A DNA stretch of 63,829 nucleotides from Ostrea edulis (lineage: Eukaryota): the NCBI RefSeq assembly GCF_947568905.1, contig NC_079170.1, positions 9,610,172 to 9,674,000 on the forward strand, in the 5' to 3' direction. The position numbers and the translations under genes were made by a program. The first letter of the stretch is position 1. Every line of letters begins with the position of its first letter. The notes under the pieces are model-generated. The model had not been told where the DNA came from. It worked only from the letters and a program-made list of their open reading frames with translations, and made no database searches. Of the stretch, positions 1 through 63,829 are shown in pieces.

Positions 1-85
1 GAGAAAGACGTACATAGAGAGAGAAGGACAGAGAGAAAGACACAGAGAGAAAGACACAGAGAGAAAGACAGAAAGAGAGAAAGGA
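1..85. repeat. GA-rich degenerate microsatellite (gagaaagaca/gagaga)
   Basis: Imperfect GA/GACA repeats at the window start, inside an RPP30 intron. Confidence 0.8.
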
Positions 86-114
86 ACGAATGTTTTGATG
101 ACCCATCTACATAC

Positions 115-3100
115 CTTAGATTTACTAAAACTGGCAAGGAGCTGGGAGTTGGAGATGAGATATCTTTTAACAGAACTGTCTCTAATGGCGGGACTGTACT
201 GAATTTCAAAATGAATCCCTTTCTGCATGCCCTAGTAACATTAAACATTTCCAATCACAGAATTGAATGTATGACTGTACAAGAAGTGTAGATGTAACAT
301 GACTGATTACTGATGATGTATCAATTGTAAAAAAAATATATTTATCACTGTAATTTTTATTACACTGTATTGATGAATAAGCCATCCTGTGCATAAAAGA
401 CAAAAAGTATATTGTGTCCACATAGATTCACTGGTTCACTATCACGATTTCAGAATTAGAGAAAGGTTGCACGAAAGGTGAAGATAACGAACAGTGATCA
501 ATCTCATAACTCCTATAAGCAATACATAATAGAGAGTTGGGCAAACACAGACATATATTGCAGAATTTTGTATTTCTCGTGTACAAATAAAGGTTGGTTT
601 ACAATAGAACTGAATGATCCAGTACATTTTATATGAAAACTCCAAACACTGACTATATTCTCAGATTTCTCTATGACACTACACAATTAGTCTTCAAGGA
701 CAACAAGTAACCATGAGACTAATTCATTGTTGGACGAAATAATACCAAAAATTATGATACATCCATTGCTGATACACTCATAGAGGAAAAACATCAGTTC
801 CAGCATTATTCATGAATAATTAGATCATTTAGTAACATTGCGTCAATCTAATTCAAATTAGATCTTTTGATCCGCTCATGCACCACCACTTTGTGTAGTG
901 ATAAACGTGATCTGATCAAAGACCTAACTTTAATTAGATTGTGATTACATTATTTGGTAACCTAGTAACACTGCATTATTTGGTAACCTAGTAACACATT
1001 ATTTGGTAACCTAGTAACACATTATTTGGTAACTTAGTAACACTACATTATTTGGTAACCTAGTAACACTGCATTATCTGGTAACCTAGTAACACTACAT
1101 TATTTGGTAACCTGGTAACACTGAATTATTTGGTAACCTGGTAACACTGAATAATCTGGTAACCTAGTAACACTGAATTATCTGGTAACCTAGTAACACT
1201 GAATTATCTGGTAACCTAGTAACACTGAATTATCTGGTAACCTGGTAACACTACATTATTTGGTAACCTAGTAACACTACATTATCTGGTAACCTGGTAC
1301 ATTGTTTTCTAACCTCGCTTAGTCCTCCTGGTGTTATTATTTTTATACTTTTCTCCATTTCCAGCTGTATTATATCAAGGTTGGTATACTTTGCGGCTTT
1401 CTGAAGCAGGAAATGAGTCATTAGAGACAATTCAATCTGATTAGAAGCAGAGTTGTAAAAACTAGAACTCTTATGTTATAATGATATGCATGCCTGCCTA
1501 AATTTTAACAAAATTAGTCAATACTACATTTCTTTTAAAACTGTGATCTGCTCATATCTTTGCAACTTCCTATTCTTGTCAGACACATTCTCAAACCACT
1601 GCTTATGCCATTTTGATTTTCAAAATGTCCCTGAATATATTTTATCTGAATTTTGAACCATAATTCACACTCAACAACATTTTAATCAATTTCCAGATTA
1701 ATCAAGGATTTACTATGCACATTTCAGACTTTTTTCAACTATATACCAGTAATGCATCATATTTTAACACATATAATTTAAATATGTCCATGTTTTTTTT
1801 TATTATAAAAGTTATTTCAATTGATAGACTAACAGACAATATACACTCACTCACATACACACAATATGTTCATGTAATAAACTTACTAAGGGTGGGTTGA
1901 TATGCGTTTATAAAAAGCATTTCTAGTAATTCAAAAGATAAGGATTGTAACTTTTATTCACCACCCACCCTCCTTAATTAAATTCTATAGGGTACTTTCA
2001 ATGCCAAATAAACCTGTATATTCTCTGATTAGAAGGATAAGAAAAATCACTACTCACAACAAATATTTCAGAAGACGTCGGTCGAACAGCAACAATGTCA
2101 AATTCCTGGATCTCTGGCAACATCTAAGGATGCAGTGAAAACATAGCATCAAAACAGATTCACACAATTCTGCTATTATTCGGTGCTACATGTACATCTT
2201 AAAACATGTAAACTATTCAAACACCGAGTTGTTTATAGAATGTGTACTTGTACTAAGTCCGGGAGTAGGGCTGAAATGATACACCTCCTTCACGATATGA
2301 TACGTATTGCAATAGTTTTTGCCACGATTCAATATTTTCAATATGATATATTTTACAGAGGAAACCAAAACTAACTTCAAAGAAAAATTTAATTACAAAA
2401 ATTTTAAAAGCAAACTGTTTCCAAAGCAGCGAATGGTAAGATGCCTGTTGGTAATGTATTCTAAACTGATTACATTCATAATTGATTTTGTCAGATTCGA
2501 GGCTAACTACAGTCTGACTGTTATCGGACATCATTTTGTACCTCATGCATGTAAAAATAATAAGCCCAGTGTATATTACCAAACCCAAGTCTTAAAAATG
2601 TATCAAACCGAAGATTGAAGCAATTAATCGAACATTGAATCGAGTGTTTATATTACACATTATCGATATTTAGGGGAATCATTTCTACCCTATCAGAGAG
2701 GGCTACGTTACTGCAGCTAACTCACATAATGCATACACTTATGAGTAGTAAACCAAATATTTTCCACTTTTTTAAAACATCCTTTCCATTCATAAGTAAA
2801 TGTATTTCTGTGCACTGAATATCATTCACATCCATTCATTTTGATATGAAAACTGTTAAGTAAAGAAAGGACATTTTTCTTGGTACATAGTACATATCGC
2901 CGAAAATACCAAGGTCGTGAAATAAATAATCCAAAGTTTTGTGTTAGCATTAGAGTTATGGCCTTCCTACCAACTCTCACTAGTGGGCTAACCCTTAAGC
3001 TTGATAAGCAGAGCACTAGACTGTCCAGTCTGAGGTCCTGAATTTGATCCCCAGCAGATACATATACCGTCTCTGTTACATTTAGCGCCCAAGTTGGGAT

Positions 3101-6100
3101 TCAAGATACACTCTGGTGGGTGAGTGATTGTCCCCACTGTACTTTAGAAATGTTAGGACATCTCTTTCTTTCTTTCTTTCTCTCTCTCTGGAGGGGGACA
3201 ATATGGTAGTGTTAGAGAAAAGGCCTTCCCAACAGCTCTGGCTAGTGATTAAATTTGATTGATGAAGCACTGGACTGACTGTGACATGCCAAGTGTCCAA
3301 AGTTCAATCCTCAGCAGAAGCTACCATCTCTGTTACACTTTTACATAGTTGCAATATTGTAGCCCTCTCCCAATTTTTTTTTATTATGACATTTTCGGAA
3401 GAGGGAACAAAATTGGAGAGGGCTACATTATTGGGTCTAACTTTTACAGAAAAGTAGTAGACTAAAAAACTCTTGGTCAGTAAATATGGTAGGTAGATTT
3501 ATACTGGTTTAAATCCTACCTTACATTTACAGTTAATTGCAAATTGAATTATAATTATCATTATGTTTATTCAGGCAAAGCATCAGATAAATTACAAGTC
3601 ACGTAATATATGGGCAGAAATTGTAGTACAAATCTGTACACTAGCAAACTGCATAAAAAGGTGACAAAAATTAGTCTCGAGTCTAAAATTGGGTCAGTCT
3701 GCAAAATGGAAAGACAACATTTTTTTCTTTGGCTGTAAGAGTTCTATGATTAATTGATTTTTTATAACCTGTATGAACATGGTGTTTAAATATAAATTTA
3801 TAATTGACTAAAAACTAAATTTTTCATACCAAATGTTGCAACTGCTCACTGTCTGTCACATTCAGAGTCACTCTGCTCAGAATCTTAATGCGTTTACTGT
3901 CAACCTAACATTAAAAAAAAAAAAACACAAAATAAAAGTCCTGTACTATCACATGGTATCTAACAATCATAACCTGCTTAATATATCATAATACATGTAT
4001 ATTATTATATGCAAGACATGCCATTTTGCTTACTTGGAGATTTTTCAATTCTTCTTCAGTAAGTTTTAATGAACAGGCTTTCACCATTCCATCAGTAGAC
4101 TATAGATAAACATAAATAAAACAGTTAGTGCAACATACTGAGACAATTACTTACTACAAATCAGTAATGAAGATTTTTTTGTTCCCAGACTTGCATGGTT
4201 AATAGTGTCATAAACTATTTGGGTGGGGGTGGGTCAATCACCAGTATAATTCACTATTTTGCACCTTCTGAACTGTTCAGGGTACAGTTTGGCAAATAAG
4301 ACATGATAAGTGTATCTTCACCCTGCTACATAGAGTGCCTCATAAGCACCTCATTGCTAACGATGAACAGGTAAATTGTACCAATGCTCACCTGAGACAC
4401 CTTAGCCCTGCTGTTCTTCAGAAGAGTTTTACCCACCATGATAAATAAATCATCACATACTGTAAATGGGGAAATGATTGTGGTGGTTTTAATTTCGCTA
4501 TGTTTGTGGTTGGGAATTTTTCCGCGAAATCATTAAAACAACCGCAATCATTTTGTGACACAATATGTTTAAACAGTTACCAGTAATCCGAATTGAATTG
4601 AATTCCACGAAAATAAAATCACCGCAATTAGACCAATATGAAAAGCCGCGAACTCTAAGCACCGCGAAATTAAAACCACTTAGGCCACTGATAAAATATG
4701 TTGTGTTTCCGCTAACCCTACCGACCCTAAATTATAGCCCTGACCCTAGAAATTTTTTCCGCTAATTTGAAAAAAAAATTCGTCATTTTTCCGGAAAAAA
4801 TATATTCTCGGTTTTTGGTTTTCTTTTTAGTTAGACATTGAGATGAAGTCATTCAAACGCTTTAACGATGTACAAAATTGCATGGTATTGTGTCAAGCGT
4901 TTAAACAACATTGATAATGTTTGTAACTAACAGCATGGCATGATGGTTGACCTAGTACTGTACCTTCATGCTTGCCTCATGCAACGGTGCTTTGACAATT
5001 GAAGTTAACAGACGGCCGAAAGACTTTGCCAAGTGTCATGTTTCCATAGAAGACTTTCTTTTGTTAAAATTGCCAACTCCTATGGGGGGGAAATGTGCAG
5101 ACTTTTTTTTTAAATAAAAATTTATGTCCGGTAAAAAGTGTTAGCTGGAAGAGAGTTGGATCCCATTAGGATAAGTGGGATCTGCCCAGACTGTCTTCCT
5201 ACCCTTGTTCCATTTTGATTGTGAAAGTACATGTACATTCAGAAATGAATTAATAAACTTAAAATATGTTAATGATGTTGATATTTTGGTGATTTTTTAA
5301 TATTTTTTTTCAAAATCATCATATTATTTTCCTGTTAAACATATCCAATAGTAGTATTCCCATGACAACCAATCTAAATGTAGAAACAATATAGCTGGTA
5401 CTTGTATAGCATAGGGGCATAAAGGAGTTAACTTTAATTTGTGTTTTATGCTATATGTTTCATTGAAAAATATTGTTTCTTCTAAAACATCTGGAAATAA
5501 TGCTCGGCCAATAACAGGTGAAATGCTAAGATTGAAAGTTTACTTGCAATGCAATTTAAGCAAAATTTTATACTGAAAGTATAACATTCAATAGATCATT
5601 GAACTTGTTAGAGTTTACAATGTTTTCTTATACTTTGAAAAAATAAAATTAAAAAAAAAAAAATAATTTATTTCCTACCTACCTACCCTATTTTTTTCTG
5701 GAACGTTAGCGGAAACTCAACAATTTTTGTCGTTGGCCTTACAGTATCATACAAAACTTGAATCAAAACACTCTTACATAGGAATGTTCCAATATCAAAA
5801 CAAACTTACATAGGAATGTTCCAATATCAAAACAAACTTACATAGGAATGTTCCAATATCAAAACAAACTTACATAGGAATGTTCCAATATCAAAACAAA
5901 CTTACATAGGAATGTTCCAATATCAATATGACTAATCATGGCCCTGCTGTTCTTGACAAGAAGATTTTTAAAGATATTTCCTATATCATTCCCATGTAAA
6001 AGTTTGATCCCCTATTGTGGCCCCATCCTACCCCTGGGGTCTTGATTTGAAAAAAATTTGAATCTCCACTAAGGAAGCTTACACATAAATTTTGTCTTTT

Positions 6101-7344
6101 CTGGTCCAATGATTCTGGAGAAGATTTTTGAAAGATGCCACCATAATCACCCCTTTGAAAAGGTTGTGACCCTTCATTTGAAAAAAATTCAATCCCCTTC
6201 CAGTGATTTTTTAAGGCCCATTTTGGGTCCGAATTTTGGCCCTTTTCCCTCCTAAAAATTGTCAATTTTTCCCAACTTGGCTTGCATTTTTCCCAATAAT
6301 AAAATTATGAAAGGAAAACGTATCTGAAAAAAATAAACATTCGATGTGAATTATATACATAAGACTTAACAAAGAGTTAATTGGAATGATGATTTGGATA
6401 GAATAGTTGAAAATATTAGAACGTTAAAGAAAATAAGATGTGTAAAATAAAGATAATATAATGTTTGATATGATTTTAAAACTTATTTACGATAAAATAG
6501 ATTTTTCCCAATTTGACTAACGTGTCGATAATTTTTCCCAATTCTAAAGCTACAGGACCCTTGTAAAAAATGTAGAAAAAACACTGCCTTCAACCAAGTT
6601 TAGTTGAAATTGGCCCTCAATGTTCTGGAGAAGAAGTTCATCGGGATAGACAGATGCCAGACAAAAAGTGATCAGATAATTTAATAATAATTGAGCTGAA
6701 ACCTCAGATGAACTAATAATGGTTCGGTCCAAAACTTTCATGAAACATCTCATAAAGTTCAAAGGATATATATGCTACATCATACATGTATATGCCTAGG
6801 AAAACTGAAGGTGCAAGAAGACCTATTTCGTAGAGGTTGTGATTTTTTCCCATCGCTTCTACACTTCTGAGGAATTACAAAACTAGTCAACGATTGTTTT
6901 TACCCTAAATGTGCATATGGGTTTACTTGCACCACGGATGTAAATAAAGTACAATTACATACGTCATCAGAAGAAACGGGGGATGACTAAAAGTTAAAAC
7001 ATACCCTGATTACCCGATACCAACCTGTGAACTGGATTCCTTCTGCTTTTTCTTTTTCTTTGTAACATTTTTCATAGGAGTATGAACAATGTCTATTGCA
7101 ATAACTTCATATCCAACTAAAATACATCAAAAATAAATTCTTATCGGGCTCGATGTACCATAACTGAATTCACGTGGGAAATTTCTTGAGACAACCTCAT
7201 GTATTTTCATCTTAAATGTGAAATATATACAATTCAAAGTAATGGAAGGAAAATGCAGATGCACCTACGTTTTACCGCTAATCCAATCTTTTCTAGTAAT
7301 ACTTTCCTGTCGCAATTTACAACACTTAAATCAGCATACGACAT
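115..7344 (-). CDS. RPP30: Ribonuclease P/MRP protein subunit p30 (3'-partial; continues beyond window start)
   Basis: Phase-consistent GT-AG exons on the minus strand: 7344-7269 (MSYADLSVVNCDRKVLLEKIGLAVK), 7116-7025 (LGYEVIAIDIVHTPMKNVTKKKKKQKESSSQ), 4099-4034 (STDGMVKACSLKLTEEELKNLQ), 3904-3830 (VDSKRIKILSRVTLNVTDSEQLQHL), 2123-2058 (MLPEIQEFDIVAVRPTSSEIFV), 1400-1314 (KAAKYTNLDIIQLEMEKSIKIITPGGLSE), 231-115 (GMQKGIHFEIQYSPAIRDSSVKRYLISNSQLLASFSKSK). These match recalled RPP30 motifs (LGYxxxAI, IKILxRxT, D(V/I)VAVxP, GxxFExxYSPAIxD) and its exon layout. The ORF track misses this gene. Confidence 0.9.
946..1298. repeat. 26-bp minisatellite (tacattatttggtaacctagtaacac), about 13 copies
   Basis: Tandem units read directly; begins about 15 nt into the RPP30 intron after the exon 1400-1314 donor. 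Confidence 0.9.
2266..2692. mobile_element. hAT-like non-autonomous element (MITE)
   Basis: Ends tagggctgaaatgat...atttctacccta; decayed 8-bp flanking duplication (tccgggag/tcagagag); homologous along its length to 12976-13422. Confidence 0.7.
2960..3335 (+). mobile_element. Two degenerate tRNA-derived SINE fragments (about 2960-3075 and 3222-3335)
   Basis: Both carry cc(t)ac..ctc..ctagtg, agagcact(a/g)gactg, a B-box-like gttcaatcc and a ctctgttaca tail; same family as the SINE at 39585-40620. Confidence 0.55.
4460..5744. mobile_element. TA-flanked MITE (host element) interrupted by a second DNA transposon
   Basis: TA|ctgtaaa ... ttacag|TA ends with internal inverted ggttttaatttcgc / gcgaaattaaaacc; interrupted near its right end by 4683-5738. 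Confidence 0.65.
4683..5738. mobile_element. Non-autonomous DNA transposon with GGCC termini and TTA target duplication (Zator or PIF/Harbinger-like)
   Basis: tta|ggccactgataaaatatgttgtgtttccgctaac ... gttagcggaaactcaacaatttttgtcgttggcc|tta: imperfect TIRs and TTA on both sides. Confidence 0.7.
5773..5927. repeat. 32-bp tandem repeat (cttacataggaatgttccaatatcaaaacaaa), about 5 copies
   Basis: Near-identical tandem units read directly. Confidence 0.9.
5930..6715. mobile_element. Probable Helentron/Helitron-associated non-autonomous repeat fragment
   Basis: Contains ccctattgtggccccatcctaccc and a gacagatgccagacaaaaagtgatcag...ttgagctgaaacctcagatgaactaa end, resembling recalled oyster Helentron-type elements. 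Family call is from memory. Confidence 0.4.
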
Positions 7345-7475
7345 TATCTTGCGGGCGCGGGCTCGACTAATTTTAGTTCAACTCTTCTAACGGAAGTAGG
7401 AGGCGCTCTGAATGTTACCACGGATATTGTAAACAGTGGGGCCTAAGAGGGAAACTTGTTACAGTTCTCAGCAAG
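7345..7475. promoter_or_regulatory. Bidirectional promoter between RPP30 and CFAP100 with ETS, RFX X-box-like and forkhead motifs
   Basis: CpG-enriched segment; CGGAAGT 7391-7397, GTTACCACGGATAT 7414-7427, GTAAACA 7429-7435; a probable CFAP100 5'UTR exon donor (gcaa|gtaaga, about 7474) and acceptor (tgcag|a, 7655/7656). Confidence 0.6.
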
Positions 7476-7675
7476 TAAGAATAGTGTTTTTGTCGTACTT
7501 TGCCTCATTCTAGTTAAGTATTTAAGCTTTATTGTGTTACATTTTTGTCATGTGCAAGAATACTGATTTTGCAACGAAAATATAGATTTTATCATTGAAA
7601 AATAACGTTGTTGACAGTATTGACATTTCGAATTTCCTCGAACTTTATATTGCAGATAACTGCTCACATTAAAAC

Positions 7676-10026
7676 ATGGCAGATTCACCGAGCAGATCTA
7701 ACCTAGTTTCTCCCAACTCTGAGGCTTCTGGAAAGAAATCTAGTAAGTTTTCATACTTTTCTTGTCAAAGAGTCGTGTTTTTTTTTCCGTTGGAAATTTT
7801 ATATTGTCATGTTTTCCCTTACAATCACATTATACCAAGGACCTATATAAAAATAGATGAAATGTACAATTCTGTTAAAATTAAAATTTCCTTTGAATCA
7901 CCAATGGCACAGAATGCAAGAACTATTGAGGGAACTTTTAATATGGCATTTGTAAAAGTGGCGAGTTTTACATCTAGTTACATATACAACAATACATGCA
8001 TAGTGATTGCATGTATACACATTTAATAAAGATATGTAGACCCTGATTTCTGTGGAAACGAGGGGGTTGTTTATATTCGGTCTTGATAGGAAAGACGGAA
8101 TATAAATAACCCCCTCGTTTCCACAGAAATTATATAGACCCTATGACCCAATAAATTTTGAAAAATGATTTCTCTTGATATTCCACATAAGGTACTATCA
8201 TGGCATATATAGTTTAAGTAATATACATTTCAACACTTTATTTTCAACATGGCTTATTATTTTTACTGAATTTTCACATTGGATTGCACGTTATCAGTGA
8301 TTTTTATTTTATTTTTTTTCAACCTACCACCCTTCCTTTTGAATTGGGAAAAATTAGCAACATTTTCCTCAAATTGGGAAAAATCATTCATAGTCAATTA
8401 AAGATGCATAAAATAATCAAATAACATTTTTTTTTAGGTTTATTTCAGATCCGATTTTAAATCATAAAATAAATCATTATTTAACATTAAATATATATTG
8501 GAAGTCACACCGTCCTTGTATAAATATTATTTACTTTTTCTAAGAAATACTTATTGTCTAATTTCATAAACAAAATAATAAATTATTAATTCACCAGCAT
8601 TTGTACCCATAATCTTGTAAATATTATATTGATAATCAAGTTTCCAGAATGTCTCTCCTGTTTGTATTTTTCGGATTTTAGTAAAACCCTTTCCTGTTGG
8701 CTACTTCCTGTTATTAGCCTGACCCTACATATAATGGCGGTCAAACTAAATTGTCAACAATATGGCTTAATGTGCATCTGGAAACTATATACTTCGCTGC
8801 ATATCTGCTTATATGGATGCCTCTATTGTTTTACATATTGTTTACAAAACCTTTTGCATGTGCAGTGGTTTGGAGAATAAAACTGAAGGAAAAAACGTAT
8901 TTACTCCTTGTCAGCAATATACAGTAACTTTTTTTTCAATGGCCTAATTTCCCTAGATTTGAAATTGGGAAAAACTTATATATATAATTGGGAAAAAATA
9001 GCTAATTTTAGTGAAGGGAAACAGCCGAATATCGGTGGCATTTTGGCCCCCAAAAAATCACCGAGTTATTCGTTATATGAGTTAATGAAGGTTTCCACCT
9101 ACTGTTTTTGATAAATTGGAGTAAACTTGATATAGTCAGGTCTATGTGGTAATTTTGTGTATGGTGATGTAAGCCAGTTCTGATCTGGCATTGATGTAAT
9201 TGTTTTAGATGTACAAATGTACATGTATATAGAAAAGAGGAGAAAATTTTTGGCTGGACTGGGAATCGAACCCGAGACCCCTGCATTACTAGTCAGTAAT
9301 CTCAGCGAGATTCATCGAGGCTGGATATTTGGACTGACGCCTAAGAGGTGTCAGTCCAAATATCCAGCCTCGACGAATCTCGTTGAGATTATACTAGTCA
9401 GGTGCTCTAACCACTTAGCTATCCAGGCTGATATCCATGGTCTGTATAGCCCTTATTACTACGTTCCTCCCTCCTTAACTTGTCTTCGCCCTCGAAGACA
9501 CACACAACCCAGTTTTTTGTTGCCCCTGGCAGGACATCCTTTTAGTGCAAGGGTGGTCAACGGCATCAAATGTAGTATATAGGAGAGAAGAGATAATCTT
9601 TGGATGGACCTGGAATCGAACCTGGGACCCCTGCATTACTAGTCAGGTGCTCTAACCACTGAGTTATCCAGGCCGATGATCCACAGTCTGTATAGCCCTA
9701 ACTATTACATTCCTCCCTCCTCAATTTGTCTTCGCCCTCGGGTTCAATTTCTGGTCCAGCTACAGATTTTATCCTCTCTCCCATACTAAATTTGGTGTCA
9801 TTGATCACCCCTGCATTGCAGGTTGTCCTGCCAGGGGCAAAAAGAACCGGAGTTGAGTGTGTCTTTGTATGGGGAAGACTAATTAAGGAGGGAGGAATGT
9901 AATAGTTAGGGCTATATGGACTGTGGATATCGGCCTGGATATATATAGCTCAGTGGTTAGAGCACCTGACGAGTAATGTAGGGGTCCTGGGTTCAATTCC
10001 CAGTCCAGCCAAAAGGTTTTCTCCTT

Positions 10027-10065
<39 letters not shown>

Positions 10066-13000
10066 AAGCTTTAGCACTTTCATTACATACACTAGCTGCT
10101 ATGGATACATTTTTGTAAAGCTTCTGAAGATGTAATGAAAGCGCTAAAGCTTTACGGGGAGAATTTCAGGATTTCTGTGTTTTCTTTTCATATTTTTTTA
10201 ATGAACTTGGTTTGTAAATGATGTTTGATCATTTTCCTTACAGCAGAAAGTAAATTTGATTACATTTTCAGGCATTGAAATTGATACATGTAAATTGTCA
10301 TTTATTATCATCTTACTTTACTTCATAGGACAAGATGGATCGCGACAGTCAGGAAGAGTTACCTTCCCTAATTCTGCCAAATCCGTATCTTCTGTATTGT
10401 CAGGTGTTTATGATTAACTTTATAATTTATCAAACTTTTCAAGCTTGAAATCTTTAAGATACATGAAATTGAATATCATATTACCAATGTTTTAATAACA
10501 GTTAAAATAATTTCACTTAAAGTATAGACTGGCCCTGGCACTAAAGATATGGAATTCAAAATTGTGTATCGTTATAATGAAGTCTATAGATAATGCTGAT
10601 ACTATTTATGATGATAATGATAATGTTCAAACTTTTCTGTAACCCACAACAGTAATATTTGATTTGTTGTAACTATGATTTAAGTTGTTTTTACACTTGT
10701 TGTAGATGAGCTAAATGTTCCTCAAGGAAATCCATTCAAGATGCCTGCAGACAGTGACATATTTGTTCTTAGAGATAAAGAAAGACAGAGGAAAAAACTT
10801 GTAAGAACTTTTTAAAAAACATTCCTGATCAATAAAAACAACTACCATTTTATTATGGTTGCATGGGTATAAAATGTTTTCAAGTTTATGAATTGTAATT
10901 ATAAACTATAATCCAATTACCAATTCAATATATCTCTCAATAATGATATGGTTTGTTTAAGTAATTACTTCTATCCACAAGATTTAACTCTTTGAATCAA
11001 TTTACTGCATAATTGTTTTTAAAAATCTGTGATGTCATACAATATCATGACATACTTATTTTTCAAACTTTCATGTACAAATCATTTTTAAATATTGGAA
11101 TATAAAAGAATTCGAAGATTCTAAAGCAATTATAAAATTTTGCATTACATCTGAAATAAAATTGTGCTTTCTTGACTTAAAAGGAGAGGGAAAAACAACG
11201 GAAACTGAGGGTTCATGAAAAAACAACATACGCATCAAAAGTAAACTTCCGCACAGCATCGATGATCAAACCAGCAGACTCAGATGAAGAGAGGGACATA
11301 GAGGACTCAGACAAAGCTATCGCCGTGAAGGACGATCCGGAACACACCATCGCAGTTACACGAGGTGAGACCAGCTTCGAATATTTGAAAATGTTGGAAA
11401 TACAAATCTTGCTTGCCTATTTAATGTATACAAACAATATATAGTCTACTCTAGATATAATGAAATCTAGGGGACCAACCTGAATTATTCATTATACCCA
11501 AAGTTCAATATAAGCAATGTTGAATTATGTAAAAAATGTTATTGGGGATTTATTTTTACTTTGTTATAGGAATAGACTCCACTTGTATCATGTACATGCT
11601 GGTTTTTCCTTTCACTGAATAATTAAAAAGTCACACTTTGGATGCCCTGATCCTTACCTCAACTTTCTATATTGAGTAAATTGTTATTTTAAAGCACTGT
11701 TGAAAGGACTAGAACAGAGCTCCATGCAGATATTTTTTATACCACAAAGAGTATTTATCCCCTGATTTTCAAATCAATGAGTATTTTGGTTTTCAGAAAA
11801 ATTCAAAAGTGTATATTTTGTTAATTTACTGATTATCTTTGCTCTTTTGCACAGAAGATGTCACCAGATAAACGATACTTCTTCCATTGAACTTTAACTG
11901 AAAGTTGATACTAAATTGCCGCTCCAGCTATTTACAAGGAAAATCCTTTGTAGTTCTTTTTATTAACACTATTCATTGTCATTGGGAATTCGTTACATGT
12001 ATTTATGATTGATGCATTAAATTTGAATATGTCAGACACTCAGTCACATGATTATGATTCAATTCTGCATATCATTCGTCCACGATTGACAATACAAGTT
12101 TTTTTCCCTGTACTTTCGACCGCACAATAACTCTTTAAGAAAGAAAGTATAACAAGTAGGCCTATGCAGTAGTGTTTTGAGTTAACTCTTCCAATTTTTC
12201 AAAATTGTGATTGTCATCAAAACGTATTTCATAGCGCTAAATATCATGTATGATCAAGCCCTGGGCTAACCTCAATTCATATGAATAGATAATTCATATC
12301 TATATCATACTACATGTATCACAAATACGTGGACTAATTAATACGCATTACTTTGGGAGTGTGAGCGTCTTTACATTCGCTAATGCGTAATTATACGCAT
12401 GATTTTCAACTTAAATGTGTATTTGGTAGAATTTAATTAGTATTTACACTGATACGCACCTTATCTGGAGCTCTGACTATAATAGATTCCTTTTCATAGA
12501 TTAGAATTAAGTATTTTGTGCCCCCAAGTTTGAAGATTGGAGATGGGGGATATTGTTTTTATTTGTCTGTAATTCTGTCCAAAACTTTAACCTTGCTCAT
12601 AATTTTTGAATGGTGAATGGTGGGGCTCTCATATTTCTTTATGACAAAACCTCATTTATTAGTATTTTTCTTTGCTGATTACACACTTTTTTCTCAATTA
12701 TTAATGAATTTTGTTGTTCTTGATTGTTTTGTTTTTGTCATTCATTGTAATGCTTCAATAAAAGTCTAGAAATAGTTGCCTGATGGCTAAACTGAAAAGG
12801 GTAGCAAGATCATTTTAAAATCACATATACACATGTAATTACAAAGTTTTACTTATCAGCCCATCCTTTATTTTAAACAGATCGACACGTGGAAAAGGAA
12901 TCTCTAGCAGAATACATAGCCAAGAAGAGGGAAATGTTTTTAGTCCAAGTATGTAAAACTGTTTGCTGTAATATCTAGGGCTTAAATAACACACGTCCCC

Positions 13001-16000
13001 TTCATGATACGATACATATTGCAATACTTATGATTCGATTCAATGCTTTCAATACATTACAATTTACAGAAGAAACCAATAATAGAATTGAAGAAAAATT
13101 TAATTACCAAGATTCAAAATCATAATTTTAAAAGCAAGATATTTCCAAACTGCCAAACGGTAAGATGCCTGTTGGCTCTGTAGTTTAAACTGATAAAATT
13201 CATTATTATTTTTGTCAGACTCAAGGCAAACAACAGTCTGAACGTTATTCAACACTATTTTGTCCCTCATTCAGTTCATTATGATATAAGTACAGGCCGA
13301 GTCTGATACTGAACCAGATTGTAAGAAACGTATCAAACCAAAAATCGAGGCAATGAATCAAACATTGAATCGAGCGTTTATATTGAACAGTATTGATATT
13401 TATGTTCATCGTTTCAGCCCTACTAATATCCCCTCAATCAGGTTCAGCTCCTCATTTTATTGATCTGGCATGCAGTGTATGCGAGTGCCTGCCACATGTA
13501 GTAACAATTTAAATTTTTTGTCAGTACTCGCTCGGTGTTAAAAGGAATGAAATGAGCAAGCTGGAAGAAATCTCCCAGGCGGAGGAAAAGAAGCTAGATC
13601 TAGCAGAACTTTACCTCCAGGAAGATGCTGCCATGTTTGATGAATTCCTCAAAGAGAATGACCACGGGTCCAATGAGGCGGTCAGGGAGTAAGTATTTCT
13701 TTAAACATTATCCATATATGTCATTCTGTCAGATCTATGTCATTCTGTCAGATCTCTGTCATTCTGCGACATCTGCTTTAGAGGCAGATTTATAGTAAAA
13801 TCCTCCTTTCTGTATGCATGAAAAAAAAATATATAACAACATTTAAATTGATAGGGATTTGTTGAAATTAAAACATTTATTGCAAAACATATATATTCCT
13901 ATTTCTATCATTTTGTCTATGATTTGAGTAATTGCATTTTAATGTTAGTATTGAACCATCCAAATGTGTTTGTAGTAGGGGAATTTCTCATAAAAGTAAT
14001 TTATATCCTTTAAATTCACGTGTTGTAATTAGTAAACTTTCAAAGGAAAATATGAAATTTATTATTTTGAATCTAGTAGTGAGAAGGAGACTCGGGAGAA
14101 ATCCGAGAAAGTAGTAGAGATAAAACAGATCTCGAGTGTCATAATGACTGTTCGATCAGAAATCACAAAATATGAAGACATGTTGAGAGAGTATGAAATG
14201 TACAGGAAGTTCTTGGATAGGCTCACTCCCAAGGTTGGTTTACATCTGAAGCTTTGGAAGGGGGATGAGCGTAGAAATCGTGTGAATGTAGTGCACGTGT
14301 TGGAATTTAGTGTATTATTGTGGCACCTGAAAGGTCTGGACAATATCTAATGCATACTGATATATGATATACGTGTAAGACGTGTCATCTTGTTGTACAG
14401 TAGAGTCAGTCAGAAAAATGTTTCAAAGTGTACATTATCCGACCTAAGCCCAGTAAGGCCAGTGGTGGTTACATGTCTGTCAAAAAAAAAGTGATTTAAA
14501 TGTCAGAAATAATTAAACGTATTTTTATGCATGTAAAATGAACCCCACCTCCTAAAAGAAGAGACAAAAAAGCATGAAATTGACTGCTTCACACCATATG
14601 GGCTTAGTTCCTGTTATATTTATGGTATCACAGAGTTTGGGCACAAACGGGCTTAGCCCTGTGCTTCACAAAAGATTATTGCTTGATATGAATGTTATAT
14701 TTGAAATCATTTATCATGGTATATTTTGATGCGGCTTTTAACAGGGCTGAGAATGAAACAAAAGCTAAACTAGAAAAAGTGGCAGAAATCAAGAAAGTGA
14801 ATGCAGCAATGATGGCAATTAAATCCGAAATTTCTAAATATGAAGACACATTGAAAGAATACCAAATGTACAGAAAATTCTTGGACAATCTCACACCTCA
14901 GGTTTGTGGGTTCAGGTGGCACTGCTTATATTCTTTACAGGATGTACCATAACTGTGTAAAAGCACTAGTCCCATAGTGTGTATACATGTACATGTAATT
15001 CAATAGTGTACATTTTCCTTATTTTTTTTATTTAGAAATCCTTGCTTGTTGAAGGATTTTGATTTCAAATCATTGAATGGCATTTCAAGTAAAACATCAT
15101 GATATGAATACTAGCAAATATAAGATAGTATGACTGTATAAACCTGTATATGTTCTTTGTAATGGGAGTTTAAATCCAAACAGGACTGGCGCGATAAGAA
15201 AGAGAGACAAAAAAGGAAAAGACGGGACGAGAAGAAAAAAGCCAAAGAGCAGGAGATGATTGCGTATAAAAAGAGTCTTCTAGAGGCAGACCCAAAGGAC
15301 TTTAAAGCCAAAAAGAAAGCAGCACCCAAACCCACCCCTGCACCCCCAGCCAAAACTGGGGCCCCTGCCAAAAAGTAACGACAAGAACAAAGCACATAGA
15401 TTAATTACAAGTTAATTCAAAGTTAGACAAGATCGAGGGAAGTCAGCAATTTTTTCCTACTTTCAAAGCTGTCTGATAAAACCCATGCTAAGATATAGAT
15501 TTATATTATATCTGATTGTGCACAGAAATGCATTAAAAAAAAAAACATATAGAAAATGAAATGGGCACTTTAGTGTTTTAAATGTGAATATACTGTGTAT
15601 TATTTGTAACTTTACTTTCAGAATAGAGGAAGCAGACCTCGGGGAAGAGGAGGATGACGAGAGTGATGAGGTTAGTCTTATTATTTCACGGCCATGAGAT
15701 CAAGCACCACTCTGTTACAGAGAGGCAATACCATTATGAACTGAAAGTATTGAATGCATGCGTAACTTACAGCAAAGCGTACATCACCTGCTACATGTAT
15801 ACCAGACACTCCAGGGTCATTTCAAGGTTGTCAATGGTCAAGGCCAAGTGAATGTGGCATGTGATAAACAGTTCTTTTTTATACAAATTACATTGTATTT
15901 CTTTAATTTTATATTGAAAATAACATAGATTGATTGGGGTTTTACGCCGTTTTGGCAATATTTCAGCCATTTTACGGTGGGAAAATTACGTAGAAGAAAA

Positions 16001-18406
16001 AAACATAATGAATGATACATGTAATTGACGTGTTACAACATTTACAGATTTAAAAAAGAGTAATGGTAACAATGATTATTTAATCCACAGGTACCTACTA
16101 TATTACTTTACATGAAGAGGTTTCTACAAAATGTACTGCTCTAGCTTTTTTTTTTAGATACACAGAATTTATTCAAACAGAATTTTATTATTTAAAGTGT
16201 AAACCTGTAAAGTAAATTTCAGTGTTTTATTTCAGGATCTGGAATTATTCTTTGCACAGCCCCAAGAACTCCTGGACATTTTTGCCGATTTAGAGGAACA
16301 GAATTTATCTCTCATTCAGAACAGCCAAGAAACAGAGGAGGCATTAGAAGAAATGAAACAAACAATTAAACAAACAAAAGTTAAAATGTTAGTGATACCA
16401 ACAAAAAACAAATTAAATATTGTAAATTGCTCTACATCATGTTAGAAATCTAATTTGAAACTTTGTAAGTATCATCCCTCACATCAGAGTAGTGAAGGGT
16501 GTTCCCAAAGTATGAAATAAAACTGGTATCCTTTGTACATAAGCAATCTAGACTAAATATGATTTGACCCTTTTAAATAATAATTTCGTTCTCTAAGAAG
16601 AGCATTTCAAGATTTTAAAGGGACATGGACACGATTTGAGCTGAAAAATTTTTAAATTTTATTTTTGGATTTTTAATGTTTAGAATGTTTAACTAAGGTA
16701 TTACTAATGATCAGCAAAAATATGAATATCGGTAGTCAAGGTACATGGGAGATACAGAGGTCACAAGTCCTTGTTATGTAACTAGGGTTTGTGCCACGTT
16801 TTTGTTTACATACTAGTAAAAGTTTCATTTAACACAGATTTTTTTCAGTTTATAAGTGTATTCTTAACACAACTGAATAGTTTCTAGTGTTTGGCACATC
16901 TCATTTTGTTTTAAACATGCTTTTTTCTATTAAACAGTCTAATGTAAACAAAAATATGGCACGAGCCTTCTTTACATAACAAAGAATCACAGAAGCTGTA
17001 TCTCACTTATAACAAAACAACCGATATTCATATTTTGGTTGACCATTAGAAATACTTTAGTTATTCATTGTAAAAAATAAAAATAAAATTTCAGCTCAAA
17101 TCGTGTCCATGCCCCTTTAAAAAAGATAAAAATCAAACCCAGCAGTTTGATTTTCTTCACATTAATTTACCAATGTATTTCATGATAATTATTAATGGCT
17201 GATATTTCATGATAATTATTAATGGCTGATATTTCATGATAATTATTGATGGCTAATATTTCATGATAATTATTGATGGCTAATATTTCATGATAATAAT
17301 TATTGATGGCTAATATTTCATGATAATTATTGATGGCTAATATTTCATGATAATTATTAATGGCTGATATTTCATGATAATTATTAATGGCTGATATTTT
17401 TTTTTTCAGGGAAAAGGAAACTTCAATATTGAAAGAACAAATAGACAAATTAAATTCACAGATATCCCGCGAAGAAATAAAGGCAGCAGATTTAAAAACT
17501 AAAGCGAGGTAAAAATTTTGTTAATGGTTTAAAGACGCACTTCACTTGTATATTTCCAATATTTTTGCCTTTGATATCTTTACAAATTGTGATGATAGCC
17601 ATTATCTTCATGAATGTGTTGCACGTACGAATCTCGATAGATATAGTTCATCTATTTTAACGAGTGAGAATTCCAACAGAAGTGAATATACATGTAGAAT
17701 GTAAATGCAGAAAATGAATTTCCTTTTTTGAAATACACAAAGGTATGAAATGCGATGCTTCATGCTGGCATACTTCATCAAGCGTGTTATCAATTCATCA
17801 AGCATGTTACCAATTCATGATACTGCTGGGAAGCATTGCATTTCATACTCTCATGTATTTTTAAAAATTTTAAATCTATTTCTTAAATTTCCTATTGCTT
17901 CGTGCGATTGTGTTTATCCTTGAATTATGGTCATTAATTTAATTGGAATAAAGGTATAGAAACTTTTTGCATATTACAAATGGCTATGTATATATGGCCC
18001 AGCATCAAACACATTACTACACTGAATGATCAAAGACTAGTACTGGAGAAGCAAATGTAAATGTTTTTTTTATATAATTCAGTTCTGATCTGCTCTAGTA
18101 GTTAGACTGAAACTGTACATCAACTGATTTTGTTGTTTTGTTCAGTGAAATGCTTAAGACAATACAGAATTATGTTGTTTTGTTCAGTGAAATGCTTAAG
18201 ACAATTCAGGATTGTGGGTTTGTACTCTTCAGGAAGTAATGCATGTTTCGGAAAACCCCTACATATGCACCAGAATACTGGGATCAGCATGATATACTAT
18301 AATATATATATATATATCAATATATTGTGTATCTGTTCATATACAACAAGCTAGGACCCACGACCCCAGTCACAAGTTTTACCATGGATTTCATTAATAT
18401 CCCAAC

Positions 18407-18454
<48 letters not shown>

Positions 18455-21400
18455 CTCCAAGATTTTGGACCATGTATAAAAAAAATGTAATAATGATACT
18501 GACAGTTTTTCAAGTCTGAAAATAGTTTTAATATCTTTCTCAGTGCCACCACCTTATACTATGCATAACGCACAAATATTTTAAAAATTCAGTAAGTTTT
18601 AATTAATTTCATTATAAAAGTACAGCTTATGCAATTCATGCACAGCAATACCATTTTTCTTTCTATTTCTTTCTAGGTTATTTTCCTATGGTGAATTTAA
18701 AGCAGAGGACCAGCAGAAGATGTTAGATTCACTAAATTCCCGAGTTGAGGAAGTATATCGATCAAGTATTGGTGACAATGAGGCAAACATTAGGTTAGTG
18801 CACTTTCTGTAACCATAGCAACCTTCTGTGCAGGTCTCTGATTGGTGGTAATGCTGGTACTAGGCAGTACAGGGTCTTTGGTCCAGACTTGTAAATGTAT
18901 GACTAATGACATATTCATTTTAAGATTAGACTTACTCATTGCATTACTGGCATTTCCTTTGCTAGATTTCGGAGTTAAACATGCTAAATATATTTACAGT
19001 ATTTTTGATGATTCATTTTTTGATTTATCATTTATTTATTTGCTCTTTTCTTCAAAAGAAATCTGTCATTCAATTCATGTATTATCATTTCTTTCATCTC
19101 AATAGGATCATTTACTCAAATCATTGCATTGCTGTCATACATTTGCTCAACTCGTGATATTTTTAATGCTTCAGCTTTTTGTTAACAATGAGTTATCTCC
19201 CCAAAAGATATGTAAAATAATTGGCTACTTTAAAAAACATTAGATACTCAAAATTAGATTTTACCAAACATTAACACAGTAGGAATTGTATAGTTGTGTG
19301 TGCTTTACTAATTGAAATTAATAGCGCTCGCTGCGTTCTTTGAAAACGGGAGATAACTCTTACATATCTGGACGGACAGCATGCCTCTCTGTTCTCAGAC
19401 CTGTGGAAGGTTGCTTAAACAGATTGTCAGTATCCTATTATGTTGTGCATTCTTGGCACCTGTTTCTGTGCGTACATTTAACCAATGGGAGAAGGTAAAA
19501 CAAAATTAATTGTTTTTAACACTCAAGGTGCAGGTTCAATGTGTACATTTACGTCCCGGTGGAAGGAGTATACTACATATTACATGCAATAGTTTTGAGA
19601 ATCAACTAGCTTCATTAAATTGTGAAAACTGGCTGTACTACTCACTGGTTTATGGGTTGTAATTCAATCAATGTGTCAAAAGGAAATAAAACGATTGAGA
19701 TCCGAGACTAAAATTGATAGCTGGGGATCTGAAACAGAAAAAAAAAATTCATTAAACAGTTAGCGTCATAAAGAAAAGACACTGTCATTGTATGGAACTG
19801 GTGTTAGTCCTCAGAAATTGTACTTGTAAATCACAAGTGTAAACCTTATTTCAAAAAGGTCATCTGCCATGACGATATTTTTGATGTCATACTGATGTTT
19901 TGTATTACAGTAACTGCATGTTTCTTCAATGTATATTGTAGCACGTTACAGATGTTAACTAATATAGAAAACAGGTTAGAAGAATTATTTGAAATGATAG
20001 AAACAATGCCACAAGATAAAGTGGAAGCAGCAGAAAAGGTAAGCCTGACCGAAAAGTCTCCATTCCTTGTGTAAAATTGCGGTCTTCTTTCCGTGAAAAC
20101 CTGTAGTTAAAATCTCAGGGAGATCCATGTAAACCTGTAGTTAAAATCTCAGGGAGATCCGTGTAAACCTGTAGTTAAAATCAAAGAGGTCCGTGTAAAC
20201 CTGTAGTTAAAATCTCAGGGAGATCCATGTAAACCTGTAGTTGAAATCAAAGAGGTCCGTGTAAACCTGTAGTTAAAATCTCAGAGATCCATGTAAACCT
20301 GTAGTTAAAATCTCAGAGATCCATGTAAGCCTGTAGTTAAAATCTCAGGGAGATCCATGTAAACCTGTAGTTAAAATCTCAGAGATCCATGTAAACCTAT
20401 AGTTAAAATCTCAGAGATCTTTGTAAACCTGTAGTTAAAATCTCAGAGATCCATGTAAACCTGTAGTTAAAATCTCAGAGATCCATGTAAACCTATAGTT
20501 AAAATCTCAGAGATCCATGTAAACCTGTAGTTAAAATCTCAGAGATCCATGTAAACCTATAGTTACAATCTCAGAGATCCGTGTAAACCTGTAGTTAAAA
20601 TCTCAGAGATCCAGGTAAACCTGTAGTTAAAATCTCAGAGATCCATGTAAACCTGTAGTTAAAATCTCAGAGATCCATGTAAACCTGTAGTTAAAATCTC
20701 AGAGATCCACGTAAACCTATAGTAAAAATCTCGGGGAGATCCATGTAAACCGTAGTTAAAATCTCAGAGATCCATGTAAACCTGTAGTTAAAATCTCAGG
20801 GAGATCCATGTAAACCTATAGTTAAAATCTCGGGGAGATCCATGTAAACCTGTAGTTAAAATCTCAGAGATCCATGTAAACCTGTAGTTAAAATCTCAGA
20901 GATCCATGAAAACCTGTAGTTAAAATCTCAGAGATCCATGTAAACCTGTAGTTAAAATCTCAGAGATCCATGTAAGCCTGTAGTTAAAATCTCAGAGATC
21001 CGTGTAAACCTGTAGTTAAAATCTCAGAGATCCATGTAAACCTATAGTTAAAATCTCAGAGATCCATGTAAACCTATAGTTAAAATCTCGGGCATATCCA
21101 TGTAAACCTGTAGTTAAAATCTCAGAGATCCATGTAAACCTATAGTTAAAATCTCGGGGAGATCCATGTAAACCTGTAGTTAAAATCTCAGAGATCCATG
21201 TAAACCTGTAGTTAAAATCTCAGAGATCCATGTAAACCTATAGTTAAAATCTCGGGCAGATCCATGTAAACCTATAGTTAAAATCTCAGAGATCCATGTA
21301 AACCTATAGTTAAAATCTCGGGGAGATCCATGTAAACCTGTAGTTAAAATCTCAGAGATCCATGTAAACCTATAGTTAAAATCTCGGGGAGATCCATGTA

Positions 21401-33092: not shown

Positions 33093-34450
33093 TCATGCAG
33101 ACACACACATAAACACTGCATAGATAAAAATAGCAGTGGAAATAAAACTTTTAAATTGATTTAAGGTGGTAAGATGCCTAGCTTCATTTGGCAAAGAGTT
33201 CCAGATCTTAGGAGCACTGTACCTAAAGGATTGCAACCCATACCTGGTTGTCCTGACACTGGGCACAATGGCAGTGTTTGTGTATCTAAAACTGTAAGAG
33301 TGATCTTTAAATGCAATGATGTCATGAAGAAACAGAGGGCTGGATTTGTTTATAATTTTATAAGTTTCTATAGCCAGTGTGCGCATACGCCTTACTTTTA
33401 AGGTTGGAAGAAGAGATTTATGAAGCAATTCATCATATGTAGAAACATAATCATTATATATGAAACGAAGGGCCCTTTTCTGTAGGTTTTCCATTTTTGT
33501 GATATTCTTCTCCGAGCAGAAGTGCCAGGTAAGGGGACAATAGCTAAAATTTGATAAAATAAAGGAATGGTAAATTGTAAGTTTACTTAGACGATTAAGA
33601 TTGTGTCATATTCTTTTTAACACATTTAATTGCCTAACTGCCTTCCTACAGATGTCAGTAATATGGGAGTTGAAATTTAATTGATAATCTATGGTCACCC
33701 CTAATAGTTTAACCTCCGATTCACTGCATAGAGTAGTTTCTCCTAAATCAAAAGTTAATTCTAAATCTTTGCTCTTCTTTCCTACTGAAATTGCCTGAAA
33801 TTTGTCAGGGTTTGCCTTCATTTTGTTGCAATTGAACCAGTTTAAAAGGGATACGATATCATTTTCCAATGTGGTCTTTAATATATCTGCTTTTTCATGA
33901 GAGTAAGAAACAGTGTTGTCATCAGCATAATTATAAATGGAAGAGTCAGAGACAAAGCCGAAAATATCATTTATAAAGACATTAAACAGTATTGGTCCAA
34001 GTATCGAGCCCTGAGGAACGCCCTTGAAAACTGGTTGAAATGAACTAGAAAACTCCCCGATTTTCACATATTGATATCTTTCACTGAGATAGCTTTCCAT
34101 ACGACTTAAGGCTTCATTTCCAAGACCGTAGTGTTTAAGTTTTAAGAGAAGCAAATCATGGGGAGACAGTCGAAAGCCTTAGAGAGATCCATAAGAATTG
34201 CGGCTACATACTTATTCTCATCCAAGGCTCTCTTCCAGTCTTCCATGATCCTAGATAAGGTGGACTGATATCCATACCCAGTTCTAAAAGCAGCAAGGAA
34301 AGGATGAAATATAGATTCAAAATATTCAGAAAGCTGTATATGGATGGCTCTTTCAAAGAGCTTTGAGATGGCTGGCAAAACACTGACCGATCTATAGTTT
34401 CCCTTGTCTGGACAGCTGTTTTTCTTATGAATAGGACAGACTTTGGCGGA
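33093..34450 (-). mobile_element. 5'-truncated LINE (CR1/L2/Crack-group) reverse transcriptase pseudogene
   Basis: ORFs 34142-34378 (AILMDLSKAFDCL), 33606-34154 (GVPQGSILGP, NYADD) and 33093-33494 (LQKRALRFI...SFRYSAPKIWNSLP), broken by frameshifts. Confidence 0.9.
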
Positions 34451-35924
34451 CTTATTTATTCACTTATTTCTTTCTACTTTTAGAGAAACAGGGGAGGCTA
34501 ATGATGGAAAAGCAAGAAAAGACACAGGTCAGACGGAATGCAGCACGGGAAAAGAAAATAATGGCGACACAGAGACCGAAAGCGGCCAAATTTAAACGAA
34601 CAGTCGCCTTCGGTGGCAGCCCTTCCTGAAGAATGAAAAGACCTCCTTTTTCTCTTTCGAACAAATTATACGTAACAGCCAAGTCATCAGTGTATCTGAC
34701 TTATATCATATTGAAAAAAGGGGGCAACCGAGCTTCTGAATTCGTAAAATATATTGTTTGTTTGATTTGGCTGTTAATTCCATTGATTCGTATTTTGACC
34801 TGTATATGCTGAAATTCTCAACATATTTGCCTTGGATACTGATCTAAGGCTAACTTTGCTGACAAAATTTCCTATTCCATATTTCTTTTTAAATTTTTTT
34901 TTCTAGTAATGGAACAAGCGATACAGATCGCTCTGTAGGGTTACCAGGCCTAAACTGATTCATGTCTTTAGGAACTTTCGGCCTCCCGGGAATATCCACT
35001 CCAAATTTCTCTGTTCAGAAGTACTCAAAATTGTACATGATACATACATTTAGTGCTGTTCAAAAAGCTCCATTGTCCTTTGTTTTTCAATACTTTTTGT
35101 AAGTTCAGTAAAAAATCTTTGACGCCATTTGAAAATAAAATACATGTAACTGCATATAAAAGGGTGGTTCTTAGTGCATATAAAAAAGGTATGACACCGG
35201 CCGTAAGTTTCCTAACGCGGCGGGGGCAGACAAAATTCAAAGCAAAGGATACACTCCTGGAGTTGAAGTTTTTCAAATATTCAAAGAAATGAAAATTGAT
35301 AACTATAAGACAAGATACATGTAAAGTAGGGATGGCAATCGGATAAGAATTTGTGACCGGTTAGCCGTAAATCTCTCTGACCGAGTAAGCGGTTAATTGT
35401 ACGAGATGTACCTGTGTAGTAATTTCTAAACAGACTGCTATAGTTAAACTACCGTACTTATGTACGTGTGTATGGTTTGTATAAGATGGGTTGTCTCATT
35501 AAGGGTTAAACTATATACGTTATACGACAAAGGGTCTGATGGCGGCCTTGAGGTCCCGAAAGCTCCTGGGTTTTATAACTGAAATAACTTTTTTTTTCTG
35601 TCTTCTTTTTTTAGTGCATAGTTTATAATTTTAAATTCAAAATACTTTTTTTTCATATTATGCTGTCCTCTTTTCTTCTTTTGTGCCTTAGCTTTGTGAA
35701 TAATGTTGATGTATCGTTTCCCCAAAAAATAATATTGTGGTGGGCTTGTAAATGTCGGTTTAAATGCTTCTATGACTTCTATATATATTTCATAAATTCC
35801 ATTATTTTACGGAATCAGGTACAAATAGTTTTTGAATAACTCTAGTCTGCCTCTGGGAATATAAAACTGATTTTTGTTTCGTGTATTATAACGGGATATA
35901 TTTTCACTTTTATGTGGAATACTT

Positions 35925-36990
35925 TCATTTAAATAGTCGGGAGCGCTGCGATGCAAATTTTAAACATAATCTATGTAATCGGGTTTTCTTCTTCGATATA
36001 ACAACTACATTTACGTGTAGTTTGTAGAGTTTGCCAGCCTGTGTCTGAATAAAGGGATTCTCTAGATGCAAAAATAGGAAGACCAGTAACAATTCTAGCT
36101 GCACATAATTGTACTTTTTCAAGCTTATCGGTATCGTGAACAGAACAGCCATCCCAAACAAATGAAGCATATTCAAGAATAGATCTAATAAATGCTATGT
36201 ACAATTTTGACAGATGTTTCAATTGCTACCAATTTAGAACTTAAGCTTTTTTAAAAGCCCTATTTTTAAAAAAAATAAGAATTGTTAACTATGCAATCAA
36301 TATATAAAGACCAACTGAGGTTTGTTTATGTGACAATAATGAATGATGATGAACGGGGGCATACTCCAGCTTATCACTTTGAAAAAATAGATTTGGTAGA
36401 ATGGAGTTTTTTTGTTTTTTTGTTAAGAAATAAACAGTTTTAGTCTTGGATGGATTGAATTTCAGTAACCTCTTATTTGACCAATTTTCTTCTATATGTA
36501 AACCATAATTATTCAATATCTAGCATATTATATGAGGATTGCTGGAATGAGTAAACAGTCCACACATTGATAGCATATCTACAGTGACATCATAAACCTA
36601 AATTAAAAATAGTAGAGGCCTTAAAACAGAACCTTGGGGTACACCAGCAAATATATCAAGTTTTGACGATAAAAGGTCCTTACATATTACTTTTTGTGAT
36701 CTGTGATATAAGTAACTTCTAAACTAATGTAAAAGACCAAACATCTATGTATACCAAAGTTTGTAATTAAAAAATGTGACCATTGTGCCATACTATAAAA
36801 TGCTTTTGAAATTTCACAAAATATTATACAACATGATTTTCCTTCGTCAATGCTTTGAACAATACTATGCTAGGTTTCTAATAATTGATAAACTGTAAAA
36901 TGTCCTGGTAAAAATCCAGCTTGATAACGTTAAAATAGATCGTTACGTATAAACCCTGATCATTATAACGCAGTCCGCTTTCAAATGATG
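35925..36990 (-). mobile_element. Degenerate CR1-like LINE RT fragment
   Basis: GVPQGSVLRPLLFLI, WS..RLLKFNPSKTK and LYIAFIRSILEYASFVWDGC...KLEKVQLCAARIVTG fragments in several frames; may lie inside a hAT-like element with ends near 35327 and 37181. Confidence 0.8.
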
Positions 36991-37625
36991 AACAGCTTTA
37001 CATTTCATTTAATGACGTCCGTCACAAATATATGTACTGGTCTTGTAATGTACATTTCAGCTATTCCTCCAGAATATCGAAATGTAGATATTCTCCAAAT
37101 TTTATGGTTAATCGGTTATAAAATTTCTAACCGATTATCATCTTTCCCACCGATTAGTCGGTTAACCATTACAATCCCTTACATAGATTTTTTTTTTAAA
37201 AGTTGATATTAGTTTATTTTCTCAAAATTTGCGCAGTTAACCTATTTACTATATGCGCAGACTCGGGAGTTTATGGATTATATTTTAACCTTCAATCCCT
37301 CTTATCAACAATGAACAGTGTCAAGAATGCGATGCTCGTTTACTACAATAAAAGAAAGAAAAAACCATAAATGTGAATAAATCTTTTTTCTATCATTTTA
37401 TTAAACGAACATATTTGTTTATGCGGTACTCATAATTTGAAATAAGTTCTCTTTGTTTTAAATTTTAGCTTTTGAACATAGCATTATCAATGGTTTGGAA
37501 AACGTTTCCCTGTAACATGTTATTCAAATAAAGCGAGGACGTGAAGAGGCCAACACTAGGGTCCTTTACATTATATATTCATGCGCGCAGTGCGTGGTTA
37601 CCTAGGGAAGTCGAATAAATCCCAG

Positions 37626-37626
<1 letters not shown>

Positions 37627-37692
<66 letters not shown>
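37627..37692. repeat. Compound (CA)n(GA)n microsatellite
   Basis: Read directly. Other simple repeats: (AT)n about 10030-10062, (CT)n about 18410-18450 and 32537-32592, poly-G about 28765-28784 and 49769-49798. Confidence 0.95.
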
Positions 37693-37693
<1 letters not shown>

Positions 37694-38112
37694 TTTTCAT
37701 TAAAATGAACTAGGCATTATTAATTTGGTAGTGATGAGGCAGATTACACGTACCATTATTAGGATAATTAACTTTACCCGGTATAATTCTCGCGTGTTTT
37801 GGAAAGTATAAAACATCTGCACGTTTCTTGAATTAACATGTGGACACCACCGTTCTACTTAAGACCGTTTGTGGAAATGTTGGGTGTGATTTACTGCACT
37901 CATGTATGGGACAATACTTACCTTCAGTCATCTTACACAATATATAGATAATTTTAGATAGAAAAACTGTATACAAAAAACCTAGGTATATATATATATA
38001 TATATTTTACTTTAATCAAACTTTATAATTCATATAAATCAAATTGTGTATGCTATATGCAAAATTCCATACGCCATTCATGATTAAAAAAAAAATAGTA
38101 AATGTATTTAAA

Positions 38113-41100
38113 TTAGCCACACCACTCAAATTTTGTATGGGCAACGTCTCCCTTTTTGATGACGTATTCGATGATTTTGTCGTGACATCCAAATTGATAG
38201 ATCAAATGCTCCCATCTGCAAAGGAAAAAAAAAATGAGAAAGAAAAACCAATTGATACATCAAGTTTAATGCGATAAAAAAGCAACACTTTAATATCCAG
38301 TATTTACACTGTTGGCATTTGATTTTGTTTATGATGTCACAGAATAAACAAAAACTGCCCTATAAACTATAGCATTGACTGAACACACACAGGGCTTCGT
38401 GGACATGTATATAGCATTATTTTTTATTGATATAATCTCTTTCCTGACCTTGGTGCGTCAAATATAACCATATCGGCGTATTTCCCGCGTGACAACGTTC
38501 CGTAATCCTTAGATAAATCAAGGGCGGCTGCAGCATTAAGGGTGGCGGCAACGAGAGATTCCGGCATTGACATCCTCAGCAGCACGCAGGCCAAATGCAT
38601 CACTGTCGGCTAAGAGATAAATATGCATGCAAGAGACACATCAAGCTATTTAATGATTTTTGATTCAAGATTGGACGAATGAACAGCATTTTGTGACTGC
38701 CGCGCATACATTTGGCGCCAAACCTACGTGAACATAATATCAAAATCATACTGAAATGTGTATAAGAAGGAATAACGCATCTGAGAAATTTAATATGGAT
38801 GGATAGAGGAGGATAGGTACAATAATATTTGAAAATGAAAACTTTGAAATTTACCTTATGTTGTTAAAAGATATAGTTTTAGAATAAAACAATTGGGGGG
38901 AAAAAATTGAAACCCCAGCCAGACTCGAGCTTAGGTTCCACAGAACAGTTGTTAGCACGTTAACCTACTGAGCTACACAGCTAGTCAATTTAAAAAGAAT
39001 AAAAAGTATTGCTGATATCTATATTTTCCTCCATACTTGAAAACGAAGTCAGGCATTATGACAATGTGTTAGTCCTCCTTAAGCTCAATAAGGTTGATAG
39101 TATAGTATATATCCCTGATTTATTATTTTTCACATGGACGTGCATAAGCATATGTTAACTTTCTTTACTACAAAAGCCTATGATAACATTTTACATTGAG
39201 CTATGATCTATTTACCATGGCGAAGCAGTAAGCGTTGGGGTTGAAATCAGAGCCCAGTGCCACTGCCATCCCTGCCTCGATCATTTTCCTAACTGGTGGG
39301 GGTTTCAGTCTAAGAATATAGGCCGTGGTAGGGAGGACCACGCCCACCGAGCCAGACGTAGCCATGGCGGTTATCCCCTCATCTGAAATCTCCTCCAAAT
39401 GGCTGATGGCAAGAGCCCCTAACTCTGCACCCATCTACAAGTTGTATAAGTGTAGTTGTATAACACAGCATTAATAGACGAATTGGTATGTCACGTGATC
39501 CTAACAATAGTGATTGATGCTGATGCTTTTGTATCTTAAGCATTAGTGAATAATTATGTTAACCATCAATGCTACAAAGTCAAGCATACGCCTCAGCTGA
39601 AGACTGAACTCGGGACCTTTGGCATGACAGTCCAGTGCTCTACCGATCTAACTAAAGGGTTAACCCACTAACAAGACAGTCCAGTGCTCTACCGATCTAA
39701 CTAAAGGATTAACCCACCAACACGACAGTCCAGTGCCCTACCGATCTAATTAAAGAGTTAACCCACTAACAAGACAGTCCAGTGCCCTACCGATCTAACT
39801 AAAGCATTAACCCATTAACACGACAGTCCAGTGCTCTACCGATCTAACTAAAGGATTAACCCACTAACACGACAGTCCAGTGCCCTACCGATCTAATTAA
39901 AGGGTTAACCCACTAACACGACAGTCCAGTGCTCTACCGATCTAACTAAAGGATTAACCTACTAACACGACAGTCCAGTGCCCTACCGATCTAACTAAAG
40001 GATTAACCCACCAACACGACAGTCCAGTGCCCTACCGATCTAACTAAAGAGTTAACCCACTAACACGACAGTCCAGTGCCCTACCCATCTAACTAAAGAG
40101 TTAACCCACTAACACGACAGTCCAGTGCCCTACCCATCTAACTAAAGAGTTAACCCACTAACACGACAGTCCAGTGCCCTACCGATCTAACTAAAGGGTT
40201 AACCCACTAACACGACAGTCCAGTGCCCTACCGATCTAACTAAAGAGTTAACCCACTAACACGACAGTCCAGTGCTCTACCGATCTAACTAAAGGGTTAA
40301 CTCACTAACACGACAGTCCAGTGCCCTACCCATCTAACTAAAGGATTAACCCACTAACACGACAGTTCAGTGCCCTACCGATCTAACTAAAGGGTTAACC
40401 CACTAACAAGACAGTCCAGTGCCCTACCGATCTAACTAAAGAGTTAACCCACTAACACGACAGTCCAGCGCTCTACCGATCTAACTGAAGGGTTAACTCA
40501 CTAACACGACAGTCCAGCGCTCTACCGATCTAACTAAAGGGCTACCTCACTAACACGACAGTCCAGTGCTCTACCGATCTAACTAAAGGGTTGACCCCTA
40601 GCCAGAGCTAGTAGGAAGATCAAGTATCTAAGACTACCACAAAACCTGGACTTTATATTATTTGTGGACGATCTTATAGTTCGTTAAGGATAGAATTACT
40701 TGCATATTATTGATGGACGCAATATCCTATATATCTGGCTGTGTCATTGTTAGCTTATCATTGATGGGTATTATAGATGTGTATACCTCGGGTATTGTCT
40801 ATATGTTAATGAAATCTCTTTGGCTCATATTTACATGTTGTGCAACATTGTATTCGGAGAAAATTAGTAATCAAAATGAGTGTTAATCAGCTATCATACA
40901 GGTATATTTATAGCAGGTGTGATACGTATAGAATGTTAATTAATCAGTTGTAATCAATATTTACATTACTTCTGCCGAATAATCCGGGGTATTTGGCAGG
41001 TGAAAATAGAAACTTATCCGAACAAAAGAGGATTACACCGGAAGTCACCTAAAATCTTATTTTTCATCATCTCCTGGCTATAACATTACGGTGATAAAGA

Positions 41101-43191
41101 CAAAAACTTACCTTGGCTCCATTCAGAGGATGTAACTCATCACCGTGGAAATTGATATTCATCCCAGCCGCCTTCCCTGCCATCAAAATCGCACGTGACT
41201 GTTGTAGATCGAACACGCCCTTCTCACAAAACACGTCTATGTTATCTACGTGAAGTTGTCCATCTTTCATTAGGCCTGTAATTGTCGGAAGTTGCTTATC
41301 TATTACATCTTCTGTGGCTTTTACAGGTGTCGATCCTCTAAAATGTATTTAAAACACTAAATTATCTGCTGGATGCAACTTGCAAGAACTACTTTTTTTT
41401 CCCCATTTTTGATAATTAAAGCGATTTACAGTTCTTCCTCAATCAAGTTGGCTAGATTCCCCCCTCCCCTCCATCTTCTAGTCTAGTTTCTAACCCTCTG
41501 CAATTGAAAATAGTTATCTTTTTTATTTATTTGCTACTTTTTTTGGCTTTCATTTTCAATCATGGTTAGATTTTGCTTAAATGAAAATGTGTCTCCCTCA
41601 TGTAAAATAATTCTGGTACGCCCTTCATTGATATTCACAGAAAATTTGTGAATCAAGATATTTAGAAAAAATCGCACTATTTTCTTACGAAAATTAACTT
41701 CAATTCGATAAGATTAATTAATTTTTTAATTAGAAGCTACGGACAGCAAATTTTGATCGAACTGATTGACTGATGTTTATTTGTTCACGACATGAAGATA
41801 AATATTTTTTGCATACCATATGATGCTGACATGTTGCAGAAGGTTTGAAAACTGAACTAGATCACATAGAATAAATTAAGCCAGTTTGATTCAAGTAGAA
41901 CCTTACTGTTCCAAACATTGCAATAATTTTCGTGTAACAGAAGTTCACATTTGAAATTTTTGCTAACTTTGGAATGGCGTGTGCGCCACAAAATGTTGAC
42001 GATATCGTAAGCGGATGTTCCCGTTTTGCAGTTTCAATGACCTTCAGCATTTTCACTTCGGATTCTGTGTCGAGTCCGTATCCACTCTTACACTCTATGC
42101 ACGTGGTTCCCGTGGACATCATGTCGTACAAACGTTTGTTGAGACTGACATACAATTCATCTTGAGAAGCTTTTCGTGTATGTTCTACAGTGAAGTGAAT
42201 ACCACCACCGGCTTCATGGACTTCCATATAGGACGCACCAGCTAACTACAAACAAATCGATGTTTTATTTACCGTATTCCGGGAACAACAGAGGAATCGG
42301 TGAATATATATCACATTATTAACAAAACCAGAGACATATTTAGAAGACTTTGAAAACAATCTTAGAATGTGAGAATACCCTGGTAAATATATTCAGGACT
42401 AAGGTCCTATTGCAAACCTGGTGAGATGTTTTCTTTGGACAAATAGGTTACATTCTGCATTCCGACAATTGTTTGGAAAATGACCTATCATTTTATTTGA
42501 ACAAATTAGGCGTCTAAATAGAACCTTCATAGCAAACTCGTGAACGCGGTCCCCGGCCCATACTGGGTGTGTGTGGGCGTCAACAAGTCCGGGAACAATG
42601 CATTTCCCATCGGCCTCGATCACTCGGTCTACGTCATCGTCACTACTAGGATACCGAGCTACTCGCTCCGAGTCCAAGCCAACAAATTCTATTTTACCAT
42701 AGCTACAAAGAAAATAATAACGAAAAATCGTAAATGTGCAACAAAAAAGTGTTCTTTGTTTTTTGGAGTAAATTAAGAAAGTTCATTCTATTTTTAAGAA
42801 CAGAAATTCTGAATTAAAAGCAAGGAAGTGCTTGATGGTAGATGGAAACAAATGTACCCCAGGTACTTACGGGAGTTTTACACACAGCTTTACTCGTCTG
42901 TTCTGTATTGTATATACAGTAACTGCCCTGTTAGATCTGCCCTATATCTGCGTTCACCACGATAACGTTGTTTATTTGCTCTATTTCCCGATAGGCCTGC
43001 AAACGTGTCTTACCTGTACAGGTAACCTATAATTCTCACCTGTCCACCAAAATACAAGTTCCATCTCCGTCTTCCGCTTCTATGATATCCACATGTTGCA
43101 TTTCCTTCCCTCGAAGAACCCGTATGTCGCTGTCATTGCGGATGGTGACAATCTGCTTGGCTCCTTTTACCAGCAGTTTATAAGCCCCCAT
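38113..43191 (-). CDS. AMDHD1: Probable imidazolonepropionase (amidohydrolase domain-containing protein 1), about 438 aa
   Basis: Phase-consistent exons: 43191-43040 ([15 protein letters not shown]), 42702-42525 ([27 protein letters not shown]), 42245-41968 ([10 protein letters not shown]...ECKSGYGL...FCGAHAIP), 41337-41112 ([11 protein letters not shown]...FHGDELHP), 39434-39216 (ISHLEE...[10 protein letters not shown]...[10 protein letters not shown]), 38609-38449, 38215-38113 (WEHLIYQFG...EWCG*). Sum is 1317 nt, in frame. Probable 5'UTR exon ends at caag|gtgagt, about 43900. Confidence 0.95.
39585..40620 (-). mobile_element. tRNA-derived SINE whose 5' half is expanded into a 49-bp minisatellite (about 20 copies, 39626-40595)
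   Basis: Unit acgacagtccagtgccctaccgatctaactaaagagttaacccactaac; flanks complete a SINE head (cctactagctctggctagggg...tagttagatcggtagagcactggactgtcatgccaaaggtcccgagttcagtc on minus). Confidence 0.8.
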
Positions 43192-44129
43192 GTTTTGACT
43201 TTAATTCTTGCAATATAGAGATATTGTTATCGTCGCGTGTCTAATAACATCATTTGTTTATCTCTACGCGCGAAATATGAATTCATCGATTTTTTACAAA
43301 TACATGATCAGTTAACAGTAACAGAATTTTCAAATAAAAAAAAACTCGCCCTAAATCCTTGAGATGAATGTCATGTGGAAAAATAAAATTAGATTTTGTT
43401 ATCAAACGTTTTTCATAATACATATGTAGATTATATAACCCCATTTTGATAAAGTGTAAAATTTTAAAACTTGGATAGAGATATTGGATAGTATTATGTG
43501 GCAGTTACTCATGTGTGCCGATTATGATTCAAAAACCTCAAACTTCGAGCAAAAAAACCCGCCATTTCAGGTGTAACAAAACCACACGTGACTTTTGATA
43601 GAGAATCCTGTTTAGCGATCTGCCCGACATCTGCATGCTACATCTTCTATAGCAAAGTTCGTGTACAATCGTTTTCTAATTTATATAGCCATGTGTACAT
43701 TATTAATAATTTTATTTAATGTTTCTAGCCACATTTTGCATCAAAGTCGGAGACTCTGGTACCTTGAAAAGTGCGGAGTGTTTGAAAAACCGGAGCACTT
43801 TTATAAGCCGTTTTTAACAGTCGGAGGTTGCGTGATGGTTAACATATAATGTCCTGACCTAACACGTCCATATATATGAAGAATTTCAAGTTTACTCACC
43901 TTGTTCGTCTTTTCTTTGCTACGGGGCCGCCACCTGATGTCGCTGGACCGCCATCTCGAATGTAGCGTTCTACCCGGTGTATCTTAGGGACTTAAATTTA
44001 TAATATTTAACGATCCAGCTATCCCACTACTAGCTGTGTCTGAAGTGATCACCACATTGTTTTATGTGTTTGTTTCACGTCCTTTCCAGAATTTTTCACT
44101 AATATTGACACTTCGTCAGCTGTAGATTA

Positions 44130-44535
44130 ATTAACTGTACCAAAGTTAGACCTAAGCAGGCAGCTCAGGGCCCCGTAGCATTGAGGGTTCCTTCTCATGC
44201 CAACGCCTGTCGTGATTCAGAAACTCAGTTATTAAGGTATCGTTGGGGAAAACCCGCTACTTCCTAGGTTTGATGCGTCCATTGTAAGAGGGGGTTCGAA
44301 CCCACGACCTCCATTTTAGCGAATGGCGCGCTCCAACCACTGAACCACCACAACCGGTTTTATGAGCGCCGAATAACTGAGCAGACGCCGAATAACTGAG
44401 CAGACTCCGAATAACTGAGCAGAGCAGACGCCGAATAACTGAGCAGACGCCGAATAACTGAGCAGAACAGACGCCGAATAACTGAGCAGACGCCGAATAA
44501 CTGAGCAGAGCAGACGCCGAATAACTGGGCAGAAG
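44130..44535 (-). mobile_element. tRNA-headed SINE with adjacent 19/24-bp tandem repeat (gccgaataactgagcagac)
   Basis: Minus strand tggtggttcagtggttggagcgcgcc...ggtcgtgggttcgaaccc head and Deu-like body; about 8 tandem units at 44368-44535. Confidence 0.65.
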
Positions 44536-44828
44536 AATATATCTACATTTTCGTCGTAAAAATAATTGATTATTGATGTTTATTGTGATTTTTTTCAATA
44601 CGTTTACTACGTCAACTTTCTCATTCAAATCAAGGAAATTAATTTTTAAAAATAGCGTAATGTTTGATTATAAAGGTAAACCATTGTGTCCTTTATCAAT
44701 ACTTGCTATTGTGAACTATTTATCTCCATCGAGATAAACCCTCACCCATTGTTTTTGTTATCAAGATGAAAGCGGACTCGATCAATTAAGACTGAAATTC
44801 ATTTTGAGAAATATTTGTATATTGTATT

Positions 44829-47800
44829 ATGGCTATGCTACTGAGGCTAAGTTTGTGTGTTTTTCTGATTTTGGTGGGAGAGGACTTGCTGGTATGTATG
44901 TATAATCATGTCCGATGTAAATTAAGTTATTTCATTAATTACTTTTTTTAATGCAAAGGTGATGCATTGCTTTGAAATAATACAAGTAGTTCAAGATTAA
45001 ATCATTTTTAAATTCAGAAACATCGCATTGGTGTGTAACATATTATTGGGTCTGAATTGTGTGTTCATTTTCGCGAAAGTCCAATTTCATATTCTTAGAA
45101 TGAATAATATTGATATACTATGTGCCATAGGATTAATTGCACGTGTAGAATAGTGTATGTTTAAAACTTTCTCCATAAAAGTCTGTGTTTATATGAGGTA
45201 TTCAGTAACTTTCTGGTGAAAAATACAATTATATCTGAAAATATGAATAAGTGACCATATATTTGTATACAGAATTAGGAACGAATTATCATTGATTCAA
45301 CGTGCATGTCAAAGTAGATAAAATGTTAAATTGAATTTTGATATGGTAATCTATCTCAGGATGATTATAGATGTAAAACAGCAAGAACAGGAGTACCAGA
45401 AGGGACACGCCCATCACAACCTTATGTAGGATGTTTGTCTTAAGACCTTTACTTAGGGTAGTATGAGCCATCATCCAGCGATACACCTGTGCTTTCTTTT
45501 ACATCGTGTGAATAAAAGGTCCTAGCTTAAGTACTGTCACAGAATAGACAAACCAGAACTTCTGAGTTTGAAATATTTCCCCAAAATTGACCTAGTTTAA
45601 AAAACTGTTGGTCTTTTCCCGAACATCAAAGAAAATGAGAAAATTGTTCGGAATGAAAATCTTTGCTATTCGCACATTTTCATGTAGTTTACAAAGGTCT
45701 TATCTTGAAAAATGTGAGAGGAGTTAAATAGACAAATCATGCACTTTATGGTATTTTCTTAGAACTGATTAAGTTCAATAACCTGTAATTTTCTAGGAAA
45801 TTAGAGAAAATAAAAGGCCTTGCCACGTGCACATCTTCAATACCCATAAAATACTTTGTAAAATAGAATACCCTCTCGTAAAATCTGGGGAAGGAGTTAG
45901 ACGGACAAATAATGTACCCTCTGTGTAATATTTCTTCAAAACTGATTAAGTTCATCAACCTGTAATTTTACACACACAAAAATTGAAGACAATCAAAATA
46001 TTGTAACTTGCACATCTTCAATACCCATACGAACACTCTGTAAAATAAAGTACTCACTTGAAAACTGTAGGAGGAGTTAGACAGACAAATCAAGTACACT
46101 CCATATAACATTAAATAAAAAAAAATCACACAACTCATCACACATTATCATCACCCTTGTAGAATTATGTTTTAACACTATTTGTATTTGTACTTAAAAT
46201 GAAGAATCGTGTATATGTTTATACCATAACTACAAGACGACTGTGTTTCATTGTTACATGTATATGTATTATAGGAGACAGATTTACACAAGTTTTCGCA
46301 CTTGTTTCCGAATCTTATTACACTTGTATGTTTCGTGTGAATTGTTCAATTAATAAATACAGTTTAAACCAAATTTCAAATAAAGTGGCAAAACTCCTGT
46401 AAGGAAAGTAGAAATGAATCAAAATTGCAGCATGATCTGGAGTTACTCCCAGAGAAGCTACACAGCAAGTTTGAGCTTGACATGAGACAGAGAAATGAAA
46501 ATAGACACAGAAAACCCCGAACGGACGTACGGACATTTGTAAGAAATGATAATAGACACAGAAAACCCCGAACGGACGTACGGACATTTGTAAGAAATGA
46601 TAATAGCCACAGAAAACCCCGAACGGACGTACGGACATTTGTAAGAAATGATAATAGACACAGAAAACCCCGAACGGACGTACGGACATTTGTAAGAAAT
46701 GATAATAGACACAGAAAACCCCGAACGGACGTACGGACATCTGTACCGTGATACGTCCTAGCTAAAGACTGGCGTGTAAAAACTGCTGGTCTCTGCCGCA
46801 AATAATTATGATACGTCCCACCTAAAGACTGGCGTGTAAAAACTGCTGGTCTATCCTGCAAATAAGTATGATACGTCCCACCTAAAGACGGGCGTGTAAA
46901 ACTGCTGGTTTCTGTTACAAATAAGTGTAATACGTCCCACCTAAAGACTGGCGTGTAAACACTGCTGGTCTCCGCCGCGGATAGGTGTATTTTATGTCTG
47001 AGTAGAACCGGTCGGTGTATTTTCTTCCTCTTGGAATAACTACGTACAGATAGTATGTTATATCATCATCTAAGTTTAGAACACAGACTGTGATAGAGTC
47101 TTTTTACCAATGTCTAATCTGCTTTGTTTGTTTGCCAAAAGACAACAATAATTCAAAATGTGTTGTTGAAGAGCAAAATTCCAATAATTTTCATGAAGTA
47201 CGCTTTTTTGCTGACGGCTAATATGTACTTTGTTTGGTTACCATATACATGTACAGCTGTCTATAAAAAGATATTCTATCAAATTATTGTGGCAAGAAAT
47301 TAAGGCACTGCAATGTCAATTCTTACAACTGTTTTTTGAAGTGATGGTTTCGGGGGACCAGTATAGGATCTCATCAGTAGCAAACTATGATATTTGTTCC
47401 AAATAATTTCAAGTTTATGTGGCAAGGTTATCAAGTAAATTACAAACATGAATAACAAGAGATATGAAATATTTAAAATACTTATATTTTTCATAAAATG
47501 TACATTTTATTTAAACTTTTCCAGGTTTTAAATTTTTTGATTAATTGGTCCCATAAATGTTATGTTTATACCTCCTTAATACAGGTCGTCAGTATGAAGT
47601 CTGCTCGTGCCAAACCTAAGCTGTAAGGTGACCGCCCAGTATTCCGACGGTCCGATAGTCCGACGGTTCGGTAGTCCGACGGTCCGATAGTCCGACACTC
47701 CGATAGTCAGACGGTACGGTGGTCCGACGGTCCGAAACTCCGATAATTTGTGGCCACATATATAAGAGAGTGCTATGTAATAGGCAGCAGAAAACAGGAT

Positions 47801-49769
47801 TAAGTGCCGTGTGCCAGAGCGATTTTTTAACGTCACAAGAGCAAAACATCGCACAGTGGGGAAACTTTGAACGGGTTCGACCTACATCGGGTACCTGTAA
47901 AGTGCGAAACGAAACGAAACGAAATCTACCGAAACGTAACCCACCGAAACGAGACGAAACCCACCGAAACGAAACGAAACAGATTGTATAACCGAACTCT
48001 ATTTATTATAATAATTAAAAATGGTGTTTAACCGAACTCTATTAATTATAATAATTAAAAATGGTATCTTAAGCCCCTGTTAAAGTTACCACATATAAAT
48101 AAAATTTGCCTCCCCATTGTGGTAAGCTTTCGGCTTGACAGATACAAAGTTTTAAAAGTTGGAAGAGGGTGAGTAAGCACAAAGTTCATATCCGAAGTTG
48201 ATTGAATACCCTGTGCAATTAGTTTCGGATCCATAAATTTCAGAACAGAGGGTTACAGTTCGGCATAAATACACGTTTCAGTATTTTTTGCTCTAAAGTC
48301 AAATCTATGTATACATATGGATATTGTGTATTTGTATGTAGTATATCAAACGGTGGATTCTGAGTGTGTCTTCCCGTTCTCTTTGCAATTTCTGCTTCCC
48401 TTGTTCATAAGCCTTTTGAGTTTACAAAATGCTGACCTCCTCCTGATATTATTGCATAAAAAATTCTGTTTTCCGTCCCGTTTTCAATTTCCCGTCCTAG
48501 CAACAAAACAAATGTATAGAGTTATATTTAGACTCACTACATATCAATAATAATTTTTAATAACACACATATATATATTTTACCGAATTGCATTCATATA
48601 ATATGGTATACTATCTAACTTTTTCCATTATTGAAAGTACTCGCACCTCAGCAGTTAGAGATAAAGCTCTTCCTGCTTTCAAATTTCTCTCCGTTCTGAA
48701 ATTTATTGATCTGAAACTAATTGCACATGTTATTTAATCAACTTCGGATATGTACATTTTGCTTACTCACCACCCCCCCCCCCCCTTTCCAGCTTTTAAA
48801 ACTGTGTATCAGTCAAGCTGAAAGCCTATATCAAAGGGGAAGCGAATTTTATTTATATGTGGTAATTTTCACAGGGGCCTAAGATACCATTTCTAATAAA
48901 AGAGTTCGGTTATACAATCTGTTTCATTTCATTTCGGTGGGTTTTCGTTTCGGTAGATTTCGTTTCGTTTCGCACTTTACAGGTACCCACCTACATCTAC
49001 ATGTATATATTTCGGCATCGTCGGAAGCCCACGGTTGATTACGCTTCGTTCCTTTCTCCATCACCCGTGGGTTCATTCATTCCTACTCGCTGTGTGTCTG
49101 TCTGTATGTATGTATGCTGAACTTAAGGAACATTTTCATCGTGTCTTTATAGAGAGCTATGTAGATACATGTAGGTATACATATATACAGATATCTATAA
49201 GGCTTGTAGGGAGGGCTGACAGCGGATACTCGTCAGGGACGTAGCAACAGAGGGGGGGGGGCTGATCCCTTCCTCACTTTTTAAAAAATGTTCCTTTCTT
49301 CTTTTTTACATGTTAAAACTCTTTTTGGTTCGGCTGCCCCCCCCCCCTCCCACTAATCCTTTCTGGCTAGCCCCCAGCTTCCCCCTTTCAAAAACGAGGC
49401 CACGCGCCTGCTCGTGTCCCCTTATCACTTTCAAAAGTAGGGAGTGGAGACAAGAGTATGTATGTCCTTACACTTCTTGGACCCCAAACGAGATCCTCAT
49501 CTTTATATCAAATGTTGTTTGATAACATCCTCCCCTAAATTCTAGTGCAAGAAATTTCTGTTCAAAAATTGTTATTTGCTATAAAGAAAGATATACCATA
49601 AAATAGGTATAAAATTCGGATATACAGATTTCCGTTGAAAAACTTAGATAGGCTCTGATTGGCGCATAATTACATTATTGTCGTTCCATACAAAAATTGA
49701 TTTCCTTATTGATTGTGTTATGCCCTGTTATACAGAAAATTTTCATTTAATAAACTTTTGCCCGTGGAT

Positions 49770-49801
<32 letters not shown>

Positions 49802-52800
49802 TGAGGCCTACTTCAAACTTTTAAGCCTGAGCAGGGTGTAGGGATTCCTACCATTTTTAGCTTGTTATTTCAGGGGTTGGGGGTGATTATGTAGGTTACC
49901 GTCGCCATCTTCATGACGTTTATGTGGAAAATTTTGGAATTGAGTCCCATTTTAGCATGTGTCCCAATCTAAGTTTTGTGCTCTCCTACCAACACTTTAC
50001 GGTATTTGACTACGGCATTGTCGTTGCCTTATAGCTAATAACAAATTCGTCCGAACAAATTGCTAATTCGTCCGAACAAATAGCTAATTCGTCCGAACAA
50101 ATGACTAATTTGTCCGAACGAATGTCCATTTCTTCCGAACAAATCCATAATTCGTCCGAACGAATTACTAATTTGTCCGAACAAATAGCTAATTCGTCCG
50201 AACAAATGGCTAATTTGTCCGAACGAATGTCCATTTCGTCCGAACAAATCCATAATTCGTCCGAACGAATTACTAATTTGTCCGAACGAATTACTAATAT
50301 GTCCGATCAAATAGCTAATTCGTCCGAACAAACTGTTAATTTGTCCGAACGATTTTCTATTTCGTCCGAAGAAATCGGTAATTCGTCCGAACGAATTACT
50401 AATTTGTCCGAACGAATTACTAATATGTCCGAACAAATAGCTAATTCGTCGGAACAAATTGCTAATTTGTCCGAACAAATAGCTAATTCGTCCGAACAAA
50501 TTGCTAATTTGTCCGAACGATTTTCTATTTCGTGCGAACAAATAGCTAATTCGTCCGAACGAATAATATATTTCTATATGGCCTTTCTACGCCGCCGTAA
50601 GTTCACACTTGAATGATTTTGGTCAGAAATTGATTGTCTGATTTATAATCAGGCCGTGTCGATTTTGGCGGTTTCTGGTAATTTCCTTAAAATAATGCCT
50701 GACATGAATACATTTTAACTCTATTAATTAACATTTTTGGTGATGGTCAACATGTCGGACTATCGGACCGTCGGAATATTGAACCGTCGGACTACCGGCC
50801 CGTCGGACTATCGGACCGTCGGAATACTGGGCTTGAACCCAGATGTAAACATAGGTAGTGATTGCTCCTTCTCCAAACCCTCGGCATGCACAAGTGAGAA
50901 TCACGGGTCTTTCAGACATGACATTAACAATTGAAGTCCCGTGTCGCAGCAGGCATTGGCACGTTAAAGAACCCTCACTGCTACAGCCCTGAGCGGAATC
51001 TGATTAAAACCAGATCCTGAGATCCACTCACTTTGATCGCTACACTAGGATCTGACGTAACCCCATATAGGGTCACGTTCGCATGACCGTTCGTTAAGCC
51101 AATCAAATTGACCCTGTCGATTTATACCAACGATAATTTTTCTCCCATGAACTTTGCGTCATTATTTACGTTAGAGATGCAATAAAAATGGCCGCGCATT
51201 TGACAGACGACTGCACACAAAACATGCGATTTAAACAACGTCTGTATTCTCTGCGGGTTTTCTTTCATTCAAACGCTAAAAAATCCCGATGGAGTTCACA
51301 ATTCAAGGAAAATGGCTGCGTTTGTTTGGTTTGAAAGAAAACATATCACAGCTAGATGCGACGTCACAATGCACCGTTTACGTCGACTGGCGTTATATTC
51401 CTCGCGTTATTTAAGTAAACCATTTTGAAAACTATTCAAATCGTACCCATCCCTATTCATACATAAATCGGAATTCACAATTAATTTAATTTGGGTATAT
51501 TTCATATCGTACGTTTTGTTGTTTGTATGAACGGAATAGATGAGGCATTATTGCGAAAGTTTAAAATTCGTTATGCGAGAATGTACAATTTTACAGTGTG
51601 GAATAAACTGGGAGAGAGATTACAGCAATTTGTTTACGAATTGCCAGGAACCGCCTAAATAGCCATCATTGTCTGTATGGCGCAATCTGACTGGCTGATA
51701 GTTCTCATGAATATTCCAAGCGAAAGGTCATGAGGACATGATCCCCTATGGGGTTATGTCAGATCCTATTGTAGCGATTGTGAGCGTATTCTAGGATCTG
51801 ATTTTAATCAGATTGCCCTGAGCGCTAAGCATGGGTCTAAATTTGTGGTACTTCACCTACAGCTGGTGACGTCTCAATATAAGTGAAAAATTCTCGACGG
51901 GACGTAAACAACAAACAATCAATCAATTCTTAATACAAAGAACTTTAACAGTTATAGCAGAATTGATATAATCTCGTATGGTTTTTCAATGTTCTTCGTA
52001 GTGTTTTCCCATCTGTTGTTGTTTGTTTGTTTTCTTGTTTTATTTCATTATAGGTGAATGGCAACGTTGTGGTGACCCTAAATCTACTGAGTTATTCAAA
52101 TAATGTAAATAAGTATGAAGTAAAAGAAGGGAAAACTAAAATACAGTATTGCTGCGGGACAGACACAATTGTGAAGGATCCTAGCCAGAGATGTTTAAAT
52201 TCTTGTAATCCGTCAATAGAAGTCAATTTGCGGTGAGTATTATATCTATTTGACATGAAATTCACTTGTAACTGTATCATGCTATTACCATACTTGTTTT
52301 ATGATATTGCTTTTCTCACACCTGCATTTGGTGTTTATATCTCTCAACTGATTCGATACGCAAGAGCTTGTTCTGCATATGATCAGTTTTTATATCGAGG
52401 CAGACTACTGACAAATAAATTTATGTTACAGGAATTTCAACAGTTTCGTTTAAAGTCAGCATTTAGCAAGTTCTATGGTCATTATAATGATATAATTTAC
52501 CAAATGATACAATCTATCGTTGGGTAATATTTCGACTACAGATTACTCCGTTTACCTGATAAAGATATAGGGCGCACGGCGGGCGTAATCGGTCGACAGG
52601 GGATGTTTACTACTTCTAAGACACCTGATCCCAACTCTGGTATGTTCAGGGGTCCGCATTTGCCCAACTCTTTTTTTTTTGTATTCCTTGTGGGAGTTAC
52701 GACACTGATAACTGTTTATCTTCGCCTTTCTTACTGTCTGACGTGCGACATGTACCAATTGTTAGGACTTTATTTACACACTGAATTTGATTACGGATTA

Positions 52801-55800
52801 CTCCATTTACATAATCTAGATATGGGGATCACAGTGGATGGGACTGGTCAACAGGGAATGCTTACTCCACCTTAGCACCTCATTCCATTTCTGGTATGTC
52901 TAGGGGTCCGTGTTTGCCCAACACTTAATTTTGTATACTTTATAGCTTGATTGATATTGTTTAACATCCCACTCTAGAATTTTTCATTCATATGCAGACG
53001 TCACCATTTCCAGTGAAGGGCTGCAAAATTTAAGCCTATGATCGGCGCGTACGGCGTTTGAGCAGAGAGGGGTCTTTATCTTGACACACTTGCTCCGATA
53101 CGAGGCCTCGGTTTTTACAGTCTCATCCGAAGGACTGCTCCATTTAGTCGATTTTTACGACAAGCAAGGGGTAATGAGGGCCTAATCTAATCGGGAGATC
53201 TTCACCTTTTCATTTTAAAGACCATGGGTCTTTCGGATATTACTTAAAATAGAGGTTCTGTGTCACGGTAATCTTTGGCACGATGAAATTCTGCATTGCT
53301 GCGGCCATGAGCGTCAGGCAATATATTGTATATGTCACAATTTGTGGCACCTACTCTACATAAGTGGAAATACATAGAATGACACGTAAAATAACAAAAA
53401 ACTTAATCTTTGAGAAAATATTTAATGGAAAGGTGAAGAAAACGGACAGTGATCCATTGACCCCTGAACTTACCAGATGTGTGATCAGGTTCCAAGCAGG
53501 AGTAAGCATCCCTTGTCGACCAGTCGCACCCACTGTGAGCCCTATATCTCAGTAGGGTAAACGGAGTAATTCGTGGTCAAAATCAATGTGCAAAGAACGA
53601 CCTCAATCGGTATGAAACATGTCAGACAACACTTTACGTGATGACAGATTGTATTGGTGAATCAGATCGTTATAACGACCATAAAATTGTACGAATTGCT
53701 GACTTTAAACGGGACTGAAAGGATGAAAAGAATTGTCTGCTACATTGACAACTCGATAAATACTATCGTTTGTTGATACATATTTTGTTTTTGTCTTCGT
53801 ATTAATGACAGATCTGGGAAAGGTGGACCTATCATCAGTTCATTGGAGAGTAGATCTCTTGGAAAGACTACGAATCTCGACTTTCAGAACGTCACAGTTA
53901 TTGGCACACTCCAGAACCCGATAAAAATAGATATCCAAAACTGGACGGTAAAATGACTTGTGATACTTTGAGATAATGTTATGACCAGATACCGGTATTC
54001 GCAAAATTGATTTCAATTCAGAATTCAAAGGTCAGTTGTGGTACATCGCTTATATTCATCAAATATGATTACAGACAGAAATGGTTTATTTTTATTCCAG
54101 AACAATAGTTTTGTTGAATTTTTGATCTATGACGGTGACAACAGAAATCATACTCTGGCTCAGGAATTTTTCCAAATTGTGCATGCCAATGTCTTAAATT
54201 CAAATGCGACGCTGCTTTACAATACTCTGACCAGGTAAAAATGAAGACTTGTTATTCTGTCATCTGTTTTCTAACATCTATTCCTCTTAGTTGCTGAGTA
54301 AAGTTTAAAAAGTTAACGTTAACGAAATTATCTTTACAATATGTAAATTCAATTTATCTATTCGCCTGATACGATTTAACTAATGTGATACAATGAAATG
54401 TACGATTTTTCAGGGTAAACATGATTATAACAGTTGAGTGTGATCCACAATTCTATGGCTCGGATTGTTCTCATCGATGTTTATTTCACGTAAACAGTAG
54501 TCACGGAAGATGTAATATGTCGGGTAAAATGGTGTGTGAAGACCATTATTTCGGGCCTAAATGCAATATATTCTGCACTGACAAAAACAATGGAACGTGT
54601 AATGATTATGGAAAACTCATCTGCAATACTCACTTTTTTGGCAATGAGTGTTCCAGGTATTGTGTCGATACAGATCATGGGAATTGTTCTACAGCTGGGT
54701 TTCTACACTGTCAGAATGGTAAGTTAAACAGAAATACTTATCTGTATATGTCAATACATTTCCGGGATGTAAACTTAATTTTTGAAAACCAAAGCACTCC
54801 CAAACCACCAATTTCACATGAGACAAGGTATTGCATAAAGTACAATGCATACATTCTATATCTGATTTACCATTATGAGATTATTTGTACTTAAAACTTC
54901 TAGGATATACTGGACAGAATTGTGAGAGCAAAATTCCCGAATGCATGAAAGCACCTTGTGAAAACGGAGGCACGTGCATAGATTTGACGGACGGGAATTA
55001 TAACTGTAGTTGTCCCCCTGGATGGACTGGAAGAAAGTGTGAAAATGACATTGACGAATGTTCTATGCATATTTGTCAAAACAACAGCACGTGCACAAAT
55101 CTCAACGGAACATTTCAGTGCGCGTGTTTAGCAGGTTGGTATGGTGAGAAGTGTAATGCGGACATTGATGAATGTTCAGTCAACCTTCCTTGTCAAAATG
55201 GAGGATCGTGCTACAACATAAAAGGCGGCTATAAATGTATATGTCTTACTAACTGGAAAGGTGAAAACTGCACCGATGATGTTAATGAATGTCTTCAGAA
55301 TGCATGCCATAGTCACGGAAATTGTTCAAATAGCCCTGGAACTTATTCATGCTCCTGCTATCCAGGCTGGAACGGAACTGGTTGCGATGCAGATGTTAAC
55401 GAATGTTCTGTGTACAATCCCTGCTCTAATGGAGGGTCTTGCCAAAATAATCCAGGATCTTACAGTTGTTCCTGTTCTTCAAACTGGGAAGGCGTAAACT
55501 GCGAACAAGACGTGAATGAATGTTTGCATACGAAGATATGCAATGATCGTGGTAATTGTACAAACTCTGCTGGAAGCTTCCAATGCACTTGTAATGCCGG
55601 ATATCAAGGTGATCAGTGTCAAGAAGACATTAATGAATGTCATCAGAATGAAGCATGTCTTAATGGCGGTACTTGTACAAATACGTTTGGTTCTTACGTA
55701 TGCATTTGTCCCCCAAATTGGACAGGATTGAAATGTGGTGAAGACTTTGATGAATGTTCTCAAAATATTTGCAACAACAATGGAAACTGCACTAATCTTG

Positions 55801-58765
55801 ATGGAAGTTTTCGATGCGACTGTTTTTCAGGTTGGAAAGGTGTGGAATGTGAAAATAATGTAAATGAATGTAAAAATCATGTTTGTCGTAATGGAGGGAC
55901 ATGCGTTGATAATCCGGGTAGTTATAAGTGTGTTTGCCCGCCATATTGGACAGGAACTGCTTGTGAACAAGACGTAAATGAATGCCAAACTGGCGTTTGT
56001 ACTCATGCTTCTCAATGTAGCAACAGCCCGGGATCGTTCAATTGCACATGCCAGAAAGGATGGGTGGGTAGGGCATGCGATAATGACTTGAACGAATGTT
56101 CCTTTCCAAATTTTTGTTCGCCGCAGAACAGTTTAAGCTGCATCAATACAGATGGCAGTTATTCGTGTCACTGTAGACCAGGATGGGGAAACGCAGACTG
56201 CACAGACGATGTAAATGAATGCGAACTAAACATGCTGAATTGTGAAAATGGTGGGACTTGTATGAATACTCGTGGCAGTGCCCATTGCAGCTGTCCCTCT
56301 AGTTGGACAGGCAAACATTGCGAGGAAGATGTGAATGAATGCAATAACGGTGTTTGTCTCCAAGCATCGACTTGTCATAATTTTGCTGGCGGATATAATT
56401 GCACCTGCATTAAGGGTTGGAGAGGACGAAATTGTGAGATTGACATTAATGAATGTCAGGAGAACTTGTGTAAAAACGCAAAATCTTGTCTAAATTCCGA
56501 GGGATCATTTCATTGTGTATGTTTGTACGGGTGGAGTGGTTTAAAATGTGACCAAGATATAAATGAATGTGAACATGAGAAGTGCTCCGGATTCGGAATG
56601 TGTGTCAATACTGAAGGATCCTACATGTGTAACTGTCAGGAAGGACATTCAGGAAGATCTTGTGAAATAATGCAAGGAAAATCCACCGTTGGTATGTACA
56701 GTATAGCTCCTGTTGACTTTATTATTTTAATTTCCATTCCCATGTTAAAGGAGTAAATTAGTATATATATTCATATTACAGGGTTAAACGGAGCAGAAAA
56801 GATCCTACTTGAATTTGATGGACATCTCACAGAAACGAATGTCAACAAGATAGTAAATTCATTGAATGTGTTGGTTTCTTCAATATGCCATGACGTCAAC
56901 ATAATTTTAAACGACCATGTCTTATCATACAGGTATTTTGTAATGGTTTTTAATTTTTAAATATCAAATATCTTATCAAATATTTTTCCCACATTGACTG
57001 AGTGCTAAAATGATATGTGCACTTTATTTGTAAGTGTAAATATATAATTTTTTGTAGATTTTTGTTTGTCCCATTCAGGAATTCTTCATGCATATGAAGA
57101 CGTCATCAGTTGTAGGTGAATTGCCATTAATTTTGACATATATACGACCTTCAAGGTCTTAGCATTTGAGTTTTTCCATGCTTATCTTGACACGGGACCC
57201 TTTATTTTGAAGTCCATATTTGAAGGACTTGTGACGTCTGCTTTCAATGCCGTGTGCTTGAAACAGGAAAAGTCACCACTATCGTAACACGCCTTAAGCT
57301 TGATGCGGTGCCGGACTCTAAAAATGAAATCTAGTGCTCTTGAATTGCCAAACGAGCCACACCCCCCGCCCTTCCTAAACGCAAAGGTACCGCGAGCGGT
57401 GCTATTTGTAGAAGACAATGAGATATATGTTACATGAACTTCATTGAAAAATGAGGATATTGTTAATGTTAATCTGTTATTCTCTAATCAAATATACCAC
57501 ACTGGGCTTTCAGCAATGGGAAAACAGACTTTCAAGTTCCAGTAATATGTGATGGAAAACCACTGAAGCGCGAGCGTTTCGAGATAAAGCTAAAAGAAAT
57601 GTCCACTGAGCAGCTGAAAGCAGCTTTCCCGTTTGAACTCTCTCGACTAAAGACAGACAGTGGAGGAAAGAATGGGGTTTGTTATTTATAGCAATCAACT
57701 AACTGTCAACATTAATTCTAATCAAATAACTGTCAACATTAATTCTAATCGTTTGTTGATCAAAGAAATGGAATCAAAATAGAATTCATTACCCATGATA
57801 CGAGTAATTCATAATTTTTTATCTAATCAATGAAATAATTCTTTGTAAGCAACTTCAGTTTTGATTCTTTTACGCAATTCATAGTGAGAAATATCGACAT
57901 CGAGTTTTGAAGTGTCAAGTTAATATTTTTTATCGGTTATTATGTTTTCCAAGTAGAATTGAAAAGGTCTAATTCAGAGAAATCATGAATAGACTAACTT
58001 GTGTTATGTTCGTATCTAATTTTAGCATTGGATATCGCAGAATATTCCTCTGTTGGCTGGCGTTGGGGGTGGTGTACTTCTTGTGGTCATCATTATCATT
58101 GTCGCGGTCAAACTCAAGTGAGTACAACTCTTTGCATGTTGACTTATAACTTCAAAAGTGCCATTACAATGAAGTATAAAGTGCTTTGATCCTTAACCTT
58201 ATAATACAGAATGCTAAGACAATCATATTGCTATTACACGAACTTTGTGCAACAGGTATTGGTCTACAACAAAACAATTTCTGTGATTAATTATCTAGAC
58301 ATTTCCATCGTTAAATGCCATTCTCTTAATCTGCAACCAATTAACGCCCAAATCACATTACGATTCATTTTATTTTAAAAAGAAAAACATCTGGTAAATA
58401 TGAAAAATGTAGCATATAGCGAAGATGAAAATGGGATAGCATATAAGTCGAAGAATTGATATCCAAATGATATCCAAATTACACCATCTGGTATATCATC
58501 TAGATCTTGGCGAAAGCTATCCGTCAGGAAAATAACAACTTCTATTGTTAATGATAACAATACATCTGTCACATAGTTGGTTTTTTTTTTTTTTTTGGTA
58601 TTTCATTAAAGAAGGCGTAATGGGCGCCACAATAAAGACTCTAATATGGATGGAAACGATTATTTGACGATGGATGACAGTTCTAACCAGCATTCTGCAG
58701 TGACAAAGGAAAATCCCATATACTTCTTAACTAACATGGATGAAGACGATGATACGCACGTATAG
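44829..58765 (+). CDS. Atypical Delta/Serrate-like (Notch-ligand-like, fibropellin-like) EGF-repeat type I membrane protein, about 1054 aa
   Basis: Phase-consistent exons: 44829-44891 (signal MAMLLRLSLCVFLILVGEDLL), 52054-52232, 53812-53947, 54101-54234 (MNNL/C2-like: LNLLSYSN...CCG...CLNSCNP...NPIKIDIQNW...FLIYD), 54414-54718 (DSL-like modules), 54904-56691 (15 EGF repeats), 56782-56932, 57514-57676, 58026-58117 (TM: IPLLAGVGGGVLLVVIIIIVAV), 58612-58765 (KRR...ENPIY...THV*). Sum is 3165 nt, in frame. Linking the first exon across a 7.1-kb intron is inferred from phase and the missing signal peptide. Confidence 0.8.
46490..46740. repeat. 51-bp tandem repeat (atagacacagaaaaccccgaacggacgtacggacatttgtaagaaatgata), 5 copies
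   Basis: Read directly; explains the repetitive ORFs 46318-46861. Confidence 0.9.
46749..46972. repeat. 59-60-bp tandem repeat, 4 copies, each with a hairpin-forming atacgtcc...ggcgtgt
   Basis: Read directly, immediately after the 51-bp array. Confidence 0.85.
47889..48988. mobile_element. Mutator-like non-autonomous element (1100 bp) with (cgaaa)n subterminal repeats
   Basis: gggtacctgtaaagtgcgaaacgaaacgaaa ... tttcgtttcgtttcgcactttacaggtaccc; perfect 9-bp duplication acctacatc at 47880-47888 and 48989-48997. Confidence 0.85.
50011..50599. mobile_element. MITE-like element filled with a 21-bp tandem repeat (aattcgtccgaacaaatagct, about 24 copies)
   Basis: tacggc...gccgta ends; internal array 50043-50560. 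Confidence 0.7.
50996..51815. mobile_element. Mutator-like non-autonomous element (820 bp) inserted into a Deu-type SINE
   Basis: Long imperfect TIRs (aatctgattaaaaccagatcct...); perfect 9-bp duplication ccctgagcg at 50987-50995 and 51816-51824; SINE sequence resumes after the insert. Confidence 0.85.
52315..52935 (+). mobile_element. Penelope-like element fragment (RT C-terminal region plus terminal repeats)
   Basis: PAFGVYISQLIRYARACSAYDQFLYRGRLLTNK..QQFRLKSAFSKFYG resembles the recalled Penelope RT thumb; related ggtcgacaggggatg(c/t)ttact..cacctgatcc repeats at 52565-52680, 52815-52935, and inverted at about 53440-53720 and 60935-61290. Confidence 0.65.
52948..53195 (-). mobile_element. 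SINE-like repeat copy (family of 24238-24501)
   Basis: Colinear similarity: gacgtcacca...gaagggctgcaaaattt...cctcggttttt...ctcatccgaagga...cgacaagcaagggg. Confidence 0.7.
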
Positions 58766-60364
58766 AATGGCGTGTTATGTAGAACCCTCAGTCGTAAAGA
58801 GGCTGGTTGATCTGAATATTAGACAATTTCCATGGAGACGATTTCTTGATTTTGTCGCCGATGTGTGAACTGTGTGAAATATATACGTTATCAGCCCAGA
58901 ATTCAAGAATAGACAGGTGGTACTAGTAATGCTGCTTTCAATGGAAATTCAGTAGCCAATAATTAACGTGTGATTTCTAGAGAAACTGGGTGTGATGAAT
59001 TATGAGAAAATACCCAGAGTTACGTCTTCAGAGGACTTTACTGCGTGCGTCTTGGTCTATTGAGCTCCCCAAACAGTTCATCGAACCATATTGAAGTTGA
59101 AATTCACAGAAATGTAAATGTCCATGCATGGACACATTTACCTGCATTCCTTTTTTCTTTTTTGTTTTACATTGTAATAATTGGTGGACATAGGAAGCAT
59201 GTAATAGGTCTGTCTGTATACAGTTAAACACTGCAAGATTGTGAGACATTCCAGCATAAATATCAAATACTAATGTTGTTAAAAATGTTTGCTCAGCTTT
59301 TTGATTCCTTAAACAAAAATACATATATGATACTGCTTTATTCTGTTCTTATGTGTAGGATAAAAGTTGAAGGTAAGAAAGGTATCTAGTTATCTTAACA
59401 TTTTAGCCATGTATATTTTTAAATGCATTAAGATCTTTCCTATGGTGTACTTTGCTGTGTACGGGCATAATTATATTCATCTCTTTTTCTTGGTCAAATA
59501 AAGTTTGTGTTTGGTAAATTGATTAACAAGGAAGTTATTGAAAAGAAATACTGTATATAGTGTTATTTTCGCCCCATGTTATTTTCGACCCGTGTTATTT
59601 TCACCCCATGTTATTTTCGACCCGTGTTAGTTTCTCCTTTCTACACTTGCAGACAGAAAATAAAACGGGGGCGAATATTTCCCTGTATACAGTATCTAGA
59701 GTCTAAAAGTATATTGATAGACTTAATTACTTCCAGAGGTCAAGGTAAGAAGAGTGATGTGTGTATGATGTCAAGGAGAGGTCTACCCAGGACAAGTTTT
59801 ATCATGATCCATAGCTACAACACCGTGGAGAGTCGTGTCGTGCTACTTCTAATTTGCTATTTATTCTATCGCTAATCTCATACATATGACACGATACAGA
59901 GTCCATGCCACCTGAACAAAATCACAGAAACAGATTTTAGATTTGTCGAGTACTCTAGTTTACGTGTACATGACGGAAGTCTACATCTTGACTGCTATCA
60001 AGGTTATTTCAAAGAAGTTCTTCAATCCCGTTCTAACCCCCCAGCCCAACCTTTTTTCGATAATGATTTAAAATTCACATCTTAAATATCCAAGAGTATG
60101 CTTCAAATTCCACACACACCCTTTTCCCGAAACATAAATTGTTCCCATGTCCTTACTTGATAGGATCTCTTATTTTATCGTTGCTTAATAAATTTTTTTA
60201 CTCCTTTCCAGGTCAATATGTCATTCTAATCATATTCTGGATGGGATCTTTAGAATTAGAATACAAAACTCATAAACTATAGCTTTGCACAATAATTTAG
60301 CAAAAAAAAACCCATAGTATTTTGAGTGCTTATTAAGTGGATTTTGAAGAAGTAAAAATTGGAA

Positions 60365-60635
60365 TCCCGGTCGCGACAGGCCTTAGTCGTTAAAACAGGT
60401 AGTGACAGTTCCACCGCCAAACACTCAGCATCAGATGTGAATGTCAAGGGTCCTTAAAGATGACCTTAAAAACGGATATCCCGTGTCACAGTAGATGTGG
60501 CACGCTAAAGAACCCTCACTGCTCAATGGCCGTAAGAGCCAAACAAATCCCTAAATTTGAAGCCCTTCACCGGTCTTGGGGACGTCTCCATATGAGTGAA
60601 AAATTCTCAAGAGAAGCTTTAAACAAGATACAATC
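60365..60635 (+). mobile_element. SINE-like repeat with Meta/Deu-type core
   Basis: gtcgttaaaacaggtagtgacagttcc...cccgtgtcacagtagatgtggcacgctaaagaaccctcactgctcaatggcc...gacgtctccatatgagtgaaaaattctc. Confidence 0.65.
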
Positions 60636-61856
60636 AATCAAGAAGATCATAATTTTATTCTTCCATACATGGAATTTGCCCACGATAATGTAAAAATAAG
60701 CCGTGCAGGGATTTCAGAGGAATAAAGTATATCATATAGAAATGTCTTAATTCACTCATAGATTGCTTGCACCCTATAAATGATTGTATTTCCGAATTTC
60801 CAAGGAATCCATTACAACCGGGTCCATGAAATGTGAGGTCTACTTATGTTAAAGGTCAGTAAAAGATACTTAAACCACATTGCGTATTTTATTTGTTTGT
60901 GTTGCGTTCCTTCGAAAAACTTTCACTCACATCAATGAAAACGTGAAGACAACGAACAGTGATTAATCTTCATAACCCCTATTAAAAATACAAAATTAAG
61001 AGTAGGGCAAACCGGATGCGGGATCAGGGGCCCAGGAGAAGTAAGCATACCATGTATACTGGTTACACCCGCCATGAGGCCAATATCTTGATCATGCAAA
61101 TTGAGTAATCCGTAATGAAAATCAGTGTGTAAAGAACAGCTTAACAATCTGTGTGAAACACGTTAGACAGCATTTACCCAATGGCAGATTGTATTGGTAA
61201 ATTAGATCGTTATAACGACCGTAGAATTTGCGAAGTGCTGACTTTAAACGAGACTGTTGAAACCCCTGTAACTTCGACTTATTTGTCAGTAATCTGTCTT
61301 GATTAAAGACTTCATCTTATGTCTAAACGTTCTTGTGTTTAGTGCACTTTATGACTTAACGAACGGGATTATATTGGGAAAAAAGCTAAAAACAAAACAT
61401 CAGCGATTGACTTGAAATTTATTTCAAAACGTACATTGTACAAATAACCATTATTTTTCAAAATACATGTATATAGATTGTAAAAACTGAGAATTTATGG
61501 TTACAAATACGAGAATTATATTTTAAGAAATATCCAATCCCTTCAAGAAATAGAATCTAAGCAGTCAATTTTTTCTCACATTATTCACCATTCACTTATC
61601 TGTATACATGTATATAGGAAACACCCAAATGTTTTTTTTTTCAAATCTTCCACTTTGTTTGTCATGAAAGAGAGCCCCAGACGTTGTGCTTTGTGGAGAT
61701 CGAGGAAGCACGTCACAAACCGACAACACAGTTACACATTTACAACACACAGTTATGTTGTCCGTCACCCATCCTTTGTCTTATCCTGGACGAGAACGAC
61801 GTAGATATGACTAGTGTCATACAGATTGATCGAATCCTATTTAACACAGTTTTTGT

Positions 61857-62504
61857 TTACATTCTGCATAGAAATTGGGCGACTACTCCATCTATGCTGT
61901 CTCCTGTCATGAATTCTACCCAGTGACCGATGTACGTTTCTTTGTCAATTTGTCCTCCTTTCTTTGTGTCCATGGCTTTGAACATGGCCTCTACCGCCTC
62001 TGAGTTACTCATCCCGAAACATTTCATGCCCTTTTGAAAATTTTCAAAAGTTATATATCCAGCGTTGTTCACATCAAAAGCATCGAAGAAGCTCCCAACC
62101 ATGGATTCAAATGTTTCTACGAACAACTTTTTATTGAAACCGACAAGTTCCTTGAAAGCTGCGACATATTCATTTTCAGATATGTTCCCGCTGTTTCCCA
62201 TCTTTTCCCCGACTTCTAACAATTTTGGTGCTGTTTCCTTTGATATTCCACCCTTGCCACCTTTCGCTGTAATTTCTTCACCTTTCTGAATCAAAATTTC
62301 CCATCCATTCTCCAACCAATTTCGAATTGCTTGCGCTTTTTTCTCGTCCAAATTAAACTCTTTGATGAAAGAATCGGTCATATCTGAATAATCCTGTTTG
62401 CTAATGTATCCGTTCCGCTTCAGATTACTTAGTTGAAACCATTTTCTGACTTTACTCTCCACAAGTTGAGAGACAACCATTGTTTCAATATTACCGGAAG
62501 TCAT
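61857..62504 (-). CDS. Sarcoplasmic calcium-binding protein (SCP/calexcitin)-like EF-hand protein, intronless, 215 aa
   Basis: Single 648-nt ORF; KVRKWF..xNGYISKQDY, FFDAFDVNNAGYITFENF, MFKAMDTKKGGQIDKETY and terminal W.EFMTG match the SCP family pattern. Confidence 0.85.
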   Translation of the reverse strand: MTSGNIETMVVSQLVESKVRKWFQLSNLKRNGYISKQDYSDMTDSFIKEFNLDEKKAQAIRNWLENGWEILIQKGEEITAKGGKGGISKETAPKLLEVGEKMGNSGNISENEYVAAFKELVGFNKKLFVETFESMVGSFFDAFDVNNAGYITFENFQKGMKCFGMSNSEAVEAMFKAMDTKKGGQIDKETYIGHWVEFMTGDSIDGVVAQFLCRM

Positions 62505-62843
62505 AGTAATGATTAGTGATTATGTCTGCTTCAGGATCCAAGAAAATGTGAAGTAAATGTGTTTTCGCTTTTTCTTGGTCTTAAGTACTAGTAATACTCA
62601 GCAAAAGCGGATCATTGAAACCCGCCTCGTGACACCGCCCAATGACTACAGTGATGTGATCTGAAAGTTAGCTTCTTTTCATCAATACTACAAGAGATCT
62701 TGTCAGATTTAGGCACACGCAATTCTGAAATATTGAACATTATCAAGTTTCTGTTCCTCATAGATAGATTAGCAACAGAAATGTGAACTCTCTTGAAATA
62801 TGTGTACTATCATCGGGTTTATAAAACCTGTTCAGTTCAAGAT

Positions 62844-63125
62844 TTCATGTACTGAGTAAACTGATTTTAATGTTTCACGTACCGGGTAAACTTATAACCG
62901 TTCAATTCAATGTTTCACGTACCGAGTAAACTGATTTCAATGTTTCACGTACCGGGTAAACTGATTTCAATGTTTCACGTACCGGTTAAACTAATTTCAA
63001 TGTTTCACGTACCGGCTAAACTGATTTCAATGTTTTACGTACCGGTTAAACTGATAACCGTTCAATTCAATGTTTCATGTACCGGATAAACTGATTTCAA
63101 TGTTTCACATATCGTGTAAACTGAT
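62844..63125. repeat. 30-bp minisatellite (gtaaactgatttcaatgtttcacgtaccgg), about 8 copies, upstream of the SCP-like gene
   Basis: Units read directly; two carry a short insertion. Confidence 0.9.
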
Positions 63126-63829
63126 TTTTTTTTACCTATGATAATTGTACTCGCTTTCTTTATAAAGTTGACTAGAATTTGAATTTTAAACAACTCTTGC
63201 ATAACTTAAAATTTTAACTCCATCTTACTCTAAAACATGCCCAACTTCATTAGAAGTATTTCGCGGTCTGTTTTTGTTTTTAAATTAACGATATCCAAGT
63301 TTCATATTTCTCTACACAGAGAGATACATAAACTACTTTCACGGTCATGTTTGCTTAATTTTCATTGAACGCAAAATTGCCAATATTCATCTTTTTTATA
63401 ATCAACCGAATTTTAGTTATATCCATTATTTCTTTTCAAAGAACTTTTGTAACAGCTTAATAGCATTTCGTCATACTGAAATGTAATGAATGGGGAAAAA
63501 AAAGAGAATTATTGATTTTGCTTAAAAGGTACATTCTAAAACTTAAAGCTGATCAGTACGTTCACAGTTCATCACGAGGAGTAACACTTTGATGTATGTC
63601 CCAAATATCGTGTGTTTTCGACAATACCACAACGGAATGTCATCTATATTGGTCAATATGGAAATTACTATCTAAAGAACAGCCTAACAATTGTTGTCAA
63701 ACACGTCAGATAGCTTTCAACCTAATGACAGGTTGTATTTGCAAACAAAATCATTACAACAAACATACAATTTGCGAAATGCCTGATTTTAATTCGGACT
63801 GACGAAAACATAATGCGTGCCAAGATCTT

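What the first reader, a model, noticed from the sequence alone, without database searches (positions are those of the whole stretch)
14077..14901. CFAP100 carries a tandemly duplicated 157-nt exon predicted to be spliced mutually exclusively
Seen: exons 14077-14233 and 14745-14901 have identical length, identical phases (2 in, 0 out), intact splice sites and open frames, and encode homologous 52-aa peptides (31/52 identical by my count). Many shared residues use different codons (gag/gaa, tat/tac, agg/aga, aag/aaa, gat/gac, act/aca, ccc/cct), which suggests an old duplication under purifying selection. Including both shifts the frame (157 is not divisible by 3), so only one can be used. Established: CFAP100/FAP100 partners CFAP73 in the MIA complex that regulates inner-arm dynein I1/f, and this segment lies in the conserved DUF4200 coiled coil. 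Inference: two axonemal isoforms, for example sperm flagellum versus gill or larval cilia. I am not aware of this being described, but cannot search the literature here.
Basis: partly seen in the sequence, partly recalled or inferred. Interest (0 to 1): 0.75.

Follow-up and report, generated by a model that had tools for sequence, protein, structure and literature searches.

The report
Oyster CFAP100 alternative exon pair
The flat oyster's gene for a ciliary motor regulator (CFAP100) has two copies of one exon, and each mRNA uses one or the other; public gene models already show both forms, and the pair also exists in pearl oysters and mussels, so it is a real, old, but ordinary kind of alternative splicing.

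Summary
Exons 14077-14233 (A) and 14745-14901 (B) are both 157 nt, have AG/GT boundaries and are open in the same phase. They are 31/52 identical in protein and both encode positions 68-119 of the DUF4200 domain of CFAP100.

The window is Ostrea edulis. RefSeq already models both forms: isoform X1 (XP_055999216.1) uses B and X2 (XP_055999217.1) uses A. Both are 592 aa and differ only within residues 217-269.

- **RNA:** contigs from four studies all join exon 6 to B to exon 8. One low-depth contig joins exon 6 directly to A. The A-to-exon-8 junction was not seen in reads.
- **Frame:** including both exons, or neither, gives an early stop.
- **Other bivalves:** the same arrangement, a divergent copy upstream of the canonical one and both 157 nt, exists in Mytilus californianus (annotated X1/X2) and in Pinctada imbricata (alternative exon unannotated). 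Cupped oysters and the scallop Pecten lack it.
- **Origin:** shared residues Arg6, Glu7 and Ser19 and a topology test (p-AU 0.03) favour one old duplication with later losses. Long-branch artefacts are not excluded.
- **Constraint:** all alternative exons evolved under protein-level constraint.

Tissue use is untested. I found no paper on it. The scan noted other exon pairs of this kind in this genome, in other genes.

The parts
7676..23291 (+). CFAP100-like gene of Ostrea edulis (extent of the coding exons found)
   Evidence: tblastn of XP_055999216.1 (P0216) on the window: 14 exon blocks, exon cores 100% identical.
13525..13688 (+). Constitutive upstream exon ('exon 6'); ends in phase 2, donor GTAAGT
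   Evidence: Pfam DUF4200 positions 14-66. Joined to 14745 in four RNA runs and to 14077 in one contig.
14077..14233 (+). Exon A (7a): the divergent, minor alternative exon, 157 nt; its first base T makes the junction codon Asp
   Evidence: Open frame. DUF4200 44.7 bits. RNA contig X1 record 2 covers 14077-14225 and is preceded by the last 10 letters of exon 6. Present in RefSeq isoform X2 at residues 218-269.
14745..14901 (+). Exon B (7b): the canonical, major exon, 157 nt; its first base G makes the junction codon Glu
   Evidence: Open frame. DUF4200 53.8 bits. Joints 13688>14745 and 14901>15184 in all four RNA runs. Present in RefSeq isoforms X1 and X3. Peptide identical in cupped oysters, with all 21 base differences synonymous.
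15184..15374 (+). Constitutive downstream exon ('exon 8'), phase 0 in
   Evidence: Joints in RNA contigs. Follows either A or B in isoforms X2 and X1.
14915..14922 (+). Intronic motif GGTGGCAC, 14-21 nt after exon B's donor; candidate splicing control element
   Evidence: GGTG(G)CAC lies at the same distance after the canonical donor in Ostrea, Pinctada, Mytilus, L006 and L008. It is absent in cupped oysters (L009, L004) and Pecten, which lack the alternative exon. Its function is inferred, not shown.
14320..14331 (+). Intron A-B segment complementary (11 of 12) to 14911-14922; weak candidate for a pairing that loops out exon B
   Evidence: Inverted repeat I5. Duplex -24.1 kcal/mol, matched by 2.5% of shuffles. 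No counterpart in Pinctada or Mytilus, so it is probably chance.

Best explanation
This is a tandem-duplicated, mutually exclusive exon pair in the flat oyster's CFAP100 gene. CFAP100 is the FAP100 subunit of the MIA complex, which helps dock and regulate inner-arm dynein f/I1. Each mRNA takes exon B (the canonical, major form) or exon A (a divergent, minor form). This gives two 592-aa proteins that differ only in a 52-residue stretch of the DUF4200 coiled coil, which pairs with CFAP73. Exclusivity is enforced at least by reading frame: 157 is not a multiple of 3, so including both or neither gives an early stop, and such mRNAs are expected to be degraded. That degradation is inferred, not shown. 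Both exons have weak GTT donors, which fits regulated choice. A conserved intronic motif after exon B's donor may take part, but this is untested. The alternative exon most likely arose once, before oysters, pearl oysters and mussels diverged, and was later lost in cupped oysters and scallops. The alternative exons keep the hydrophobic core positions but consistently carry Arg6, Glu7 and Ser19. Ser19 replaces an almost invariant Asn that, by the heptad pattern, probably sits in the coiled-coil core. So the likely effect is a MIA complex with altered pairing or contacts in some cilia type. That last step is inference.
For: Structure and frame. Same domain segment. CFAP100 identity. B-form joints in four RNA runs from four studies, and the 13688>14077 junction in one contig at depth 3.1 against 14.7 for the B contig of the same run. 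RefSeq X1 and X2 are 592 aa each, with 22 differences all within residues 217-269, and X2 reads exon 6, A, exon 8. Mytilus californianus X1/X2 differ at 30 positions within 217-265, and its locus has the order exon 6, alternative (157 nt), canonical (157 nt), exon 8. Pinctada has an intact unannotated 157-nt alternative exon upstream of the canonical one. Quartet sites pairing alternative with alternative: 13:2:4 and 11:1:1. The tree with three independent duplications is 12.0 lnL units worse, p-AU 0.030, while alternatives-as-one-clade is not rejected, p-AU 0.54. Arg6, Glu7 and Ser19 occur in all four alternative exons and in 1, 0 and 0 of 32 canonical sequences. Constraint: 0 of 20000 neutral simulations reach the observed similarity, only 11-15% stay open, and all alternative exons pass the DUF4200 threshold. 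MIA background: PMC3628515 and PMC10266980.
Against: The junction from exon A to exon 8 was not seen in reads, because the one A contig stops 8 nt before the donor. It rests on a RefSeq model whose RNA support I could not inspect. Exon A was seen in one of four runs only, at low depth. Two word searches for transcript-derived proteins carrying A were blank. The single-origin reading could be a long-branch artefact: the ML support for the alternative-exon clade is low (37/42), the KH and SH tests do not reject independent origins (p 0.10 and 0.11), and three-taxon site counts are unresolved (8:7 and 10:9). No tissue data, no protein data and no test of NMD were available.
Confidence: 0.85

Rival explanations
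1. Exon A is a rarely spliced duplicate with no distinct protein role. Its inclusion would be splicing noise or an unproductive event, and RefSeq X2 would be an over-prediction.
For: B dominates in every run. A was seen in one contig at about a fifth of B's depth. No transcript-derived protein with A was found. Cupped oysters and Pecten do without it.
Against: The open frame, splice sites and 157-nt length are kept in Ostrea, Pinctada and Mytilus. Similarity is far above neutral expectation. Two Mytilus species differ at 3/52 residues in the alternative exon against 2/52 in the canonical one (rows). The acceptor is used precisely in RNA.
Confidence: 0.08
2. The pair is a functional mutually exclusive exon pair, but the alternative exons of oysters, pearl oysters and mussels arose by independent duplications of the same exon and converged.
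For: Exon A shares MYRKFLD with Ostrea's own exon B where Mytilus has MYKKFLD, and groups with oyster B against L006 (16:7). The KH and SH tests do not reject independence. The alternative exons are long branches that attract each other. Convergent tandem exon duplication in orthologous genes is documented in general (PMC9741552). Independent origins need fewer losses.
Against: p-AU is 0.030 against independence. Quartets are 13:2:4 and 11:1:1. Arg6, Glu7 and Ser19 are shared by all alternative exons and essentially absent from 32 canonical sequences. The order is the same, with the alternative exon upstream, in all three. Neither the Mytilus alternative exon nor exon A is closer to its own species' canonical exon than to the other species' (5:13 and 10:9).
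Confidence: 0.25
3. Exon choice is governed by competing RNA structures (a docking site and selector sequences) as in insect Dscam, rather than by frame and NMD plus protein factors.
For: In Ostrea, 14320-14331 pairs 11 of 12 with 14911-14922, which contains the conserved motif.
Against: About 2.5 such 12-mers are expected by chance in 1.5 kb. No comparable partner exists in Pinctada (38-43% of shuffles do as well) or Mytilus (12-26%). The consensus local fold is -2.6 kcal/mol with no real covariation.
Confidence: 0.07

Closest known systems
Tandem duplicated exon substitution events (homologous mutually exclusive exons), as catalogued for human, fly and worm (PMC8373072, PMC9741552, PMC5740500, PMC9013439)
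   Same: Adjacent homologous exons of equal length and phase. One or the other is used. Substitutions are mostly conservative. The origin is old. Both copies are under purifying selection. Convergent or conserved events occur across phyla.
   Different: The gene: I found no report of CFAP100/CCDC37 or any MIA-complex subunit with such an event. The event is restricted to some bivalve lineages and has been lost in others.
RefSeq gene models XP_055999216.1 / XP_055999217.1 (Ostrea edulis CFAP100-like isoforms X1 / X2) and XP_052079802.1 / XP_052079810.1 (Mytilus californianus X1 / X2)
   Same: These are exactly this event. X1 carries the canonical exon, X2 the alternative one, and they are otherwise identical.
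   Different: They are automatic models without description. They do not link the oyster and mussel events, the unannotated Pinctada exon, the losses or the intronic motif.
MIA complex FAP100/FAP73 of Chlamydomonas and CFAP100/CFAP73 of mammals (PMC3628515, PMC10266980; PDB 8GLV, 8J07)
   Same: Orthologous protein. The variable 52 residues align with human 218-269 and Chlamydomonas 185-235 inside the coiled coil.
   Different: Those organisms are described with a single form of this segment. Here two alternative versions are encoded.
Frame-enforced (NMD-coupled) mutually exclusive exons
   Same: The exon length is not a multiple of three, so double inclusion or double skipping gives premature stops.
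   Different: NMD of the aberrant forms was not tested here. The 511-nt intron between A and B rules out steric hindrance. Both introns are GT-AG without U12-type donors, so spliceosome incompatibility is not the mechanism.

Membership tests
Tandem duplicated, mutually exclusive homologous exons | Two adjacent exons are homologous to each other | tested here: met
   31/52 aa and 101/157 nt identical, same DUF4200 profile positions; tblastn E = 4e-16.
Tandem duplicated, mutually exclusive homologous exons | Same length and phase, each with its own intact splice sites | tested here: met
   Both 157 nt, AG|...|GT, phase 2 in and 0 out. The same holds in Mytilus and Pinctada.
Tandem duplicated, mutually exclusive homologous exons | Mature transcripts contain exactly one of the two | tested here: inconclusive
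   B-only contigs in four runs. A's 5' junction 13688>14077 in one contig. A's 3' junction was not covered. A-only and B-only RefSeq models exist, and none has both. No contig with a 14233>14745 joint was listed.
Tandem duplicated, mutually exclusive homologous exons | Both copies kept by selection | tested here: met
   Neutral simulations: 0/20000 reach the observed similarity. Intact alternative exons in three lineages. Exon B changes between oyster genera are all synonymous.
CFAP100 / FAP100 (MIA complex subunit) | DUF4200 coiled-coil domain, and best similarity to CFAP100 rather than to other DUF4200 proteins | tested here: met
   Pfam PF13863 on three exons. The top PDB matches are CFAP100/CCDC37 chains 8J07, 8GLV and 9FQR, with other DUF4200 proteins far weaker. 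100% match to O. edulis 'CFAP100-like'.
CFAP100 / FAP100 (MIA complex subunit) | Forms a heterodimer with CFAP73 and associates with dynein f/I1 on the doublet | not testable with these tools
   Known for Chlamydomonas and mammals (PMC3628515, PMC10266980). Not tested for either oyster isoform.
RNA-structure-controlled mutually exclusive exons (docking/selector type) | Conserved competing base pairings between a docking site and a selector next to each exon | tested here: not met
   Only a marginal pairing in Ostrea, none in Pinctada or Mytilus. Weak consensus fold.
Sterically exclusive exons | The intron between the two exons is too short to be spliced | tested here: not met
   The intron between A and B is 511 nt in Ostrea, 682 in Pinctada and 958 in Mytilus.

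The most novel reading that the evidence does not exclude
A switch hundreds of millions of years old in pteriomorph bivalves makes two kinds of MIA complex. The alternative exon replaces a buried Asn of the CFAP100 coiled coil with Ser and adds an Arg-Glu pair. This would change pairing with CFAP73 or contacts with dynein f, tuning beat in one cilia type (for example sperm flagella against gill or larval cilia). The choice would be set by a factor that binds the conserved GGTG(G)CAC element after the canonical exon. That element was lost together with the alternative exon in cupped oysters and scallops.
Probability: 0.25. Interest if true: 0.6.

Novelty: new member of a known kind. Interest (0 to 1): 0.4.

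Why it matters
Cilia of one animal beat very differently: sperm flagella, gill filter cilia, larval swimming cilia. How much of that difference is set by isoforms of axonemal regulators is poorly known. An alternative coiled-coil segment in the MIA complex, the docking and regulating factor of inner-arm dynein f/I1, has been kept under selection in oysters, pearl oysters and mussels. That makes it a concrete, testable candidate for such tuning. The natural losses in cupped oysters and scallops offer a built-in comparison. As a splicing event it is an ordinary tandem-exon substitution already present in automatic gene models, so its value lies in the gene and the evolutionary pattern, not in a new mechanism.

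Tried and rejected
1. I first took a group of hits (P0011, P0020, P0030 and others) for exon-A orthologues. Locus L001 shows they are the single exon 7 of another organism, equidistant from A and B, with Asn19 and no Glu7.
2. I considered exon A a recent Ostrea-specific duplicate because cupped oysters lack it. I dropped this after finding alternative exons in Mytilus and Pinctada.
3. Long-range RNA pairing and a local hairpin over exon B's donor were not supported. The first pairing script timed out.
4. Word searches for transcript-derived proteins carrying A found nothing useful.
5. The amino-acid tree alone could not place exon A.
6. The comparison between L007 and the window shows 0 differences in exon A, but with substitutions only about 2 were expected, so this is not significant.
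7. L008 has a shorter mussel-like exon with its own acceptor, and the contig is too short to interpret.
8. P0044 had no contig on record.
9. No Rfam family lies in the introns.
10. The species of L006 could not be identified.

Joined step: I sent no self-joined spliced model to any search tool. Exons were searched one by one by reference, and full-length comparisons used database proteins. The only local join was exon 6 + A and/or B + exon 8 inside a script, to read the frame.

Full report
**Observation.**
The two segments are in the sequence exactly as described. Exon A is 14077-14233 and exon B is 14745-14901. Both are 157 nt and are bounded by AG and GT. Both are open for 52 codons in the frame handed over by the upstream exon 13525-13688.

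They share 31/52 residues and 101/157 bases. Of the 31 shared residues, 16 use different codons. Synonymous difference is saturated (0.88) and non-synonymous difference is 0.23.

Each peptive alone passes Pfam's threshold for DUF4200 over the same profile positions (68/69-119). The upstream exon covers positions 14-66, so the two are alternatives for one segment of one domain.

Both match CFAP100 of solved axonemes at the same residues and with nearly equal scores: human 8J07 218-269, Chlamydomonas FAP100 8GLV 185-235, and 9FQR. Neither copy looks decayed.

Including both exons gives a stop at once. Skipping both gives a stop after 24 codons. That frame check was the only place where I joined exons, locally in a script.

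**Whose gene, and what is already on record.**
A full-length search from a snail homologue returned CFAP100 proteins from many animals. The O. edulis protein XP_055999216.1 matches the window's exon cores at 100%. So the window is the European flat oyster, and the gene spans about 7676-23291. An earlier scan note had already called the genome an oyster.

Its 90% cluster also holds XP_055999217.1, isoform X2. X1 and X2 are both 592 aa and differ at 22 positions, all within residues 217-269. X1 has the exon B peptide. X2 has the exon A peptide, preceded by Asp instead of Glu, as exon A's first base T predicts, and followed directly by exon 8. So the A-only and B-only forms are already automatic gene models.

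I found no paper that mentions such an event in CFAP100/CCDC37 or in another MIA subunit.

**RNA.**
Only one reads call was allowed, and the runs were held as contigs. In all four runs, from four studies and three coded organisms, the long transcript contig joins 13688>14745 and 14901>15184. This is the B form.

In run X1, whose contigs match the window without differences, a separate 159-nt contig covers 14077-14225. It is preceded by ten letters identical to 13679-13688, so the junction exon 6 > exon A exists in RNA at the predicted acceptor. Its depth is 3.1, against 14.7 for the B contig of that run, which is only a rough guide. The contig ends 8 nt before A's donor, so the junction A > exon 8 was not observed.

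A low-depth contig in X5 crosses A's acceptor unspliced. Two word searches for transcript-derived proteins carrying A were blank.

**Relatives.**
The exhaustive search with the exon A peptide returned mostly single-exon ORFs of the canonical (B) type from genomic contigs.

- **Cupped oysters:** contigs of the Pacific cupped-oyster group carry exons 5, 6, B, 8 and 10 in order. Intron 6 is only about 515 nt and shows no trace of exon A, and this recurs on dozens of contigs. L004 has the exact C. angulata peptide, and L003/L009 differ from it by one residue.
- **Exon B conservation:** its peptide is identical between Ostrea and these oysters, and all 21 base differences are synonymous. B is the conserved ancestral exon and A is the fast copy.
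- **Mytilus:** two 581-aa forms differ only within residues 217-265. M. californianus X1/X2 and two M. galloprovincialis entries show this. The M. californianus locus has exon 6, a divergent 157-nt exon, the canonical 157-nt exon and exon 8, in that order.
- **Pinctada imbricata:** it has an intact 157-nt alternative exon at L013 6167-6323, with AG/GT boundaries. It is upstream of the canonical exon and absent from the deposited protein. Like exon A, it begins with T.
- **Pecten maximus:** about 570 nt separate exon 6 from its single exon 7, with no extra copy.

All alternative exons pass the DUF4200 threshold alone.

**One origin or several.**
- **Quartet-informative sites** pair alternative with alternative: 13:2:4 for Ostrea/Pinctada and 11:1:1 for Ostrea/Mytilus.
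- **Three-taxon counts:** neither exon A nor the Mytilus alternative exon is nearer to its own species' canonical exon than to the other species' (10:9 and 5:13).
- **ML trees over 36 sequences:** forcing the alternative exons into one clade costs 0.34 lnL (p-AU 0.54). Forcing three lineage-specific duplications costs 12.0 lnL (p-AU 0.030, but KH 0.10 and SH 0.11). With Pinctada left out, the tests were inconclusive.
- **Marker residues:** Arg6, Glu7 and Ser19 are present in all four alternative exons and in 1, 0 and 0 of 32 canonical sequences from cnidarians to chordates.

I read this as favouring one duplication before the oyster-mussel split, which from general knowledge is several hundred million years old, with later losses in cupped oysters and scallops. 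Long-branch attraction and convergent selection remain possible. I put the single origin at about 0.65.

**Constraint.**
I placed each alternative exon's observed number of base differences at random on its canonical partner. This keeps the frame open in 11-15% of trials, and none of 20000 trials reaches the observed similarity: 176 observed against 81 +/- 15 for Ostrea, 131 against 62 for Pinctada, and 124 against 55 for Mytilus. Between two Mytilus species the alternative exon differs at 3/52 residues and the canonical at 2/52 (rows).

**Mechanism.**
- **Shown by sequence:** frame incompatibility of double inclusion or double skipping; a 511-nt intron between A and B, so no steric block; ordinary GT-AG introns; and weak GTT donors on both exons.
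- **Inferred:** NMD removes the aberrant forms, and trans-acting factors set the ratio.
- **Conserved motif:** GGTG(G)CAC lies 13-22 nt after the canonical donor in Ostrea (14915-14922), Pinctada, Mytilus and two unidentified contigs. It is absent in the lineages that lack the alternative exon. It is a candidate control element.
- **Tested and not supported:** long-range pairing of this motif and a local hairpin over the donor.
- **Other RNA:** the introns hold no Rfam family.

**Function.**
MIA is a FAP73/FAP100 coiled coil that bisects the tails of dynein f. It contributes to docking dynein f and links to an outer arm, and its loss slows beating (PMC3628515; PMC10266980).

The alternative exons keep the hydrophobic positions (12, 15, 22, 29, 36, 42, 46). 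They replace the almost invariant Asn19, which by the heptad spacing is probably a core position. That register assignment is my inference. A changed pairing or contact surface in a subset of cilia is therefore the likeliest role. Which cilia is unknown.

**Verdict.**
This is a real, selected, old mutually exclusive exon pair: an ordinary kind of event in an interesting gene. It is already present in gene models and, as far as I could find, not in the literature. The scan has noted other such pairs in other genes of this genome.

Noticed in passing
L012:5710-5866 and L012:6825-6981 (Mytilus californianus, GCA_021869535.1): Mussel CFAP100 has its own 157-nt alternative/canonical exon pair at the same position, annotated as isoforms X1/X2. 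M. galloprovincialis has both forms as separate entries (VDI26690 / VDI26691).
   Followed up: yes
L013:6167-6323 (Pinctada imbricata, GCA_033119305.1): An intact, open, AG/GT-bounded 157-nt paralogue of exon 7 lies between exon 6 and the canonical exon. It is not part of the deposited protein KAK3102468.1, so it is probably an unannotated alternative exon.
   Followed up: yes
window 14902-14925; L013 7163-7190; L012 6982-7005; L006 243-270; L008 241-265: The intron start after the canonical exon is conserved as gtttgtg, then 4-6 nt, then GGTG(G)CAC, across oysters, pearl oysters and mussels. It is missing in cupped oysters (L009, L004) and Pecten, which lack the alternative exon.
   Followed up: partly
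window 14745-14901 against flanking exons, run X7: In a related species' transcript, exon B has 4 differences in 154 nt, against 20/164 and 15/194 in the neighbouring exons. This unusually low synonymous change is often seen in regulated alternative exons.
   Followed up: partly
L001:5515-6180 and L002:1027-1344 (ENA metagenome scaffolds): An unidentified organism has a single exon 7 that is equidistant from A and B (about 60% identity to each). It mixes features of both: Arg6, Arg26 and Thr30, but Asn19.
   Followed up: partly
L008:145-240 (JGI metagenome 3300042712): A mussel-like contig in which the exon 7 homologue starts at an internal acceptor (about 96 nt, from exon position 20). It is either a split exon or a partial copy, and the contig is too short to tell.
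   Followed up: no
O. edulis isoform X3 (P0285) against X1 (P0216), residues 433-443; window about 17510-18690: A third annotated isoform replaces 11 residues by 1, which suggests an alternative splice site further downstream in the same gene.
   Followed up: no
window 17167-17448 (- strand ORF) and 13714-13774: Intronic tandem repeats: a minisatellite whose translation repeats INNYHEI(S/L)A about nine times, and three 19-nt units (ATxTATGTCATTCTGTCAG) just after exon 6.
   Followed up: no
P0152 (JGI/IMG, 98 aa): A read-through ORF of exon B on a metagenome contig is named 'tRNA splicing endonuclease' by its source. This is a misnomer for a CFAP100 exon.
   Followed up: no

What the first reader, a model, noticed from the sequence alone, without database searches (positions are those of the whole stretch)
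52054..54930. Notch-ligand-like protein with three chained DSL-like modules
Seen: after an MNNL/C2-like region the protein reads VECDPQFYGSDCSHRCLFHVNSSHGRCNMSGKM / VCEDHYFGPKCNIFCTDKNNGTCNDYGKL / ICNTHFFGNECSRYCVDTDHGNCSTAGFL / HCQNGYTGQNCE. The C-x3-(F/Y)(F/Y)G-x2-C-x3-C-xn-C-x3-G-x3 unit occurs three times, with the last cysteine pair of one unit serving as the first of the next. Established: canonical Delta/Jagged have a single DSL whose FCRPRDD-type loop contacts Notch. Here those loops are replaced. Inference: a lineage-specific ligand paralog with altered or lost Notch binding, possibly a decoy, adhesion or immune-recognition molecule.
Basis: partly seen in the sequence, partly recalled or inferred. 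Interest (0 to 1): 0.7.

Follow-up and report, generated by a model that had tools for sequence, protein, structure and literature searches.

The report
Oyster Delta-like protein with three DSL modules
This is an intact bivalve gene for a membrane protein built like a Notch ligand but with three chained receptor-binding (DSL) modules whose usual Notch-contact residues are gone; such tandem-DSL genes were already reported in bivalves and sea anemones, so it is a new family member, not a new kind.

Summary
One exon (54414-54718) encodes three overlapping DSL modules. Pfam DSL scores 44.9 bits for the exon, and 32.9, 32.2 and 22.6 bits for the units alone (the third is cut by the intron). The motif occurs nowhere else in the six frames of the window.

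I built a nine-exon, all GT-AG, stop-free model of 1033 aa. It includes an exon (53812-53947) that is needed to keep the frame. The parts are a divergent MNNL/C2 domain, 3 DSL, 15 EGF (14 calcium-binding type), an unnamed juxtamembrane domain, a TM helix, and a 53-aa tail with YLTM, NPIY and C-terminal THV.

Exons, and 90 of the 91 cysteines compared in the EGF exon, are conserved in related contigs (dN/dS 0.18). The closest named relatives are two mislabelled scallop proteins.

None of the three units keeps the JAG1 R201/R203/D205/F207 Notch-binding face. Their C3-C4 loops are shorter and carry conserved N-glycosylation sequons, so canonical Notch binding is doubtful. This was not tested.

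Tandem-DSL genes are already described (Gazave 2009; Liu 2021), so this is a new member of a known kind. No RNA data were available, so splicing is inferred. Other scan notes call the genome flat oyster; I did not check that.

The parts
44829..44891 (+). Candidate first coding exon (signal peptide, 21 aa, MAMLLRLSLCVFLILVGEDLL, donor gtatgt, phase 0). Unverified.
   Evidence: Only ATG-started hydrophobic ORF with a phase-0 GT donor found in 43000-52053 by my scan. A at -3 and G at +4. No transcript or comparative support.
52054..52232 (+). Exon A: start of the MNNL/C2-like domain (..LNLLSYSNN..YCCG..C..C..)
   Evidence: Pyrimidine tract then ag|GTG, and GCG|gtgagt donor. Aligns to profile positions 10-60 of the iterated C2/MNNL profile and to the N-terminus of scallop P0285 just after its signal peptide.
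53812..53947 (+). Exon A2 (136 nt): middle of the C2-like domain, with the NPI..W motif (..LQNPIKIDIQNWT)
   Evidence: Found here. ag|ATC acceptor and ACG|gtaaaa donor; length = 1 mod 3, exactly what is needed to join exon A (ends in phase 2) to exon B (starts in phase 0). Matches the NPI/W columns of the profile and of P0285.
54101..54234 (+). Exon B: last strands of the C2-like domain (..FVEFLIYDGDN..)
   Evidence: Canonical splice sites. Conserved as an exon in related contigs L003-L007 (tblastn 39.5% identity).
54414..54718 (+). Exon C: three overlapping DSL modules. Unit 1 is 54439-54564, unit 2 is 54535-54651, and unit 3 is 54622-54718, completed by 54904-54923 of exon D.
   Evidence: Pfam DSL 44.9 bits; units 32.9, 32.2 and 22.6 bits. 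AF2 pLDDT 91.8. Model residues 40-83 superpose on the JAG1 DSL 186-233 at 1.4 A over 44 residues. All 13 Cys kept in L001, L002 and L003; dN/dS 0.18 against L001.
54904..56691 (+). Exon D: end of DSL unit 3 (GYTGQNC), then 15 EGF repeats (14 with the D-x-[DN]-E calcium-binding prefix, 9 with the C2-x4-[ST]-C3 O-fucose consensus)
   Evidence: Pfam EGF_CA 323.8 bits, 15 stretches. Regex count. Ungapped similarity to L003 over window 54901-56697 only; 65% aa identity over the compared codons 54906-56690, no stops, 90 of 91 Cys kept. Donor TTG|gtatgt.
56782..56932 (+). Exon E: first half of an unnamed juxtamembrane domain (..ILLEFDGHLTETN..)
   Evidence: GT-AG and phases fit. Aligns to the juxtamembrane region of scallop P0006 (tblastn E 0.034 in the window). 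No Pfam match.
57514..57676 (+). Exon F: second half of the juxtamembrane domain (..DFQVPVICDGKPL..FPFEL..)
   Evidence: Acceptor ctttcag|C fits phase 2 of exon E. The weak donor GGG|gtttgt is the only choice that puts the next exon in its TM frame. Resembles P0006 by eye. No Pfam match.
58026..58117 (+). Exon G: transmembrane helix (IPLLAGVGGGVLLVVIIIIVAV)
   Evidence: tblastn to the P0006 TM region is weak (E 2.1).
58612..58765 (+). Exon H: cytoplasmic tail (53 aa from the end of the TM helix) with YLTM, NPIY, an acidic run and C-terminal THV, then the stop codon
   Evidence: NPxY is also present in scallop P0006 (INPLYM).

Best explanation
The locus is one intact gene on the + strand of a bivalve genome. 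Other scan notes call it flat oyster; I did not check that.

It encodes a type I membrane protein of about 1,050 aa from the DSL (Delta/Serrate/LAG-2) ligand superfamily. The parts, in order, are:
- a probable signal peptide;
- a divergent MNNL/C2-like domain that has lost one cysteine pair;
- three DSL modules chained so that each C5-C6 hairpin doubles as the C1-C2 hairpin of the next unit (a 29-32-residue period, predicted to form one rigid rod);
- 15 EGF repeats, 14 of them of the calcium-binding type;
- an unnamed juxtamembrane domain of about 105 aa;
- a TM helix;
- a 53-aa tail with YxxPhi, NPxY and a C-terminal T-x-V.

It belongs to the tandem-DSL expansion already noted in bivalves and cnidarians. 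Its nearest named relatives are two scallop proteins annotated as 'eyes shut-like' and 'Notch protein-like'.

Inferred, not shown: none of the three units keeps the conserved Notch-binding face of canonical DSL domains, and the replaced loops are short, conserved and carry N-glycosylation sequons. I therefore think it does not activate Notch in the canonical Delta/Jagged way. More likely it is a cell-surface binding protein, either a non-canonical or cis modulator of Notch or an adhesion/recognition molecule, that is internalised through its NPxY and YxxPhi motifs.
For: Gene model:
- Nine exons, all GT-AG, phases consistent, 3102 nt with no internal stop.

DSL modules:
- Pfam scores as above; the motif is unique to this exon in the window.
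- AF2 gives pLDDT 91.8 with three periodic hairpin pairs.
- Unit 2 superposes on the JAG1 and JAG2 DSL at 1.4 A rmsd over 43-44 residues with 34-35% identity.
- A profile of the chain hits the Notch ligands in the PDB at E 1e-10 to 4e-8.

C2/MNNL domain:
- My spliced N-terminus scores 33.9 bits (E 3e-9 in a set of 2001) against a profile of canonical plus tandem-DSL N-termini. The best of 2000 shuffles scores 8.9 bits. The alignment is collinear across all three exons.
- Members of that profile carry Pfam MNNL above its cut-off (P0094 62.5 bits, P0010 40.5 bits).
- The N-terminus aligns at 27% identity with scallop P0285, starting right after that protein's signal peptide.
- The AF2 model of P0285 residues 17-240 (pLDDT 85.6) has Notch-ligand C2-DSL structures as its top 24 PDB hits, at E 6e-11 to 1e-7.

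Selection:
- Similarity to related contigs is confined to the exons.
- dN/dS is 0.18 for exon C against L001. Synonymous sites are saturated against L002 and L003, while dN is 0.24-0.27 for exons C and D (0.48 for exon B).
- 90 of 91 Cys of exon D are kept in L003.

Lost binding face:
- The human JAG1 residues F199, R201, R203, D205 and F207 form the Notch-binding face (PMC3415683).
- Here only the aromatic before C3 survives, in units 2 and 3 (F and Y). The loops read LFHVNSSHGR, TDKNNGT and VDTDHGN.

Family context; Gazave 2009; Liu 2021.
Against: - No transcript evidence; no RNA run holds the sequence.
- The signal-peptide exon is only a candidate.
- The exon F donor (gtttgt) is weak.
- Pfam's own MNNL model found nothing on the three separate exon pieces. 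A profile built only from the N-termini of the hits that carry Pfam MNNL (nearly all vertebrate) gave no hit. The C2 assignment therefore rests on an iterated profile and on a 27%-identical relative.
- The spliced protein could not be given to Pfam or AlphaFold, because it has no reference.
- As a single sequence, exon C's best PDB matches are SCARF1 (E 3e-4) and Tie2, ahead of JAG1 (E 0.04).
- Loss of Notch binding is argued only from missing residues. Very divergent DSL ligands (for example in nematodes) still signal; that point is my own knowledge.
- The phylogenetic position is unresolved (long branch of 2.71).
Confidence: 0.7

Rival explanations
1. It is a working, canonical trans-activating Notch ligand. 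One or more of the three DSL units, together with the C2 domain, still bind Notch EGF11-12 through a remodelled interface, and the extra units only lengthen the stalk.
For: The overall C2-DSL-EGF-TM layout is that of Delta/Jagged. The C-terminal T-x-V resembles the PDZ ligands of DLL1, DLL4 and JAG1 mentioned in PMC3415683. The aromatic equivalent of JAG1 F199 is kept in units 2 and 3. There is strong purifying selection.
Against: The equivalents of R201, R203, D205 and F207 are missing in all three units. The loops are 2 to 5 residues shorter and carry sequons. There are no trimmed DOS-type EGF1-2 after the DSL chain; the first EGF has ordinary loop lengths. Canonical mollusc Delta-like proteins with intact loops exist separately (P0153, P0168).
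Confidence: 0.2
2. It is not a DSL-family protein by descent. It would be a MEGF/SCARF/Draper-type scavenger or engulfment receptor whose EGF-like array happens to score as DSL.
For: Best single-sequence and best structural PDB match is human SCARF1 (E 3e-4; Z 5.9-6.0; TM 0.60). There is an NPxY motif in the tail, as in CED-1/Draper/MEGF10 (the comparison is my own knowledge), and scallop P0006 conserves it. A Nematostella tandem-DSL protein is auto-named 'protein draper'.
Against: Each unit has 4 cysteines with DSL spacing (x8, x3, x6-9, x7, x8). It lacks the two extra cysteines (the CxC pairs) that SCARF1 and Tie2 units show in the same alignment. Pfam DSL outscores every EGF model in each unit. 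The N-terminus is C2/MNNL-like, and no EMI domain was reported. A working resemblance to such receptors is not excluded; see the novel case.
Confidence: 0.05
3. The exons do not form one functional gene. They would be a decaying pseudogene, or exons of two neighbouring genes that I joined wrongly.
For: No RNA evidence. No full-length same-species protein was found in the 5.8-billion-protein collection. The exon F donor is weak, and the first exon is not established.
Against: Nine exons keep one frame with no stop over 3.1 kb. Exon-restricted conservation, saturated synonymous change and kept cysteines argue for selection. The N- and C-terminal parts each align to the same scallop family.
Confidence: 0.05

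Closest known systems
Canonical Delta/Serrate/Jagged Notch ligands (structures: human JAG1 2VJ2, 4CC0, 5UK5; DLL4 4XLW; mollusc Delta-like P0153 and P0168)
   Same: N-terminal C2/MNNL-type domain, then DSL with consecutive-cysteine spacing, then EGF repeats, a single TM helix and a short tail ending in a T-x-V-type motif. Unit 2 superposes on the JAG1 DSL at 1.4 A.
   Different: Three overlapping DSL units instead of one. The R-x-R-x-D-x-F binding face is absent. C3-C4 loops are 6-9 residues instead of 11. One C2 cysteine pair is lost. There are no trimmed DOS-type EGF1-2. It has 14 calcium-binding EGFs (more Notch- or fibropellin-like), an NPxY tail and an extra juxtamembrane domain.
Scallop proteins XP_021341192.1 'protein eyes shut-like, partial' (P0006) and 'neurogenic locus Notch protein-like' (P0285), Mizuhopecten yessoensis
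   Same: Short-loop chained DSL units (36-40% identity to exon C), followed by GYTG-type entry into the EGFs. P0006 shares the juxtamembrane domain, the TM helix and an NPxY tail. The P0285 N-terminus aligns with my spliced N-terminus.
   Different: They have 5 to 10 or more DSL units and fewer calcium-binding EGFs. P0006 has a long Ser/Thr-rich stalk. P0285 carries two C2-like plus DSL blocks in one model and no TM helix. Identity is low, so they are family members rather than clear orthologues.
Tandem-DSL genes of cnidarians and bivalves described in the literature (Gazave et al. 2009, PMC2770060; Liu et al. 2021, PMC8166818); e.g. Nematostella XP_032232843.2 with 11 DSL
   Same: Head-to-tail overlapping DSL arrays, often behind an MNNL domain. 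Gazave reports one Nematostella gene with MNLL plus 3 DSL. Liu reports that the DSL expansion in lophotrochozoans is mainly due to tandem repeats in bivalves.
   Different: Most of those arrays keep long GHY-type loops and lack EGF repeats. Liu's bivalve tandem-repeat branch is described as lacking EGF. This gene combines a short chain with a long calcium-binding EGF array.
SCARF1 / MEGF10 / Draper-type receptors and Tie2 EGF-like repeats
   Same: Repeated C-x2-G-[WY]-x-G-x2-C-x3-C hairpins forming a rod. Best single-sequence and fold match in the PDB. NPxY in the tail (for Draper, CED-1 and MEGF10 this is my own knowledge).
   Different: Those units have six cysteines (EGF bonding) where these have four. 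They have a different N-terminal domain.
Vertebrate DLL3 (divergent, non-activating Delta-like)
   Same: A family member whose DSL is so divergent that profile tools may miss it (PMC12166595 lists the DSL as absent in mouse and human Delta3). It is a precedent for a ligand-shaped protein that does not trans-activate (my own knowledge).
   Different: DLL3 has one degenerate DSL, few EGFs and no tandem array. There is no direct relationship.

Membership tests
DSL-family Notch ligands (Delta/Serrate/Jagged) | DSL domain: six cysteines with spacing C-x8-C-x3-C-x~11-C-x7-C-x8-C, matched by Pfam PF01414 | tested here: met
   44.9 bits for the exon against a cut-off of 24.2. Units 32.9, 32.2 and 22.6 bits (the last truncated). 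Spacing is x8, x3, x9/6/6, x7, x8. Structural fit to the JAG1 DSL is 1.4 A.
DSL-family Notch ligands (Delta/Serrate/Jagged) | N-terminal MNNL/C2 domain directly before the DSL | tested here: met
   Custom iterated profile: 33.9 bits, E 3e-9, against at most 8.9 bits for 2000 shuffles. The closest annotated relative, P0285, scores Pfam MNNL 20.9 bits (cut-off 22.5) and folds as a Notch-ligand C2-DSL. Caveat: Pfam MNNL gave nothing on the separate exon pieces, and the spliced product could not be submitted.
DSL-family Notch ligands (Delta/Serrate/Jagged) | Conserved Notch-binding face of the DSL (human JAG1 F199, R201, R203, D205, F207) | tested here: not met
   Only the F199-equivalent aromatic is kept, in units 2 and 3. 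There is no R-x-R-x-D-x-F in any unit.
DSL-family Notch ligands (Delta/Serrate/Jagged) | EGF repeats after the DSL, a single TM helix and a short cytoplasmic tail | tested here: met
   15 EGF; TM helix and 53-aa tail in the spliced model. Splicing is inferred, not seen in RNA.
DSL-family Notch ligands (Delta/Serrate/Jagged) | DOS-type trimmed EGF1-EGF2 after the DSL (Jagged, Delta, DLL1) | tested here: inconclusive
   The first EGF after the chain has ordinary loop lengths, and the JAG1-like_EGF2 model's best stretch lies further in. No dedicated DOS profile was run.
DSL-family Notch ligands (Delta/Serrate/Jagged) | Binds and activates Notch | not testable with these tools
   Needs binding or reporter assays.
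Tandem-DSL proteins (bivalve and cnidarian expansion) | Two or more DSL modules in head-to-tail overlap, sharing the C-x8-C hairpin | tested here: met
   Overlapping full-length Pfam matches. The same register is seen in 35 relatives. Relatives have 3 to 14 DSL stretches.
MEGF/SCARF/Draper-type receptors | Six-cysteine (or more) EGF-like units with CxC pairs | tested here: not met
   In the alignment to SCARF1 and Tie2, the two extra cysteines per unit are absent here.
MEGF/SCARF/Draper-type receptors | Cytoplasmic NPxY motif | tested here: met
   NPIY in the tail, and NPLY in scallop P0006. The motif alone is not diagnostic.

The most novel reading that the evidence does not exclude
A Notch-ligand scaffold has been turned into a Notch-independent endocytic or engulfment-type recognition receptor. 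In this reading, the three glycan-bearing, short-loop DSL units and the calcium-binding EGF rod bind some other target (microbial or apoptotic-cell surfaces, or matrix). The NPxY and YxxPhi tail recruits PTB-domain adaptors, as in CED-1/Draper/MEGF10. It would be a convergence between the Delta and Draper designs in bivalves.
Probability: 0.2. Interest if true: 0.6.

Novelty: new member of a known kind. Interest (0 to 1): 0.3.

Why it matters
Bivalves have an unusually large set of DSL-domain genes, and nobody knows what they do. This locus gives a complete gene model for one such member: C2, three DSL modules, a calcium-binding EGF rod, an unnamed juxtamembrane domain and an NPxY tail. It shows that all three DSL units have dropped the residues that canonical ligands use to hold Notch.

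That makes it a good test case for whether the expansion serves Notch signalling at all, or has been recruited for adhesion or immune recognition.

It also shows that public annotations of its scallop relatives ('eyes shut-like', 'Notch protein-like', 'fibropellin-like') are misleading.

Tried and rejected
- tblastn of distant homologues (P0006, P0010, P0153, P0168 and others) against the window found only the DSL exon, plus one weak hint at 53849-53944 that led me to exon A2.
- A C2/MNNL profile built only from the hits that carry Pfam MNNL (nearly all vertebrate) gave no hit. A mixed profile gave a marginal 15.3 bits. Only the iterated profile was convincing.
- Pfam on the single exons A, A2, B, E and F found nothing meaningful.
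- The word-index search with the EGF exon found no same-species full-length protein; best identity was 46%. A second search with scallop P0006 found only one more relative, P0285.
- No RNA runs exist for the stretch, so I did not use read laying; DNA contigs cannot show splicing.
- P0267 could not be located on a contig.
- A maximum-likelihood tree of C2 plus the first DSL (50 rows) left the window's protein on a 2.71 branch with no supported position, so I draw no conclusion from it about origin.
- I rejected the idea that units 2 and 3 are simply the EGF1 and EGF2 of a normal ligand. Those have six cysteines each, and these have the four-cysteine DSL spacing.
- I did not type the spliced protein into Pfam, AlphaFold or the atlas, because it has no reference. 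Those steps are left out.

Full report
**What is there**

The window is AT-rich animal DNA (GC about 0.29-0.40). Notes from other agents of this scan call the genome flat oyster; I did not verify that.

They sit in an ORF at 54421-54894 and continue in a long EGF-rich ORF from 54885. Reading the DNA shows clean splice sites:
- exon C is 54414-54718 (tttttcag|GGT ... ATG|gtaagt);
- exon D starts at 54904 (cttctag|GAT);

**Gene model**

The exon at 52054-52232 ends in phase 2, but the exon at 54101 starts in phase 0, so they cannot be joined directly.

In the intron I found a 136-nt exon (53812-53947, aatgacag|ATC ... ACG|gtaaaa). Its length restores the frame, and it encodes the '...NPIKIDIQNWT' stretch expected in the middle of an MNNL/C2 domain.

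Downstream the model continues as follows:
- exon D ends at 56691 (TTG|gtatgt), where similarity to related contigs also stops (56697);
- exons E (56782-56932) and F (57514-57676) follow;
- a TM exon lies at 58026-58117;
- a tail exon lies at 58612-58765.

The nine exons give 3102 nt and 1033 aa with no internal stop, all with GT-AG introns.

A single candidate signal-peptide exon (44829-44891) passed a simple screen of the 9 kb upstream. It is unverified.

**The three DSL modules**

- Pfam DSL is the best family for exon C: 44.9 bits against a cut-off of 24.2, in three stretches.
- Cut out separately, unit 1 scores 32.9 bits and unit 2 scores 32.2 bits, each over nearly the whole profile. The two matches overlap by the C-x8-C hairpin.
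- Unit 3, truncated by the intron, scores 22.6 bits.
- Canonical mollusc Delta-like DSLs score 53.5 and 43.7 bits in the same run.
- The motif occurs only three times in the six-frame translation of the window.
- AlphaFold2 with 36 aligned relatives gives pLDDT 91.8 and three periodic hairpin pairs.
- Model residues 40-83 superpose on the DSL of human JAG1 (186-233) and of JAG2 at 1.4 A over 43-44 residues, with 34-35% identity.
- A profile of the chain finds Jagged, Delta, Serrate, DLL1 and DLL4 in the PDB at E 1e-10 to 4e-8.

A caveat: as a single sequence and as a fold, the best PDB match is human SCARF1, followed by Tie2. In those alignments SCARF1 and Tie2 have two more cysteines per unit (CxC pairs). 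The units here have the four-cysteine DSL pattern.

This fits the published view that the DSL has consecutive disulfides, that its C1-C2 loop superposes on its C5-C6 loop, and that it may derive from truncated tandem EGFs (PMC3415683).

**The N-terminal domain**

- Pfam finds nothing on the three short exon pieces.
- A profile built only from the hits that carry Pfam MNNL (nearly all vertebrate) gave no hit. A mixed profile gave 15.3 bits.
- I then added 21 tandem-DSL proteins whose N-termini matched at E below 1e-5. With that profile the score is 33.9 bits, E 3e-9, collinear across exons A, A2 and B. The best of 2000 shuffles scores 8.9 bits.
- Members of that set carry Pfam MNNL above threshold (P0094 62.5 bits, P0010 40.5 bits).
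- The profile's two cysteines around 'C..ygk' are both missing here, which suggests coordinated loss of one disulfide.
- The spliced N-terminus also aligns at 27% identity with the N-terminus of scallop P0285, beginning right after that protein's signal peptide.
- P0285 residues 1-240 score Pfam MNNL 20.9 bits against a cut-off of 22.5.
- Its AF2 model (pLDDT 85.6) has Notch-ligand C2-DSL crystal structures as its top 24 PDB hits, followed by generic C2 domains.
- This is indirect evidence for the window's protein, which I could not submit because a spliced sequence has no reference.

**The rest of the protein**

- There are 15 EGF repeats. Fourteen are preceded by D-x-[DN]-E, and nine have the O-fucose consensus.
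- Exons E and F encode about 105 residues with no Pfam match. They align weakly with the juxtamembrane part of scallop P0006.
- The tail has YLTM, NPIY, an acidic run and a C-terminal THV. P0006 also has NPLY.

**Is it a live gene?**

- Contigs from related bivalves or paralogues (L001-L007; 62-77% protein identity in exon C) resemble the window only in exons B, C and D.
- dN/dS is 0.18 for exon C against L001.
- Against L002 and L003, synonymous sites are saturated while dN is 0.24-0.27 for exons C and D (0.48 for exon B).
- All 13 cysteines of exon C are kept, and 90 of 91 cysteines of exon D.
- No RNA run holds the sequence, so splicing and expression remain inferred.

**Relatives and literature**

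The exhaustive search with exon C found 136 proteins. Many have 3 to 14 DSL stretches. They include:
- scallop XP_021341192.1 ('eyes shut-like');
- Pecten 'fibropellin-1-like';
- Nematostella 'protein draper' (11 DSL);
- a jellyfish protein (14 DSL);
- Pleurobrachia predictions.

Two papers already describe such genes:
- Gazave et al. 2009 described Nematostella genes of 1-11 DSL domains, and one with MNLL plus 3 DSL.
- Liu et al. 2021 screened 138 lophotrochozoan DSL genes and attributed the expansion mainly to tandem repeats in bivalves.

The design is therefore known. This gene is a new, well-resolved member with a particular combination of parts.

A tree of C2 plus the first DSL did not resolve its position.

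**Function**

The conserved Notch-binding face of DSL domains is formed by JAG1 F199, R201, R203, D205 and F207 (PMC3415683).

In all three units only the aromatic before C3 is kept, and only in units 2 and 3. The C3-C4 loops are 9, 6 and 6 residues long and contain sequons (NSS, NMS, NGT, NCS) that are conserved in relatives.

I infer that canonical Notch trans-activation is unlikely. I favour a non-canonical binding role with NPxY/YxxPhi-driven internalisation. This step is inference only. The rival that it still signals through Notch keeps about 0.2.

**Verdict**

- It is a new member of a known kind, of moderate to low interest.

Noticed in passing
window 52529-52617 and 53495-53583: The intron between exons A and A2 holds an 89-nt inverted repeat (76% complementary, arms 877 nt apart). 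It is flanked by ORF fragments with '..GMLTP..' peptides on both strands, which looks like a transposon remnant.
   Followed up: partly
window 44379-44533, 46491-46745, 46749-46972, 50044-50564: Four minisatellites (43 nt x3.6, 51 nt x5 at 98% match, 60 nt x3.8, 21 nt x24.8) lie in what would be the first intron of the gene. They create long spurious ORFs on both strands.
   Followed up: partly
window 61857-62504 (- strand): Single-exon ORF of 215 aa with EF-hand domains (Pfam EF-hand_7 46.7 bits). It is a convergent neighbour just downstream of the DSL gene.
   Followed up: partly
window 41862-42677 (- strand): Two ORF pieces of an amidohydrolase-type gene (weak Pfam Amidohydro_3 match, 21.3 bits, at '..DAHTHP..'). 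They bound the upstream side of the DSL gene.
   Followed up: partly
P0007 and P0046 (Pleurobrachia bachei predictions); P0017 (unnamed ENA contig): Ctenophore gene predictions carry arrays of DSL modules (P0007: Pfam DSL 89 bits, 6 stretches) plus a TM helix. P0017 has a weak MNNL-like N-terminus. A 2025 preprint (10.1101/2025.09.30.679519) reports no DSL- or MNNL-bearing ligand in Mnemiopsis, so these may deserve a look as candidate ctenophore Notch partners.
   Followed up: no
P0285 (Mizuhopecten yessoensis 'neurogenic locus Notch protein-like', 1042 aa): The model contains two successive C2-like plus DSL blocks (residues about 17-235 and about 250-620) before the EGFs, and has no TM helix. 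It is either a real internal duplication or two tandem genes fused by the annotation.
   Followed up: partly
model of window 54415-54717 against PDB 8hna / 8hn0: Human SCARF1 residues 84-183 are the best structural and single-sequence match to the DSL chain. This suggests that chained DSL units and SCARF/MEGF-type EGF units are close relatives, differing by one disulfide per unit.
   Followed up: partly
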